Source: Verrucomicrobiales bacterium (GTDB lineage Bacteria > Verrucomicrobiota > Verrucomicrobiia > Verrucomicrobiales > V1-33). From it: a stretch of DNA of 64,000 bases. The notes beneath the pieces were generated by a model that was not told where the DNA came from, made no database searches, and saw only the letters and a program-made list of their open reading frames with translations. The stretch lies in NCBI GenBank assembly GCA_035550135.1, contig DASZQB010000120.1, positions 8,785 to 72,784 on the forward strand. Reading direction: 5' to 3'. Shown in pieces: positions 1 to 64,000 of the stretch. The position numbers were made by a program, and so were the translations under genes. Within the stretch, counting starts at the first letter, position 1, and each line of letters begins with the position of its first letter.

Positions 1-135
1 CCCGCGCCGCATCGTGACAGAGCATGGTACCTTTTGACCGGCATGCAGGGGTCTTGTCCTCCGCCTGATGCCAAAGTGTGGGAGGAATGGATCAAGGGAC
101 AGACGCCGCAAACCGTGACGTGGTTTGTGCCGTGA
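1..135 (+). CDS. 3' end of a CDS running in from the left edge (hypothetical)
   Basis: Frame 1 is open from base 1 (PAPHRDRAWYLL...WEEWIKGQTPQTVTWFVP) to TGA at 133-135. Confidence 0.5.
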   Translation, partial: PAPHRDRAWYLLTGMQGSCPPPDAKVWEEWIKGQTPQTVTWFVP

Positions 136-256
136 GTGGAGGAGTTTGAGGGGCCGACCAGAAAACCGGGCTTCCCAATCTGTCCGTCAACCCGGACCTT
201 CATAGTGGGGCGGCTGACCGAAAATTGATATCGCAAGATTCCCGTTTCTCTTCAAA

Positions 257-643
257 TTGACGACTTTGCGACGCTCGATGACAGACGTGGAGATCAGAGA
301 CTTATTGAAACGCATTGCGGCTTTGGAGTCTGAATGTGCTGCGCTTCGAGCGGAAAACGAACGCCTGAAAAAGTTGGAGACCGGCGAACAGATGGAAGTC
401 CGACAGATGGAAGCCGCCACGGTGATCCCAACTGATGCTCCGGTTCACAACAGGTCGCCGGAAGAGCGCAAGATTATGCTCTTTCGTACGCTCTTTCGCG
501 GGCGCGAAGATGTCTATGCGGTGCGCTGGAACAACAAGTTTTTGGAAGATCAGTCTATTCTCCGGCAAGCATTGTCGATTGGTCGCGAAAAGCCATCAAT
601 GTGCTGGCATCCCTCCGGGATGCAGGAGATGTCCGCGGGCTAA
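257..643 (+). pseudogene. Truncated N-terminal fragment of a TOTE-type primase / DEAD-box helicase (type III Res-like) protein
   Basis: Coiled-coil start followed by VHNRSPEERKIMLFRTLFRGREDVYAVRW, typical of the N-terminus of these large proteins. Similarity stops at about 530 and the frame ends inside a palindromic element. Confidence 0.6.
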
Positions 644-708
644 CGAGGCGTCTGCGCTCCTTCGTCGCTGCGACGCCTCGCAAATGGCTGCGATCCCTGA
701 CGGGATCG
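607..708. repeat. Tripartite palindromic REP-like element
   Basis: Hairpins GCATCCC-TCC-GGGATGC (607-623), CGAGGCGTC...GACGCCTCG (644-680) and CGATCCC-TGAC-GGGATCG (691-708). Confidence 0.65.
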
Positions 709-785
709 GCGGAGGTCGCCTAACTAACTTTGGCCGATTTTCAACCACGGTCCTTTGTGGACGGTTCGAGAGAAATGCGGGTTAA

Positions 786-1184
786 CTATGGCCAAAGCCC
801 CGTGGCGAGCCAGGCTGCCCTAGCGGCCCGGCGGCGCGGGGAGTTCAACTGCAGGAAGGCTGCGGTGGCCCTTCCTGTAGAAGTCCGTCCGATGATCAGA
901 GTTCCTTTCAATTGAAAGTGATTTGCCCACTTTTCCTTCACGGGATGAAAGAGCGCCACTTTGTTGTTGGTCTCCGGGTCGAGCGCTGAAGTATGAGTTG
1001 ATTTTCGCAGATTACAGGCTGCGCAGGCCAGAGCGAGATTCGATGCGTCGCTTGATCCACCGGCGCTGCGCGGAATGCAGTGTTCGATGTGAAAAGTGTA
1101 AGCACAGATGGCAACGGGAGCCATGCAGTATTCACACCGGCCATTGGCGCGCGTTTCGATGAGTGCGCGCAATCCGCCACTCAT
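786..1184 (-). CDS. HNH endonuclease
   Basis: RANGRCEYC...FHIEHCIPRSAGGSSDASNLALACAACNLRK, plus the LFHP...W..HF tail typical of this small HNH family. Confidence 0.9.
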   Translation of the reverse strand: MSGGLRALIETRANGRCEYCMAPVAICAYTFHIEHCIPRSAGGSSDASNLALACAACNLRKSTHTSALDPETNNKVALFHPVKEKWANHFQLKGTLIIGRTSTGRATAAFLQLNSPRRRAARAAWLATGLWP

Positions 1185-1642
1185 GCGGGTTGCTTCCGGC
1201 GGGGTGTTTTGGGTTTCTGTCCGGCGCGGACATGGCGCGCCTGTCTGGCGAGGAGGCGGGCGTTTTCGAGGGAAAGGCGCTCCACTTTATCAACGAGGGT
1301 TTCCAGTTCACGGCGTTCGGAGGCGGAGAGCTTTCCCTCGGTGTTGCGGGTCATCAGGTCATCGAGGCGCTCCTGGGTCTTATTGTCAATCCGGGCGAGC
1401 TTTGGGGCGGGAGGGGCAAGGGAAATGAGATGCTGCAAATCAACGTTCAATTCTTCACACACGGCTCCCACGAGCGGCATGCTGAGTGTTTGGAGCGGTT
1501 CGTGGCTGGCCAATCGATAAACAGACTTTCGGTCGAAATGCCGTCCCTTCGCTTTGAGTCTTTTGTAAAGCTCCGCCACACTCATGCGCCGCTGGATTAA
1601 CAGCGAGGAGAGTGCCGACCATGCGGATTTCGTTCCGTTCAT
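1181..1642 (-). CDS. Xre/Cro-like HTH protein with C-terminal helical domain (putative antitoxin or regulator of the HNH gene)
   Basis: LSSLLIQRRMSVAELYKRL...KSVYRLAS...VCEELNVDLQHLI HTH pattern; C-terminal QERLDDLMTRNTEGKLSASERRELETL; 4-bp ATGA overlap with the HNH gene; start chosen at ATG 1642. Confidence 0.75.
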   Translation of the reverse strand: MNGTKSAWSALSSLLIQRRMSVAELYKRLKAKGRHFDRKSVYRLASHEPLQTLSMPLVGAVCEELNVDLQHLISLAPPAPKLARIDNKTQERLDDLMTRNTEGKLSASERRELETLVDKVERLSLENARLLARQARHVRAGQKPKTPRRKQPA

Positions 1643-1832
1643 ACGGGATATATGCCGCGTAAACGGGCGGGGAGCAACACCGGTTTTTTGGGCTGAGGAG
1701 GTATCGTGAAGCGGTGTGCCGATGTGTTGTGAAGCCGGCTTAAGGGAAGTGCGGTGGGGCGGTGCCTGGCACGCCACTCTCGCATTGGGTCTTCCGCTGC
1801 GCCGCGGCAATGGCGCGGCTTCCCGGGATTCT

Positions 1833-1916
1833 GTCGCCGCTGACGCGGCTGGTCTGCGTTTTTCCTAACACCGTGGGCTGAAGCCCGCGGCTATTATCCG
1901 TCGGCCGCTACGCGGC
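1833..1916. repeat. Tripartite palindromic REP-like element
   Basis: GCCGC-TGAC-GCGGC, CCGTGGGC-TGAA-GCCCGCGG and GCCGC-TAC-GCGGC hairpins. Confidence 0.65.
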
Positions 1917-2073
1917 GTCTTTGGTTGTCGATTTCGACCTCGTTTGAGCGGTGTGGGCGGTTCCGGCTTCGCCGGATTGGCATGTCCATCGGTGCTCATC
2001 GAGGCCCGGTGCCATCCGGGAAGTTCAGAAATTGAACAATGGACCGGAGAGGATTTTCAGATAACCATTTGTT

Positions 2074-4233
2074 GTGTCCACCGCGCTTTCTTTCCGTCTT
2101 CGTTTGGGATTTGGAATGCTTGTCTTGACCGCCTCGGCGTTTGCCGGCGGGTGGTTTGTGGCGCGGCAATCGCAGATGCAGGTGCCGGTTCCGGCTACTG
2201 CGGCGGTTGCCAGGACGCCGGCGGCTGCGGAGGTGACGGACGGAGCTGGAAAAGATTCGTTAGGGAAGCCGGGGGCTGCGGCTGTTGCGGTACCGGCGGC
2301 GCCTTCGGTATTGCCGGCGGCGGTGCTCGGTGCGCTGCCGAAGGACGGAGGGCTGAAGAATCAGGCGGCGATTTTGCAGTATGCGTCGTCGCTGGATCAG
2401 GCGGCAGCGAGGTCGCTGGTAATGTCGTTTGAGGGCAAAGGTTATCCTGGCGACAAAAAAACGGGACAGCTGTACGAAGCGGCATTCGCGCGATGGGCGG
2501 AGCTTGATCCGGAGGGGGTGATACGCGCGGCGCGAACGACGGGTGATATGCGCTTTCGCTGGAGTGCCACGGCTGCGGCGTTCGATGTTCTGAGCCGGCG
2601 GGACCCGGATCTGGCATGGAAGAGGGCAGGGGAGATGGGAGTGACTAAAGACGATGCGCAGCGGGCGGTGATCTATTCGCTTTCGTCGCATGATCCTGCC
2701 GCGGCGTTTGCGCTGGCGTCCAAAGTGGATTCTCCGCGGGGACAGTGGGCGCTTTCAAGCGTCATGCATGCGTGGGCGGAACGCGATCCTGCGGGAGCGG
2801 CGGCGGCGACGGCGCAATTGCCCATCGGTCAGATGCGCACGCGGGCATTGAATGGATTGATGGAGCGATGGGCGGTGAGTGACTATGGCGCGGCGTCTGC
2901 GTGGGCCTCTTCGCTGAAGTCTCCGCAGGAAAGAGCCTCGGCGATGTCTTCGGCGCTCGCTTCGCTGTCGCAGGTTGATCCGGAAAAGAGCCTGTCATTG
3001 ATCGATGCCACGGATCTGGGGAATGGACGCTATAATGTGATCAATAATGCCATCGGTGCGCTGGCGCTGAGGGATTTTGACAGCGCGATGGCGAGAGCGG
3101 CGACGTTTACAAACTTCAGCGACAAAACTTCGGCGTTTTCGGCACTGGCAGAATCGGCATCAGATGAGGACCGGACGAAACTGCTGAAACTTGCGGAGAC
3201 TCTGCCGGCGAATTTGGCGCGCAGTATTTATCAGGGGAATATCTGGGAGCGGATGTATTCCGATCCAAAGGGGCTGGCCGAGTTTGTAGAGAAGATCCCT
3301 CTGGTGTCCGTGCGGGAGGAGGCAATGAAGATGGCTGCGGGGAATCTTGGTTACTATCAACCGGAAGCGGCGGCCGAGCTTTTCGGAAAATTGCAAACGA
3401 CGTCGCAGACGGCTGACACTGCGGGCAGCATTGCCGGACGTCTCGCCCAAACGAATCCGGAAAAGGCTTTGGCGTGGGCGCAACAGTTAGGGACGGAGGC
3501 GTTGAGGAAGTCAGCGCTTTCCGCGGCGATCCAGGCGTGGGCGGCGACGGAGCCGGAAAAGGCGGGGCAGGAGATCGCGAAAATAGCGAGTGCCGACACG
3601 CGGGCAGAGGTCGCGCGTTCTGTGGCCGCGACGATGGCGGGACGCAGTCTTGCGGAGGCGGAGCGCTGGGTGGAGACGCTCACGGGAGCGGATCGTTCCG
3701 CGGCGCTGGGGAAGGTGGTGGAGCAGGCGGCGAGGCAGACACCTGAGCGTGTGGAGGCGCTTTATTCCAGTTTTGCTTCTGCGCTTTCTCCGGAGATGGC
3801 GGCGCGCTCGGAGAATCAGGCGGTGGCGCGCACGGTCGCCTCACAACTGGCGCAAACTGATGCGGCGCGCGCTTCCTCCTGGGCGCTCTCGCTGCCGGAG
3901 GGAGGGGCGAGAGACGAGGCGGTGTCAGGCGTGGTGACGGCGTGGGCGGGATACGATGCGCACGCGGCTTCCGAATGGCTGCACGAAGTGCCCGCCGGCA
4001 AGGGTCGCGATCTTGCGGCGGGAAATCTGGTGAACACGATCGCGCGCGATGATCCTGAAAGCGCGTGGGCGTGGGCCACGAGCATCGAGGACAGTGCGCG
4101 ACGCCGCGAAGCCGCTGCCACGGCGCTGGCCGGGTGGAAGGCTAACGGAAACCGCGAGGCGGCTCAGGCGGCGCTGGATGCCGGAGGATTCAGCGAAGAG
4201 GATTACCGGGAACTGGCGCGAAAGCTGGAATGA
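2074..4233 (+). CDS. Membrane-anchored alpha-solenoid (HEAT-like) repeat protein
   Basis: N-terminal hydrophobic anchor; many WAxxDPxxA / AxxWAxxLPxGxxRD repeats. Confidence 0.8.
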   Translation: MSTALSFRLRLGFGMLVLTASAFAGGWFVARQSQMQVPVPATAAVARTPAAAEVTDGAGKDSLGKPGAAAVAVPAAPSVLPAAVLGALPKDGGLKNQAAILQYASSLDQAAARSLVMSFEGKGYPGDKKTGQLYEAAFARWAELDPEGVIRAARTTGDMRFRWSATAAAFDVLSRRDPDLAWKRAGEMGVTKDDAQRAVIYSLSSHDPAAAFALASKVDSPRGQWALSSVMHAWAERDPAGAAAATAQLPIGQMRTRALNGLMERWAVSDYGAASAWASSLKSPQERASAMSSALASLSQVDPEKSLSLIDATDLGNGRYNVINNAIGALALRDFDSAMARAATFTNFSDKTSAFSALAESASDEDRTKLLKLAETLPANLARSIYQGNIWERMYSDPKGLAEFVEKIPLVSVREEAMKMAAGNLGYYQPEAAAELFGKLQTTSQTADTAGSIAGRLAQTNPEKALAWAQQLGTEALRKSALSAAIQAWAATEPEKAGQEIAKIASADTRAEVARSVAATMAGRSLAEAERWVETLTGADRSAALGKVVEQAARQTPERVEALYSSFASALSPEMAARSENQAVARTVASQLAQTDAARASSWALSLPEGGARDEAVSGVVTAWAGYDAHAASEWLHEVPAGKGRDLAAGNLVNTIARDDPESAWAWATSIEDSARRREAAATALAGWKANGNREAAQAALDAGGFSEEDYRELARKLE

Positions 4234-4352
4234 AGCGTGCCAATTTCGTGGAGTCGAAGTGAGTATGTCAGGGTGTTAGCACCTTCGCAGAGAGAAACGA
4301 TCATGGTTGCGACGATCCTGGCAGGCGGTCATAATCGAAGCGCTGGACAAAA

Positions 4353-4437
4353 GTAGAGCGACTCTGGCGCAGCCGAGTCGCTTTGCCCGCGTCGAAGAAA
4401 ACAAAAGCGAGTGGCCTGAAGGCACACATCGCTCTAC
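4353..4437. repeat. GTAG-type REP doublet, copy 1
   Basis: Starts GTAGAGCGA, ends TCGCTCTAC; internal AGTCGCTTT...AAAGCGAGTGGCCT; homologous to 52166-52249. Confidence 0.75.
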
Positions 4438-4663
4438 ATTCGCGCCATGAGCGTTCGAAGCCTTCCGCAGAATCCCACAAGCGCATCTCGCGTTGGCTCC
4501 AGCTTTGCTGCCTGAGCATCAAGAGGAAGTTCTCCACCGGAGCTTTGCAGAAATCCACCGGCGTGCCAGGACAGACTGTACGCGCACGCGGTTTGAATTG
4601 CCGAAGGGCTGCAAAATCCGGTGATTATTAATGAGTTAGCCCAACCCTTAGCTTATCCTGTCT

Positions 4664-5347
4664 ATGCGCTCACTACTCATTATTGCTCTTGCCACTGCCC
4701 TCATGCCCGCCGCCCGCGCGACGGTTTCCAGCGTTTCCATTTCCAACAATGGATTGGTTTCCGGACTCCGGCCCGGCTACACTTTTGTGGAGGCGCTGAA
4801 CTTCCAGGGTTCCACCCTAACGAGAAGCGGAATCACGTTCACCGGTGAAAATATGGTGGACGGCACCGGGGGTTCCGCGACGGCGTCCACGCTCGGCGGC
4901 GGGGCGCTCGCCACGGCCGACATCGGCTCCGGCATCGACGGCTTCTTTTATACCGAGGTGTGGAATCAGGGTGGAACGGGAATGCAAATCGTCATCGCGG
5001 GACTGGACCCGGCGAAGTCGTATTTCTTCGAAACCTATCACGGTGAGAACCGCGCGCTGCCCGGCACGTTCAGCGGAGACACATTTATCGATGCCAACGG
5101 CACGGTGAATGTGCCGGCCTATACGTTCGGGAACAACATTGCGAACGAGAATCCGCCGGCGGCGGCGGACCGGATCACCATTTCCGCGGAGATCACCGGC
5201 GTGAGCAGTTTCACCTATCGCATGCCTAACGGAGCGGGCCGCGGGGCGTCCATGAATGGATATCAATTGCAGGTGATCCCCGAGCCGGGCTCTGCCCTGT
5301 TGCTGGGTCTCGCCGCCACGATAGCTGTCAGCCGCAGGAGGAAATAA
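4664..5347 (+). CDS. PEP-CTERM sorting domain protein
   Basis: Signal peptide; C-terminal IPEPGSALLLGLAATIAVSRRRK. Confidence 0.9.
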   Translation: MRSLLIIALATALMPAARATVSSVSISNNGLVSGLRPGYTFVEALNFQGSTLTRSGITFTGENMVDGTGGSATASTLGGGALATADIGSGIDGFFYTEVWNQGGTGMQIVIAGLDPAKSYFFETYHGENRALPGTFSGDTFIDANGTVNVPAYTFGNNIANENPPAAADRITISAEITGVSSFTYRMPNGAGRGASMNGYQLQVIPEPGSALLLGLAATIAVSRRRK

Positions 5348-5351
5348 TTAT

Positions 5352-8300
5352 ATGAAGCGAACATCCCTGCGGACGGCAGCGCTGCTAACGGCGCTGTCCG
5401 GATTCATCGTGCCCATGACGCGAGCGTCGATTTCCGGCGTTCAGGTTTTGGTGGGCGGGCGCACAAATCTCAGCGGTGAAGGCACGCTGGTGGAGGCGAT
5501 CAATCTCGGCACGACGGCTTCGCCGGCAGTGCAGGGCGTGGGCACTTTCGTTGGCGACCCCGGCACGGACGGCGCGGCGGGCGCGGCCACGCTGGCGACA
5601 CTCAACGGCGGCGTATTGGCGACGGCGGACATCGGAAGCGCGATCGACAACCTGTTCTTCACCGAGACGTGGAACAGCGGCGGCACGGGCATGAAGATGA
5701 CTTACACACTGCCGGACGCGGGCGAGTTTCTCGTGGAAATTTTGCACGGAGAGCCGCGCTCATGCTGCACGGGACGCTTCAATGCGGTGACGTTTTCTGA
5801 TGCGAACGGGACCGTGAGCGTGCCGGAGTTTGTGATAGGAAACGGTGTCGCCAACCAAAACCCGCCGCCGGATGCAGACTGGGCGATCATCCGCGCGCGG
5901 GTGCAGGGCGTGACGCAGTTCACCTACACGATGCCTAACGGAATCGGGCGCGGATCGTCCATCGTGGGGTTCCAGATTCGCCGGACCCAGTTCATTCCGA
6001 CGGATACGGAGCCGTTCATTGCGGAGATTTCCGCCGCGGGAAATACGACTTACAAGGACGAGAATGGCGACACGCCCGACTGGATTGAGATTTACAATCC
6101 GACGAACGCGTCTGTGGACCTGACAGGCTGGCACCTCACCAACCTTGAGGCCCAGCCCAGCCGGTGGACGTTTCCTGATATAGCGGTGGCCCGCGGCGCG
6201 AGGCTGGTGGTATTTGCCTCGGCAAAAGACCGCAGAGTGCCCGGAAGCCGGCTGCATACGGATTTCAAGCTGCCGGCATCGGGAGGATACCTTGCCCTGA
6301 CAAAACCGGACGGCACCGTGGTGCATGCGTTTTCGCCGTATCCGGCGCAAACGGATGGGTTCGGTTATGGAGTGAACGGGCTTTCCCGCGCGGGCGCGTC
6401 GAATTTCTTCTATCCGGCCACGCCCGGCGGCGCGAACGGCATCGGTGTGACCGCGGCGCTGATCGCGCCGGTGTTTTCCGTGAAGAAGGCGGTCTTCACG
6501 GCGACGCAAACGGTATCGCTTTCCTCGACGTTTCCGGAGGGGCAGATCCGTTATACCACGGATGGCACCATTCCCGTTGCGGCTTCCACTCTTTACAGTA
6601 CGCCGCTCGTCTTTTCCACGACGACGAGACTGCGCGCACGGGTCTTCGATCCGGTGACAGGCGGCGGAGGCGAAGTGGATACGGGCTTTTACACCAGGCT
6701 GGAGACCACTTCGAATCTGAATGGAGTGGCGGCCCCTGCGGCGTTCAATTCAAATCTGCCCGTGCTGATCCTGGAGAATTTTGCGGGTGGTGGAGTGCCC
6801 GGGACGAGCCAGCCGCTGCAGTTTATGCAACTGGCCGTCTTCGAGCCGGACGCGGTGACGGGACGCACCACTCTGAACCGCACGCCTGACAAGTCCGTGC
6901 GCGCGGGACTGCGCGTGCGCGGGCAGTCGAGTTCCGGATTTCCCAAGCGGCAGTATAAACTGGAGACCTGGAATGAATCGAATGGCGACAATGATGAGTC
7001 GCTTCTGGGGCTGCCGGCGGATTCAGACTGGGTGTTGAGCGCGCCGTATTCTGACGAGTCGCTGCTGCGGAATCCGCTCATTTTTGGTATGGGGAAGGAC
7101 TTCGGTTTGCCGGCGCCGGGCACGCGTTATTGCGAACTGTTTTTGAATACGGACGGCGGCGGCATCACCAGTGCCGACTATGCGGGGGTTTATATCCTAA
7201 CGGAGTCTCTGAAGATTGGAAAAAACCGGCTGGACCTCGCAAACGTGAGTGATTTCTCTGACAACGACGGCGGGTATTTGATCAGGCATGAAGCGAGTGT
7301 CGCTAACGAAACCAGGCTGAGCGGCTGGACCTACGGGGAAATCCATGATCCGCTCACCACGCCGGCCCAGACCACGTTTATCAGCAACTGGGTGAATGGG
7401 CTCAACACGGCGGTGCGGTCACCGTCCTTTGCCGATCCGGTGACGGGATACCGGGCCTGGGCGGATGCGGGATCATTTGCGCGGATGGGGGTGCTCACGG
7501 AATTTGTCAGGGCGCAGGATGGTTATGTGCGCAGCGCGTATTATTATAAGGATCGCGGGCAAAAGCTGAAGGCGGGACCGCTGTGGGATTACGACCTGAG
7601 TTTTGGCGTTTCGTGCTGTTTCAACTCGCACCGGACGGATGTTGATCCAGCTACCGGTTCCGGCTGGCAGTTCAATTATGGATACAATCGGGGGGCACGC
7701 GAAAACGGGCTTTCCGACGGCGCGCACACAACGGCAATGGCGCGTCTGGACTGGATGCGGCTGATGATGCAGGACGCGGATTACAAACAACTCTTCATCG
7801 ACACCTGGCAAACGCTGCGGCACGGCGCGCTGAGCACTGCGGGCTTTGCGGCGCGTGTGGACGCGCTGGCGGCGCAGGTGAGCGACAACGGCGCGGCGGA
7901 TTCACCGCAGAAGCGCAATTTCATCAAGTGGGGCACGCTGGGCAGCGCCACCACGGGCTTCCAGGCGTTCCTTCCTGCGAACCTAACGAATGCTTCCGAA
8001 ACGTGGGCGGCGCACGTGCAATATGTGAAGACCTGGGCGGCGGCGCGCTCCACGTGGATGGACAGCCAGTTCGTGCCGGTGCCCGTGGCTGGAGTAATCG
8101 CAGGAGCGGTGTCCGCCGGGACGGTGGTGTCCATGACCTCCGCGCATACTGTTTACGCCACGCTGAACGGCACCGATCCGCGCCAGGCGGGAGGCGCTCC
8201 GAATGCCGCCGCAACGGTGCTTCCACCGGGCAATCCCGCGCCTTCCCTAACGATCAACGCGACGAGCCATGTCATCGCCAGAGCGCGCAACACGACGACG

Positions 8301-9293
8301 GGGGAATGGAGTGGTCCTTTGGACTTGTGGTACATCGTCGGCACGGTGGCGAGTCCCGCGTCACTGATGGTCAGCGAGCTGCACTATCATCCGGCGGACC
8401 CCACTGCGGCTGAGCAGTTGCCTGACAACTCGCTCAATGACGACGACTTCGAATTCATCGAGTTGAAGAACATTGGCGCGCAGACGCTCGACCTGTCAGG
8501 CGCGGCGTTCGTGGATGGAATTGAATACACCTTTCCCTCCGGCAGCACCATTGCGCCGGGAGCGGCGCTGGTGCTGGTTTCGAATGCTGCGGCATTTGCG
8601 CGGCGTTACGGAGCAGGAGTTGCGGTGTTCGGGGAATACGCGGGACAGTTCGACAACACCGGTGAGCACGTGGAACTTCGTTATCCGTTCGGCGCGACGG
8701 TGTTTGAGTTCACTTACCGCGACGACTGGCACACGCCCACCGACGGCGCGGGCTATTCGCTGGTGGCGCTCGATCAAACGGCCGCGGCGGACGGGAAGGA
8801 TGCAGGCGATTGGGCGATTAGTGCGGAGATGGGAGGTTCGCCAGGCGGCAGTGCGAACGGCTATTCGCTAACGTTTGACAGTTGGCGTCATCACCGGTTT
8901 ACCGCTGCTGAACTGCCGCTCCCGGGCATCTCCGGTGCGATGGACGATCCGGACATGGATGGCGTCGTAAATCTGCTGGAGTACGCGCTGGGCACCGATC
9001 CGCGCGCGCGCACGGCGGAGGGCGAACTGCCAAAGGCCGGCAGCCTAACAATCGGTGCGGATGTCTTTGCAACGCTGACCTTCAGCCGTCCGCTGCGGGT
9101 GCTGGATGCTGTCTATACACCGGAGTTTTCCTACGCCCTAACCGGATGGAGCGCTGACATCGTCGCCGCCGGCCCGGCGGTTCCGTCGGCAAATGGAACC
9201 GAGACGGTCACTTTCCGGAGCACGGTGCCGGTGCCGCAGGGAGGCCGCGCGTTTTCGAGACTGACGGTCGGATTGCCGCCGGCTTCGCCTTAA
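5352..9293 (+). CDS. Secreted CotH kinase family protein with lamin-tail (LTD) and chitobiase/Fn3-associated domains
   Basis: LTD (PDWIEIYNPTNASVDLTGWHLT), IRYTTDGTIP, CotH motifs (RVRGQSSSGFPKRQYKLE, GPLWDYDLSFG), second LTD (SELHYHP...EFIELKN), C-terminal DPDMDGVVNLLEYALGTDP. Confidence 0.9.
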   Translation: MKRTSLRTAALLTALSGFIVPMTRASISGVQVLVGGRTNLSGEGTLVEAINLGTTASPAVQGVGTFVGDPGTDGAAGAATLATLNGGVLATADIGSAIDNLFFTETWNSGGTGMKMTYTLPDAGEFLVEILHGEPRSCCTGRFNAVTFSDANGTVSVPEFVIGNGVANQNPPPDADWAIIRARVQGVTQFTYTMPNGIGRGSSIVGFQIRRTQFIPTDTEPFIAEISAAGNTTYKDENGDTPDWIEIYNPTNASVDLTGWHLTNLEAQPSRWTFPDIAVARGARLVVFASAKDRRVPGSRLHTDFKLPASGGYLALTKPDGTVVHAFSPYPAQTDGFGYGVNGLSRAGASNFFYPATPGGANGIGVTAALIAPVFSVKKAVFTATQTVSLSSTFPEGQIRYTTDGTIPVAASTLYSTPLVFSTTTRLRARVFDPVTGGGGEVDTGFYTRLETTSNLNGVAAPAAFNSNLPVLILENFAGGGVPGTSQPLQFMQLAVFEPDAVTGRTTLNRTPDKSVRAGLRVRGQSSSGFPKRQYKLETWNESNGDNDESLLGLPADSDWVLSAPYSDESLLRNPLIFGMGKDFGLPAPGTRYCELFLNTDGGGITSADYAGVYILTESLKIGKNRLDLANVSDFSDNDGGYLIRHEASVANETRLSGWTYGEIHDPLTTPAQTTFISNWVNGLNTAVRSPSFADPVTGYRAWADAGSFARMGVLTEFVRAQDGYVRSAYYYKDRGQKLKAGPLWDYDLSFGVSCCFNSHRTDVDPATGSGWQFNYGYNRGARENGLSDGAHTTAMARLDWMRLMMQDADYKQLFIDTWQTLRHGALSTAGFAARVDALAAQVSDNGAADSPQKRNFIKWGTLGSATTGFQAFLPANLTNASETWAAHVQYVKTWAAARSTWMDSQFVPVPVAGVIAGAVSAGTVVSMTSAHTVYATLNGTDPRQAGGAPNAAATVLPPGNPAPSLTINATSHVIARARNTTTGEWSGPLDLWYIVGTVASPASLMVSELHYHPADPTAAEQLPDNSLNDDDFEFIELKNIGAQTLDLSGAAFVDGIEYTFPSGSTIAPGAALVLVSNAAAFARRYGAGVAVFGEYAGQFDNTGEHVELRYPFGATVFEFTYRDDWHTPTDGAGYSLVALDQTAAADGKDAGDWAISAEMGGSPGGSANGYSLTFDSWRHHRFTAAELPLPGISGAMDDPDMDGVVNLLEYALGTDPRARTAEGELPKAGSLTIGADVFATLTFSRPLRVLDAVYTPEFSYALTGWSADIVAAGPAVPSANGTETVTFRSTVPVPQGGRAFSRLTVGLPPASP

Positions 9294-9345
9294 ATGATTG
9301 CGGGCGCGAAATCCCGTGCGTGTGTGGAGCGTTTCTTCGCTGCGT

Positions 9346-10455
9346 ATGATCCGTCTGCTCCTGTTTCTTTTCCTGCTGTATTATTCTGCTGCACCTAACA
9401 CCTTCGCCGCAAACAACGCCCCGGTGTGGGCAGCGGAGAAGGTGGATGGCGATCCCCTGTTCTTCATTCAAAAGGAAGGGGAAAAGCCCGCGGCATTGCT
9501 GATGCGCGCTCCGTCGGAAGCGCCGGTGATCCGCAGTGCGACGCTGGAGGTCACCTATGAAGCCGGGAAGGATTACGAGTGGACGCCGGGTTCCCGAGAA
9601 GTGAGGCTTCCCGCGGGTTCCCGGATTCCATTCACCACGGCGGCAGCACTGCATCCGCCGCCGAAATCGCCGCACAGCTACAGTGCTTACCGCGACGGGA
9701 AGTCGTGGATGCTGTTTGGCGAGGGACGGTATTTCCATGACTTGCAGTGCGCCGCGGCTTATCCTTCGAAGGAGGAATGGAAGGGACCGCGGCCCGCGGC
9801 CGCGCCGGAAGGACAGTTGGTGCGCATTCGTGCGAAATTGAAGGCAGGGTCGCCGGTGAAACTCGTGACGCTGGGAGACAGCATTTCCACCGGTGCGAAT
9901 GCGTCAGGAAGTGCCGGGGCTCCGCCCATGCAGCCGGGCTATCACGGCCTGGTGGCACGCGGGCTGGAGGCGCGTTTCGGTTTAAAGGTTGCCGAAAAGA
10001 ACCTTTCAGTGGGCGGCATGGATTCGGCGTGGGGATTGAAGCAGGTGCCTGCGGTGCTGGCGGAGGCGCCGGACGTGGTGCTCCTCGCATTCGGCATGAA
10101 CGACGCCTCCGGGCGGCGGAAGACGGAGGACTTTGTCAAAATCATCAAGCAGACCATCGATCAGATTCAGGCGGCGCGCCCGGAGTGTGATGTGATCGTG
10201 ATTTCACCGATGACGGCCAATCCGGAATGGTCGCATGCGGCGCCGGAATTGTATCCCGCCTACGCGAAAGCGCTCGGCGCGCTTTCCGGTCCCGGGTGTG
10301 CGCTCGCGGATGTCACCAGCGTCTGGACCGCGGTCCTTGAAAAGAAGCCCTATCTTTGCCTGAGCGGCAATGGGCTGAATCATCCTAACGATTTTGGCCA
10401 TCGCCTTTATGCAGACGTGGTGCTGGCCGCGATCGGGGAGAAGAAAGACAAGTGA
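9346..10455 (+). CDS. SGNH/GDSL hydrolase
   Basis: Blocks TLGDSIS, NLSVGG, FGMND and NHPND; signal peptide from ATG 9346. Confidence 0.9.
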   Translation: MIRLLLFLFLLYYSAAPNTFAANNAPVWAAEKVDGDPLFFIQKEGEKPAALLMRAPSEAPVIRSATLEVTYEAGKDYEWTPGSREVRLPAGSRIPFTTAAALHPPPKSPHSYSAYRDGKSWMLFGEGRYFHDLQCAAAYPSKEEWKGPRPAAAPEGQLVRIRAKLKAGSPVKLVTLGDSISTGANASGSAGAPPMQPGYHGLVARGLEARFGLKVAEKNLSVGGMDSAWGLKQVPAVLAEAPDVVLLAFGMNDASGRRKTEDFVKIIKQTIDQIQAARPECDVIVISPMTANPEWSHAAPELYPAYAKALGALSGPGCALADVTSVWTAVLEKKPYLCLSGNGLNHPNDFGHRLYADVVLAAIGEKKDK

Positions 10456-10466
10456 CGGGTTCCGCG

Positions 10467-11162
10467 TTACTGCGGAGGCGGGGGCGGCACAGCGGCTGTC
10501 TTGCTGGGCGGCGTTTGTTCCTGCGTCGCGGCGTTGGGCGCGGCGGGAGCGGCCGGTGACGGTGACGCGGAAGGCTTGCCGGCGGACATACCGGGCGCGT
10601 TCTTATTCCTAACGTGAGCGCCTGGACCTTTCGGATCGGTCGCATCCTGCTGGATGCGATTGAGGGCCGACTGGAAGTTTTCGATGGCCGGCGTCAGAAC
10701 GTTTTTCGCTTCGTCATTTCCTGCCAGGGCCTTCACGGCCGTGCGGGTTTGTTCCGCGACGCGGCGTGAGGCAACCTCCAAATCAGGATTCTGGGCCAGT
10801 TTGATCGCGACGTCGGGCGCGGGTTTCCCCAGTTTAACCAACTCTTCGCCGGCGATGATGGCGTCTTTGGTGATAGTCTCGATTTGATTGACCGCCATGC
10901 CGGCCGCTGTGGCATCGGTGGCGCTGGAAAGAGTTTCGGCGTAGCGGCTCAATACCTTGAGCAGTTTCAGATTCGCTGAAAGGTGCTGATCGTACTTGGA
11001 CTGAGCCGCGGGCGCCTTGGCCGCCGCCTTTCCCGTGCCGGAATTCTTCGCTTTGGACGGCTTTTTCTCCTGTGCTCCCGCTGGACCAGGACTGCCCAGG
11101 GTGATAGCCATCACGGCAGGGGCAAGGGCCAGGCTCAGAAGAGAAACACAAGGATATTTCAT
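10467..11162 (-). CDS. Secreted hypothetical protein
   Basis: Signal peptide MKYPCVSLLSLALAPAVMA; helical core; Pro/Ala-rich tail. Confidence 0.75.
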   Translation of the reverse strand: MKYPCVSLLSLALAPAVMAITLGSPGPAGAQEKKPSKAKNSGTGKAAAKAPAAQSKYDQHLSANLKLLKVLSRYAETLSSATDATAAGMAVNQIETITKDAIIAGEELVKLGKPAPDVAIKLAQNPDLEVASRRVAEQTRTAVKALAGNDEAKNVLTPAIENFQSALNRIQQDATDPKGPGAHVRNKNAPGMSAGKPSASPSPAAPAAPNAATQEQTPPSKTAAVPPPPPQ

Positions 11163-11173
11163 AAACTCTAAAA

Positions 11174-11977
11174 TTACACCGTATTTAATATCCTCAAGTC
11201 CAAATTGTTATCCCCCAGAAAATCCTCCATGTCGGGGGGAAGGGGGGCGATCCACTCGTGGCGGACCCCCTCGTCGCTGGTCACGCAGAGACGGCAGGAA
11301 TGCAGTGCCTGCCGCCGCATCAGCAGGGCGTTGGCGGCTTCATTCGTCCAGCCATGATGGATTTGGCGCACGTACCATTCCGGGGAAGGTCCATAGAGTT
11401 TATCACCCACGACCGGAAATCCGGCGTGGGCCAGATGGACCCGGATTTGGTGCATGCGTCCGGTAAGGGGATGTGCAGCGATGAGGGAGAAGCGGGACCC
11501 GTTGGATGTTTCCTTTCCGAATCTCCGGAGCACACGAAACTCCGTGCAGGAAGCCGCGCCGGAGGGATGCACCTGGTGGAAGTTGTAGATCTCGGAGGGC
11601 TCGATGTCGTGCCGCCGGATAATCGGCTGGTCCACCGTGAACGCATCCTCCTCCGGCCAGCCCCACACGATGGCCCGGTATTCCTTGTCCACCTCGCGCC
11701 GCATCATGGCTTTGTGCAGCATGCGCGCGGCGGCCTTTTGTTTGGCAACGAGGACGATGCCGCTCGTATCGCGATCGAGCCGATTGATGATCGAGAGGGC
11801 TGCGCCGTTTTCGATTTCGTAACGCAAGAGTTCCCGGAGCCCGTGCCAGAGCGTCGGCCCTCCATCCGGACGCGACGGATGGACCTGCAACGGCGCGGGT
11901 TTGTTGACGACAATCCAGTCTTCCGTCTCGTCGATGACGGTGAAGTCGCAGGTGTCGATGAACGGATGTTTGCTCAA
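11174..11977 (-). CDS. RluA-family pseudouridine synthase
   Basis: VVNKPAPLQVHP, INRLDRDTSG, TGRMHQIRVHL, VGDKLYG, QALHS. Confidence 0.92.
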   Translation of the reverse strand: MSKHPFIDTCDFTVIDETEDWIVVNKPAPLQVHPSRPDGGPTLWHGLRELLRYEIENGAALSIINRLDRDTSGIVLVAKQKAAARMLHKAMMRREVDKEYRAIVWGWPEEDAFTVDQPIIRRHDIEPSEIYNFHQVHPSGAASCTEFRVLRRFGKETSNGSRFSLIAAHPLTGRMHQIRVHLAHAGFPVVGDKLYGPSPEWYVRQIHHGWTNEAANALLMRRQALHSCRLCVTSDEGVRHEWIAPLPPDMEDFLGDNNLDLRILNTV

Positions 11978-11984
11978 AAAAACG

Positions 11985-13592
11985 CTAAGACTCCGGGCCC
12001 GCGGCGGGTTTGGCCTGACCCTGCAACTGCTTGCGCAGTTTTTCCACCTCCGTCTTGATCACATCCCGGTCCGACATGGCGGCGGCGGCTTCCTTCACGG
12101 CGGCGGCTTTCGCTTCCTCCAGTTTGGCGATCGTTTCCTTGGCCTTGCTCAATTCTTCACCCGCGGCGCGTTTGGCTTTGCTGGCCTCTTCGGTCAGACT
12201 GGTCACATTTGTCTGCAGGGCGGACTCTTTGGTCGCAAACTCCTTCTTCGCGTCCGTCAGCGCTTTGTTGGCTTTGTCGAGCGAGGCGGTGGTTTCGGTG
12301 ACTTTCGTCTCCGCCTTTTTGCGTCCCTCCTCGGAAGCCGTTAGGGTTGTTTTCAGTTTGGCAATTTCCCCGTTCATGTCCGCCTGTTTTGCCGTGAGTT
12401 CGCTGGCGGCTTTGGCAGCTTTGTCAGAGGCATCTGCAACGGAGGCCTTCGCGGAGGTCAGGTCGGCGGCGGACTTATCTTTCAGGGCGGCGTAGTCGGT
12501 CTCAGCCTTCTCGCGCTGTTTCTTTTCGTTCAGGAAGGCAATCCCAATGATCGCGGCGATGGCAATACCCGCCGCGGCCGGCAGCCACCGGGAGCCCTGT
12601 TTGCGCCCGGCTTGATGCAGGGAAACCGTGTCAGAAGCGGCAGCGGACGGATTCCGCATAGTGATGCGGTCCACGCGGCCTGGCTGCGCCCAAAGAGTGA
12701 AGCCCTGCGCGGGCAGGCGCAGCCGCACTTTCGCCGTGACGGCGGCACTCCGCACCGGCGCGGTGAGAGAGTCCGGAGTGGTCCAGAGTGTAAAGCTGCG
12801 GTTGGCGGGGATTTGGATAGGGGTATTCATGAGTGGCGCGGAATCGGGGACGGAAGAGAGAAGAACAGGCTGGGGTTCGACCGCTGCCTGGGGAGGTTCG
12901 GGAATGGTTAGGGGAGCGGATGCTTCGACGATTTCAGCCACTTCGACAGTCGTGGAAACCGGAGCGGCGGGCGTCACCGGCCAGGTGCTTTCGTCGAGCC
13001 ACAGCGTGGTGCCGAGCGCGGGCAATTGAAGAAGAGGCGGAGCCTGGACAGGTTCCGGGATCACAACCGGTTCCGGAACTTCCACCGGCTCCGGCGGAGT
13101 CGCCGGCACCGTTGGCCAGGTGCTCTCATCCAGCCAGAGCGTCGTGCCCAACGCAGGAAGTTTGAGCAGCACAGGCGCAGGAACCGGCTCTGGAATTACC
13201 GCCGGCTCCGGAGCCGCCACCGGCGCGGTTTCCGCCGCCGCTTCCTCTTTCACAAACGCCGGCCAGGCCTCCTCATCCAGCCAGAGCGTCCGGCCCTGGG
13301 CGGGAAGCTTGAGCTTCGGTTTCGGCCAACTGTCCGGACAAAGCCAGAGCGTCATTCCGTTCCCCGGCAGTTTCAGCGGAGGTTTGGGCCACTTGTCAGG
13401 ATCAAGCCAGAGGGTGAAAGCAGCATTCGGCAGCAACAGAGCGGATTTTGGCCACGCGTCCGGAGAAAGCCAGAGAGTGAAAGGTTGGGCAGGCAGCGGC
13501 ATGGTATCGACGAAAGCACGCGCTGTACCCTCCCATGCCGTTAGTGCAAGGCCAGGAAGCGACGAGGGTGAAGTGGCGACGGTCAGTTCCAT
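11985..13592 (-). CDS. Membrane protein with TLWL repeats, one TM segment and a C-terminal coiled coil
   Basis: About eight LPxxxxTLW repeats, TM WLPAAAGIAIAAIIGIAFL, long Ala/Lys/Glu heptad region; start chosen at ATG 13592 to avoid overlap with ferritin. Confidence 0.75.
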   Translation of the reverse strand: MELTVATSPSSLPGLALTAWEGTARAFVDTMPLPAQPFTLWLSPDAWPKSALLLPNAAFTLWLDPDKWPKPPLKLPGNGMTLWLCPDSWPKPKLKLPAQGRTLWLDEEAWPAFVKEEAAAETAPVAAPEPAVIPEPVPAPVLLKLPALGTTLWLDESTWPTVPATPPEPVEVPEPVVIPEPVQAPPLLQLPALGTTLWLDESTWPVTPAAPVSTTVEVAEIVEASAPLTIPEPPQAAVEPQPVLLSSVPDSAPLMNTPIQIPANRSFTLWTTPDSLTAPVRSAAVTAKVRLRLPAQGFTLWAQPGRVDRITMRNPSAAASDTVSLHQAGRKQGSRWLPAAAGIAIAAIIGIAFLNEKKQREKAETDYAALKDKSAADLTSAKASVADASDKAAKAASELTAKQADMNGEIAKLKTTLTASEEGRKKAETKVTETTASLDKANKALTDAKKEFATKESALQTNVTSLTEEASKAKRAAGEELSKAKETIAKLEEAKAAAVKEAAAAMSDRDVIKTEVEKLRKQLQGQAKPAAGPES

Positions 13593-13717
13593 GCGGAGCC
13601 GCCAGCGTATCGGCTGAAGCCCTGCTGGCAATGCCGTAATACGCGGCGCTGCGGCCGGTTTCTCCGGTGAATCATTGCTTTTCGCCGCGCCAAATCCATG
13701 GAATGCTCGCGGCTCCC

Positions 13718-14227
13718 ATGACTCTCCCACCGGTTCTCGAAAAGGCGCTCAACGATCAGATCAATCTCGAATTCCAGTCGGCCTACGCGTATCTCGGCAT
13801 GGCCGCATGGTTTGAGCACACCGCCTTCAGCGGCTTCGCGCAATGGATGAAACTCCAGGGCAACGAAGAGCTGAGCCACGCGAACAAATTCTTCACCTAC
13901 GTCGTGGACCGCGGCGGAAGAGTGACGCTTCAGGCGCTGCCTCAGCCGAAATGCGAATACGCCACCGCGCTGGAGGCATTCCAGACGAGCCTGGAACACG
14001 AGCAGCGCGTCTCCGCCTCCATCTGCGCTCTCTATGAACTGGCCACTTCGGAAAAGGACTATGCCACGCTTTCGTTTTTGAAATGGTTTCTCGACGAACA
14101 GGTGGAGGAGGAAAAAACCGTCACGGACATGATCGTGAAACTCGAGTTTGTAGGCGAAAACCGGAACGGACTCTATCAAATCGACAAGCTCGCCGCCAAA
14201 CGCGCTCTCCAGGACACGGGCGCCTAA
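13718..14227 (+). CDS. ftnA: Non-heme ferritin
   Basis: ALNDQINLEFQSAYAYLGMAAW, EELSHA, HEQRVS, FLKWFLDEQVEEE ferroxidase motifs. Confidence 0.92.
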   Translation: MTLPPVLEKALNDQINLEFQSAYAYLGMAAWFEHTAFSGFAQWMKLQGNEELSHANKFFTYVVDRGGRVTLQALPQPKCEYATALEAFQTSLEHEQRVSASICALYELATSEKDYATLSFLKWFLDEQVEEEKTVTDMIVKLEFVGENRNGLYQIDKLAAKRALQDTGA

Positions 14228-14255
14228 CCATTCATTGAGCCCCGCGCGCTGCGCC

Positions 14256-15467
14256 ATGATTCTACGGTCCCTCGTTCTTGCGCTGGTTCTGGCCTGCAGT
14301 CCTGCATCCGCAGACGACTGGCCCGAAATCCTCGGACCAAAGCGCCGCGGCATTTCGCAGGAAACCGGCTGGAATATCGACTGGAATGCCAAAGAGCCGC
14401 CCGTGCGATGGAAGGTCGAGCTGGGAAAAGGCGCGTCTTCCTGTGCCATCGCCGGCGGCAGAGTTTATACCATGGGCAGCGACAGGGCAGGGGACACCGA
14501 GTCCGTCATTTGCCTCGATGCCGCGACGGGAAAGGAAATCTGGCGAAAAACTTATGACTGTGAAGCCGACGCCTCCTCATGGACCGGCGGACCCGCGGCC
14601 ACTCCGGTGATCGATGGAGACCGCGTCTATACACTTAGTTTTCGCGGTCAGCTTTATTGCTGGAATACCAGGGATGGAGAAAAGCGCTGGGAACTGCACC
14701 TTGAGACTGCATTCAAAGGCATCATGCCGCGCTGGGGCTGGGCGGGCAGCCCGCTCGTGGTGGGAAATATGCTCGTCATCGAGCCCGGCGGAAACGGCAG
14801 CAGCCGTGCCGCGGTGGACAAGCTCACGGGCAAAGTCTTCTGGCAGAGCGGCACCGATCCCGCCGCCTACGCCAGCCCCGTCATCTTCAGCGGCCCTGCC
14901 ATGCGCGGCGTGGCGCTGTTCAATGCGAGCGGCCTGGTGGGCATCAATCCCCGCGATGGCACCGAACTTTTCCGCCACGAATGGAAAACCCGCTTTGACG
15001 TGAATGCCGCCATTCCCGTGCATCGCGATGGCCGGTTCTTCATCGGCTCCGGCTACGGCTCAGGCGTCGCCATGTTCGATCTCAAAGCCGGCCGCATTTG
15101 GGAGAATAACAAAATCATGCTCCAGTTCCAAAGCCCCGTGCTTTTTGGAGATCATCTCTACATGGTCGGCGGCGAAGCCAACAGTGCCGCCACTCTGCAA
15201 TGCATCGACTGGATCACCGGCAAAGTCGCGTGGACCCAGCCCGCCGGAAAAGAGCGCGGCCATCTCATCATCGCCGGTGGAAAACTCATCGTCGCCACCC
15301 AGCCCGGCGAAGTCATCCTCGCCGACGCCAGCCCCGCCGCCTACAAGGAACTCGGCCGCATCCAGGCCCTTCCCGCCGAGATTTATGCCGCCCCCGCCTT
15401 CAGCGAGCGAAACCTCTACGTGCGCAATAATAAAGGTACGCTGGTATGCCTGGATTTGAGTCCCTGA
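14256..15467 (+). CDS. PQQ-binding-like beta-propeller protein (BamB-like repeats)
   Basis: Signal peptide, DWPEILGPKRRGIS start, repeated CLDAATGKEIW / ASPVI blades. Confidence 0.88.
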   Translation: MILRSLVLALVLACSPASADDWPEILGPKRRGISQETGWNIDWNAKEPPVRWKVELGKGASSCAIAGGRVYTMGSDRAGDTESVICLDAATGKEIWRKTYDCEADASSWTGGPAATPVIDGDRVYTLSFRGQLYCWNTRDGEKRWELHLETAFKGIMPRWGWAGSPLVVGNMLVIEPGGNGSSRAAVDKLTGKVFWQSGTDPAAYASPVIFSGPAMRGVALFNASGLVGINPRDGTELFRHEWKTRFDVNAAIPVHRDGRFFIGSGYGSGVAMFDLKAGRIWENNKIMLQFQSPVLFGDHLYMVGGEANSAATLQCIDWITGKVAWTQPAGKERGHLIIAGGKLIVATQPGEVILADASPAAYKELGRIQALPAEIYAAPAFSERNLYVRNNKGTLVCLDLSP

Positions 15468-15614
15468 CGGAAGCCCGCGTCAAAGGCCATTGCAAAAACC
15501 ACGGCTTCCTAACGTTTCCTGACAAAGTCTGCTTTGTTATCAGTTTTTCCCGGCGCGCGTTCCGACCCGTCCGACAAACCCCAAGCCTCCAGCCCCGCAA
15601 TTCACACACCCATT

Positions 15615-16868
15615 TCACTGTTTCCCCGGATTCTCATACCAAATAACTCCGAGATTCTTCACTTCCTCCGTGGTGATCACATCCAGATCGCCGTCCGCAT
15701 CCAGATCCATCAGCTCCACAAGGTCATGCTTCACGCCGTCCACGCCGCTGACCGGATGCGCCGTCCATTTTCCTCCATCGAATCCGCCATCGCACGACAG
15801 CCACATGACGCCGTGGCGCGGGGCGGTCGCTCCCTCGCAACTGAACACCAGATCCAGCTTTCCGTTCCCGTCCATGTCGCCTGCGGTCACCGCTTTCGCG
15901 CCGCCCGTGGGCTCCGGCAGGGGAATGCGGTGCGCCGCCCACGCGCGTCCCGTGCGATCGAGCCGGCGCAGCCACTGAATCTCCTTTGGCCGCGCCGCCA
16001 GCAAAACATCCTCCAGTCCGTCGCGGTCGAGATCTGTTAGGTGAAGGAACATCGCTTCCAGCCCCGCCCCGCCAATGGCATGTTCGCGCCACGTCTGCGC
16101 AGGCCCGGTTCCAGGCGTCGCACCGGGATTCTCCAGCCAGCCGGCGCCGCGGTGCTCGCCTTTGCGATCGGAAAACACAATGTCCGCATCACCGTCGCCA
16201 TCCATGTCCGAAGCCACCAGCGACATCACCCAGCCCGCCGGACGCAGCGCGTGCCATTTCCAATCCGCCAGCTTCCGCGCATCAGCCGCCGGCTCGAACC
16301 AGCCGATCGCCGCATTCCGCCCCTTCCCGCCGGCCACGAGAGCCTGCTTTCCATCGATGCGCATGGGCAGCGCAAACATCCACATCATCGCGCCCGCAGA
16401 CGCCGGCAGCAACTCCGTGCGCCACGCCGTGGCGTCCATATAACGTTCGCGCTCCTTCGGCGCCCAGTGGATCGAAATCCGGCGTGTGTCCCCCTCCGCG
16501 CAACTCACCACATCGGTGGCCCCGTCTCCATCCACGTCCGCAAACACCGCATCCTCCACATCCGCCACGCTCCCGACCGCCACCGCAGCCCACGCCCCGC
16601 GCACCTTCTCCGGCCCCGGATTCAAACAAATCCGCACCGCGCCCCCCTGCTCCCACCCCGTCGCAATATCCATTAGCCCATCCCCATTCACATCCGCCAG
16701 CCTTACCCCATCCGCACCCTTCGATGAACCGTCAATCACGTGCCGCTTCCACGCCCCGCCCGCCGGAGACGGCGGTTCCGTCGCGCAGGCAGTCCCAAAT
16801 AGCGCGCAAGAGCGCAGGAGTGCGGCGACACCAATGAGGGTCCGGACGGGCTGCATGGACATCGACAT
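15615..16868 (-). CDS. FG-GAP/VCBS repeat protein
   Basis: Multiple DxxGDGxxD motifs (ADVNGDGLMDI, DMDGDGDADI, DLDADGDLDV); start uncertain (16868 or 16856). Confidence 0.85.
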   Translation of the reverse strand: MSMSMQPVRTLIGVAALLRSCALFGTACATEPPSPAGGAWKRHVIDGSSKGADGVRLADVNGDGLMDIATGWEQGGAVRICLNPGPEKVRGAWAAVAVGSVADVEDAVFADVDGDGATDVVSCAEGDTRRISIHWAPKERERYMDATAWRTELLPASAGAMMWMFALPMRIDGKQALVAGGKGRNAAIGWFEPAADARKLADWKWHALRPAGWVMSLVASDMDGDGDADIVFSDRKGEHRGAGWLENPGATPGTGPAQTWREHAIGGAGLEAMFLHLTDLDRDGLEDVLLAARPKEIQWLRRLDRTGRAWAAHRIPLPEPTGGAKAVTAGDMDGNGKLDLVFSCEGATAPRHGVMWLSCDGGFDGGKWTAHPVSGVDGVKHDLVELMDLDADGDLDVITTEEVKNLGVIWYENPGKQ

Positions 16869-17178
16869 GCGCACAGCGTAAACGCAGCTTTGGAGCACAT
16901 GCAAAAGCAAGGAATGGCATGCCTGGGAAGCAATAAAGCAAATCCACGGAAGAGAGGACAGACCTGAATGGCGCTACCGTAAGGTAACGCAGTTATGCGA
17001 CGAAAGGGCGGGCCGTGAGGCCCGGGAGAAATTAGATACGGTGGTGAGCGACTAAAGGGTGACGGCCCGCTGAAGGCTGCCCGAGGTGTTGAGCGAAGCG
17101 AGGAAACCGGGGAACGAGCGGGAACACTGGAACCAACGCCGCAAAAACCGCGCACCGGCAGTGCACAATGGCCTGTCG

Positions 17179-18105
17179 CTATTGGGGCTCCTGCCCGCGT
17201 GTATTGCCCTTTTCCTGACGCCGCACCTCTGCGAGCAGCATTTGCGCAAATTTTTCGGCCAGCGGGTTGGGACGCGAGGCGGACAAGCCAATCGTCACGG
17301 GAACGCCGGGAAGCAGGGGAGTAAAAGATCTGGCTGTGAGAGTTCGCGGCATGATGCAGATCGTTCCTTCGGTAAGAATGGCCGCGGCATGGCGTGCCTC
17401 GAGTTCGGTGAAGAGTGTTGAGATGCCGTCGTTGACGAGCGAAACGAAGCGCGGCGAAATACCAAATGGTTTGAGCATCCCGCGCACATGCGGCACGTAT
17501 TCGGGATAGTTGCCCTTCGCCAGACCGATGAGGGGAAGATCACGCAGTCGTTCCGGTGGAATTCGTTTCAGCTTTGCCAGTGGATGAGTTTCCGGCATGA
17601 TCAGAACGATCTCCAGGCGGCGCAGCTCAGTCCAGTGAAACTCCGGAAGTCTCTTCGTGATGGAAATGCCAGGACAGATAACGAGATCGAGCCGCCCTTC
17701 ATGAGCCATCTCAGTGATTTCCTTTGAGGAGAGGTCGGTCAATTCGATGTGCACGCGCGGAGAGACCGCCTGGAATTTCTCCAGTGCGCCGGACAGGATG
17801 CCGGCGGTCATCGAGGGGGCATATCCCACACGCAGAGTTCCGCTTCGCGCTTCGCCGCGCACGCGTCGAACAGCCTCGTCCGCACGGGCAAGCACTTCGC
17901 GGGCTTCCTCATAGAACAGATCACCCGCCACGGTGAGTTCCACCGCGTTCTGGCCGCGCACGACAAGGGGCAATCCCAGTTCGTCTTCAAGATCCTTCAC
18001 CTGCCGGCTGAGCGTTGGCTGGGTGAGGTGCAAACTCTCCGCCGCACGATTGAAGGATCCGTGGGCTGCAACAGCGACGAAATAGCGTAGATGGCGAAGT
18101 TCCAT
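17179..18105 (-). CDS. LysR-family transcriptional regulator
   Basis: [40 protein letters not shown]. Confidence 0.95.
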
Positions 18106-18120
18106 GGGGGGACTGTGGCC

Positions 18121-18135
18121 CATACCGAAAGTATG
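18121..18135. promoter_or_regulatory. Possible LysR operator (inverted repeat)
   Basis: CATAC-CGAAA-GTATG in the divergent lysR/azoR intergenic region; spacing is not the canonical T-N11-A. Confidence 0.35.
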
Positions 18136-18276
18136 AGCGAGCCCAAAAACAAAGCATTGGTCGCTTTTCTGCATTCAAATTATTCTGCGGCCCGGTTGTC
18201 ACAGTCTCTGCAGCCGGACAGGCGATTGCCATCAAATCTACACATAAACACCAACCGGCAATCGCACCATCCCGCT

Positions 18277-18870
18277 ATGAAACTCCTCCACGTTGATTCC
18301 AGTATTCTCGGCCCCTCTTCTGTCAGCCGGGTCCTCAGCAGTGAGATTGTCAAAGTTCAGCGGCAACTCCATCCGGGCCTGGAAGTTGTTTACCGCGATC
18401 TTGCTTCCGATCCGTTGCAGCATCTTTCAGGAAATCATCTCGCCGCCGCTCAGGGAGCAGCGCCGGTTCCGGGACTCGATATTGAGGCGGGCGGCGCAGC
18501 GCTGTCGGAGTTCCTCTCCGCCGATATCGTGGTTATTGGCGCACCAATGTATAATTTCGCCGTGCCGAGCCAGCTTAAGGCCTGGATTGACCGCCTGGCA
18601 GTGGCTGGCAAGACCTTTCGCTATACCGACAAAGGTCCGGAGGGGCTGGCCGGCGGCAGGAAAGTATTCGTGGCTTCGTCACGAGGCGGGGCCTACTCCG
18701 AATCAGCATTCGCCTTCCTCGATCATCAGGAAGCCTATCTGCAGGCGATTTTGGGTTTCTTTGGCATCTCCGACATTACGTTTGTCCGGGCTGAGAACCT
18801 CGCCCGCGGCGACATCCGCGACAACTCCATCAAAGAGGCCCGCGCGCAAATCGCGGCGTTGTCCGCCTGA
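18277..18870 (+). CDS. azoR: FMN-dependent NADH:quinone oxidoreductase / azoreductase
   Basis: [35 protein letters not shown]...GKTFRYT, SSRGGAY. Confidence 0.93.
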
Positions 18871-18911
18871 CCGCACTTTAACCTGCCAAACAATATAATA
18901 AAAATCCTAAT

Positions 18912-19571
18912 ATGAACATAAACAATACCAAAACCGGACTCGATGCCCTGCTTCGCCCGGAAGACAGCATCCTCGTGCTGATCGATCATCAGCCCTATCA
19001 GTTCGCCAATCTGAACAGCCATGAGCCAACGATGATCGTCAATAACGTCGTGGGGCTTGCCCGGACGGCCAAAGTCTTCGGCGTTCCGACGATCCTCACC
19101 ACGGTGATTGAGGAGCGCGGCGGCTATCTGATCAAGGCGCTTCAGGATGTCTTCCCGGGGCAGAAGCCGATCGACCGGACGTTCATCAACACCTGGCAGG
19201 ATGAGCGTGTCGTTGAGGCCGTCAGGAAGACCGGCCGCAAGCAACTCGTGCTCGCCGCCCTCTGGACTGAGATCTGCCTGGCCATGCCGGCGATCCAGGC
19301 GCTCGCCGACGGCTACGACGTCTTCATTGTCACGGATGCCTCGGGCGGCGTCTCAGCGGAAGCCCATGATATGGCGGTGCGGCGGATGACCGCTGCCGGG
19401 GCGGTCCCGATTACCTGGCTTGCCGTCGCGGCCGAATGGCAGCGCGACTGGGCACGCGAGCAGACAGCCGCTGGCCTCGCGGGTGTCCTTGCTGAGCATG
19501 GGGGCGGCAGCGGCGTTGCCTTCGCCTGGGAACTGCAACTTCTTGCCAGTGCTCACAAGCAGCCGAAATAG
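18912..19571 (+). CDS. Isochorismatase-like hydrolase (YcaC-related)
   Basis: LIDHQPYQ, DRTFINTWQD, ALWTEICL, DASGG. Confidence 0.9.
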   Translation: MNINNTKTGLDALLRPEDSILVLIDHQPYQFANLNSHEPTMIVNNVVGLARTAKVFGVPTILTTVIEERGGYLIKALQDVFPGQKPIDRTFINTWQDERVVEAVRKTGRKQLVLAALWTEICLAMPAIQALADGYDVFIVTDASGGVSAEAHDMAVRRMTAAGAVPITWLAVAAEWQRDWAREQTAAGLAGVLAEHGGGSGVAFAWELQLLASAHKQPK

Positions 19572-19654
19572 AAGATAGCGAGCGCAGCCCAATCAAGACC
19601 CGTCAACTATGATGGACAGGCAGGCGAAACTGTTGGCTTCGACGGCGTGGCTAA

Positions 19655-20173
19655 ATGGGGCGCACTCCGTGCCGTGCAGGTCAGGTCCACAGGCGGCAGC
19701 AGCGAATTCGGCCAACCCAAAGACCTCCACAAACAAACTATGGTGGCTCCCGCCGCATTTGCATCGGCTGTCCTTCAACCTGGGAGGCCAAATTTGAACA
19801 CGCCACCCGCAATCTCGACGTTGATCATTATTTTGAGGGACGGACTTACGGAAACGGACTCAGCGGTCTTTGTATTGTCTTGAACTGTAAAGATCCCTCT
19901 CTCGGTCATCGACAGCGAATCAGACTCTCGAAGGCTGCAGGAACCCTCCCGATGGATGTGATGTTGCCCCTTAAGGACTTTGTTGGAGTTTCACATCAGC
20001 AAAGGCGCACCGCCGTTTGTGAGGCATTACTGGCAAAGGTCCCGAGGGCCATTCGGAAGTATTCGATTCGGGATTTCGACGCCGAATGGTTCCTGAGGGA
20101 GGTTCAAGCTTATGTGACCAATCGCCTGCTTGGAGCCGGCGCTGATCGGCTTGATCACCTTTGCCTTCTTTAG
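19655..20173 (+). CDS. Hypothetical protein, possibly an orphan polymorphic-toxin immunity protein (Imm44-like); start uncertain
   Basis: From about 19755: YGNGLSGLCIVLNCKDP...RIRLSK...MDVML...KYSIRDFD resembles immunity proteins (from memory); the N-terminal ~33 aa look non-coding. Confidence 0.45.
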   Translation: MGRTPCRAGQVHRRQQRIRPTQRPPQTNYGGSRRICIGCPSTWEAKFEHATRNLDVDHYFEGRTYGNGLSGLCIVLNCKDPSLGHRQRIRLSKAAGTLPMDVMLPLKDFVGVSHQQRRTAVCEALLAKVPRAIRKYSIRDFDAEWFLREVQAYVTNRLLGAGADRLDHLCLL

Positions 20174-20324
20174 CTTTCACAATGTCTGGCCCGTGCCTTG
20201 TTCAGCCGGACATCCGGGGCCTTCCTCGCGCTCTCGAGGTGAGCCCGGTCAGACCTTTAGCATACGCAGGCGCACACGCATAAACTCTTGCCGCACGAAA
20301 CTCATGGAGAGAGGGCCGACCGGC

Positions 20325-20852
20325 ATGCAAGATCACGATCCATTCGGCGACGTTTCCACGACAGGCTTCCGTGAGGGAAATATTCTCTTTGTTCCTTTGG
20401 CAAAGGCTCCATGGTTGCCCGCGGATCGCTGCATCAGGTGCGGGAATCCGGCCTGCCGGGAATTGACGCGGAAAATTTCTTTGAAACATCCAGGGTGGGT
20501 GCTGCTGGAACTGCTGGGGCCGCTGGCAAGTTTTTTGGGGGCGGTGGCGGCCGGGGAGGAGGAAATTGAAATCGGGATTGGACTCTGTCCAAAACACCTG
20601 TGGGTGCGCAGGGCAAGACTGCTTACCGCATGGTTGCTGTTCGCTGCGGCGATCGGGGCCGCGATCTATCACCGGATCGATCCGCCCGTCGCCGGCACGG
20701 ATTTGCTAATCATTTTCGGCCTTCTGGTAATGAGCCTGGTGATGGCGTGCGCTGCCTGGTACTATCCAGTCTCCATAGGGCGCCAGGGGAGCCATCTGCT
20801 AAAGATAAAGGGAGCGGGGGGCGCCTGGTTAAGACAGTTCCGGGACGGTTGA
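20325..20852 (+). CDS. Small membrane protein with Cys motifs
   Basis: LPADRCIRCGNP and GLCPKH motifs, hydrophobic segments; start at 20304 or 20325. Confidence 0.65.
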   Translation: MQDHDPFGDVSTTGFREGNILFVPLAKAPWLPADRCIRCGNPACRELTRKISLKHPGWVLLELLGPLASFLGAVAAGEEEIEIGIGLCPKHLWVRRARLLTAWLLFAAAIGAAIYHRIDPPVAGTDLLIIFGLLVMSLVMACAAWYYPVSIGRQGSHLLKIKGAGGAWLRQFRDG

Positions 20853-21331
20853 CGCCACAAGCCCCTCTACGCCATCGCCCGCGCTGTTTCCTCGCTTCGC
20901 CGTGGCGACCACAGCGCCGCCCGCCTCAAACTCCAGCAACAAGCCGCCGCCCGCGCTGCCGCCAAAACCCCTCCCTCCGAACCCGTCTCCCAAGGACCGC
21001 GGATTTTTAATCCGCCCCAGCAACCCGAGCCCCTCCTAACGAGCCTTCCCTCCGAAGAACCCGCCGCCCCCGCTTCGGAAAATCAAGGTAAATCAAGCCT
21101 CTCCGACTCAGCTCATCCTGCTCATCCTCCCACTCTTACTCTCTTCGCATTAGCCCCCTCCGAACCCGCCGATTCAACCATTCACGATTCACGATTCCCC
21201 TCCATTTGCGCCCCTCCCTCCGGCCCCATTCATCTATTCTCCATTCTCCATTATCTCCCTCCCCCAAAATCCTTCACTTATCCTGAAGTTTAACGTTTGA
21301 TCTTCCCCATTTTCCCCGTTCCTTACCCCTC

Positions 21332-21946
21332 ATGCTCTCGCTCGCGCTTACTGGCGGCATTGCCACGGGCAAATCGACGTTTGCCCGGCTTTTTTGCGAA
21401 ATGGCTCCGGAGACGTGTTTTTTCGACTCCGACGCCGTGGTGCATGAGTTGTTGACAAAGGGTGAGGTTGTGGCCACGGTGACGGCGTCTCTGGGACAAA
21501 ACCTCACCAGTGCTGACGGAACACTGAATCGCAGCCGGCTGCGGGAACTTGTATTCGAGCATCCGGACCGCAGGAAAACCCTTGAAGGCATCCTGCATCC
21601 GCTGGTCCGCGCCGCCTGCGCCGCTTCACAGCAACAGGCCCGCGCCGCGGGGGTCGCGGCCTATTTCCTTGCCGATGTGCCCCTGCTTTACGAATCCGGT
21701 TTCCCGCTCCAGCGGGATTTGGATGTGGTCGTCGCCTGCGGTCCTGCTACCCAGCGGCACCGCCTTATGGAACGGAGCGGATTCGCGCCGGACCTCGCCG
21801 AACAAATCCTTGCCGCCCAGCTTCCCATTGCGGAGAAGATGGACCGCGCTGACACAGTTCTGTGGAATGGCGGAGAACCGGAATCCCTGAGGCGCCAAAC
21901 TGAACACTTTTTATTATGGTTGAAGAACAAGAAGAGCAAATCCTGA
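21332..21946 (+). CDS. coaE: Dephospho-CoA kinase
   Basis: LTGGIATGKST, DSDAVVHEL, LEGILHPLV, DVPLLYE. Confidence 0.95.
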   Translation: MLSLALTGGIATGKSTFARLFCEMAPETCFFDSDAVVHELLTKGEVVATVTASLGQNLTSADGTLNRSRLRELVFEHPDRRKTLEGILHPLVRAACAASQQQARAAGVAAYFLADVPLLYESGFPLQRDLDVVVACGPATQRHRLMERSGFAPDLAEQILAAQLPIAEKMDRADTVLWNGGEPESLRRQTEHFLLWLKNKKSKS

Positions 21947-23316
21947 AATCCGACGCGCCACCGGCAACGGAGGAAGCCGCGTCGCAGGATCCCGAAAACA
22001 CCCCGAACGCTGAGGGGGAGGCTGCGGAAGCCAAAGTCGCGCCGCCGGTGCCGGAAACCGCGACCCTGAACGAATTCCAGCTTCAAAGCGTCAAGCAGCT
22101 CTACGATCTTGGCACCTCGCTCGGCCTTCGCGTCGGCGGTGTGCGGTCGAAACACCAACTGGTGTTTGAGATCCTCTGCCACTACGGCCGCAATGGCAGC
22201 GTCATTAAGGCGCACGGCATTCTGGAGATCACCCGCGAAGGCTTTGGAATCCTGCGAAATCCAAAATACAGTTTCGCCCCCTTCCCGGACGACGTGTTCC
22301 TTTCACCCTCGGTGGTGCGCCGGTATAATCTGCGTCCCGGTCTGTATATCGAGGTCGCGGCCCGCGCCCCGCGTGATGCCCGTGAGAAATTCATCTGCGC
22401 CGAGACCGTCCTCACCATCGAGGGCCAGCCGGGCGAGGGATGGCAGGCTCCCACTTTCTTTGACAAGCTCACCGCCCTTTTCCCTAACGAGCGTATCATC
22501 CTGGAGAACCGGAAATCGAAAGCCATCGGTCCCCGTGTGGTGGACATCGTGGCACCGCTCGGGAAAGGCCAGCGGGGTCTCATCTGTGCGCCGCCCCGTG
22601 GCGGAAAGACGGTTTTGCTGAAGGACATCGCGGCGTCGATCAAGGAAAATCACCCGGAGATCGAACTCATTGTTCTCCTCATCAACGAGCGTCCCGAGGA
22701 GGTGACTGATTTTGTGGAGAGCGTCGGGTGTCAGGTATTTTCGTCCACGTTTGACGAGCCCGCCGGAAGACACATCCAGGTGGCGGAACTCGTCCTCGAG
22801 CGCGGCAAGCGGCTGGTGGAACTCAAGCGCGACGTCGTCATTCTGCTCGACAGCCTCACCCGTCTGGCCCGTGGCTACAACAGCCAGCACGGCGGCAAGA
22901 GCGCCTCGGGTTCCGGCGGTGTCGATCACGAGGCCCTCCAGAAGGTGCGCAAGTTCTTCGGTTCCGCCCGGAAATGCGAAGAGGGAGGCAGCCTCACCAT
23001 CCTCGCCACCGCCCTCATCGAGACGGACAGCAAGATGGACGAAGTCATCTTCGAGGAGTTCAAAGGCACAGGCAATTTGGAAATCCAGCTCGACCGCGAA
23101 CTCGTCGAACGCCGTATTTATCCGGCCATCCATGTGCAAAAATCCGGCACCCGAAAGGACGACCTCCTCTACCACCCTGACGAATTCCGCCGCATCGGGG
23201 CGATTCGAAAGCAAATGTCCCAGCTCCCCGCAGGCGAGGCCATGGAGGTGCTCATCCGCAGCATCAAGGCCACCGGTTCAAATGCCGAGTTGCTCCTCAC
23301 CGGCCTCCGCCTGTAA
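21916..23316 (+). CDS. rho: Transcription termination factor Rho
   Basis: GFGILR RNA-binding motif, [43 protein letters not shown]. Confidence 0.96.
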
Positions 23317-23340
23317 TGTCGTTTTTCTCCCTCCTGCGAC

Positions 23341-24423
23341 GTGCCTGACAGCCTGAAGGACCATTACCTCGCCACTCCGGATGCCCTCAAGGCATGGCTC
23401 TCCCGGCTGCCCCAGGGCGACGGTATCCGGGTGGCAATCGACACCGAGGCCGATTCCCTCCATTCCTATCGCGAAAAGCTCTGCCTCATTCAAATGGGGG
23501 TCGGAGAGAACAAGGCGCTGATCGATCCGCTGGGCATTCCGGACCTCACTCCGCTGGTTGAGTATCTGGACCGCGCCGAAATCTGGGTGCACGGTGCGGA
23601 CCTGGACATGACGCTGATGAAGCGCACGTTCAATCACATCCCGGAACGGCTTTACGATACTCAAGTCGCCGCGCGGCTTACGGGTGAACGCCAGTTTGGC
23701 CTGGCACACCTGGTGGAAAGCAAATTCGGCATCGCCCTCTCCAAGCAGTCCCAGCGCGCCGATTGGGGGAAGCGTCCGCTTACAGACAAGATGATCGAGT
23801 ATGCGCTCAATGACGTGCATTACATCCTCCCTCTGGCCGACGGCTTCCTGACAAAACTCAGGGAACTGGGGCGCGAGTCATGGTTCCTTGAAAGCTGCGC
23901 AGACGCGCGCCAGTCCGTCCTGAACCGCCCCGCGCCGAATCCGGATGAACAGTGGCGCATTACCGGCAGCGGCGCGCTCAAGCCCTGCGGCCTGCATTAC
24001 CTCCGCGCCTTCTGGCGCTGGCGCGACCGCGAAGCCGAACGCATCGACCGCCCCACGTTCAAGATTATCGGCAACGCCGAACTCCTCGCCTTTGCCGCCG
24101 GCATGCAGGAGGGCAAGGACGCCGTCCTTCCCGACCGCTACCCGCCGCCCTTCCACCGCCGCTTTTACAAGGCTCTCAAGGAAGCCAAAGAGGCGCCCGA
24201 ATCCGAGTGGCCGCGCCGCCCGCCCCGCCGTCGCAATGAGCGAAATCCCGAAGCTGAGCGCCGCTTTGATGCGCTCAAGGAGAAACGCGACCATCTCGCT
24301 ACGGAACTCAATATTGATCCTTCGTTGCTGGGATCGCGCGCGGTGCTGGAGCAGATAGCCGTCGATGCCAACAAAGCCGGTGACCTGCTGCTCAACTGGC
24401 AGCGCCAGATTTTGGGGTTGTAG
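23341..24423 (+). CDS. rnd: Ribonuclease D (3'-5' exonuclease + HRDC)
   Basis: AIDTEADSLHSYREKLCLIQ, DTQVAA, ADWGKRPLT..MIEYALNDV, WRDREA. Confidence 0.9.
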   Translation: MPDSLKDHYLATPDALKAWLSRLPQGDGIRVAIDTEADSLHSYREKLCLIQMGVGENKALIDPLGIPDLTPLVEYLDRAEIWVHGADLDMTLMKRTFNHIPERLYDTQVAARLTGERQFGLAHLVESKFGIALSKQSQRADWGKRPLTDKMIEYALNDVHYILPLADGFLTKLRELGRESWFLESCADARQSVLNRPAPNPDEQWRITGSGALKPCGLHYLRAFWRWRDREAERIDRPTFKIIGNAELLAFAAGMQEGKDAVLPDRYPPPFHRRFYKALKEAKEAPESEWPRRPPRRRNERNPEAERRFDALKEKRDHLATELNIDPSLLGSRAVLEQIAVDANKAGDLLLNWQRQILGL

Positions 24424-24483
24424 CCGCAAATCCGCAAATGCGGTTCTTGTTCCGCCCCGCCATAACATATACACCGACCCGTT

Positions 24484-25344
24484 ATGAATACGCCTGTTCT
24501 TCATCATCCTGTTTCCGTGAAGTCAGCGAAGTTTCTCCTGGGAGGTATCGTTTCCCTGGGGCTTCTGAGCGCCCCGTCCCAAGCCGCCCTAACGGCATAC
24601 CGCAACGCCGTGATCGCCGATGGAGCCATCGCTTATTATGAATTTGAAGAAACCGTCGGCACCACCATTTCAGACAGCGCGGGCGGAGATAACAACGGGA
24701 CCATCGTCGGCGGTGTCGGGTTGAATCAAACCGGTGGTCCCATCGGCCTCGGCCGGTCCTCCAGCTATAATGGAACCGACGCGCGTGTGCGCATTCCGGA
24801 CAATGCCATCTTTGATCTGGGCACCGGCGCGTTCTCGGTGGAAGTCTGGTATCGCGCCAACGTGACAACCCGCGGCGATCTGATCACTTATAAAGGGTCG
24901 GGCGGAGACTTTGGCATTCACAGCGGATCGCAGTCCGCCAATACCACCAGTCTCTATCACAATACCTATCGCATTCAGAACGCCCCGGTGAATCCTGCGG
25001 GCGGCGCATGGAACCATCTCGTCGCGGTGAGGACCGGCGGCAACATTTCCATGTATGTAAACGGGGTTCTTTCGCAAACCGTTGCGGATGGCGACTCCAT
25101 GAACATCACGAACGACCTTCTGATCGGCACCAATCACATGGGCAGTCCTGACAATCCCACGCTGCTCTTCAACGGTCTGATCGACGAAGTCGCCATCTAT
25201 CCCTCCGCCCTCAGCGCCGCCCAGGTAGCCAATCACTTCGCCCTCGCCTCAGCTCCGGAACCCGGCGCCGCCGGTCTTCTCGCCCTCGCGGGTGTCGCGG
25301 GATTGCGCAGGCGCAGAAAGGTGATCAGTGAGGAGGCGCGGTAA
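24484..25344 (+). CDS. LamG-like jellyroll PEP-CTERM protein
   Basis: IAYYEFEE, WNHLVAV, FNGLIDEVAIYPSALS, APEPGAAGLLALAGVAGLRRRRK. Confidence 0.88.
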   Translation: MNTPVLHHPVSVKSAKFLLGGIVSLGLLSAPSQAALTAYRNAVIADGAIAYYEFEETVGTTISDSAGGDNNGTIVGGVGLNQTGGPIGLGRSSSYNGTDARVRIPDNAIFDLGTGAFSVEVWYRANVTTRGDLITYKGSGGDFGIHSGSQSANTTSLYHNTYRIQNAPVNPAGGAWNHLVAVRTGGNISMYVNGVLSQTVADGDSMNITNDLLIGTNHMGSPDNPTLLFNGLIDEVAIYPSALSAAQVANHFALASAPEPGAAGLLALAGVAGLRRRRKVISEEAR

Positions 25345-27097
25345 ACATCATGCGCTCTCCATTCACTGGATGCGTGAATGAGATGCGATGTGCGTGCAGT
25401 TGCAGCGGCGGATCATCCACCGCGAGCGTCTGCGTGTCGCCCATGGTCCGGCCCGGGAGGTAAAGCGGATCGCCGCAAACGGGGTATCCCATGTCCCAGA
25501 GGTGGACGCGAATCTGGTTGGTGCGCCCCGTGACGGGACGCGCCTCCAAGAGGGCGGTGCCATCGGCCTCCCGGCACAGCACCCGGCATTCCGTGCGTGA
25601 GGGCAGAGTGCCTCCCTCCGTGGTGCGCCCTCCCATCTCACCGGACTCCGCGCTGATAGGCGCATCGCAGACGAAGTCATCCTGCGACGGGTGGCCCTGC
25701 ACACGAACGAGATAGATCTTCTCCACTTCACCGCGCTGAAACTGCTTCTGCAAAAGACCCGCGAAATGGCGCGTGCGGCAAATGACCACCACGCCGGTGG
25801 TATTCGCGTCGATGCGATGTGCGGGCCGCGGACGCTGCGGATGGAAAGCGACGCTCAGCAGGTATTGCAGCGTATTGCGGTTGAACCGTCCCCCCGGGTG
25901 AAAAGGAAGGGGAGCCGGCTTGTCGATAACGATGAGCGCCTCGTCCACGTGAAGAACACGAATTGCTGCATTCACCTCCGGCTCGCGTGTCGCGGGAAAC
26001 AGATGCAGAATCTGCTGTCCGCTGCGCACGCGGGATGACACGGTCAGGGGACGGCGGTCATTGTCGAGGAGATGACCTGCTTCCGCGGCGGACTCCCAAA
26101 GTTCGCGGGGCTGGTGCGGCAGGATGGCGGTGAGGAAGCCGATGAGCGTTTGGCCATCGCAGAAATCCGGGACACGCAACGGGCGGTAGTTGTCATAGGC
26201 AATGCTGCCGGGCAGAGGCGTGGCCGCCATGCGAATGGCCGCCTCGTACTCCGTCCGCAGTTGTTCCCGTCGCTCCGCAGGCTCCTGATAACAATACGGG
26301 CATGACTCGCCGGCCACGTATTTCTCCGATGCCTGATCGTCCGCCGTGAGCGGTGACTGACATGCAAAGCACTGGGACGAGTCCGTTTCCTCCAGGTGCG
26401 GGTCGAGTCCCACGCGCTGGTCGAAAACGAAGCATTCGCCGTCATAGTGCGCGTTGCCGCATTCCTCGAAGTATTTGAGTATGCCGCCCTCCAGTTGATA
26501 GATGGTTTTGAATCCCTCACGCTCCATGAAAGGCCCGGCCTTTTCACAGCGGATGCCGCCCGTGCAAAACATCACCACCGGCTGGTCCTTCAAAGAGTCC
26601 GGCAACCGCTGCACCGCCTGCGGAAACTGGCGGAAATGCGAAATGCCCGCCGGAAGCGCTTCACGGAATGTGCCCAGCTTGATCTCGTAGTCGTTTCGTG
26701 TGTCCAGCAGTGTCACCGGACGACCTTCATCCAGCCACTGTTTCAATTCCCGCGGTGTGAGCTTCGGCGAAGTGCGCGTGGCCGGATCGATCCCTTCGAC
26801 GCCGAAGGAAATGATCTCCTTTTTAATGCGAACGAGCATGCGGCGAAACGGCTGGGAATCGCTTTCGCTGGTTTTTACCTCGAGTCCGTCCAAACCAGGC
26901 AGTGCGCGAAGCCGCGAGAGCAGGTCGTCGATGCCCGCTTTCGCCCCCGCGACGAACAGATTGATTCCTTCGGTGCTTAGAAGGATCGTGCCGCGCAGCC
27001 CGGCAGACTTGCACAATACCAGCAGCTCCTCCCGCAGCGGTTTGAGACCGTTGAGGCGGGCGAATTTATAGGCGGCGATATTGGTGACGGGGGGCAT
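25325..27097 (-). CDS. TrhO-like rhodanese (tRNA U34 hydroxylase family) fused to a RluA-family pseudouridine synthase
   Basis: N-half: LRGTILLSTEGIN, DTRNDYE, FCTGGIRCEK, GGILKYFE, CFVFDQR. C-half: IDKPAPLPFHP, AHRIDANTTG, TGRTNQIRVHL, GDPLY. Confidence 0.9.
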   Translation of the reverse strand: MPPVTNIAAYKFARLNGLKPLREELLVLCKSAGLRGTILLSTEGINLFVAGAKAGIDDLLSRLRALPGLDGLEVKTSESDSQPFRRMLVRIKKEIISFGVEGIDPATRTSPKLTPRELKQWLDEGRPVTLLDTRNDYEIKLGTFREALPAGISHFRQFPQAVQRLPDSLKDQPVVMFCTGGIRCEKAGPFMEREGFKTIYQLEGGILKYFEECGNAHYDGECFVFDQRVGLDPHLEETDSSQCFACQSPLTADDQASEKYVAGESCPYCYQEPAERREQLRTEYEAAIRMAATPLPGSIAYDNYRPLRVPDFCDGQTLIGFLTAILPHQPRELWESAAEAGHLLDNDRRPLTVSSRVRSGQQILHLFPATREPEVNAAIRVLHVDEALIVIDKPAPLPFHPGGRFNRNTLQYLLSVAFHPQRPRPAHRIDANTTGVVVICRTRHFAGLLQKQFQRGEVEKIYLVRVQGHPSQDDFVCDAPISAESGEMGGRTTEGGTLPSRTECRVLCREADGTALLEARPVTGRTNQIRVHLWDMGYPVCGDPLYLPGRTMGDTQTLAVDDPPLQLHAHRISFTHPVNGERMMFTAPPH

Positions 27098-27256
27098 CGA
27101 ATGGGAACGCGGGGAAAACGCATCCTCCCTGTTCCTTACGAACTGCGCAAGCAAAGCTCCTGATGGCGTGGAGGAAAAGTGTGCGTTCTCTGCGCTTTTG
27201 TAGAAGCGTCCTGCCCGGATTTCTGCTAAATCTGCCGTTAATTAATCTCGCGCACG

Positions 27257-27946
27257 ATGAAATCCTCTCTTCGCCTTCTGTCCCTCTGCGCCGCTCTCAC
27301 CGCCGGCGCGGGCTCCGCTCACGCCACGCTTGTCATGTGGCAGGGGCAGGTAACCGGCGCAGGGACGACTCCCGCTACTACGCTCTTTACGACCGTAAAC
27401 GGTGCGGCTCCTCAATTGTTCGATGTGGGCAACCTCACTGGAGACCGTTCCTTTGAGTTCATTTATAATGCCGGGGTCGGAGGCGCGTCTCAGGCGCTGA
27501 TCGGAAGTCAGGCCGCGGTCGCCGGGGCTCAGGGTCTCAAAGTGAATCAGTGGAACAACACCGGCATGTATGGCGTTACGGATTTCGGTGTGGTGGATGT
27601 TGTTTCTCCCATCCCCTTTCTCCAGAATCAGAATGTCCACATCGTTTTCACTTCAAATGGTGTCGATACCCTGATGTATCTGAACGGAAGCCTATCACAT
27701 ACCTTCGGAGGCACCGATTTGACGATTACCGGTGTGAACGGCATCGGGGCGGCGGTAAATGCCGCAGGGACTGGTTTCTTCGACAATCTCGCCGGAGACG
27801 TCCTTGGCTTTGCCAGCTACGATTCCGCCCTGAGCCCGGCTGAAATTCTAACACATTCTCAGGCCTTCGCTGCGGTGCCCGAGCCGTCGGCGTCCGGCCT
27901 GGCGATACTGGCAGGCCTGGCGGCAGCGCGGAGACGCAGGCGGTAG
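27257..27946 (+). CDS. PEP-CTERM protein with LamG-like domain
   Basis: Signal peptide; HIVFT...MYLNG; YDSALSPAEI; VPEPSASGLAILAGLAAARRRRR. Confidence 0.88.
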   Translation: MKSSLRLLSLCAALTAGAGSAHATLVMWQGQVTGAGTTPATTLFTTVNGAAPQLFDVGNLTGDRSFEFIYNAGVGGASQALIGSQAAVAGAQGLKVNQWNNTGMYGVTDFGVVDVVSPIPFLQNQNVHIVFTSNGVDTLMYLNGSLSHTFGGTDLTITGVNGIGAAVNAAGTGFFDNLAGDVLGFASYDSALSPAEILTHSQAFAAVPEPSASGLAILAGLAAARRRRR

Positions 27947-28107
27947 CCCGCTTTCATTTTGGTTGTGTGATCGGAGCCGCATCCCGGAAGGGGTGCGGTT
28001 CTGTTTTTGGAATCGCCTCTCCTCTGCGGAGTCCTTGCGCCGCGCAGGATTATGCCGGATAAGCACGATGCCGCCCGTCCGACGGGTCCTATCGATCCCC
28101 GCCCGCC

Positions 28108-29103
28108 ATGTCCACTTCACCCGTCGCGCTCACGCCGGAGCTCGTTCACAGTGTCTTCGCCCGCATCCGGAATGAATTGTCGAAGACCATTGCCGGCCAG
28201 GACACCGTTATCAGCACGCTGCTGCTGAGCCTTTTTTGTCAGGGACACTGCCTGCTCGTCGGCGTGCCGGGACTGGCCAAGACGCTGCTGGTGCGCTCCA
28301 TGGCGGAAACACTGGGCCTGCAGTTCAGCCGCATCCAATTTACGCCGGACCTGATGCCTGGCGATATTCTGGGTTCGGAGATTCTGCGGGAATCCGGAGG
28401 GCGTGTGGAATTTGACTATCAGTTAGGTCCGGTGTTTGCCAATCTGCTGCTGGCGGACGAAATCAACCGCACGCCGCCCAAGACCCAGTCTGCGCTGCTG
28501 GAAGCGATGCAGGAGCGGCGCGTCACGGTGGCGCGGCAAACACGGGATTTGCCCTCGCCCTTCGTTGTGGTGGCCACGCAGAATCCCATCGAACACGAGG
28601 GCACCTATCCATTGCCGGAGGCGCAGTTGGATCGTTTTATGTTTTCGATCAACGTCGGTTATCCTGGACGCGACACTGAGGTGGAGATCGTGCGCCGCAC
28701 GACACAGGCAACGCTGCCCGGGCTGAAACAGGTAGTCACGGGCGAGGAACTGCTGGCCGTGGAGCAGGTGGTGCGCGCGGTGCCGGTGGCCGATCACGTG
28801 CTGCGCTACGCGGTGGATCTCGCCTGCGCCACGCGGCCCGGCGAGTTCGGTGCTTCGCAAACGGCGACGAACTACTTTGAATGGGGCGCGGGTCCGCGGG
28901 CTTCGCAATATCTCATTCTCGGCGCCAAAGCCATTTCGCTCATGAGTGGCCGTTCCGCGCCGGAGACCCGGGACGTCAGGGATGTGGCTCCCTATGTGCT
29001 GCCGCACCGTATTGTCCCTAACTACCGGGCCACGGGTGAAGGACTCAAAGCGCCGCAACTGGTGGAGGCGCTGATTAAGGAAGTGCCGGAGCCGGCATAC
29101 TAA
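28108..29103 (+). CDS. MoxR-family AAA+ ATPase
   Basis: GVPGLAKT, RIQFTPDLMPGDI, ADEINRTPPKTQSALLEAMQE, TQNPIEHEGTYPLPEAQLDRF. Confidence 0.95.
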   Translation: MSTSPVALTPELVHSVFARIRNELSKTIAGQDTVISTLLLSLFCQGHCLLVGVPGLAKTLLVRSMAETLGLQFSRIQFTPDLMPGDILGSEILRESGGRVEFDYQLGPVFANLLLADEINRTPPKTQSALLEAMQERRVTVARQTRDLPSPFVVVATQNPIEHEGTYPLPEAQLDRFMFSINVGYPGRDTEVEIVRRTTQATLPGLKQVVTGEELLAVEQVVRAVPVADHVLRYAVDLACATRPGEFGASQTATNYFEWGAGPRASQYLILGAKAISLMSGRSAPETRDVRDVAPYVLPHRIVPNYRATGEGLKAPQLVEALIKEVPEPAY

Positions 29104-29127
29104 CGAGTTTATCGCCCGGTTCCCGCC

Positions 29128-30138
29128 ATGGCTCTTTCCGATTCTTTTTCCGCCGCAAAGACCGGACGAATGCCGCCGCCGGTTCCAAAGCGTGCGGTAA
29201 AAACTCCGCCCATTCCGGCGGTGCGCGGCCAGCGGGTGCTCAAGGCCGCCGAACTGGACCCGCTGAAGAATCTCCTCCTTTTCGCGGAGTCGATCGTGCA
29301 GGGATGGTTTGCCGGCAAGCACCGCTCGTTCGATTTCGGTTCCAACGCAGAGTTCGTGGAGCACAAGGCCTATGTGCCCGGCGATCCAATGGTGCATCTT
29401 GATTGGAAGGTCTATGCGCGCTGCCGCAAACTGGTGGTGCGCAAGCACCGTGAAGAGAAACAAATGGCCGCCAATCTGGTGGTGGATGTCAGTGGTTCCA
29501 TGGCCTACAAGGTGGAAGGCCGTGACGGCAAACAACTGCGCGCCGCACGCATCGCCGCCGCCCTTGCCTGGCTGATGCAGCGCCAGGGCGACAAGTTCTC
29601 ACTCACTCTCTTCACCGACACGCTCGTCAGGCACATCCCCGCGGGCGGCACCCGGCGCCATCTCTTCGATTGTCTTGCGGCGCTGGAGGACCGCCTCGAT
29701 TCCAACCGCGGCCGCACCGGCGCCCATAGCGCGCTGGACCTCTGTGTACCCCTCTTCAAGCGCCGCGGCAGCATCATCTTCATTTCGGATTTTTTCACGG
29801 ATCTCGACCGGTTCTTCGATGCCATTGCGCAATTTCAGCACCGTCGCTTCGACATCCTGCTGCTGCACGTCATCGATCCTGATGAGCGCCTGCTGCCCGA
29901 GGTCCCGCTGGCGCGTTTTGTGGATATGGAAACCGGGGCCTCCATCCAGGTTGCGCCGGATGAGGTTCGTATTGCCTATCAGCGTGAGATGGCAGCCATG
30001 ACTGAGCGAATTACCACGGAGGCGCTGCGGCGTGGACTCGCCTATCACATTCTCAAAACCGAAGAGCCGTATCGCGAGGCCCTTGAAGCGTGGCTGGGGC
30101 TGCGGGGCCGTGCAGCAGGCCGGCCCGCCGGCAACTAA
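29128..30138 (+). CDS. DUF58 domain protein (vWA-like)
   Basis: GKHRS...EFVEHKAYVPGD..HLDWKVYAR, VDVSGSM, FISDF. Confidence 0.92.
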   Translation: MALSDSFSAAKTGRMPPPVPKRAVKTPPIPAVRGQRVLKAAELDPLKNLLLFAESIVQGWFAGKHRSFDFGSNAEFVEHKAYVPGDPMVHLDWKVYARCRKLVVRKHREEKQMAANLVVDVSGSMAYKVEGRDGKQLRAARIAAALAWLMQRQGDKFSLTLFTDTLVRHIPAGGTRRHLFDCLAALEDRLDSNRGRTGAHSALDLCVPLFKRRGSIIFISDFFTDLDRFFDAIAQFQHRRFDILLLHVIDPDERLLPEVPLARFVDMETGASIQVAPDEVRIAYQREMAAMTERITTEALRRGLAYHILKTEEPYREALEAWLGLRGRAAGRPAGN

Positions 30139-30147
30139 CGCATTGCC

Positions 30148-32256
30148 ATGAGTTTCCTCAATTCAGGTCTCTTCGCTGTGCTTGCGCCGCTGCTCGCACT
30201 GCCGCTTTTCATTCATTTCTTCAACCGCCGCTTTCCGCGCACGATTCCGTTTCCCGACATCGAGCGTCTGAAAAAGTCGCTGGCCGAGCGCTCGAAGCTC
30301 GCACGCTGGCGTCATATGATTATGACGGTGGTGCGGACATTGATCATTGCCTGCGCGCTGCTCGCGTTTCTCAAACCGGTCCTGCCAAGATTCGGTTCAG
30401 ACGCCGGCACCGCCGGGAAACAGGGCGGCCGCCGGGTGCTGCTGGTCGTTGACCGCTCGCTGAGCATGGAGCAAAACGAAGGCGGTACTCCGGCCTCGCG
30501 CAATGCGGTGATCGAAGCCGGAAAAATTCTTGCCACGCTCGGCGTCGCCGATTCCTCCAATGCAGTGCTGGCAGGCGTGCAGCCCTCGCCGCTGCTGCCG
30601 GCCTTCACGCACGCGCATGATGAAATCCGCAGCGGACTTGCTGCACTGCCCATGTCGTGGGAGCGCGCGGATATCTCCAAGGCGCTTGCCCTCGCCATTT
30701 CCATGCTCGGCTCCGATCCCTCCGGCGCGGAGATTTTTTTCCTCTCGGATTTTCAGCGCGCCAACTGGGCGGATGTCGCGTTCGATGGATTACCGAAAGG
30801 CGTCAGGCTCTTCTTTACCGATGCCGCCGGCAACGCCGAACGCCGCAACAGGGCGCTCTTGAAAGTGACGGCTGTCACCGCCGCGTCCGCCGCGCGGGAA
30901 GTAGTTAGGCTGGAAGTGCTTGCCGGGAATTACACTCCCGATGCCGCGACCCTGCCGGTGGAAGCGATCATCGATGGCCGACAGTCCGTCGCCGGTGAAA
31001 TCCGGGCCGCTGCGTGGTCCACGGGCCGGACCACGCTGGACCTCCCGGCGCTTGGCGAAGGCATTCACAGTCTGGAGGTGCGTCTGCCGGATGACGGCCT
31101 GCCTGCGGACAATCACCGCTGGCTTTGTCTCCAGGGACGCGGACGTGAGAACGTGCTGGTGCTTTGCGACGCGAACGACACGGCCTCCGGCGCGCGTTTT
31201 GTCCAAACGGCGCTGGATCCTTTTGAAACCGGCGCGGGCGCGTTCGCAGTGCAGCGGGCCACCACTGCTGCGGTGACGCCTGCGCAACTGGCCTCCGCCT
31301 CGCGGATCGTGCTCACCGGCGCGCGAGCGCTGGAGCCGGATCTGGTGGCGCGCCTGAATGGATTTCTCGAACGCGGCGGCGGCCTCGTTTACTTTTGCGA
31401 TGCCAAAAACGATCGTGAAAACCTCGCCGCGCTGGATCAGGCGGCGGGCCGTCCCTACATGCCGTTTCAACTCGCCGGGCAGCTCACGACGGAGAATTTC
31501 GGGGGCGAACCACAGCGCATCCTCCAGGGGAAATTCGAATCTCCGCTGCTGCGTCTTTTCCGCGGCACAAACCGTCAGGCGCTGGCGGTGCTGGAGTTTT
31601 ACGCCATCCAGCGGGCACTGCCCACCGGTCAGGGGGAAGTGCTCCTGACTTTCGCAGATGGAACCCCTGCCATGGGCACCGCCGTCACCGGTCTGGGCAC
31701 CGCCGTCATTTGCAATTTCGCGCCCGCGGAACTGGCCAGCAACCTCGCGAGACAGCGGCTTTTTCCTGCGTGGATGCAGGATCTGATGAAGGGGCTCTCC
31801 GCCGAGACAGCGCCTGAAGGAGGCAGAGAGACGGGTTCCCTGATGACCGCGGAAGTGTGGACCAAAGATCTGAATTCACAGTCTGTCAGCGGTCCGGACG
31901 GTCATCCGGTTGCGGTGAAGACCACGGTGGACGGCGAGCGCACCACCGCGGTCTTCACCGCCATGCAGCCGGGAATCTACGCTGTCCGCGCGGGGGGCCG
32001 CCTTGTCTGGGCCGATGCCGCCAGTGTGAGCGCAGCGGAGTCCGACCTCCGCAGCATCGACACCGCGGAGCTTTTGCGGCGCGCAGAAACGTCTCCGGTG
32101 AACGGCGCTCACGCGGTCAGCGGCGCAGATGACTACCGCGAACTCCACACCGGGCGGCCGGTCTATCATTGGTTCCTCGTGGGTGCGGCGGTACTGTTGT
32201 TAGGCGAAATGCTTCTCTTTCGTCCGTTGCAGCGCTCCTCCGGAAGGCCCGCATGA
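30148..32256 (+). CDS. BatA-domain / vWA membrane protein
   Basis: MSFLN...LPLFIHFFNRR BatA start, VDRSLSM MIDAS, LSDFQ, ESDL motif, C-terminal TM. Confidence 0.88.
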   Translation: MSFLNSGLFAVLAPLLALPLFIHFFNRRFPRTIPFPDIERLKKSLAERSKLARWRHMIMTVVRTLIIACALLAFLKPVLPRFGSDAGTAGKQGGRRVLLVVDRSLSMEQNEGGTPASRNAVIEAGKILATLGVADSSNAVLAGVQPSPLLPAFTHAHDEIRSGLAALPMSWERADISKALALAISMLGSDPSGAEIFFLSDFQRANWADVAFDGLPKGVRLFFTDAAGNAERRNRALLKVTAVTAASAAREVVRLEVLAGNYTPDAATLPVEAIIDGRQSVAGEIRAAAWSTGRTTLDLPALGEGIHSLEVRLPDDGLPADNHRWLCLQGRGRENVLVLCDANDTASGARFVQTALDPFETGAGAFAVQRATTAAVTPAQLASASRIVLTGARALEPDLVARLNGFLERGGGLVYFCDAKNDRENLAALDQAAGRPYMPFQLAGQLTTENFGGEPQRILQGKFESPLLRLFRGTNRQALAVLEFYAIQRALPTGQGEVLLTFADGTPAMGTAVTGLGTAVICNFAPAELASNLARQRLFPAWMQDLMKGLSAETAPEGGRETGSLMTAEVWTKDLNSQSVSGPDGHPVAVKTTVDGERTTAVFTAMQPGIYAVRAGGRLVWADAASVSAAESDLRSIDTAELLRRAETSPVNGAHAVSGADDYRELHTGRPVYHWFLVGAAVLLLGEMLLFRPLQRSSGRPA

Positions 32257-34457
32257 ATGTGATCGCATCCAGTTCCCGTCTCATCTGGGACCCGGCGCTG
32301 CCGGTGCCGGCCATCGTGTCGCTCGGCGCGGTGCTCGCAGTGGCCTCGTGTTTCGCCTGCCTGCGCGGCACACGATTGCAAAAGGCCCGGCGGGTCCTGC
32401 TGCTTGCGCTCCGTCTGGCGGTGATCGTGCTCATTTGCCTGCTGCTCTTTCAACCCATGATAGAGGAATCCATCCCGCAACGACACCCGCGGCGGGTCGC
32501 ACTGGTGGCGGTAGATGCTTCGCAGAGCATGCAGGAAAACGACGCGCCTGATAACATGCGGCGCATCGATGCCGCGCGAAAACTGATGCACGACAATGGC
32601 ATGGACGCCCCCTCGGCGCTTGGCGATGTCAGGGTATTTTCGTTTTCCGATACCGCGCGCCCGCTTACCGCCGACAGTCTCGCCGTGCTGCGTGCAGACG
32701 GAGAAACGACGCGCGTGCATGAGTCGCTGGCCTCTGTGCTGCGCACCGTGGCACCGGACGAGAATTGCGTGGGGCTTTTCGTTCTCAGTGACGGGCATGA
32801 TTTTGAAATGACCCCGGCAGGCAGAACGGCGCAGCTTGCCCGGGCCAGCCGCACACCTCTTTTTACCATTCCGGTCGGGAGGGCACAGACGTTTCCTGAC
32901 ATTTCTGTGCGCATGGCTTCATGGCAGCCTTACACCTTTGTGAAGCAGCGCGTGAAACTTCAGGCGATTATCCGTGCCGTTTCCACCGGCGATCGCATTG
33001 TGCGCGCTGAGCTTCTGAGAGAGGGCAAATCCATGAGCGATCAGCGCGTCACCCTTGTCCCGGATGGTGAAGTGCCCGTGAACTTCGAAGTCTCTGAGGA
33101 CACGCCCGGCCAGTACGAATATGAGATCCGCGTCACCACCCTGCCTGGTGAACGCGATACGACGAACAACAACACCTTTACCTACCTGAACGTCACGGCC
33201 TCCAAATTGCGCGTGCTCATTGCGGAGGGCGACCCCGGATGGGACACGACTTTTCTTTCCCGCGCGCTGGCCAGGAACGACCGTGTGGATCTCGACACGC
33301 TCATTTCCCTTGGCAGCGGCCCCCCGCATATCAGTCGTCCGGCAAAGGCTGAAGGAGCTTTTAAGATGCCGGAGACGGCACAGGACTTCACTGCCTATGC
33401 CCTGATTATCCTTGGCCGCAGTGTGGATCGCGTTTTCAAAGCGGAGACTCTAACAAATCTCGGCGCGGCGGTGGCCGACAGCGGCGTTACGCTGGTCATG
33501 GCACGCGGAAAGCCCTCCGATCACGCTGTCTTCAATGACATCGCTCCTGCGGAATGGCTCGATGGTTCGACCGGGCCGGTGAAACTAACCTCTCCGCACC
33601 GCCGCGGAGAGTTCCTGCCCATGGATGTGCTGGCCACTGCGCCCGGCGGTTTGGAAGCCCTTCCGCCACTGCCGCTGCTGCATCAGACCGGTGCGCCGAA
33701 GGACCTCGCGGGTGTGGAGGCCGTGGCCGGTGATGCGGACAGCAAAGGCGATACGCCCGCCATTCTGCATCGCCGCCATGGCACCGGCCAGGTGCTGTCC
33801 ATTGCTGTCGAGGGACTCTGGAAGTGGGCGCTCAACGCGAAGAGTGAACCTGCAAACAACGTCTTTGACCGGTTTTGGAACCAGCTCCTTCTCAATCTCC
33901 TTTCCCGTTCCGCTGCCATGCCCTCGGACAAACCGCAATGGACCGTTTCCACGGCCAACTTGACGGTCGGCGAAAAGGTGACCTTCGTGCTTCACCCCGC
34001 GCAGGGCAAAGAACTTCCCAAAGGCCTCCAGGCGGTCATCTATCGCGAGAATCAAAAGATCGCCGAAACACCGCTCTCCGCCGTTTCCAAAGAGAGCTCT
34101 GATCAGACTGCCTCTCTGGTCGTGGAAAAGCCAGGCCGTTATCGCGCTGTCGTGGAATGGCCCGGCGAAAAAGTCGAAGCCCGCTTTGCTGCCGTCGTCG
34201 AACAAAAGGAAGGCACCGATACCTCCCTCAACCTTCCTTATCTTCGCGCCCTCGCCGAAGCCGGCGGCGGCAGACTGCTTGATCCGTCATCGCTTTCCGG
34301 CCTCGTCGAATCACTCCAGCGCGCCGCTATCGCTGAGTCCACCGCTCCGCCGCTGCTTCGACGGCACAGCCTCTGGGATACCGCCACGGTCTTCCTGATT
34401 CTCGCGGCGCTTTTTGGCATCGAGTGGTTTCTGCGCAGAAGATGGGGGCTCACTTAG
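32253..34457 (+). CDS. vWA / glutamine-amidotransferase-like membrane protein of the MoxR cluster
   Basis: Two N-terminal TMs, VDASQSM, LSDGHD, LWKWAL...FW, C-terminal EWFLRRRWGL; ATGA overlap with the upstream gene. Confidence 0.85.
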   Translation: MNVIASSSRLIWDPALPVPAIVSLGAVLAVASCFACLRGTRLQKARRVLLLALRLAVIVLICLLLFQPMIEESIPQRHPRRVALVAVDASQSMQENDAPDNMRRIDAARKLMHDNGMDAPSALGDVRVFSFSDTARPLTADSLAVLRADGETTRVHESLASVLRTVAPDENCVGLFVLSDGHDFEMTPAGRTAQLARASRTPLFTIPVGRAQTFPDISVRMASWQPYTFVKQRVKLQAIIRAVSTGDRIVRAELLREGKSMSDQRVTLVPDGEVPVNFEVSEDTPGQYEYEIRVTTLPGERDTTNNNTFTYLNVTASKLRVLIAEGDPGWDTTFLSRALARNDRVDLDTLISLGSGPPHISRPAKAEGAFKMPETAQDFTAYALIILGRSVDRVFKAETLTNLGAAVADSGVTLVMARGKPSDHAVFNDIAPAEWLDGSTGPVKLTSPHRRGEFLPMDVLATAPGGLEALPPLPLLHQTGAPKDLAGVEAVAGDADSKGDTPAILHRRHGTGQVLSIAVEGLWKWALNAKSEPANNVFDRFWNQLLLNLLSRSAAMPSDKPQWTVSTANLTVGEKVTFVLHPAQGKELPKGLQAVIYRENQKIAETPLSAVSKESSDQTASLVVEKPGRYRAVVEWPGEKVEARFAAVVEQKEGTDTSLNLPYLRALAEAGGGRLLDPSSLSGLVESLQRAAIAESTAPPLLRRHSLWDTATVFLILAALFGIEWFLRRRWGLT

Positions 34458-35826
34458 ACTCCGGCATTTCCTTGCGTATTTTCTCCGGCAACGTGTTCGC
34501 CGCGGCCTTTGCGGCGTCCTCATTTTGCAGCAGCCACACGTCCATCACCTCCTTCAGCGAACGGACGCGTTGATCTTCATCCTGTATATTGCGCGCCCAT
34601 TCGAACGCTGCCGGCGGATCGCGATGTTTGATCACCTCCGCAAGCTTCGCCGAGGAATTGTCCCGTTCCCAGCCTTGCGGCAGCGTGGAAATCCACTCTG
34701 AGGCCGCGGCGATGTCCTTTCGCACCCAGCGGTCAAACACCAGTGGCACCGCCTCATCGCGCGGAGGTCCAGGTGGCAGGCCAAGCGCCCACTCGCGCGC
34801 AGCGGACAGGTCCTTATCTCTCAGAAATTCCGCAATGTATCGCGCCGTGCCAGCCACTTCTTTCGGATCGAAAACACTACTTTGCAGTGCTTTGAAATCG
34901 GCCAGGGCTGCCATCGGGTCCTCCTCTGATTTACGCTCGATCCGCCACGCCCTCGCAGTCGTTTGTCCCGGCCCGGAATAGGATTCCGCCCATGCAATCG
35001 CTGCGTTTTTGTCGATGCCCAGCCATTGATTTAGACCGTGACGGAGAAAGTCGCCGTTCTTCCGCGCTTCCGCCAGTTTTACCGCGACCGCCATGCCCTG
35101 CAGCGGGTTTTTCTCCACCAGCTTTGAGAGGATGTCCGTCTGCCGCTGTTCCGGGACATCGTCAGGGTATTTTTCCGCCAGCGCCAGCGCAGCCTCCGGG
35201 TCATTCTTCACTATGCCGCCCAACACCGCGTCCAGCGCCGCCCCGCGATCCTTTTTGCTGAGACCCTCCATCAGGCCTGCCGCCCGGGCGGCATCCTCTT
35301 TCACAAGCTGCGAGAACACAATCTGAACGGCTGGATCGGGGCCCTCACCGGATCTTTCGTTTATTCCCGCGATTACCGCACCCGGATTGATTTGCGAGCG
35401 CCGGAACGTCGCGATGGCTGCGCCAAAACTTGAAATCGTCCCCTCCATTTCTTTGAAAGCGGGATCCGTTAGGACCGCGATTACCTCCGCCGCAGAGTCG
35501 TCATCCAGCGTTAACAGCGCCTGTACCGCTTCCACCATGGGAATTCCCATCCAGTCGTTAGGTTCCTTCATGCCTTCGTAAAGTGAAAGCACCCACTCCT
35601 TCGCCTTGCCCTTCACAAAGGGCCGTCCGGGCACAAACGGGCGTACCGTATTCCCCGTCCCAGGCCCGTTCGCTGCCGGAGCGAATTTGCCTGCCGCCGC
35701 TATTGCCGTTGCCAGAGGTCCCGGCTTCCGGGGAGTTCCTTCCGGCCCCCGGCGCGCCGAACCCGTCAGGTATCCCACTGCGAATAGTCCAATACCGGCG
35801 GCGAGAGAAATGAATATCCGTTTCAT
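34450..35826 (-). CDS. Membrane-anchored alpha-solenoid repeat protein (same family as 2074-4233)
   Basis: MKRIFISLAAGIGLFAVGYLTG anchor; DPEAAL, AAREWALGLPPGPPRD, DPPAAFEWARNI repeats. Confidence 0.8.
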   Translation of the reverse strand: MKRIFISLAAGIGLFAVGYLTGSARRGPEGTPRKPGPLATAIAAAGKFAPAANGPGTGNTVRPFVPGRPFVKGKAKEWVLSLYEGMKEPNDWMGIPMVEAVQALLTLDDDSAAEVIAVLTDPAFKEMEGTISSFGAAIATFRRSQINPGAVIAGINERSGEGPDPAVQIVFSQLVKEDAARAAGLMEGLSKKDRGAALDAVLGGIVKNDPEAALALAEKYPDDVPEQRQTDILSKLVEKNPLQGMAVAVKLAEARKNGDFLRHGLNQWLGIDKNAAIAWAESYSGPGQTTARAWRIERKSEEDPMAALADFKALQSSVFDPKEVAGTARYIAEFLRDKDLSAAREWALGLPPGPPRDEAVPLVFDRWVRKDIAAASEWISTLPQGWERDNSSAKLAEVIKHRDPPAAFEWARNIQDEDQRVRSLKEVMDVWLLQNEDAAKAAANTLPEKIRKEMPESK

Positions 35827-35935
35827 GCGGGGAAGCCGCGAGAGTATAGCCCCTTTTTCCCTCGTGCCGACGGAAATCCACGCCCCTGAAAAACCCGTGG
35901 CAATCCCCCGTCTGTGCGGTAATCCATGCGTGCAC

Positions 35936-36391
35936 ATGCCTGCGAAAAAGAAGACCGCCCCCCCTACAGCCCCTGGCAAGGCTCCCGCCAAAAAGAAAAC
36001 CGCCGCCAAAAAAGCTCCGGCCAAAAAAACCGCGCCTGCTGCGCCGCTCGCCTTCGAAGGCGAGGTCTTTGCCCGCGCCGCTGCTGCCATGGCCGACGAC
36101 AAGAAGGCGGAAAATATCACGATTCTTGACGTGCGCGGCATTTCCATGGTCACCGATTTCCTTGTCATTTGCGATGGCTCCTCGCTCCCGCACCTGCGCG
36201 CCATACGGAATGAAGTCGCCGACCGCATGCGCGAAGACCACAAAGTGAAGCCCTATGCCACGCACGGGGTTCCCGACAGCGGCTGGATGCTTCTCGATTT
36301 CGGCGATGTTGTCGTGCACATTTTCCATTCAGAGAAGCGCGCCTTCTACGCCTTGGAAGATTTGTGGAATGACGCGCCCCGGCTGATGTAA
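35936..36391 (+). CDS. rsfS: Ribosome silencing factor with Lys/Ala-rich N-terminal extension
   Basis: DDKKAENITILDVRGIS.VTDFLVIC, WMLLDFGDVVVHIF...RAFYALEDLW. Confidence 0.93.
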   Translation: MPAKKKTAPPTAPGKAPAKKKTAAKKAPAKKTAPAAPLAFEGEVFARAAAAMADDKKAENITILDVRGISMVTDFLVICDGSSLPHLRAIRNEVADRMREDHKVKPYATHGVPDSGWMLLDFGDVVVHIFHSEKRAFYALEDLWNDAPRLM

Positions 36392-36420
36392 AGTAACGGC
36401 GCGCCGCCGCCCTGTTTCCC

Positions 36421-36924
36421 ATGCGAGTTCTCGCCATCGATCCCGCTTTGCGCAACACCGGCTGGGCCGTCGTGGAGCGCGCGGGAAAAGCGAACCGCGG
36501 TGTCGCATGGGGTGTCATCCGCAACAAACCCGGCCTGCGCCAGTCCGCGTGTCTGGTCGCCATTGCCGCCGAAATCCGCGAACTCATCCGCCTTCACCGG
36601 CCGGATACCTGCGCCATCGAGAGCACCATCTACGTGCAGAATTTCCGCACGGCCATTACGCTGGGGGCGGCCCGCGCCGCGGCCATCATGGCTCCCGCCG
36701 AAGCCGGTCTTGAAATTTGCGAATACCCGCCGCGCCGCGTCAAACAAGCCGTTGTGGGCCGGGGAGCCGCCGACAAAGCGCAGGTCGCCTTTATGGTGCG
36801 CGCCCTGCTCAAACTCACCGAAACGCCCGCCCACGACGCCGCCGACGCCCTCGCCGTCGCCATCACTCACCTCGAAAGCACGGACCCTGCCAGCCCATGG
36901 CAGCGCGAACGGGTCGTGGTGTGA
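36421..36924 (+). CDS. ruvC: Holliday junction resolvase
   Basis: VLAIDPALRNTGW, AIE, VKQAVVGRGAADKAQV, DAADALAVAITH. Confidence 0.95.
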   Translation: MRVLAIDPALRNTGWAVVERAGKANRGVAWGVIRNKPGLRQSACLVAIAAEIRELIRLHRPDTCAIESTIYVQNFRTAITLGAARAAAIMAPAEAGLEICEYPPRRVKQAVVGRGAADKAQVAFMVRALLKLTETPAHDAADALAVAITHLESTDPASPWQRERVVV

Positions 36925-36936
36925 TTCGCCTTCGAT

Positions 36937-37965
36937 TCAATTCACTGCCGCCAGAGTGTCTTCACCGCAGGCAACTTCCTCCTCCTGCCATCTCGGGTGG
37001 CTCAAATATTCCGCGGCAAGGTCTTCCAGTTCCATGATGCTTTGCATGTGGCAAAAGCGCTCCCTCAGCCTGCGTCCTGCGGGGAGCCCCTTGCTGTAGG
37101 CCATCAACCGGCTGCGCATGGCCTGAACCGTGAACTTCTCCGCTCCGTAACGGCCATGCTCCGTGGCCATGCGAATGTGGCGGAGGATAAAGTCCCAGCG
37201 TTCGCCGGCGGGAACAGGCGACGGCTGTTCACCGGTGGCCACGTAGTGCTTCGCTTCGCGAAACACCCACGGATAACTCATGGCCGCCCGCCCGATCATC
37301 AATCCGCTGACCTTCGTTTCGCGGAGGCGCTTTTCCACATCGCGCCCGTTCATGATGTCACCGTTTCCGATCACCGGAATGCCCGCGCTTTCCGCGCATT
37401 GTCCTATCACTTCCCAGTCCGCCAGTCCGCTGTAACCCTGCGCCCGCGTGCGACCGTGAATCGTCACTGCCGCGATGCCGCATTCCTCCAGCAGCCGCAC
37501 GACTTCCGGCGCATTGATGCTGTTCTGGTCCCACCCGATGCGGATTTTCGCCGTCACCGGAATCGGGACCGCCTTTGCGATGGTGGACGCTACGGCCGTC
37601 AGGGCAGGGCAGTCCCTGAGAAGGGATGAGCCTCCATTTTTCGACACCACCTTGTTCACCGGGCAGCCGAAATTCAGATCGATGAAGTCCGGCTGCTTCC
37701 AGTCGATCACCTTCTTTGCCGCCTCCGCCATGTGCTGCGGATCGGCGCCAAACAATTGCACGCCGACAGGCCGCTGGGCGTCATCGAACTCCGTGTATTT
37801 GCGCGTTCGGTCATCGCGCTGCAGGATTCCCTCCGCCGAGACAAACTCCGTCACCATGACATCCGCACCCAATTCCTTGCAGAGCCGCCGGAAGACAAAA
37901 TCCGACACGCCCGCCATGGGGGCGAGATAAATGGGAGGACGGGAACGGGCAAGCCAGGGCAGCAT
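36937..37965 (-). CDS. dusB: tRNA-dihydrouridine synthase B
   Basis: LAPMAGVSD, DLNFGCPVNKV, TIHGRTRAQGYSG, GNGDI, MIGRAA. Confidence 0.93.
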   Translation of the reverse strand: MLPWLARSRPPIYLAPMAGVSDFVFRRLCKELGADVMVTEFVSAEGILQRDDRTRKYTEFDDAQRPVGVQLFGADPQHMAEAAKKVIDWKQPDFIDLNFGCPVNKVVSKNGGSSLLRDCPALTAVASTIAKAVPIPVTAKIRIGWDQNSINAPEVVRLLEECGIAAVTIHGRTRAQGYSGLADWEVIGQCAESAGIPVIGNGDIMNGRDVEKRLRETKVSGLMIGRAAMSYPWVFREAKHYVATGEQPSPVPAGERWDFILRHIRMATEHGRYGAEKFTVQAMRSRLMAYSKGLPAGRRLRERFCHMQSIMELEDLAAEYLSHPRWQEEEVACGEDTLAAVN

Positions 37966-38049
37966 AAAAGGGGCGGCGAATGTAAAGGCGTTGCCGGAAA
38001 ATGCAAAGCTCCTCAGGGATTTGCGTTTCGCGCCGCTGAGGGCTGTCCC

Positions 38050-38538
38050 TTATTCACCGGTGGCGACGATAGAGAAGGCGACGCCCTGACCGGTGGCGGC
38101 GGGAGCGTCTTCGCCGAAACTGACGGTGAGAAGGCGGGTCTCCGCAACCCCGGCGGAAATGAGAGCTCTGCGCACGGTTTGGGCGCGAAGGTCGCTGAGC
38201 TGGCGGGAGTATTCGGGGGAAAGAGACTGAGCGCCGGAGGAGATGAGGACCCGCTCGGGATGGCCTCTGAGCCAGCGGGCGACGGAGGCGACTTTTGATT
38301 GTTCAGAGGCCGGGATTTGCCAATTGTCTCCGTCAAAGCGGATCACTGGAAAGCTGCCGGACTGGATGCGCTCGCTTCCGGGGCCGAAAAGGGAAGGGGT
38401 TTCCTGACGGATCGGCTGGGATTGCATGTCCGCCGTTTCGTCAGAGTCGCCGCCGAGGGGATTCTTGAGCATGTTGCAACCCGCCGCGAACAGAGCGGTG
38501 GCGGGAAGCAGCAGGTGATGAAGGCGGAGACGGGACAT
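38050..38538 (-). CDS. pal: OmpA/Pal-like lipoprotein
   Basis: Lipobox FAAGC; EYSRQLSDLRAQTVRRALISAGV...TVSFGED; directly downstream of the tolB-like gene. Confidence 0.75.
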   Translation of the reverse strand: MSRLRLHHLLLPATALFAAGCNMLKNPLGGDSDETADMQSQPIRQETPSLFGPGSERIQSGSFPVIRFDGDNWQIPASEQSKVASVARWLRGHPERVLISSGAQSLSPEYSRQLSDLRAQTVRRALISAGVAETRLLTVSFGEDAPAATGQGVAFSIVATGE

Positions 38539-38549
38539 GGAGGCGGTTG

Positions 38550-39692
38550 TCAACGGGACCACGCGGGTTCGGAGATTCCTCCCATGCCGGAGAGGATGCG
38601 CTCCTTTGCGCCGGTGGCGACGTTTACGACGATGAGAGAGTTGGACTGCACGGCAACCAGATGACGTCCGTCCGGCGCCCAACTGGGATGTGCGGCGTTA
38701 GCGAGGATGGTGCGGGTGCGGCCCGTTTCCATTTCATAGACCGCGATGGACTTGTCGCTGCCGCGCCATGCCGTAAAAGCGATGAGATGTCCGTCGGCGC
38801 TCCAGTCGGGGTCGGTGCATTTCACTCCACCGGTGGCCAGCCGCTCGGGCGCGCCGCCCGTGCGCGGGCAGATGTAAAGCTGCGGGACGCCGGTGGCATC
38901 TGAACAGAAGACGAGGCGTTCGCCGTCGGGCGCCCACGCAGGGGAGAACTCGACGCTGCGGGATTGGGTGAGGCGTTTGCTGCGCGCGCCCTCCCGCGTG
39001 GCGATGTAGATTTCCGGATCGCCATTGTGGGTCATGGTGAGGGCGAGACGGCTTCCATCGTGGGAAAACGCGGCGCCGCTGTTGGTGCCGGGCGTGCTGA
39101 TGATCCGCCGGCGGCTGCCGTCGCTCATCCGGGTGACATAGACGTCCGGAAAGCCGCTGACATAACTGGTGAACGCCACATAAAGGCCGCCCGGGCTGAG
39201 GCTGGGGCTCACGTTTACGCTGCGGTCCCGGGTGATCTGCTGCACACGCCCTCCATCGCTGTCGCAAACATAGATTTCCTTGGCGCCGGATTTATCACTC
39301 ACAAACGCGATGCGGCTGAGGGCGATGCCGCGTTCTCCGGTGAGAGCGTCGATGATGTCATCCGCGTACGCTTTGGCGTTGTCGAGAAGATCGGGGCCGT
39401 CGTAGTGGTTGTTGAAGAGGACGCTGCCATTGCTGGCGACGAGGGCTCCATCGATGCGGCCCGCTGACGAACTGGCGCGGACGAGCCATTGCCCGATAGA
39501 GGGGGAAATGGTGAATTTGCCGCTGCGATCGAGGTATTTGCGAACGATTTCCGATGCGGACGTGCCGGTGCCGCCCATGAATTCCTCAAAGGCAAGCCGG
39601 GGTTTGGCGTTCTGCTCGGCGCGGGCCGGTTGCCCGGTTCCGATGGCCAAAAGAACGGCGGCTAACAGACGAAGAATTCGACGCAGCGGCAT
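38550..39692 (-). CDS. tolB: TolB-like beta-propeller (PD40 repeats)
   Basis: SRIAFVSDKSGAKEIYVCDSDG, SPAWAPDG, DPDWSADG, EPAWS. Confidence 0.88.
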   Translation of the reverse strand: MPLRRILRLLAAVLLAIGTGQPARAEQNAKPRLAFEEFMGGTGTSASEIVRKYLDRSGKFTISPSIGQWLVRASSSAGRIDGALVASNGSVLFNNHYDGPDLLDNAKAYADDIIDALTGERGIALSRIAFVSDKSGAKEIYVCDSDGGRVQQITRDRSVNVSPSLSPGGLYVAFTSYVSGFPDVYVTRMSDGSRRRIISTPGTNSGAAFSHDGSRLALTMTHNGDPEIYIATREGARSKRLTQSRSVEFSPAWAPDGERLVFCSDATGVPQLYICPRTGGAPERLATGGVKCTDPDWSADGHLIAFTAWRGSDKSIAVYEMETGRTRTILANAAHPSWAPDGRHLVAVQSNSLIVVNVATGAKERILSGMGGISEPAWSR

Positions 39693-39818
39693 GGACGGAT
39701 GCTTCGACGGAATCTGTGAGGCGTCAAGGGCTGGCGGAAGTTGAAGGGCATTTGCGCAGACGACTCCGGGTTGAAGTTCGTCCGCAAGTGCCGGATTTTA
39801 GCGGCCAAGGTATCCGGT

Positions 39819-40622
39819 ATGTCTTCCATTCCCGCTCAGGCCCGGCTTCGTCAGCCGTGGCTCTTCGTCATGAACGGCCCCCTCGGGGAGCGGCTCGGCA
39901 ATCAGCTGTTTGCGCGCATCCCGGCCAGTCCGGGCGTGTACCGGTTCTTTGGCGAAAACGACCGGCTTCTTTACATCGGGCAGTCTTCGAATCTGCGTGC
40001 GCGCGTCGGCAGCTACCGGTTTGTGACTGCGGACCGCCATTCGCGCCGGACGGCCCGGCTCGTGGCAGCCATCCGGCGCGTGGAGTGGAGCCTCTGCGAA
40101 TCGGCGGACGCCGCCATCGCGCTCGAGCGGGTATTGCTGCTGGAGCACCGGCCGCCGTTCAACCGCGCCGGCGTCTGGACTCCGCCGCCGTGGTGGGTGG
40201 CTTTGAATGAAGATGGCGGATCGTTGCGGGTATGTCTTCTCCGCGGGGAACCGTCCGCTGAGGCTGTTTCCGCCGGCCCTCTGCCATTCTCCTTTCGTTA
40301 TACTTTCGCTTCGTTGATGCGCTGTCTTTATCGGTGGCACCGCCGTGATGCGGAGTGGTGGGACCTCCCGCACGGGATGGCGGGGCCGGTCATTCCGCCG
40401 GAGCAATCGGTTCCGCTGAGCGCCGAATCATTTGTTAGTGCGGCGTCGCTGGCTCAGTTCCTCACCACCGGTTGTTCGCGGTTTCTGGATACCCTGCTGG
40501 AAGCCATTCCCTTCGCAGACGATGCCTCAGCGGCGGGCGCTTTTTGGACGCCGGATGTTGAGGCGCTGCGGAAATTCTCTCAGGCTGTGAGCCCCGCAGC
40601 GGCGGATGCACCGGCAGCTTGA
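39819..40622 (+). CDS. GIY-YIG nuclease (UvrC/Cho N-terminal-like)
   Basis: PASPGVYRFFG...LLYIGQSSNLRARVGSY...E..LL..HRPPFN. Confidence 0.85.
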   Translation: MSSIPAQARLRQPWLFVMNGPLGERLGNQLFARIPASPGVYRFFGENDRLLYIGQSSNLRARVGSYRFVTADRHSRRTARLVAAIRRVEWSLCESADAAIALERVLLLEHRPPFNRAGVWTPPPWWVALNEDGGSLRVCLLRGEPSAEAVSAGPLPFSFRYTFASLMRCLYRWHRRDAEWWDLPHGMAGPVIPPEQSVPLSAESFVSAASLAQFLTTGCSRFLDTLLEAIPFADDASAAGAFWTPDVEALRKFSQAVSPAAADAPAA

Positions 40623-40652
40623 CTCATCTGAAGAGTGATCGTGCTTCACGTC

Positions 40653-41507
40653 ATGATCGCGAAATCTCTTTCAATCTGTGCGCTGCTTGCCATCGCCGCA
40701 CCTCAACTGTCGATGGCCGAAGATCCGCCTGCGCGTCCCGTGCCGGCGTGGGTGGAGCCGATGAAGAAAGTGCACGCGCGTTTTACCGGCACTTCAGGCA
40801 CGTTCGCGCAGTTCGGTGATTCCATCACCGTGACCATGGCATTCTGGACTCCGCTGGAAAGCGCTCCGAAGAACATGTCGCCGGAGGCGGCTTCCGCGCA
40901 TCAGTTGGTAAAATCATGGATCAAACCCGAATGCTGGCGAAAGTGGAAAGGCGCGGAATACGGAAGCGAAAGCGGGATGACCATCCGCTGGGCCGCCGCC
41001 AACGTTGACAAATGGCTAACCAAACTCAATCCCGAGGCCGCGCTCATCATGTTTGGCAGCAACGACGTCACACAGCTTGAAGTGCCCGAATACACCGCCA
41101 AAACACGCGCTGTCGTCGAGCGCTGTCTCGCCAACGGCACCGTCGTTATCCTCAGCACCATGCCGCCCCGCAGCGGGCGCGTGGACAAGTCCGAAAAGTT
41201 CGCCGCCGCCGTCCGCACCCTTGCCACCGAATTGAAAGTGCCGCTTCTTGACTATCACGCCGCCATTCTTGAGCGCCGGCCCGACGACTGGGACGGTTCT
41301 CTGCCAAAATTCAAATCCTCCCCGGGCGACGACTACCAGGTTCCCACCCTCATTGCCCGCGATGGCGTCCATCCCTCCGCTCCCTCAAAGGCGTCCGGCG
41401 ACTTCTCCGTGGAAGCCCTTCGCACCGGCGGCTATACCCTTCGCAACTACCTCACTCTGCTCAGTTGCGCCGATGTCATTCGCCATGTGCTGAAGCCGTC
41501 AAAGTGA
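40653..41507 (+). CDS. SGNH/GDSL hydrolase
   Basis: QFGDSIT, MFGSND, DGVHP; signal peptide. Confidence 0.88.
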   Translation: MIAKSLSICALLAIAAPQLSMAEDPPARPVPAWVEPMKKVHARFTGTSGTFAQFGDSITVTMAFWTPLESAPKNMSPEAASAHQLVKSWIKPECWRKWKGAEYGSESGMTIRWAAANVDKWLTKLNPEAALIMFGSNDVTQLEVPEYTAKTRAVVERCLANGTVVILSTMPPRSGRVDKSEKFAAAVRTLATELKVPLLDYHAAILERRPDDWDGSLPKFKSSPGDDYQVPTLIARDGVHPSAPSKASGDFSVEALRTGGYTLRNYLTLLSCADVIRHVLKPSK

Positions 41508-41522
41508 ACGCCCGCGAAGGGC

Positions 41523-41573
41523 AAAAAAATCGGGAGGGCAGCCTGCACCCATTGCGGCCACCCTCCCTTTTTT
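41523..41573 (+). terminator. Intrinsic terminator (probably bidirectional)
   Basis: A-run, GGGAGGG...CCCTCCC stem, T6 tail after the SGNH stop. Confidence 0.7.
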
Positions 41574-41783
41574 GATTCTGCCTCCCCTTAAGGCAGAAAG
41601 GGTTCGTTTGAAAGACACGGCACCTTATAGCCGGGACGGCCTTCCCGCCAAGTTTCCGCGGGAAACAAATCCGTCACACGGCTGCCGGACCGGCGCGTCG
41701 AAACCCAGGGAAATACTCTTGCTTCCCCTGGCAATCCGCGTTCCCGGTAGAGGCTTCCCGCCCCCGTTTTCAGCACCCGACCC

Positions 41784-42803
41784 ATGAGCAACTCCTCGCC
41801 CGACACCATTCCCTGCATGATGAAGATTGCCGGAACGGGAAGTTATGTGCCGGAACGCGTGCTGACCAATGCGGACCTCGAAAAAATGGTGGATACCACC
41901 GACGAGTGGATCGTTTCGAGAACCGGCATCCAGGAACGCCGTATTGCCGCTCCGGACGAAGCCACCAGCCACATGGCAACGAAGGCGGCGCAGCGGGCCA
42001 TCGAGGCGGCGGGGGTTTCCGCAGAAGATATCGATCTCATCATTGTCGCCACCATCACGCCTGACACGTTTTTCCCCTCCACTGCCTGCCATGTGCAGCG
42101 AAACCTTGGCGCCGTGAGGGCAGTGGCATTCGATGTCAGCGCGGCCTGCGCGGGATTTCTCTACGCCATGCAGATCGCGCGGCACTTTATCAACAGCGGC
42201 AATCGCCGCACCGCCCTCATCATCGGAGCCGACAAACTCAGCGGCATCGTGAACTGGACTGATCGAAACACCTGTGTCCTTTTCGGCGACGGAGCAGGCG
42301 CAGCCATCCTGACCAGCAAGAATCCTGACGACGGCGATCCCTCCGGCCTGCTGTCCTCCATCATGGCCAGCGATGGGCGGCTTACGGACATTCTCTCCGT
42401 CCCGGGCGGCGGCTCCGCCATTCCCATTACTCCCGAGAATGCCGGCCAACGCCTCAATACCATTCACATGCAGGGCCGCGAGGTCTTCAAAGCCGCCGTC
42501 AAACACACGCTGGAAGCCTGCGAGACCGCCATCGAACGCGCCGGTCTTACGCCGAAGGACATTTCGTTCATGATCCCGCACCAGGCGAATATCAGAATCG
42601 TGGACGCCATCCGCGACCGCCTCGGTCTCCCCGCCGAACGCGCCTTTCTCAATCTGCACAAATACGGCAATACCAGCGGAGCCGCCATCGCCATCGCCCT
42701 CGACGAGTCCGCCCGCAGCGGTGCCATGAAAAAGGGCGACAATGTCCTGCTGGTGGCCTTCGGCGCCGGCTTCGCGTGGGCAGCGAGCGTGATTCGATGG
42801 TAA
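41784..42803 (+). CDS. fabH: 3-oxoacyl-ACP synthase III
   Basis: DTTDEWIVSRTGI, AACAGF, FGDGAGA, PHQANIRI, YGNTSGA. Confidence 0.96.
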   Translation: MSNSSPDTIPCMMKIAGTGSYVPERVLTNADLEKMVDTTDEWIVSRTGIQERRIAAPDEATSHMATKAAQRAIEAAGVSAEDIDLIIVATITPDTFFPSTACHVQRNLGAVRAVAFDVSAACAGFLYAMQIARHFINSGNRRTALIIGADKLSGIVNWTDRNTCVLFGDGAGAAILTSKNPDDGDPSGLLSSIMASDGRLTDILSVPGGGSAIPITPENAGQRLNTIHMQGREVFKAAVKHTLEACETAIERAGLTPKDISFMIPHQANIRIVDAIRDRLGLPAERAFLNLHKYGNTSGAAIAIALDESARSGAMKKGDNVLLVAFGAGFAWAASVIRW

Positions 42804-43219
42804 GCCGGCGAGTCCCGCGGGACTCACCGGATGCGGAGTAAAATGCTCATTGCAGCTTGTCCCTGAGGTGACAGGATAATGGACGCAATTCCATGAAAGG
42901 AAACCCCGATGCCATGATTGAGACACGCCCGCTGACTGCGGAGACGTGCGGCCGGGGCTTCACCTGAATGGCCGGGGCGTGATGGGAACGGAGTCTCCGT
43001 TGCCGCCGATGGATGTGCCTGCTGCGCTGAACGCGCGGTGAGAGGCATGGAATGACTGGGGCATCCTGCTGTCACGCACCCGAAACCGAAGCGCCCTGAG
43101 CTGCGCGCGTCAGGGTCTTTCGTGTCTGCCCGGAACTTTCCGCCCGTCTGCAAAGCGGGCGGTCTTCGAACAAAGAAACAAACGACAAACTGCAACACTA
43201 ACAACACTCACACATTACT

Positions 43220-43747
43220 ATGAAACACCTGTTCCTTGCGGCCTTTACGGCTCTCGCTCTTTCCTGCACTGCCGGCGCCGCCGACAAGAAGGACGAAAAG
43301 AAAGACAAAGACTCCGCCTCTGCTTCCGAATCGGCTGAGCATACCCTCGCCGATTTCAAAATCGGCGCCAGCATCACCGGTCCGGAAGTGAAACTCGAAG
43401 ACCTCAAAGGCAAGGCCGTCATCATTGAAAACTGGGGCGTCAACTGCGGCCCGTGCCTCGCCAGTCTGCCCGACATGCAAAAGCTCTCGAAGCGGCACAA
43501 AGAAAATCTCGTGCTCATCGGTGCGCATTCCCAGGACGCCACGGACGACAAAGTGAAGGAAGTCGTGAAGAAGCACAAGCTCACTTACAGCATCGTCAAA
43601 GGCTCGAATTCACCGTCCGATGTGAGCAGCAACACGATTCCTCACGCCTATGTCTTCGATGCCGAAGGCAAGCTCCTCTTCCACGGAGTCCCGAGCGATC
43701 CGAAGTTCGACAAGGCTGTGCGCAAGGCTGTCGCGAAAAAGGCCTGA
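43220..43747 (+). CDS. TlpA-family thiol-disulfide oxidoreductase, exported
   Basis: Signal peptide, LKGKAVIIENWGVNCGPC, IPHAYVFDAEGK. Confidence 0.9.
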   Translation: MKHLFLAAFTALALSCTAGAADKKDEKKDKDSASASESAEHTLADFKIGASITGPEVKLEDLKGKAVIIENWGVNCGPCLASLPDMQKLSKRHKENLVLIGAHSQDATDDKVKEVVKKHKLTYSIVKGSNSPSDVSSNTIPHAYVFDAEGKLLFHGVPSDPKFDKAVRKAVAKKA

Positions 43748-43808
43748 TCCGCATCTGACTTGTTAATTCTCAGCGCCGGCAGCAGCACCGCTGTCGGCGC
43801 ATTTCTTC

Positions 43809-45737
43809 ATGCCCTCCCTCGCGCCGCGCATCATCGGGACCGCCGGTCATATCGATCACGGCAAGAGCACGCTGGTGGAGGCGCTCACCGGCACGAATCC
43901 GGACCGGCTGCCGGAGGAAATCAAACGGGGGCTGACGATAGAACTGGGTTTTGCCCATCTTTCCCTAACGGACCCGTTGCATCCCGGAAACGGCTGGCAC
44001 GCGGGACTCGTGGATGTGCCGGGCCATGCCGATTACGTGCGCAACATGCTGGCGGGGCTTGGGCACGTGGATGCCGCGCTGCTGGTGGTGGCGGCGGATG
44101 ACGGATGGATGCCGCAAACGGAGGAGCACTTTGAGATTCTGCTCCATCTTCACATCGATCATGGGGTGGTGGCCCTGACAAAAAGTGATCTGCTGGCCGA
44201 CCGCGGCACGGCAGAGGAGAACATCCGCCTCAAACTGGCCGGCACGCCGTGGGCGGAGGCTCCGGTGGTTCCCGTCTGCGCGCTGGGCGGAGAAGGCCTC
44301 GATGAACTGCGCGCGGCGCTGGCCGAAGTCCTGCGCGCTGCGCCGCTTCCGCGGGATGTTAGAAAACCGAGACTGCAGGTGGACCGCGTGTTTTCGCCGC
44401 GCGGCGCGGGAACGGTGGTCACCGGAACTTTGAGCGGAGGCGTGTTGCAGACGGGCGAGGACATCTTTGTGCAGCCGGGCGGTTTGTCAGGAAGAATCCG
44501 CGGACTGCAAAATCACGGTCGCGCGCTGGAAACGGCGCAGCCGGGCATGCGCACCGCGGCCCGGCTGGCCTCCATCGAAATCGCGCATGATGGAGCGGGT
44601 GAGGGGGCGTGGCGCGGGCATACGGTCACCACCATTCCAGGCGGTGCCTCAGGCGTGCTGCATGCGCAGTTCACCCGGCTGGACCGCCGTCCTGATCCGC
44701 CGCCCCTGCGGCACGGATGCAAGGTCTGGCTGCACCACGGCACCTCCAGCCACGAGGCCCGCGTGTATCTCGCGGGTGTTAGAGAACTGCTCCCTGGTCA
44801 TTCCTGCATTGGCGAACTCCGCACGCGCGCGCCGGTCTTCGCCTTCACCGGCGACCGGTTTGTGCTGCGCGATTTTTCACGCCGTCACACGCTCGCAGGA
44901 GGACTGGTGCTGGAAACCTCCGCCCGCCCGCGGGCATGGAAACAGCCCCGCTGGCTGCATTGTCTCGAACAGTGGGCCGCTCATCCTGACAATGTTTCCG
45001 TCCGGGTTGCCGGCCTTCTGGAACGGGACGGCTGTTTCAAAAAGGAGGGATTGCTGCAGCTCTCCCGTTTCACCGGTGCAGAGATCGCCGCCGCGGTGGA
45101 TGCGCTGCCTGACAAAGTGGTGTGCGGAGACTGGATTGTCTCTGCGCCGCGCTGGCAGGCCGTGCTCGCGGCTGCGGAGGAAATTATCCGGGCTCATCAT
45201 CGTCTGCATCCCTCCGAACCGGGACAGAAATTGAGCGACTTCCGCACGGCGCTGCTACCTCACCTGCCGGATACCGCGCTGAGCGAACCGCTCATCAATG
45301 CTCTCGTGACACGCGGTTTTGTGCGCGGGCAGGGCGTCATCCGCGCCGGAGATTTCCATGCGGAAATTTCCCCGGCGCAGCGCGCCTCCTGCGATCAGCT
45401 TCGCGCGGTCCTTGCCGCTGATAAGTACAGCCCGCCAAATCTCTCCACCTTTGTCCAGACGGCACAGGACCGCGAAGCACTGCAAATCCTTCTCAACAGC
45501 CGCGAAGTCACCCGCCTCAATGAGGAAACCGTCATGCTCACCGACGCCCTCCTCGTGCTCAAGCAACTCATCATCGCTCACTTGCGCCGTCAGGGCCGTG
45601 AAACCATCGCTGGCTTGCGCGACGCCCTCGGAGGCACCCGCCGCATCCTCGTTCCTGTCTGCGAACTCCTGGACCGCGAGCGCATTACAAGGCGGGAAGG
45701 CGATTGGCGCAGCCTCATTTCCCGGAACGGCGCATGA
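43809..45737 (+). CDS. selB: Selenocysteine-specific elongation factor
   Basis: GTAGHIDHGKSTLV..LTG..PDRLPEEIKRGLTIELG, DVPGH, MPQTEEH, C-terminal winged-helix LD..RITRREGDWR. Confidence 0.93.
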   Translation: MPSLAPRIIGTAGHIDHGKSTLVEALTGTNPDRLPEEIKRGLTIELGFAHLSLTDPLHPGNGWHAGLVDVPGHADYVRNMLAGLGHVDAALLVVAADDGWMPQTEEHFEILLHLHIDHGVVALTKSDLLADRGTAEENIRLKLAGTPWAEAPVVPVCALGGEGLDELRAALAEVLRAAPLPRDVRKPRLQVDRVFSPRGAGTVVTGTLSGGVLQTGEDIFVQPGGLSGRIRGLQNHGRALETAQPGMRTAARLASIEIAHDGAGEGAWRGHTVTTIPGGASGVLHAQFTRLDRRPDPPPLRHGCKVWLHHGTSSHEARVYLAGVRELLPGHSCIGELRTRAPVFAFTGDRFVLRDFSRRHTLAGGLVLETSARPRAWKQPRWLHCLEQWAAHPDNVSVRVAGLLERDGCFKKEGLLQLSRFTGAEIAAAVDALPDKVVCGDWIVSAPRWQAVLAAAEEIIRAHHRLHPSEPGQKLSDFRTALLPHLPDTALSEPLINALVTRGFVRGQGVIRAGDFHAEISPAQRASCDQLRAVLAADKYSPPNLSTFVQTAQDREALQILLNSREVTRLNEETVMLTDALLVLKQLIIAHLRRQGRETIAGLRDALGGTRRILVPVCELLDRERITRREGDWRSLISRNGA

Positions 45738-45778
45738 CGAAAAAGATTCCGATCATGCAGCCGTCCGGTCCTCACGCC

Positions 45779-48700
45779 TCACGGCAATTCCTCGGCTTTC
45801 AGACGCAGGTAAAGCCGGGGTTTGCTCTGTGTGGTGTATCCAGGTGTAAAGATGTGCGTGGTGTGCGTGCTTCCCACGCCGAGGAGCGGTTGTGTTCCGG
45901 TCCATGCGCCTCCGCCGGTGTGACTGGCCTGCGTGGACCAGGTTTTGAGGTCTGAGCTTTGCAGAACGGTGACGCGCAAGTGGGAGTCGGTAAGGGCGGC
46001 ATTGCTCATGACGAGATTGAAGGTCACGGGGGCCTGGGGCGAGGTCACCGGGCCCAGGGTGAGAGTATTGGAGGCATAGAGTCCCGTTTCGGCCTTTTCC
46101 GGATTGGTCCCGGCGACGTATTCCGTGAGATTGGTCACGCCGTCGTTGTCGTAGTCGGCATCATTGGCGTACTGCCCGGTGCCGTCCGGCGTGCCGAAGT
46201 GATTCACCCGCCACTGCTGGAGCGGAGTGTAGTTAGGCACGATCGTGACGAGCACGGGGTGGTTGTTCATCAGCAGCGTGGGTTTGCCGTAGCCCGGCGT
46301 GAGTTGATTGACACCAATGACGTTGCCCATGACTTCATTGACAGTGACAAAGAAACGGGTGGTGGTCTGCTGTTGGGCATTAGCTGGAATGCTTATGCGC
46401 AGGGTGTGGTCCACAACGTCTGAGGGTGAGATCGGCACCACCGGACCGCCGGAGGGGTAGTCGAGCCAGAGACGTCCGTCGCCTGAGGCGCCGCTGCCGC
46501 TCTTGGACGCGATCGTGACACCGTTCGCCTGGAGGCTAACCCCCGCGACCAAAAAAGTCAGCGCGTTGCCGCCAATCACTGCCCCGGGTGTCCATGTGCC
46601 GCCGGGGCCGCTGATGGCTTGCTGGAAGATCAGTTCGCACTGGGTGACGGCAACATTCAGGTCCGCCAGTCCGCCGCTCTCCACCGGACGACCGACATTG
46701 GTCAGAGGAAGGGTGAGCACGGAAGCAGCCGTGCCGGCCGTGATGTTTACCTCCGCGGGCTGGGAGAAAAGGTCCGTTCTAAGATTGTTAGGAACGTTGC
46801 GCAGGAAATCGATGCGGCCATAGAAGTTGTAGGCGGCGGCATCGGGACGGCCATCGCGGTTGATGTCGAGCACGGAGACCAGGTTGTAGCCCTCAGGAAT
46901 TTCGGGTTTGTGGAGCTCCGAGCGGAACCACTGATGGCGTGAACGCATGTAATGGAAAAGCGTTAGGCCGTTGGCGGTGGCGGCGAGAATGTCGGTGCGT
47001 CCGTCGCAGTCCCAGTCCACGGCGGCGATGTCGCGGATGCCGGCGGGGCCGGGGATGAGGACAGTGGAGGTGAGCGCGGAGGGATTCCATGCGGAGAGGC
47101 CGCCGGTGCCATTGATATAAACGACTTCCTTGCTGTCGTCTCCCGTGGCGTCGGCCCAGACGAGCCGGTAGGGGTTCGAGGCCCCGTTGTTCTCCACCTC
47201 GACCTGCGGACTGTCGCTGAGGGGTGCCCAGCCAAAACTCAATTGGGCACCGCTCAGAAAGCGGCTGCCATTTCCGCCTCCGATGTAAGCCAGCTCATCA
47301 CCAGGTCCGGCAGTGTGCTGGCCGGCTGCGATCCCCTGGGGCGCGGGACCGGAGGGGCTGAGAATATTGAAACTGCTCCATGTGCCGCCGGTTTGATTCA
47401 GCCCGTGCAGTTGCCCGGTGGAACCAGCGTAAGTGAAGAGGTCCGGTCGCCCGCTGGGCAATCCAATGTTCCCGCAGGCCAAATAGGAAACTCCCTGCAG
47501 CCCGGTGGCGATGGTCGCCTCCGGCCACTGGAGCGGGGCGTCAACGGTATTGTAAGCCAGGCGCACGGTGCCGTCGGCGGGCAGGGTGTAGGCTACGTCC
47601 GGCCTGCCGTCGGCGTCAAAATCCGCGGCGACCGCATGCTCCGTCGATTCGCTGTGCGTAAGCCTGAAGGATGGCTGCCCCGGCAGGCCATCCTGCTGGG
47701 TATAAATAAAGTACAGCTTTTCCTGGCCTGCCGCCGCCACGACAAGGTCGTCCCGGCCGTTAAGATCAAAGTCCGCACTGCACATACCGCTGACCCCGCC
47801 GATGTTTCTGCTGCCCGTTAGGGTCGCACCGGGTGCGGTGTGAAGCTCACGGTTCTCAATGAAGGCGAACGTCCCGTTGGCCATGCTCGCAAAGAAATCC
47901 ACATCGCCATCTCCGTCGGAATCCGCCGCGCCCAGACCGTCCACATTTGCCGGCAGCGTGGCGAGCGTATTGTTGGCCCATTTGATGGCCGCGTCATCAA
48001 TGACAACCATTTCAGACGTTCCATTCGAGTCGTAGTCTGCGAAAATGTAAGCGTAATTCCACCAGGAATCCTGATCGGTCACTGGCCCAAAGGTGCCATC
48101 GCCGTTGTTGAGGGCCTTGTGCAGGCCGTCGGCGAGATCCGCCCAGCCGTCGTTGTTGATGTCGAGCATCACCCTCGGCATCTGCACTGGAAAATTGCTG
48201 CCGACCGTGAACGCGCCGTCACCGTTGTTGCTAAAGAGCAGAGACCGGATGTGCTCGTCCGGGAGGCCGAGGACCTTGTCCGGCCCGTAGGTGGTGTATT
48301 CGCTGCAATGAATGTCGGCGTCTCCATCGTGATCGTAATCGGCGGTGGTGATGTCGCAAAACGTGGAGAGCCCGTCCGCCTGGAGGTTGGACGTGGTGGG
48401 AAAGCCGCCGGAGCCGTCATTCCAGCGGATGTAGAGCTTGCCGTCCCAGTGGTCGGGATTCGTGCCCGTATTTGGCGACGAGTAAGTCTCCAGAATCGCA
48501 AGGTCCACCGTGCCGTTCTTGTTATAGTCGGCCGGGAGAATCGTCAGATAATGGCCGCCTTCGTCGTAAGGCAGGCTGTTCGTCCAGTCCACACGGGAGC
48601 CCAGGCTGAACGTTCCGGAGCCGTTGTTGAGAAACACCTGGAGGGTGTATTCAAATGCGTTGCCGTTCCACTCATTGATACGGAGGATGTCGATGTCGCC

Positions 48701-49015
48701 GTCGCGGTCCACGTCGCATACGGCGGCTGTCAGCGGCACGACGGTGGCGGAGGGCGTCTGCGGGAGAGTGATGGCCGGCAAAGTGATGGTGCCGCCCTCC
48801 GGAAATCGCGAGATTTTGTTGCCGCCCTGATACCACTGGAGACGGCCATTGCCGAGGAAGTTCGCGGCGATGGGGTTCATAATGCGGGGCCCGCCGGCGC
48901 CGCCGCGGGCCGGAGCATCGAATCCCGCCGGCAGTGGGCGGACGGTGAATGGCGCCGCCAACGCTGCGGGCACAGCGATGAACACCAGCGGGAAAAGGAG
49001 TTGGACTGTTTTCAT
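45779..49015 (-). CDS. Large secreted FG-GAP/VCBS repeat protein
   Basis: Signal peptide; many DxDxDGxxD blades; C-terminal DYDNDGVTNLTEYVAGTNP...YLRLK. Confidence 0.9.
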   Translation of the reverse strand: MKTVQLLFPLVFIAVPAALAAPFTVRPLPAGFDAPARGGAGGPRIMNPIAANFLGNGRLQWYQGGNKISRFPEGGTITLPAITLPQTPSATVVPLTAAVCDVDRDGDIDILRINEWNGNAFEYTLQVFLNNGSGTFSLGSRVDWTNSLPYDEGGHYLTILPADYNKNGTVDLAILETYSSPNTGTNPDHWDGKLYIRWNDGSGGFPTTSNLQADGLSTFCDITTADYDHDGDADIHCSEYTTYGPDKVLGLPDEHIRSLLFSNNGDGAFTVGSNFPVQMPRVMLDINNDGWADLADGLHKALNNGDGTFGPVTDQDSWWNYAYIFADYDSNGTSEMVVIDDAAIKWANNTLATLPANVDGLGAADSDGDGDVDFFASMANGTFAFIENRELHTAPGATLTGSRNIGGVSGMCSADFDLNGRDDLVVAAAGQEKLYFIYTQQDGLPGQPSFRLTHSESTEHAVAADFDADGRPDVAYTLPADGTVRLAYNTVDAPLQWPEATIATGLQGVSYLACGNIGLPSGRPDLFTYAGSTGQLHGLNQTGGTWSSFNILSPSGPAPQGIAAGQHTAGPGDELAYIGGGNGSRFLSGAQLSFGWAPLSDSPQVEVENNGASNPYRLVWADATGDDSKEVVYINGTGGLSAWNPSALTSTVLIPGPAGIRDIAAVDWDCDGRTDILAATANGLTLFHYMRSRHQWFRSELHKPEIPEGYNLVSVLDINRDGRPDAAAYNFYGRIDFLRNVPNNLRTDLFSQPAEVNITAGTAASVLTLPLTNVGRPVESGGLADLNVAVTQCELIFQQAISGPGGTWTPGAVIGGNALTFLVAGVSLQANGVTIASKSGSGASGDGRLWLDYPSGGPVVPISPSDVVDHTLRISIPANAQQQTTTRFFVTVNEVMGNVIGVNQLTPGYGKPTLLMNNHPVLVTIVPNYTPLQQWRVNHFGTPDGTGQYANDADYDNDGVTNLTEYVAGTNPEKAETGLYASNTLTLGPVTSPQAPVTFNLVMSNAALTDSHLRVTVLQSSDLKTWSTQASHTGGGAWTGTQPLLGVGSTHTTHIFTPGYTTQSKPRLYLRLKAEELP

Positions 49016-49101
49016 GGATGGAGTGGTTAGCGTGAGTGTGCGGTTTTCTTCATGACCGTGCGTCCACTCTCACCGACTCTGCGCCATCCGGGTATTGGAC
49101 C

Positions 49102-49126
49102 TCGGACGGAACAGGAGCGGATTATT
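49102..49126 (-). promoter_or_regulatory. Putative ECF-sigma promoter
   Basis: Minus strand AATAATCCGCT-N7-CGTCCGA about 87 bp upstream of ATG 49015; similar motif at 58649-58674. Confidence 0.45.
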
Positions 49127-49236
49127 TTACGTTAGGGAATCCTCCGGAAGTCGGAGGGGTCCGTTCTCACCACGCCGGGAGATTTTCAGACTTCACACTG
49201 CCAAATCATGTATGACCCCGGCAGGCCGCAGCACCT

Positions 49237-49324
49237 GCAGCAAGCCCGTCCCGGCCTTGTGAGCAGGCGGCCGCATGTTCTCAGCGTGACGAAGTCGCCC
49301 TCAAGGCCGGGACGGCCTTGCTAC
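49237..49324. repeat. GTAG-type REP doublet
   Basis: GCAGCAAGCCCGTCCCGGCCTTG ... CAAGGCCGGGACGGCCTTGCTAC (reverse complement begins GTAGCAAGGCC). Confidence 0.75.
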
Positions 49325-49381
49325 GGGTTTTCGCATGCCTAACAGAGATGTGCGTCGGCCCTGTGAAACACAGGTGAAAGC

Positions 49382-49517
49382 GATCGTACTGACTGACTGA
49401 AACCCTATACGTTCAGGCAGTCAGTACGATTGCTCCATGGAGAAACCGGGAATACCCGGAAAACCGGGAAAACCGTCGGCCTGGGGAGGTTTTCCCGGTA
49501 TTCCCGGTTTTCTCCTG
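49382..49517 (+). repeat. Left terminal inverted repeat (hairpin + iterons)
   Basis: 49382-49465 matches the reverse complement of 51497-51581 with about 4 differences; 49488-49517 matches the reverse complement of 51412-51441 exactly (30 bp). Confidence 0.92.
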
Positions 49518-49674
49518 CGGGTTTGGGACCGGATCAGGCATTCAGCCGGCCTGTGCATCCGCGCAGGGGTTATCGAGCGTGTTTTTGCTGTATCGATAAT
49601 TCAGTCTTACCAGGTAATCCCGGGTAAGACCGGCAGGGAATTGAAGCCGCATCGTTTTGCAGGAAAATGCAGCC

Positions 49675-51228
49675 ATGCCCAACCCTAACTGCTTTATTTC
49701 GCCGGATTCACCCCCTGTCACACCGCCTGCAGGGAAAACGCCGTTCCATACCCCGATACTGGGAAGGAAGTACACGCCTGCTGCTGAAGAATGTTCGCTC
49801 CTGCTGGCAAATGCGCCGGAGGCAGGCGGGGAAACAGCAGAACTGCATCCGCCATTTCCCCTGCAGGCATTGCCGGAATTCATGCGGCGCATGGCCGAGG
49901 CTGGAGCCATGGCCTCCAACAGCCCGGTGACGCTCACCGCTCCGCTGGTGCTGGCGGCACACAGCCTGGCGCTGGGAGCGGGCGTGGAGTTGAGCTGCGG
50001 CGGCGTCCTGCGCTGCCGGGGAAATCTGCATCTTCTCGGCATAGGCGAGAGCGGTACCGGCAAGAGCGAGGCGGCCAGAATCATCTTTGCACCCCTCTAT
50101 GAATTGCAGCGCGAACGGCTGGAAGCATGGGACAGCAAGGGCCGATCGGAACAAAAGGCGCGCATTGTCATGCTGAAGAACAGAGAGAAGGAAGTGCAGA
50201 ATGATCCCCTAGCTCTGGCATCTGTCATCCAGGCGCGGGAAATGGCGGAGCTGAAAGCATCCGATGGCGGGCGTCCGCTGCTCTTTGCCAGCAATGTCAC
50301 GCGTGAAGCATTGGCCTCTGCGCTGGCCATGGGCCCGGGACAGGCCTTTGCCGTGCTGAATCCCGATGCCCGCGGACTGCTGGGCGTTATTGCAGGCAAA
50401 TATTCGTCTGGCAAGTCTTCGGACGAAGACATCTATCTGGCAGGCTTTTCCGGCGATGCCATGTCGTCGCTGCGCGTTGGTTCCGGTTTTGTCCATCTGC
50501 ACTCTCCCTGCCTTACCACGTGCATGCTGATCCAGCCCGACGCTTTCGACAGCCTGCGGAAAAAGGCCATTTTTGCAGAGAGCGGATGGCTGCAGCGGAA
50601 TCTCGTTTTTGACAGCCATGCTGAATTTGATCCTCTGCCTGCAATCCCTCCTGTATTGCCATATGATATTGCCACTGCATGGAAAGAGCACATACGCGAT
50701 CTGGTGGAAATGGTGCGCGATGCCCGCGAGACCACGCTGATAGAGCCCACCATGCTTGCTTCCTCCATGATGCTGGAACGCGCCAATGCCGTCCGTGCCC
50801 GCATCAAGAGCGGCGAACTCCGCGATATGGCCAGCTTTGCCTGCCGCTGGGCCGAGCAGGCCAACCGCATCGCGCTCAATCTCCATGCCGCCCGTTATCC
50901 CGATCCCCGCGAAGCCGCTCTCTGCTATGTCTCAGACACCACCATTGAAAAAGCATGGACCATTGCCGGATGGTTTGCGCAGGAGCAGGTGCGCCTGCTC
51001 AGCAGCATGCGTGAAGAAAAGCGCCACGCCCGCTGCGAGCGGCTGTTGACCATCCTCAGCCGGCAGGGACCGTCCAAACTGCTGCCGCGGTGGAAGCTGA
51101 TCAAGATCGGCTTCACCGAGGAGGAACTCCTCCTGCTGGCCAGACTCTATCCCTCCCGCCTCCTCGCCGGCGAACTCCCGAACGGTCCCGCTGGCGGCCG
51201 CCCCCTCAAGTGGATCCGCGCGCTCTGA
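49675..51228 (+). CDS. DUF3987 / YfjI-family P-loop NTPase (helicase-like)
   Basis: PFPLQALPEFM, NLHLLGIGESGTGKSEAA...APL, NVTREALASAL, IQPD, SGWLQR, RIALNLH. Confidence 0.85.
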   Translation: MPNPNCFISPDSPPVTPPAGKTPFHTPILGRKYTPAAEECSLLLANAPEAGGETAELHPPFPLQALPEFMRRMAEAGAMASNSPVTLTAPLVLAAHSLALGAGVELSCGGVLRCRGNLHLLGIGESGTGKSEAARIIFAPLYELQRERLEAWDSKGRSEQKARIVMLKNREKEVQNDPLALASVIQAREMAELKASDGGRPLLFASNVTREALASALAMGPGQAFAVLNPDARGLLGVIAGKYSSGKSSDEDIYLAGFSGDAMSSLRVGSGFVHLHSPCLTTCMLIQPDAFDSLRKKAIFAESGWLQRNLVFDSHAEFDPLPAIPPVLPYDIATAWKEHIRDLVEMVRDARETTLIEPTMLASSMMLERANAVRARIKSGELRDMASFACRWAEQANRIALNLHAARYPDPREAALCYVSDTTIEKAWTIAGWFAQEQVRLLSSMREEKRHARCERLLTILSRQGPSKLLPRWKLIKIGFTEEELLLLARLYPSRLLAGELPNGPAGGRPLKWIRAL

Positions 51229-51243
51229 GCCTCTCCAAACACC

Positions 51244-51275
51244 CCATGGAGAAAACCGGGAAAACCGGGAAAACC
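51244..51275 (+). repeat. Extra internal copy of the iteron arm
   Basis: CCATGGAGAAAACCGGGAAAACCGGGAAAACC, 16 bp after the DUF3987 stop codon. Confidence 0.85.
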
Positions 51276-51313
51276 TCCCTGCTTTCGCGGGTTTCTCCAG
51301 CGAGGTGCATACT

Positions 51314-51395
51314 TACTCCTACTCCTACTCTTACTCTTACTCCCACAATTTTGAGAGTAAGAGTATGAGTAAGAGTAGGGAGTATGAGCAGGAGC
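51314..51395. repeat. Inverted hexamer array (TACTCY)n / (GAGTAN)n
   Basis: TACTCCTACTCCTACTCTTACTCTTACTCC...GAGTAAGAGTATGAGTAAGAGTAGGGAGTATGAG. Confidence 0.85.
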
Positions 51396-51411
51396 GGTTG
51401 GCCAAACACCC

Positions 51412-51581
51412 CAGGAGAAAACCGGGAATACCGGGAAAACCCCCTGCTGAAGCGTTTTCGCGGTTCTCGGGGTTTTCGGTGCCTGCTTTCGAAGGAGGTT
51501 TTCCCGGTATTCCCGGTTTTCTCCATGGCGCAATCGTACTGACTGCCCGAACGTATAGGGTTTCAGTCAGTCAGTACGATC
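51412..51581 (-). repeat. Right terminal inverted repeat (iterons + hairpin)
   Basis: Mirror image of 49382-49517, with a longer spacer between the iteron arms. Confidence 0.92.
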
Positions 51582-51746
51582 ATTTTTCACCGTGATTTCA
51601 GGAGAGCCGTCATCCCAAGGGCCGGCGGCACATGAATAGAAAGCGGGAAGTGAGACCACACATGAATAAACGGTCGCACCCCATCCGGCGCGGGAATGCT
51701 GTGAATATGGCGGCAGGATTACCGGAAGGCGAAATGCTTCAGATGG

Positions 51747-51950
51747 GAACGGCGAAGCCCGTGGACTTCTGCGGCAGCCTGCTGCCGCTGTTGTGTGCGG
51801 CAGCCCTGCTGCCGGGGTGGCGCGTGCGGTGGCTGCTGAATGCCCGGCGTTGGCCGGATGTCCTTTCTCCTGTCTGCGCCCAGCCCGCCGCAGCAGGCTG
51901 CGGCTCTCACAGCGGCAGCAGGCTGCCGCAGTCCACAGGCTTCGCCGTTC
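51747..51950. repeat. Long imperfect palindrome (REPIN-like)
   Basis: GAACGGCGAAGCCCGTGGAC..TGCGGCAGCCTGCTGCCGCTG pairs with CAGCGGCAGCAGGCTGCCGCAGTCCACAGGCTTCGCCGTTC. Confidence 0.8.
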
Positions 51951-52021
51951 GGTCCGAACCATTCTCACCAGCCAGCGAGACTGTCCTCAGCGTTTTGATA
52001 CGAATTCCCCCAAACGGACCA

Positions 52022-52075
52022 CCGTTGTTTTCGTTAAAAGCTGCCCGGCAGAGGAGAATTCAACGAAAACAACGG
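52022..52075. repeat. 14-bp perfect inverted repeat
   Basis: CCGTTGTTTTCGTT-N26-AACGAAAACAACGG. Confidence 0.7.
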
Positions 52076-52165
52076 CACTGCGTTTTGAGATTAACCCTAT
52101 TTCTCACCGTCCGGGAAAAAACGCATACAGACTGTCCTAACGTCATCACCTTGCAACAACGGTAC

Positions 52166-52249
52166 GTAGAGCGATCTGTGGCGAAGCCCAGTCGCTTTCG
52201 CCTCCATGGCCGCAGCGAAAGCGAGTGGCCTTTGGCACACTCACTCTAC
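52166..52249. repeat. GTAG-type REP doublet, copy 2
   Basis: GTAGAGCGA...AGTCGCTTT...AAAGCGAGTGGCCT...CTCTAC; homologous to 4353-4437. Confidence 0.75.
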
Positions 52250-52307
52250 TGATATTCCCGTGGCAAACGAATTCTGTGAGAAACCCACATTAGAGGCACA
52301 GGCCCGC

Positions 52308-55300
52308 TCACCACGCCGGCACGCGCACCGTGAAAACCGTGCCCTTTCCTGCTTCCGATTCCACTTTGATGCTGCCGTTGTGCAAATCCGCGCAGCGTTT
52401 GATAATAACCAGCCCGAGGCCTGTACCGGGGATTTCGCCGACATTGCTGCCGCGGTGGAAGGCTTCGAACAACTTCGGCTGATCCGCCTCCGGAATGCCG
52501 ATGCCGCTGTCTTTTACCGTGAAGACCACGTCGCGTCCCTCGCGCCGGCCGGTGAAATACACGGATGAGCCGGCGGGCGAATACTTCACGGCATTGCTCA
52601 GGAGATTGGAAAGGATGTGCCGCAGCAGGGCTTCGTCGGCGGTGGCGCCTGACAAGTCGTTCTCCGCGTTCCACGCGATGGGGCATTTGCGGTTCGTGGC
52701 GGAGTGCGATTCGTCGGTGAGCTTGCGGGCGAGCGTATCGAGATCGAGCGGCGCGGCTTTGTAGGCAAGCTTGCCGGCATCCACGCGGCCCAGCACGAGC
52801 ACCTGTTCCATGAGACCGGCCATGTTGCGCGTGGCCGTGTGGATGTCGTCGTAGAGCTGTTCCCGCTGCTCCTGATCCAGCTTGTCTCCGTAGTGGCGCA
52901 TGAGTTCGACAGCGCTCATGGTAATGCCCAGCGGCGTGCGGAATTCGTGACTGACGGTGTTCACGAAGCGGCTCTTCAATTCGCTGACTTCGCGCTCTGC
53001 GTTCAGTTCGAGGGAGCGTTTGGAAGCGATTTCTGTCGCTTCCACAAACTCCCGTGTGAGGCGGCTTTGACGCCGCAGGACCAGGGCTCCAAGAATGGCG
53101 GCGATGCTGACGGGCACCAGACCTAACAGACCGGTGGTCCACGCGCTGGAAGGGCTGTCGGCGATGAATTTTGCCGCGGCGGGCAGCGGCCAGTCGAGAT
53201 GCATGGCCGCAAGTTCCTGACGAAGTTCCACGACATCGAGCACCATGAGTTTTCCCTCCGCGCCGCCGGCGAACAGCTTGCGGCCGTCCGCGGAAAAGCG
53301 CAGGCCCGCGACCATGCCAAGCCGCGCGGCATTGATGGACGTCAGGACTTCCCCGGTCGCGGGAGCCACGAGTTCGATGCGGTCCACGTCCTGCGTCCAT
53401 GCGAGCAGCGAGCCGTCGCCGGAGAAAGCGGCGGCGCCGAAATTCGAGAGGAGTTCCGGGCGCGCTTTGCTCCACACGGGTTCCCAATCGGCGGTGGACC
53501 AAAGCCGGGCCGTGCGCGCGCCCACGGTGATCAGCCAGCGGCTGTCAGGACTGAAGGCAAGGTGTGCGTAGGTGGCCTTGAGCTTGATGACCGTTTCGCC
53601 GGTGCGCGCATCCCAGATGGTGGGATTCGCGCCGGGCGTTTCGCGTCCCGCCGCCACCCAGCGGCCATCCGGACTGATGGAGAAAACGCCGGAGCCCCGC
53701 GCCGAGGCCGGGCCGGGGATGTTGCTGTGCATGTGCATGAAGCCGTCCAGCTTTACCGGCGTGTTAGGGTTTTCCGTGTCCACCACCATCATTGCGCCGC
53801 CGGTGCCGGCGACCGCGGCGTAGCGGCCATCCGCACTGAAGCTCGCCGTCCATGGTGTGAAGCCCGCGGGCAGCGGCAGTGCGCCGCAGGGTTTCGCGAG
53901 CGACGCAGCGTCCAGCGGAGCATCGAGCGGGAGCCTGTGAAATGTTAGGCCATCCGCGCCGGCGGTCCAGAATTCCGGCCGCACCGGGTGCAGCCCCGCG
54001 CACACTTTGTCCGCAGTGGGCACGAAGACCGACGCATTCCCATGCTCCAGATCCAGCACTTCATAACCGTCCTGCGCCATCCATGCCGGCGGTGCCCATA
54101 CGAGCCAGCGGCCGTCCGCCGAGAGATCGCTTTGCCACACGGTCGCACGTTCCACCGCCTTTCCCTGGATGTAATGCGTCGCTGTGGGCTGCACGATTCG
54201 CGAGACACTAACCGTCCGTCCCAGGAGACCTCCGCCGATGCGGTCGCCGCGATTGGAAAAATCCAGCGCCAGCAGACCGCCCGTCTCGCAGAGCAGGCGC
54301 GCCGTGGAGGCGTCCCAGAGCCGCGTCCGGCCATCGATGCCGGACCCCATGAGCAGCGAGCCGTCCGGACTGAAGCGCAGACTCCACGCGTTGAGCGCCT
54401 TGCCGCCCATTTGCACCACGCGCCCGGATTTCACCTCCAGCACGGAGACGGAGAAGTTATCGGCAGTGAAGGAAAGCCGCTCGCCCTGTGCATCCCAGCG
54501 CATGGACTGCACCAGCGCCGGCGCTTTCACCGTGTGCCGCACCGTGGCTGTGGCCAGATCCAGGATGGTCACCTCCGCGCCCTGATACCACGCCAGCAAA
54601 TCCCCGCGCGGACTGAGGACGAAGCGGTTTCCCAAACCCTCCCACGTCACCGTGTCCGGCACGCCGGGCACCTTCCGCAACCCGCCTTTCTCCACGTCGT
54701 AGAGGACATGCACGCCATCGCCGCCCTTCAGGGCCACGCAGAGGAAGCGGTCGTCCGCGGTGAACGTGACGGGCCACGAGGAGGCGCGGAAGCCGCTCAC
54801 ATCGATCGTGCGCACCGGTTCGCCGGTGGCCGCATCCCATAGAATGTATCCACCCGCATTGTAACGAATGATGATGTATTTTCCGGTCGCGGAGAACATG
54901 AAATCGCCGATGTTGGCGTCCTTTGGCAGGGACGCCGGCATGGGAAATTCGCGCACCAGCGAGTTGTCCTCCATGCGGAAGAGGGAGAGGACGTCCGGTT
55001 TGTAGCGGACGAGGTATTGCTCGAGCGCGGGATCGAAGGACAGGCCGTAGGCGCCCGGCTGCAGCGTCCACTCGCGTTCCATGACGAGATCGCGCAGACC
55101 CAGCGCCGCCACCGCTTCATTGCGCAACTCCTGCGAAGGACGAATGGCCGCCGCCGTGCGCACGGCCTCCAGCGCCGCCGCGCGATGACCCGTCTGCGTG
55201 CTGAGAATCTCGGCGCGCGCCTGCGCCAGCGAGGCCTTCCACAGCCGCTCCGTCGCCTCCGCCTCCGCCGTTTCCGCCCGCGCCTGATTCTGCTGCGCCC

Positions 55301-55463
55301 GGCGGCTCATCATCACCATGGCCCCGCCCAGCAGCACGACGACACCGAGAATCACCGCCATCGCGCGATTCGCCCGCAGCACACTGCGCCGGACGAACTC
55401 GCGGCGTTCCGCAAATTCCGCCGCCTGCACTGACAATTCCGGTTTCGGCTCAACGGGCTGCAC
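52308..55463 (-). CDS. Sensor histidine kinase with WD40 beta-propeller region between two TM segments
   Basis: TM1 AMAVILGVVVLLGGAM; repeated FSPDG/FSADG blades; TM2 GLLGLVPVSIAAILGALVL; H-box SHEFRTPL; NLLSNAVKYS, DSGIGI, GTGLGL; start chosen at GTG 55463. Confidence 0.9.
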   Translation of the reverse strand: MQPVEPKPELSVQAAEFAERREFVRRSVLRANRAMAVILGVVVLLGGAMVMMSRRAQQNQARAETAEAEATERLWKASLAQARAEILSTQTGHRAAALEAVRTAAAIRPSQELRNEAVAALGLRDLVMEREWTLQPGAYGLSFDPALEQYLVRYKPDVLSLFRMEDNSLVREFPMPASLPKDANIGDFMFSATGKYIIIRYNAGGYILWDAATGEPVRTIDVSGFRASSWPVTFTADDRFLCVALKGGDGVHVLYDVEKGGLRKVPGVPDTVTWEGLGNRFVLSPRGDLLAWYQGAEVTILDLATATVRHTVKAPALVQSMRWDAQGERLSFTADNFSVSVLEVKSGRVVQMGGKALNAWSLRFSPDGSLLMGSGIDGRTRLWDASTARLLCETGGLLALDFSNRGDRIGGGLLGRTVSVSRIVQPTATHYIQGKAVERATVWQSDLSADGRWLVWAPPAWMAQDGYEVLDLEHGNASVFVPTADKVCAGLHPVRPEFWTAGADGLTFHRLPLDAPLDAASLAKPCGALPLPAGFTPWTASFSADGRYAAVAGTGGAMMVVDTENPNTPVKLDGFMHMHSNIPGPASARGSGVFSISPDGRWVAAGRETPGANPTIWDARTGETVIKLKATYAHLAFSPDSRWLITVGARTARLWSTADWEPVWSKARPELLSNFGAAAFSGDGSLLAWTQDVDRIELVAPATGEVLTSINAARLGMVAGLRFSADGRKLFAGGAEGKLMVLDVVELRQELAAMHLDWPLPAAAKFIADSPSSAWTTGLLGLVPVSIAAILGALVLRRQSRLTREFVEATEIASKRSLELNAEREVSELKSRFVNTVSHEFRTPLGITMSAVELMRHYGDKLDQEQREQLYDDIHTATRNMAGLMEQVLVLGRVDAGKLAYKAAPLDLDTLARKLTDESHSATNRKCPIAWNAENDLSGATADEALLRHILSNLLSNAVKYSPAGSSVYFTGRREGRDVVFTVKDSGIGIPEADQPKLFEAFHRGSNVGEIPGTGLGLVIIKRCADLHNGSIKVESEAGKGTVFTVRVPAW

Positions 55464-55541
55464 AGCCGCCACGTTTCCCGTTAGAACAGGAAACGGCAAG
55501 ACCAACTGCGTTTCGCCGCCTCCGACTTTGGCCGGATGCGC

Positions 55542-55767
55542 CGTCGAACCACGGAGTGGTTCTCCGTGAGTAGCCCGGGGTGAACGCAGTGAACCCCGGG
55601 TTGGAGCCGCTAACAGAGTTCCACCACAGCGTGGTGGCCCTGACAGAACGGCGCTTCCTCCGCATTGGACCACCGCGCTGTGGTGGATGCGACGTACGGG
55701 GCCGTTACCCGGGGTTCACTCCGTTCACCCCGGGCTATTCATGGGGGAACCACTCCGTGGTTCGACG
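55542..55767. repeat. 226-bp palindrome of two inverted tripartite REP-like units
   Basis: CGTCGAACCACGGAGTGGTTC...TAGCCCGGGGTGAACGCAGTGAACCCCGGG...CCACCACAGCGTGGTGG, mirrored in the right half. Confidence 0.85.
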
Positions 55768-55895
55768 CTTAACAGATACCATCCGGAACGGGTCGAATCT
55801 CCCGCCGGAGTGAGGGTGATTCCGTGCGTTGATCCGCCGCGCTTTGTTTCCTGCGCGGCAGGACGATACAAAATCACACGGCAGGATACGCTTCT

Positions 55896-56309
55896 TCACG
55901 CCGCTGCTGCTGCGCCGGCCTTCATGGCCGTCTCCACGGCGCGGTAGAGCCCGGCCCACGCGGCCTGCACTTCCGGAATCCATCGCTTGCCCATGACCTC
56001 TGAAAGCATTCCGAGCAGCGCCCGTCCCACAGTTTCGTAGTGCGCGTCCTTCACGCCATAGCCCTTGTGCCTTGCGCCCATGGCGCGCAATTCAGCCTCC
56101 AGCTTCTCCGGTCGCTCGAGCAGGATGATGAGCACGCCCAGCATGTCCGTGAGCTTTCGCGCCTGGATTTCGATATTGTTCCCGAACATGGGCCGCAGCG
56201 CGGGATCGAGCGCGAAGAGCCGCTGGTAAAAGACCAGTGCCGCGACGTGTCCGCTGCGCTGCACTTCAGCAAAGCTCGTGCGGATCAGGTAGGTTTGCTG
56301 CGGGTCCAT
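55896..56309 (-). CDS. Single-domain globin (flavohemoglobin-type globin domain)
   Basis: FYQRLFALDPALRPMF, QARKL, MGARHKGYGVKDAHYETVGRALL, AW. Confidence 0.92.
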   Translation of the reverse strand: MDPQQTYLIRTSFAEVQRSGHVAALVFYQRLFALDPALRPMFGNNIEIQARKLTDMLGVLIILLERPEKLEAELRAMGARHKGYGVKDAHYETVGRALLGMLSEVMGKRWIPEVQAAWAGLYRAVETAMKAGAAAAA

Positions 56310-56399
56310 TTGCAATCATAAAACACCCGCGCGAAGAAAACGGGTATCCGACTTTAGTTGGATTGGAAGTTGCCGGCTTCCGGGCATACTCGCGCCGCC

Positions 56400-57059
56400 A
56401 TGAAAAAGAAAATCCTCATCATTGAAGATCAGGCCCCCATGCGGCGGAACATCGGGCTCATGCTCCAAATGGAGGGGTACGAAGTCGTGAGCGCCGAAAA
56501 TGGACGCACCGGCGTCGAAATGGCACGCAGGGAAAAGCCGGACCTGATTCTCTGCGATGTGATGATGCCGGAGATGGATGGCTACGCCGTAGTGCAGTCC
56601 CTGCGCGCGGACGACGCTTTCTCGACCACTCCGTTCGTTTTCCTAACCGCCAAGAGCGACCGCGGCGATATCCGCATCGGCATGAATTTCGGCGCCGACG
56701 ACTACCTGACAAAACCCGTGGTGCGCGATGACCTCCTCGCTGCCGTTTCCATGCGGCTCTCCCGTGCTGAGGCGGTGCAGGATCGCATCGATGCCGCCGC
56801 CGCCAGCGCCGGATTCAATCCGGACTTCAGCAGCCACGAGCCACTGCAGCGGGCGCTCAACATCACGCCCCGCGAAGCTGAAGTCCTCCTGTGGGTCGCC
56901 CAGGGCAAGAGCAACGCCGACGTCGCCGTCATTCTCGGCATGAGCGAAAAAACCGCCAAGCAACACCTCGGCAGCGTCTTCGAAAAAATCGGCGTCGAAA
57001 ACCGCAACGCCGCCGCCATGCGCGCCGTCGAGATCCTCAGCAGCCCCGCCGCGAGCTGA
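56400..57059 (+). CDS. Response regulator (REC + LuxR-type HTH)
   Basis: KILIIED, LCDVMMPEMDG, FLTAK, GADDYLTKP; ITPREAEVLLWVAQGKSNADVAVIL. Confidence 0.94.
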   Translation: MKKKILIIEDQAPMRRNIGLMLQMEGYEVVSAENGRTGVEMARREKPDLILCDVMMPEMDGYAVVQSLRADDAFSTTPFVFLTAKSDRGDIRIGMNFGADDYLTKPVVRDDLLAAVSMRLSRAEAVQDRIDAAAASAGFNPDFSSHEPLQRALNITPREAEVLLWVAQGKSNADVAVILGMSEKTAKQHLGSVFEKIGVENRNAAAMRAVEILSSPAAS

Positions 57060-57073
57060 CCGGGTGGTCGCAT

Positions 57074-57148
57074 TGGAGCCGGTGGGCGGAATCGAACCGC
57101 CGACCAGCGCATTACGAATGCGCTGCTCTACCGCTGAGCTACACCGGC
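57074..57148 (-). tRNA. tRNA-Thr (CGT)
   Basis: GCCGGTGTAGCTCAGCGGTAGAGCAGCGCATT-CGT-AATGCGCTGGTCGGCGGTTCGATTCCGCCCACCGGCTCCA cloverleaf with encoded CCA. Confidence 0.97.
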
Positions 57149-57304
57149 TTTTCCGAAACGGAAGGGGCGGAACCTGCCCGTGAATCCCCCGGTGTCAAGC
57201 GTCCCAGCCCTCTTCCGCCGAAACTCTATTCCGCGGGGCACGTGATTTGCAGGGAAGGGCATGACTTTCTTGTGCATGCCTCGTGGATTGCGCCATCATA
57301 TCCC

Positions 57305-58171
57305 GTGAAGTTTCTGCCTGTCTTTCTCGCACTTCTCTGTTCCGCCGCCTCCGCCGCGCCCCGGACCAAACCAGTCACCCGTTCCCCGGCGGGAAAAGAA
57401 AAAAAGGAGGAAAGGAAAGAGTCGAAGGACAAAACGAAGGAAGCGGAAAAAAAGAAACCAAAGCCGGCAGAGACGCAGAAGCCGGATAAACCCGCAGAGT
57501 CCGAGGAGCCTGACAAGGCTGCCGAAGCCAAAACCGCTTCACTCAAACCCGCCGATCTCTCCGGGTTCGAAAAACTCCCCTCGCCCACTCAGGAGATTTT
57601 GCGCTACGCTCTCTCGCTTACCGAACGCGGCCTCAGCTACAAGCCCGGCAGCGCTGATCCTGACACCGGCGGCACTGACTGCTCCGGTTTCGTTTACCAC
57701 GTTCTCCAATCCCGCGGCCACACCAATGTCCCGCGGCAGGCGAATGAAATGTATGCGTGGACCTGGCAGGCCGGCACCTTCCGCGCCTGCAATGGCGTCA
57801 CCACCGACACCTTCGAGTTCAAGGAACTTCGCCCGGGCGATCTCCTCTTTTGGGTCAATTCCACCCGCGACGGAAAAACCGACCGCAACCCTCCCGTCAC
57901 GCACGTCATGTTTTATCTTGGCACCCGCGCCTCCGATGGCCGCCCGCTCGCAGCCGGCGCCAGTGATGGTCGCACTTACGACGGCCAGCGCATGTCCGGT
58001 GTCAGCGTCTTTGATTTTCGCCTTCCTTCCGCCGAGAGCCGCGCCCGCTTCATTGGTTACGCTCATCTTCCCTCCGCGTCCGCAGCGACTCCCAAAATCG
58101 AGCCTTCACCTCCGCCAGCCGCCAAGCCGGCGCCCAAACGGGGAAAAGCCACCCGCAAGCCGACAACGTAA
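57305..58171 (+). CDS. NlpC/P60 family cell-wall peptidase
   Basis: Signal peptide from GTG 57305, Lys/Glu linker, GTDCSGFV, PGDLLFW, THVMFYLG. Confidence 0.88.
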   Translation: MKFLPVFLALLCSAASAAPRTKPVTRSPAGKEKKEERKESKDKTKEAEKKKPKPAETQKPDKPAESEEPDKAAEAKTASLKPADLSGFEKLPSPTQEILRYALSLTERGLSYKPGSADPDTGGTDCSGFVYHVLQSRGHTNVPRQANEMYAWTWQAGTFRACNGVTTDTFEFKELRPGDLLFWVNSTRDGKTDRNPPVTHVMFYLGTRASDGRPLAAGASDGRTYDGQRMSGVSVFDFRLPSAESRARFIGYAHLPSASAATPKIEPSPPPAAKPAPKRGKATRKPTT

Positions 58172-58181
58172 CCCGCCTTCC

Positions 58182-58218
58182 AAACAAAAACGAGGCGCTC
58201 TGTTTCCAGAGCGCCCCG
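58182..58218 (-). terminator. Intrinsic terminator between convergent genes
   Basis: GGCGCTCTG-TTTC-CAGAGCGCC stem; the A-run on + gives a U tail on -. Confidence 0.65.
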
Positions 58219-58246
58219 CCTTGTTGGGGTTTGGTCGCCGGTGGTT

Positions 58247-58558
58247 TTAGTGGCGGTGGGAATGTCCGCGATGCGAGTGCCCGCGGTGGGAGTGGCCGCC
58301 GCCGATATGGAGATGGATTCCAGAACCATATCCGTAGCCGTAACCATAGCTGGCGCGGGGATAAGAGCGGCTCACCACCACCCAGCGATACACGGGGCAA
58401 CCGTCATAGGCGCGGCCCACGCAGCGGTATTCCCAGTGCAGGCAGGTGCCGCAACTGTCATAAGTCACCCGGGTGCGGCAACCGCCCGCTTCAGCGGTCG
58501 AGGGAGTCAGGACTGCGAACCCGAGAAGAGCGGCGAGGGCGAGAGAAAACTTTTTCAT
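58247..58558 (-). CDS. Small secreted Cys/Tyr/Gly/His-rich protein
   Basis: MKKFSLALAALLGFAVLTPSTAEA signal peptide; YGYGYGYG; (GHSHR)x3 tail. Confidence 0.8.
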   Translation of the reverse strand: MKKFSLALAALLGFAVLTPSTAEAGGCRTRVTYDSCGTCLHWEYRCVGRAYDGCPVYRWVVVSRSYPRASYGYGYGYGSGIHLHIGGGHSHRGHSHRGHSHRH

Positions 58559-58648
58559 GGCGAATTGGACGGTTGGGGATGGATTTCGATTTTGTTTTTT
58601 CGGAGATCCGAAGACCGGCCTTAAGGCCTGCCGGTGGATTCCGAAATT

Positions 58649-58674
58649 TCAGACGGGGCCTTCAGCGGATTATT
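58649..58674 (-). promoter_or_regulatory. Putative ECF-sigma promoter
   Basis: Minus strand AATAATCCGCT-N8-CGTCTGA about 91 bp upstream of ATG 58558. Confidence 0.45.
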
Positions 58675-58917
58675 CAGCATTTGCTGAAAATATTTCTGAA
58701 CCCCGCGCATAGTGCTCCTGCCGATTCATTAAACGGTGCCAATTCTCACCAGTCGGAATACGGATGTTGGAAATACCCTCACGGGTGCGCGAGCAGCACC
58801 GGGCTGGATGACTGCATACCTCTAAACGCCGAATACCTTTCTTCCGGCGCGTACAGCTCCCTTACAGCTTGTCCCGAAGGGAATATCTGCCAAACGGGAC
58901 AACGACCGATGGGCCAC

Positions 58918-59154
58918 CTACTCGTCCCCGTCTTTGCCAATGGCCTCCACGGGGCAGCCGGCGAGGGCTTCATCAGCGGCGGCGCGCTCTTCGTCGGTTT
59001 CGGGCTGTTTGTACACGAAAGAATAGCCGCCGTCGTTTTCACGGGTGAAGTTTGCGGGTGCCGTCTCCCGGCACAGGTCGCAATCGATACACTGGTCGTC
59101 AACGTAGTAAGCTCCGGAGGCGTTTTCTTTGTGTTTGTTGTCGCGGTCAGCCAT
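58918..59154 (-). CDS. Ferredoxin (single Fe-S cluster type)
   Basis: YYVDDQCIDCDLCRETAP...CPVEAIG. Confidence 0.93.
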   Translation of the reverse strand: MADRDNKHKENASGAYYVDDQCIDCDLCRETAPANFTRENDGGYSFVYKQPETDEERAAADEALAGCPVEAIGKDGDE

Positions 59155-59353
59155 TTCTAAATGGAGTGGGAGGGTGGAAGGGTCGAGCGTAGGGGGATAC
59201 TTCTTGTCTTGCAATGTCTTTTTTAGAACGGTAAGTCATGAAACCCATTCCACCGCCGCCGGTGCGGAGTGGGCTGAGAGCAGTGCGGAAGGTCTTGCAG
59301 GCTTCCCGCCGTTTTCCCAGGCAAGTCCGGCGGGAATTTTTCATCCCCAAGGC

Positions 59354-60463
59354 ATGTCCAAACACCAAAAACCCGGTTCCTCCTCAGGGAAGGCTCCCGG
59401 ATCGAATCCCGGTCCGCCGGAGGATCAAACCGCGCCCGTTCCGCCGCGGGGCGCAGCGATGTCGGACGAGGACCTTAATTTGGATGATTACGACGAGCGC
59501 CCGCAGCCGAAGCCCAGACTGCCTGATCACCGGAAAGAGTCGCCCGCTTACGAGGTCGGTGGTCCGGTTCACGGGGCGCGCGAGGAACCCGTGCCGCCCA
59601 CTCTCGGTTCCGATCTGTTTGAATCCACCACGACCGTAGGCGCCGGCGGCTGGGAGCCCGCCACGTCCGAAGAGATCGCGGACTATGATTTGTCAGGTGC
59701 GGGAACGGGAAATGCGCCGGTGGAGCAAAAGCCCGCGGCCGCGCCGGCTCCCGCGACAAAGAAAGGGGCGGAGGAGGTGAATGACCTCGAGGAGTTCATC
59801 GCCCGGACCGCTGCGGACACTCCGGCTGCGGACAAACCTGCGAGAGTCCGGCGTCCGCTAAGCCTTGTTGAGAAAGTCTGCTGGGGAGCCGGAGCCGCGG
59901 TTCTGCTGATGCTGGGTATTTGGCTGATGCGCGCCGCTGTTTCCTCCGCCGACGCAGGTCCGGCCCGCAGTTTGCCAAAACCGGATCTACCAATGAAGGG
60001 AGCGCTCATTACCATCCCCTCAGCTGCCGGCGAATGGCGCAAGAGCGTGAAGGACGCCGACCGGCTGGAACAAATCGAAGTGATTCTTCCCACTCCAGGA
60101 CACTACGAGCCGGGGATTATTCCGGAACTTACTTTCTCCATTGATTCCAGCGCCAGCACCAACGGGTATCTCCGCATTATCTTCAGGGACAGTGACAACA
60201 AACCGCGCGGTGACACCCGGGTGGTGCAGGTGACGAATGGAAAACTGGTGGATCAGCCCGCGGTTGGCGCTTTCAAGAACGGCACCGACGCGGCGGTGTA
60301 TTGTTCGTCGGGACTCTTCGATGAAAGCGCGTTTCGAGCCTATGCGAACGGTGACGAGCGGCGCTGGTCAATCGAAATCGCCGAAAGCACGTCCTACAAT
60401 TCCGATGACAAGGACTGGAAGATTCTGGGGACGTTTGACGTGTCAAACAACCTCGCGCAGTAA
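59354..60463 (+). CDS. Single-pass membrane hypothetical protein
   Basis: Acidic, disordered N-terminus, TM VCWGAGAAVLLMLGIWLM, beta-rich C-terminal domain. Confidence 0.75.
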   Translation: MSKHQKPGSSSGKAPGSNPGPPEDQTAPVPPRGAAMSDEDLNLDDYDERPQPKPRLPDHRKESPAYEVGGPVHGAREEPVPPTLGSDLFESTTTVGAGGWEPATSEEIADYDLSGAGTGNAPVEQKPAAAPAPATKKGAEEVNDLEEFIARTAADTPAADKPARVRRPLSLVEKVCWGAGAAVLLMLGIWLMRAAVSSADAGPARSLPKPDLPMKGALITIPSAAGEWRKSVKDADRLEQIEVILPTPGHYEPGIIPELTFSIDSSASTNGYLRIIFRDSDNKPRGDTRVVQVTNGKLVDQPAVGAFKNGTDAAVYCSSGLFDESAFRAYANGDERRWSIEIAESTSYNSDDKDWKILGTFDVSNNLAQ

Positions 60464-60555
60464 GGCATTTCCGCGACACAAAGGTTTTCTTTGCCCCCGG
60501 GCGTCTGTGGCGCTCCGGTTTCTGATTTGTCCCTCAACCCTTTCCGTTTCAACCT

Positions 60556-61407
60556 GTGAGTCAGCCATCCATCAGCCCGTCCGAAGCCGCACCTTCGCTG
60601 CCTTCCCTCGCTCCCGCGGAGGGCTGGCATGTGCTGCATCTTTTCTATCACATCGAGCATTCCCACTGGGATGTTCTTTCTGCGGATGAACAGATCCGTG
60701 CCAAAACGAATCTTGCGCGCCTTGTGCAGGAGATTCGCGCCACGCCGCAGACGCAGTTGCTGGTCTTTTCCATGCTCACGCCGAAAGCGGACATCGGGTT
60801 CATGCTTCTCACGCCGGATCTGCATACCGCCAACGCTTTTGAAAAGAAGCTCACCCGTTCGCTTGGCACGGATGTCCTAACCCCCTCCTACAGCTACCTC
60901 TCCATGACGGAATGGACGGAGTATGTGTCCTCGGAGGAGGAGCATGCGGCCAAAGTGACGGCGGAGAAGGGATTCCAGGCCGGCACGCCGGAGCATGCGG
61001 CGGAGATGGAAACATTCCACAAGCACATGGCGAAATACCGCCAGGACCGTCTGTATCCCAACATGCCGGACTGGCAGATTTTCTGCTTTTATCCGATGAG
61101 CAAGCGGCGCAATGACGGCAACAACTGGTACGCGCAGCCATTCGCCGAGCGCCGTAAACTCATGGCCGGCCATGCGACCACCGGGCGCAAATACAGCGGG
61201 CGCGTGCGGCAGTTGATTACGGGTTCGACCGGACTCGATGAGCATGAGTGGGGTGTCACGTTGTTTTCTCATTCCACGTCGGACATCAAAGCCATCGTCT
61301 ATGAGATGCGCTTCGATGACGTGAGTGCGCGTTTTGCCGAGTTCGGCGATTTTTACATCGGCATTCAGTTACCTCTGGATGAACTGTTCCGGCGCGTGCT
61401 GCTCTAA
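60556..61407 (+). CDS. hemQ: Coproheme decarboxylase (ChdC/HemQ, chlorite dismutase family)
   Basis: EGWHVLHLFY, FYPMSKRR..NNWY, LMAGH...GRKY, QLITGSTGLD..EWGVTLF, IVYEMRFD. Confidence 0.92.
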   Translation: MSQPSISPSEAAPSLPSLAPAEGWHVLHLFYHIEHSHWDVLSADEQIRAKTNLARLVQEIRATPQTQLLVFSMLTPKADIGFMLLTPDLHTANAFEKKLTRSLGTDVLTPSYSYLSMTEWTEYVSSEEEHAAKVTAEKGFQAGTPEHAAEMETFHKHMAKYRQDRLYPNMPDWQIFCFYPMSKRRNDGNNWYAQPFAERRKLMAGHATTGRKYSGRVRQLITGSTGLDEHEWGVTLFSHSTSDIKAIVYEMRFDDVSARFAEFGDFYIGIQLPLDELFRRVLL

Positions 61408-61420
61408 CTAAAGATAAGGA

Positions 61421-62203
61421 GTGGCCTCTCTTCTCAAAATCGCTGACCGCACGTTTACCAGTCGCCTCCTCACAGGCACGGGAAAGTTTGGCGCGCCGGA
61501 ACTGATGCGCGACGCGCTCGATGCGAGCGGATGTGAAATCGTCACCGTTGCTCTGCGCCGCGCCGATCTGAGCGGCAAGGGAGACCCGTTTGCGAACATC
61601 CTCGATTTCATCGATCCGAAGAAGTATCTCCTTTTGCCCAACACGAGCGGGGCCAACACGGCGGAGGAAGCCGTGCGTCTGGCGAGGCTGGCGGTGACGG
61701 CCGGATTGCCGAACTGGGTGAAACTGGAGATTCATCCCGATCCGCGTTATCTGCTGCCTGATCCTGTCGAGACGCTGAAGGCCGCGGAAATACTCGTGAA
61801 GGAGGGATTCACGGTGCTGCCCTATATCAATGCCGACCCGGTGCTCGCCAAACGCCTGCAAGATGTTGGCGCTGCAACGGTAATGCCGCTGGGCGCCCCC
61901 ATCGGTTCCAATCAGGGACTGGTGACGCGCCGGTTGATTGAGATCATCATCGAACAGGCCACGGTCCCTGTGGTTGTGGATGCCGGCCTTGGCGCGCCGA
62001 GTCACGCGGCGGAGGCCATGGAAATGGGAGCGGATGCGGTGCTGGTGAATACGGCCATCGCCGCGGCCAGCGATCCGGTGCGCATTGCACGGGCATTTCG
62101 CATGGCGGTGGAGGCGGGCCGCGAGGCGTTCGAAGCCGGACTTCCGGAGAAACTTTTGCATGCCAGCGCCACGAGTCCGCTTACCGGTTTTCTCAACACC
62201 TGA
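61421..62203 (+). CDS. thiG: Thiazole synthase
   Basis: [52 protein letters not shown]. Confidence 0.96.
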
Positions 62204-62217
62204 CTGTCTGCTGCACC

Positions 62218-62949
62218 GTGAACGATGATGCCGGTTTCAGTCCAACCGCACGCCATGAAGTGCGGCGGCCGGATTCCCGCCGTCTGTGGCTGGCCGCGGC
62301 GCTGGGGGTTCTCATCTCAGTGGTGGTGCTGGGAGCTTATGTTTATAAGGAACGCAGAGCGCGAGCCGAGCGGGAGTGGCAGGAGGTTTACCGGAAGACG
62401 CAGAAGGGCCTGGCACCCTCCGGCGGGAAGTTCTTTGAAGAGACGGTACTCATCAAGGTCCCGAGATTTCTTCAGAATGATCCGCGGTGGGGTGCCAATC
62501 TTTTAGGGCCTTCCGCCACGGAGACGCTGGGTTCACACGGCTGTGCCGTTTCCTCCGCGGCCATGGTGCTCTCTTTCTACGGCGTGGATACCGATCCGCA
62601 GCGGTTGAACGATTTCCTTAACGGGAACAATGGCTTTACGCCGCAGGCATGGATCGAATGGAAAGTAGCAGTGCTGCTCGATCCGGAACGGGTGACGTTT
62701 GAGTACGAAGACCTGCCCTCCTATTACCTCATCGACTGGAATCTTGAGCGGGGAAATCCGGTGATTGTGCGGCTTGGTTATCCGCCGCCCCGCGAAACGA
62801 GCCATTTCGTGGTGATCTGCGGCAAGAAAGGATACGACTACCTCATCATGGACCCCGGTTCACACGGCAGGACGGAGGCGTATCCTCTTGCGGAGACCGG
62901 CGGCAAAATCGATGCCCTTCGTTACTACGGACCTGTAAAAAAAGGCTAG
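62218..62949 (+). CDS. Membrane-anchored C39-family peptidase-like protein
   Basis: TM; QNDPRW, GCAVSSAAMV, HFVVI, IMDP (Cys-His-Asp). Confidence 0.85.
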   Translation: MNDDAGFSPTARHEVRRPDSRRLWLAAALGVLISVVVLGAYVYKERRARAEREWQEVYRKTQKGLAPSGGKFFEETVLIKVPRFLQNDPRWGANLLGPSATETLGSHGCAVSSAAMVLSFYGVDTDPQRLNDFLNGNNGFTPQAWIEWKVAVLLDPERVTFEYEDLPSYYLIDWNLERGNPVIVRLGYPPPRETSHFVVICGKKGYDYLIMDPGSHGRTEAYPLAETGGKIDALRYYGPVKKG

Positions 62950-62968
62950 GCCAACCCTTCACCCGCTC

Positions 62969-64000
62969 ATGCTGCGCACTTCTCTAACGTGTCTCTTTCT
63001 TCTCTCTGTGATCGCCTCTGCCGACGAACCGTCCGAGGCGGACAAACGCATTGTGCAAACAGTGCAGCGGCTGGCGTCATTCGATTACAGCAAGGCGAGT
63101 CCGAAGACGAAAGAGGCGATCGATCGTTATCTTACGGCCACCGCGGGCAGTGAGGAGTATTTTCAACTGGTGGAGAAGTATGCGGTGACCGGGCAGAAGG
63201 ACACGCTGCTCAACCTCGCCATTACAAAGGCTGGCACTCCTGCGGCCGGGCAGGCGGTGAAGATGATTTACCAACTGGGGCAGGGGAGTGCGGTGAAGGA
63301 AAAGCTGGCGGGTCTTGAGCCTGGGGCGGCGGCGCTCTTCATCGAAGACGTGGCGGGGGTGGGCAGCAAAGAAACCATAGAGCTCGCCGGGGCGGTCCTA
63401 ACGGATGCCAAAACGCCGCTGCCGATGGCGCTGGCCGCCGTGAAGGGACTGGGACGCAACCCCGCGGGCCAGCAGGCGATTCTGGCGGCGGCGCAGACGG
63501 GCAAGTTGCCGGAGGGCGCGAAGTCCGCCGCGGCGTCAGTCCTAGCGACTTCCACGGATGAGAGTGTGCGCACCGCGGGAGCGAAGGTGCTTCCGGTCAT
63601 TACCGCGGCAAATGCGCCGGCCATCGCCGAACTGATGAAGAAGCCGGGCGATGCCAAAAAGGGGGAGGCTGTTTTCCTAACGTATTGTTTTGTATGCCAC
63701 CAGGTGAACGGGAAGGGAATCGATTTCGGTCCGGCGCTCAGTGAAATCGGGAGCAAGCTGGCGAAGGAGGCGATCTTCGATTCGATTCTCAATCCCAGCG
63801 CGGGCATCAGCTTTGGTTTCGAGGGATGGGATGTGAAGATGAAGGACGGCAACCGGTATATGGGGATCATCGCCAGCGAGACGGATGCGGAGCTCTCCGT
63901 TAAGCTTCCGGGAGGCATCATCCAGAAGTGCGCCAAGGATGAGATTGCCAGCCGCGACAAACTAACCGTTTCGCTGATGACGCCTAACATGCATACGGTG
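62969..64000 (+). CDS. Exported PVC-type c-type heme-binding protein (runs off the right edge)
   Basis: Own translation from ATG 62969: MLRTSLTCLFLLSVIASA...GDAKKGEAVFLTYCFVCHQVNGKGIDFGPALSEIG...SILNPSAGISFGF; not in the ORF track because there is no stop in the window. Confidence 0.85.
   Translation, partial: MLRTSLTCLFLLSVIASADEPSEADKRIVQTVQRLASFDYSKASPKTKEAIDRYLTATAGSEEYFQLVEKYAVTGQKDTLLNLAITKAGTPAAGQAVKMIYQLGQGSAVKEKLAGLEPGAAALFIEDVAGVGSKETIELAGAVLTDAKTPLPMALAAVKGLGRNPAGQQAILAAAQTGKLPEGAKSAAASVLATSTDESVRTAGAKVLPVITAANAPAIAELMKKPGDAKKGEAVFLTYCFVCHQVNGKGIDFGPALSEIGSKLAKEAIFDSILNPSAGISFGFEGWDVKMKDGNRYMGIIASETDAELSVKLPGGIIQKCAKDEIASRDKLTVSLMTPNMHTV

Follow-up and report, generated by a model that had tools for sequence, protein, structure and literature searches.

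A lone DUF3987 helicase gene between inverted copies of fused predicted replication origins whose palindromes are dispersed in a Verrucomicrobiales genome

Introduction

DUF3987 proteins are MCM-related replicative helicases with a C-terminal winged helix that are usually encoded beside a primase, according to the accessible part of one study (PMC4889955), and one member was shown to unwind DNA in the 5'-3' direction, as described in the available portion of another (PMC11724360). For SaPI origins, the accessible part of a preprint describes iterons that face in opposite directions, lie downstream of the helicase gene and are bound by the winged helix of that helicase (bioRxiv 10.64898/2026.10.17.759575). 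Here, we analyzed a window of 64,000 nucleotides from a Verrucomicrobiales bacterium (GenBank assembly GCA_035550135.1, contig DASZQB010000120.1, positions 8,785 to 72,784), in which an earlier note had pointed to a DUF3987 gene enclosed by long inverted repeats as a candidate new class of mobile or replicating element. This unit resembles the SaPI/PICI module and the DUF3987 SF6 helicases (AgaPH) in its MCM-like helicase with a C-terminal winged helix, in the oppositely facing iterons just downstream of the gene and in having relatives within islands that carry integrase and primase. It differs from them in that it has neither integrase nor primase, in that its dyad is compact, with a spacer of ~13 bp and no long AT-rich core, and in that the predicted origin stands at both ends, fused to the palindrome of another helicase and dispersed genome-wide. 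The unit descends from a PICI-like island and is no longer one.

The REPIN-RAYT system (Bertels and Rainey; PMC3116915, PMC3337134, PMC5581495), as presented in the accessible parts of these papers, shares with this locus dispersed, clustered extragenic hairpin repeats, which flank a cognate low-copy gene under purifying selection and lack target duplication. In the window, however, the flanked gene encodes a helicase and not an HUH Y1 transposase, and the repeats derive from predicted origins, amount to ~20 copies rather than hundreds and have no terminal tetranucleotide tag. Insertion sequences of the DDE type and their MITE derivatives are alike in their terminal inverted repeats, their presence at several loci and, as in the sister family B described below, deleted copies that keep both ends; in contrast to them, the unit has no transposase, no target-site duplication and ragged ends. 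Since its cognate gene encodes a helicase, and since both transposase and target duplication are missing, the locus is a member of neither family, although its genomic signature is like that of REPIN-RAYT or of an IS-MITE family. Transposases of TnpA-Y1 subclass 1.2, with the Acido-Lenti-1 repeat (PMC6006769, in its accessible part; RF01687), are a candidate helper only and lie outside the window unit. Neither origin-derived dispersed repeats nor DUF3987 genes between inverted origins were found described in the literature covered, most subscription papers and supplements lying outside this search.

We favour, with a probability of roughly 45%, the explanation that the unit is an integrase-less remnant of the replication module of an integrative element, whose predicted origins were copied in inverted orientation and whose palindromes spread as single-stranded DNA hairpins in trans.

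Results and Discussion

Composite inverted repeats enclose a single DUF3987 gene

The inverted repeat described in the earlier note was borne out and proved longer than claimed. Over 85 columns, positions 49382-49465 differed from the reverse complement of 51497-51581 by three substitutions and one gap, positions 49488-49517 were identical to that of 51412-51441 (30/30), and blastn extended the similarity outward as far as 49364 and 51600, at 91% over 105 nt. The full repeat covers 49364-49527 and 51402-51600 with one 35-nt gap region in the spacer, the left end measuring ~165 bp and the right end ~200 bp, and its local inverted score was 164 compared to a maximum of 33 among 295 random window pairs. 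The features of the locus are as follows (a strand is given for the gene only).

49233-49363: left flank, a REP doublet and the terminal repeat of an IS-derived miniature element, which we take to be ISAs1-like
49364-49527: left end, which repeats the composite right end in inverted orientation, with the outer 15 bp, hairpin H and the 9-bp iteron dyad
49379-49434: left hairpin H, predicted to be the origin of an AAA_25-family helicase, with 4-bp periodic arms and a 10-nt asymmetric loop
49433-49527: left iteron dyad, predicted to be the origin of the DUF3987 helicase and made of ACCGGGAA[A/T] units that face one another
49604-49631: GGT-N3-ACC tandem motif in the leader, also found upstream of other lone helicase genes
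49657-51228, plus strand: DUF3987 gene, 523 aa from TTG or 517 aa from ATG 49675
51235-51298: third iteron dyad, immediately behind the stop codon, which is the ancestral position; its right arm is decayed
51313-51380: GAGTAA-type hexamer palindrome, inserted in the right end; a dispersed repeat of which the genome has 108 arrays
51402-51528: right iteron dyad
51530-51600: right copy of hairpin H with its outer segment, in the opposite orientation to the left one
51747-52255: right flank, two more dispersed REP doublets (GTGG- and GTAG-tagged)

Each end is made up of two fused palindromes, the 9-bp iteron dyad and hairpin H, and is thereby a fusion of predicted origins from two unrelated helicases. 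Between the ends there is one long open reading frame, the DUF3987 gene, as the earlier note had stated, and neither a transposase nor a primase. The absence of a flanking target-site duplication was likewise confirmed, no direct repeat of at least 5 bp being present at the outer boundaries. The partly decayed third dyad directly past the stop codon and the hexamer palindrome had been missed in the earlier note, as had the nature of the left boundary, which meets, without an intervening base, the terminal repeat of the IS-derived miniature element, present in many copies in the source genome (G000). Because this element ends exactly there, the true left end may have been cut. The GGT-N3-ACC motif, which precedes recA in G000, was considered as a host SOS box and rejected, as it is absent upstream of recA in 12/12 other genomes of the genus.

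The long inverted repeats, with a 33-bp identical stretch within ~165 bp, and the breaks of the source-run unitigs at these repeats would suit an invertible cassette flipped by a recombinase, as had been suggested earlier. However, neither an inversion, looked for in the assembled contigs, nor a recombinase was found: the window contig (C120) contains no tyrosine recombinase and no PF00589 match, no promoter-like site was detected in the unit ends, and the joints that appeared to lie on the opposite strand stem from a paralogue on contig C100, leaving no inversion-specific joint. We regard such a cassette as very improbable.

The gene encodes an MCM-like helicase under purifying selection

The window protein matched the Pfam family DUF3987 with an E-value of 1.9e-45 (156 bits, cut-off 27). 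Its structure model (pLDDT 82.7), which answers the earlier call for a structural check, shows an MCM-like AAA+ domain (residues ~63-446) with a coiled-coil insert, followed by a C-terminal winged helix (residues 449-523), while residues 1-62 are disordered. The closest structures were MCM helicases (Foldseek; VIA Z 17.1, rmsd 3.6, 248 aligned), and residues 449-523 matched winged-helix domains with Z ~7. As modelled, the protein leaves no room for a nuclease domain. The Walker A motif GESGTGKS is intact, and NPD occupies the Walker B position, where DE would stand, in 7/7 close homologues. The N-terminal extension of two distant homologues suggests, from its sequence, a primase-like domain.

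The lone gene is under purifying selection. Compared with its paralogue on contig C3, dN was 0.22 and dS 0.89, and in an independent metagenome strain, X2, in which codons up to 206 were covered, 9 of 10 differences were synonymous (P ~2e-4). DUF3987 genes were found in 3 of the 14 genomes of the genus, namely G000, G006 and G010. A metagenome scan with the single protein returned no relatives and a scan with an alignment returned distant ones only.

The iteron dyad follows DUF3987 genes

Homologous DUF3987 loci came almost throughout from Verrucomicrobiota records. Among 41 of them, counted without the duplicate L034 and the cut locus L072, 17 carried a 3+3 inverted 9-mer dyad after the stop codon, with scores of 43-50 of 54 compared to a background maximum of 40; the remaining 24 had no high-scoring dyad. 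No additional dyad copy was present in the fetched DNA of those 17 loci, 15 of which included at least 1.3 kb upstream. The dyads of G010, G017, G035, G024, G014 (one of two tested) and G022 were single-copy, G032 being left out of this count as the query there was the origin of another genome. The iteron sequence type tracks the clades of the protein tree (built without L065), which, given the shared kinship among the labels, is consistent with co-evolution and not proof of it.

With regard to gene context, compared without the close homologues P0002, P0003, P0005 and P0006, a scan of 65 of the 135 candidate ORFs at the 22 loci with long flanks found an integrase at 14 of these loci and a primase at 8. 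The closest relative with known context (G010, 63%) has the order integrase, regulator, small ORF, DUF3987, dyad, primase. On account of its position after the helicase gene and the analogy with SaPI, the iteron dyad is likely the replication origin of integrative elements.

Recognition of the ends by the enclosed protein, as proposed in the earlier note, is very likely, judging from dyads that follow DUF3987 genes and from iteron sequences that track the protein tree. The related expectation that DUF3987 homologues sit between similar inverted repeats held for family B in G000, which is two-ended, whereas elsewhere the dyad occurs once and downstream only. The alternative that the 9-mers are repeats belonging to a GxxExxY nuclease was rejected, as the one such gene lacked flanking repeats.

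Hairpin H belongs to a second helicase family

Hairpin H (fold z -7.5) occurs in its exact form twice in G000. Directly after AAA_25 helicase genes it is found in G006 and G010, and variants with the same centre follow 6 AAA_25 loci clearly and one in decayed form out of 14, all in a close clade. By its position and by analogy, hairpin H is likely a replication origin of integrative elements as well. The exact H pattern, which was too strict, matched none of 300 other genomes of the order; a blastn search with H performed afterwards retrieved copies in G010 and G006. A single pattern match in viral contigs lay inside a phage structural gene and was dismissed as chance. A second fusion of H and iterons, consisting of another H variant and a B-type arm, is located on contig C134 of G000.

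Strong hairpins at both ends could be read as the telomeres of an integrated hairpin-ended linear replicon, one of the forms considered earlier. Against this, the homology of the ends runs ~15 bp beyond H, the H palindrome belongs downstream of AAA_25 genes and has scattered copies in G010, the unit encodes no resolvase or polymerase, and no relative was found in viral contigs. The surroundings are an ordinary chromosomal context, which is common to strain X2. This is the explanation to which we give the least credence.

Predicted origin palindromes are dispersed and strung together

The iteron pair was detected in G000 as 38 arms in 21 rows at ~20 loci (two of the rows probably overlap where a contig breaks), while a control with the reversed pattern gave 0. 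Five rows follow a DUF3987 gene or remnant, five lie upstream in inverted orientation, one belongs to a gene-free two-ended unit and 10 are elsewhere. Palindromes of the H family were present at 11 sites or more in G000, a minimum given the limited sensitivity of the palindrome scans, and the 20 H copies of G010 are grouped into five clusters, of which two follow an AAA_25 gene. The ends are accordingly not unique termini, since their iteron part is dispersed and H belongs to another helicase family and is itself dispersed in G010.

Orphan copies are ragged, consisting of halves or including a few bases of the gene end, unlike the precise cuts of transposases. REP sequences carry tags of the GTAG/CGTC type, and no such tag was found at the palindrome ends.

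Could the palindromes be passive passengers, moved through REP clusters or their resemblance to REPs, with the inversion due to chance and the helicase kept for an unrelated host function? G000 is rich in REP-like families, clusters of other dispersed palindromes (REP) make up both flanks of the unit, and in tandem units on contig C100 and on contig C5 of G010, hexamer, heptamer and other repeats are interspersed among the origin copies. However, 9 of the 21 origin-bearing intergenic regions lacked any REP of the library used, two independent families show the same inverted two-ended layout with cognate iterons, and deleted derivatives retain both ends. On balance, we find this explanation unlikely.

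Alternatively, the palindromes might be functional cis sites instead of transposon ends, namely a second site needed in replication, as with ori/crr of phage P4, reserve origins of the chromosome, or decoys by which helicases of incoming islands would be titrated. The orphan dyads are well conserved, the gene is under selection though an integrase is absent, and intergenic strings of three different orphan palindromes occur at two loci in G006, where each palindrome matches a helicase type encoded elsewhere in that genome. This is improbable, though, in view of the one dyad per island in relatives, the host's own DnaB and the many copies that are mere halves.

A sister family is two-ended and partly deleted

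The protein of a sister family in G000 (family B) is 71% identical to that of the window (family A, whose gene is single-copy). Units of family B, two-ended and without an integrase, occupy five loci, and four of them have internal deletions. The order on contig C3 is inverted dyad, REP, leader, small ORF (presumably Xis-like), DUF3987 and dyad, the right end continuing on C23 or C109 (the assembly is ambiguous). Contigs C16, C88 and C21 carry internally deleted copies, C21 having both ends on one contig, and C86 holds a mini unit of ~300 bp that has kept both ends but, of the gene, no more than its last bases. The left dyad is inverted relative to the right one on C3, C16, C88 and C21. All left flanks of family B differ, save those of C3 and C16. 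Inserts and deletions give its copies a mosaic structure, a sign of recombination among them or, for some of it, of errors in the assembly. Neither an integrase nor a PF00589 match was found on the family B contigs, and no target-site duplication at C21 or at the window unit, C86 showing repeat-internal matches only. Further integrase-less helicase modules are present on C17, C34, C43 and probably C15. The proposal of an element put forward in the earlier note hence stands insofar as the unit has two-ended, integrase-less kin that include deleted derivatives, and is unsupported insofar as the ends are not unique termini.

A rival explanation is a self-copying, origin-ended element, in which the helicase would load on both inverted origins with a primase supplied in trans and no transposase; the ends of the displaced strand would pair as a panhandle, and re-entry would proceed by template switching or recombination at origin or REP copies. 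In both families, the left origin is inverted and its iterons are cognate to the unit's own gene; family B keeps both ends while the interior is lost; on C23, a cognate primase, 54% identical to that of G010, follows the right end of family B; ragged ends and missing target duplications fit recombination; and the lone gene is under selection. On the other hand, the two-ended form was seen in one genome only (G000), no free or circular form appeared in the contigs, and a system specific to one helicase leaves unexplained that orphan palindromes of unrelated helicases are strung together or fused. We consider this mode of spread possible but rather doubtful.

Y1 transposases as candidate helpers in the spread of hairpins

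The preferred explanation, a remnant module whose palindromes move in trans, would involve the following steps. A predicted DUF3987 origin palindrome would have become fused to the predicted origin of a second helicase family, and the fused palindrome would have been copied in inverted orientation to the other side of the gene. The winged-helix tail would bind the 9-bp iterons and the helicase would melt the dyad, whereupon host HUH transposases (Y1/REP-type) may cut and paste the melted hairpin DNA. Recombination between copies would reshuffle the palindromes and occasionally carry along a gene lying between two of them. The helicase would thus mark and open the ends, with cutting and joining done by others.

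An origin-type palindrome was located within ~400 bp of four out of six examined Y1 genes of one subgroup: on C90 and C134 of G000, on C697 of G006, where copies lie on both sides, and on C3 of G010, two genes on C5 of G010 being without one. The subgroup signature Y---Q--HH is that of subclass 1.2, as given in the accessible part of its description (PMC6006769). None of seven Y1 genes of the same subgroup in four other genomes had a palindrome nearby; five more fetched Y1 loci belong to other subtypes. Rfam detected Acido-Lenti-1 (RF01687) beside H copies at two G010 loci and nothing above threshold at four others scanned, and the window's own ends have neither a Y1 gene nor, by Rfam, an Acido-Lenti-1 repeat beside them. 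Of the 21 origin-bearing intergenic regions, 12 contained another REP compared to 4.2 expected, a value that is inflated, as the REP library was drawn from repeats near these loci. As Y1 genes occur in 14/14 genomes of the genus, their mere presence fails to explain the pattern, and palindromes may lie beside Y1 genes for the reason that Y1 elements insert into such hairpins rather than move them. The preferred explanation is weakened by this ubiquity, by the lack of Y1 genes near the window ends, by the ragged ends of orphan copies and the tags missing from the palindromes, by the single-copy state of the family A gene and by the 24 of 41 homologous loci without a high-scoring dyad.

As to how REP-like repeats arise and move, predicted origins of integrative elements, for each of which the genome still encodes a matching helicase, provide a traceable source of bacterial palindromic repeats. 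Here, the founder, its likely binding protein and deleted derivatives occur together; with founder sequence, likely binding protein and two-ended derivatives at hand, binding and mobility are directly testable. Going further, it is conceivable, though we would not wager on it, that these units are transposase-free selfish DNA, in which integrase-less helicases act like RAYTs and spread their own origins and the genes bracketed by them through helicase-driven local replication. If the helicase indeed drives copying, this would be a mode of transposition without a transposase.

History of the site

The assembled contigs contained no empty allele, no inversion and no free or circular form of the unit. 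Contig depth in the source run was 13.9 and 13.2 within the unit vs. 10.8, 9.5 and 7.1, values that represent contig depth and no copy number. With regard to the empty-site alleles suggested as a check in the earlier note, no exact empty site was found in the contigs, to which this search was confined. An apparent one in strain X2, joining 49363 to 52157, is explained by a paralogous repeat pair on contig C54; X2 has the left junction and a portion of the gene at this site, and the right arm as well. In G012, which is too distant to define junctions, homologues of the neighbouring kinase gene (47%) and FG-GAP gene (41%) lie next to each other in unchanged order, with a short match in the leader, and a different, transposase-like insertion without DUF3987 lies between them.

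Leader motifs and gene variants

A tandem GGT-N3-ACC motif is present upstream of several lone helicase genes, with nine intergenic matches in the source genome (G000).

Window 49604-49631; G000 contigs C43:79042, C15:151506, C46:49527, C134:61922, C21:302672; fetched locus L111: tandem GGT-N3-ACC motif

A GGT-N3-ACC motif was also detected approximately 80 bp upstream of recA, in G000 only, and was not conserved at this position in 12 other genomes of the genus.

The independent metagenome strain X2 carries a second variant of the family A DUF3987 gene, with 10 differences in 154 nt (window 49800-49953), which may stem either from a further strain or from a second copy of family A.

Other helicase modules and iteron arrays

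G000 holds further primase/helicase modules without an integrase. The C34 module carries at its left end a half dyad of the iteron type of family B, the sister DUF3987 family, and two dyads of another type lie 3' of the helicase gene. Further, one iteron arm and a GAGTAA hexamer palindrome together form a unit repeated in tandem with a period of 146-166 bp; the C100 array of such units is also present in X2.

G000 C17:2761-5200, C34:44341-47900, C43:79185-80450 and probably C15:148834-151530: integrase-less primase/helicase modules
G000 C100:3915-4301; window 51235-51528: tandem iteron arm and GAGTAA palindrome units

Flanking elements and genes

At the left flank, a REP doublet enclosed by IS terminal repeats, presumably ISAs1-like, constitutes a miniature element; 28 terminal-repeat matches were found in G000.

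Window 49233-49363; G000 C8:66728-66893 and others: miniature elements
Window 43809-45737: SelB-like elongation factor gene, as we assume from sequence features
Window 52308-57059: genes for a beta-propeller histidine kinase, a small globin-like protein and a response regulator, clustered to the right of the unit
Window 57077-57148: tRNA gene

Palindromes in related genomes

Intergenic regions of G006 contain strings of three different orphan palindromes of the helicase-adjacent type, and no helicase gene was found in the fetched DNA around them.

L086:1360-1760; L171:385-796: orphan palindrome strings

In G010, same-orientation copies of the hairpin H bracket two cargo genes (L097:2992-7240), located 3' of a primase and an AAA_25 gene. 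We take the two cargo genes to be ATPase-like and the adjoining gene to be recD2-like.
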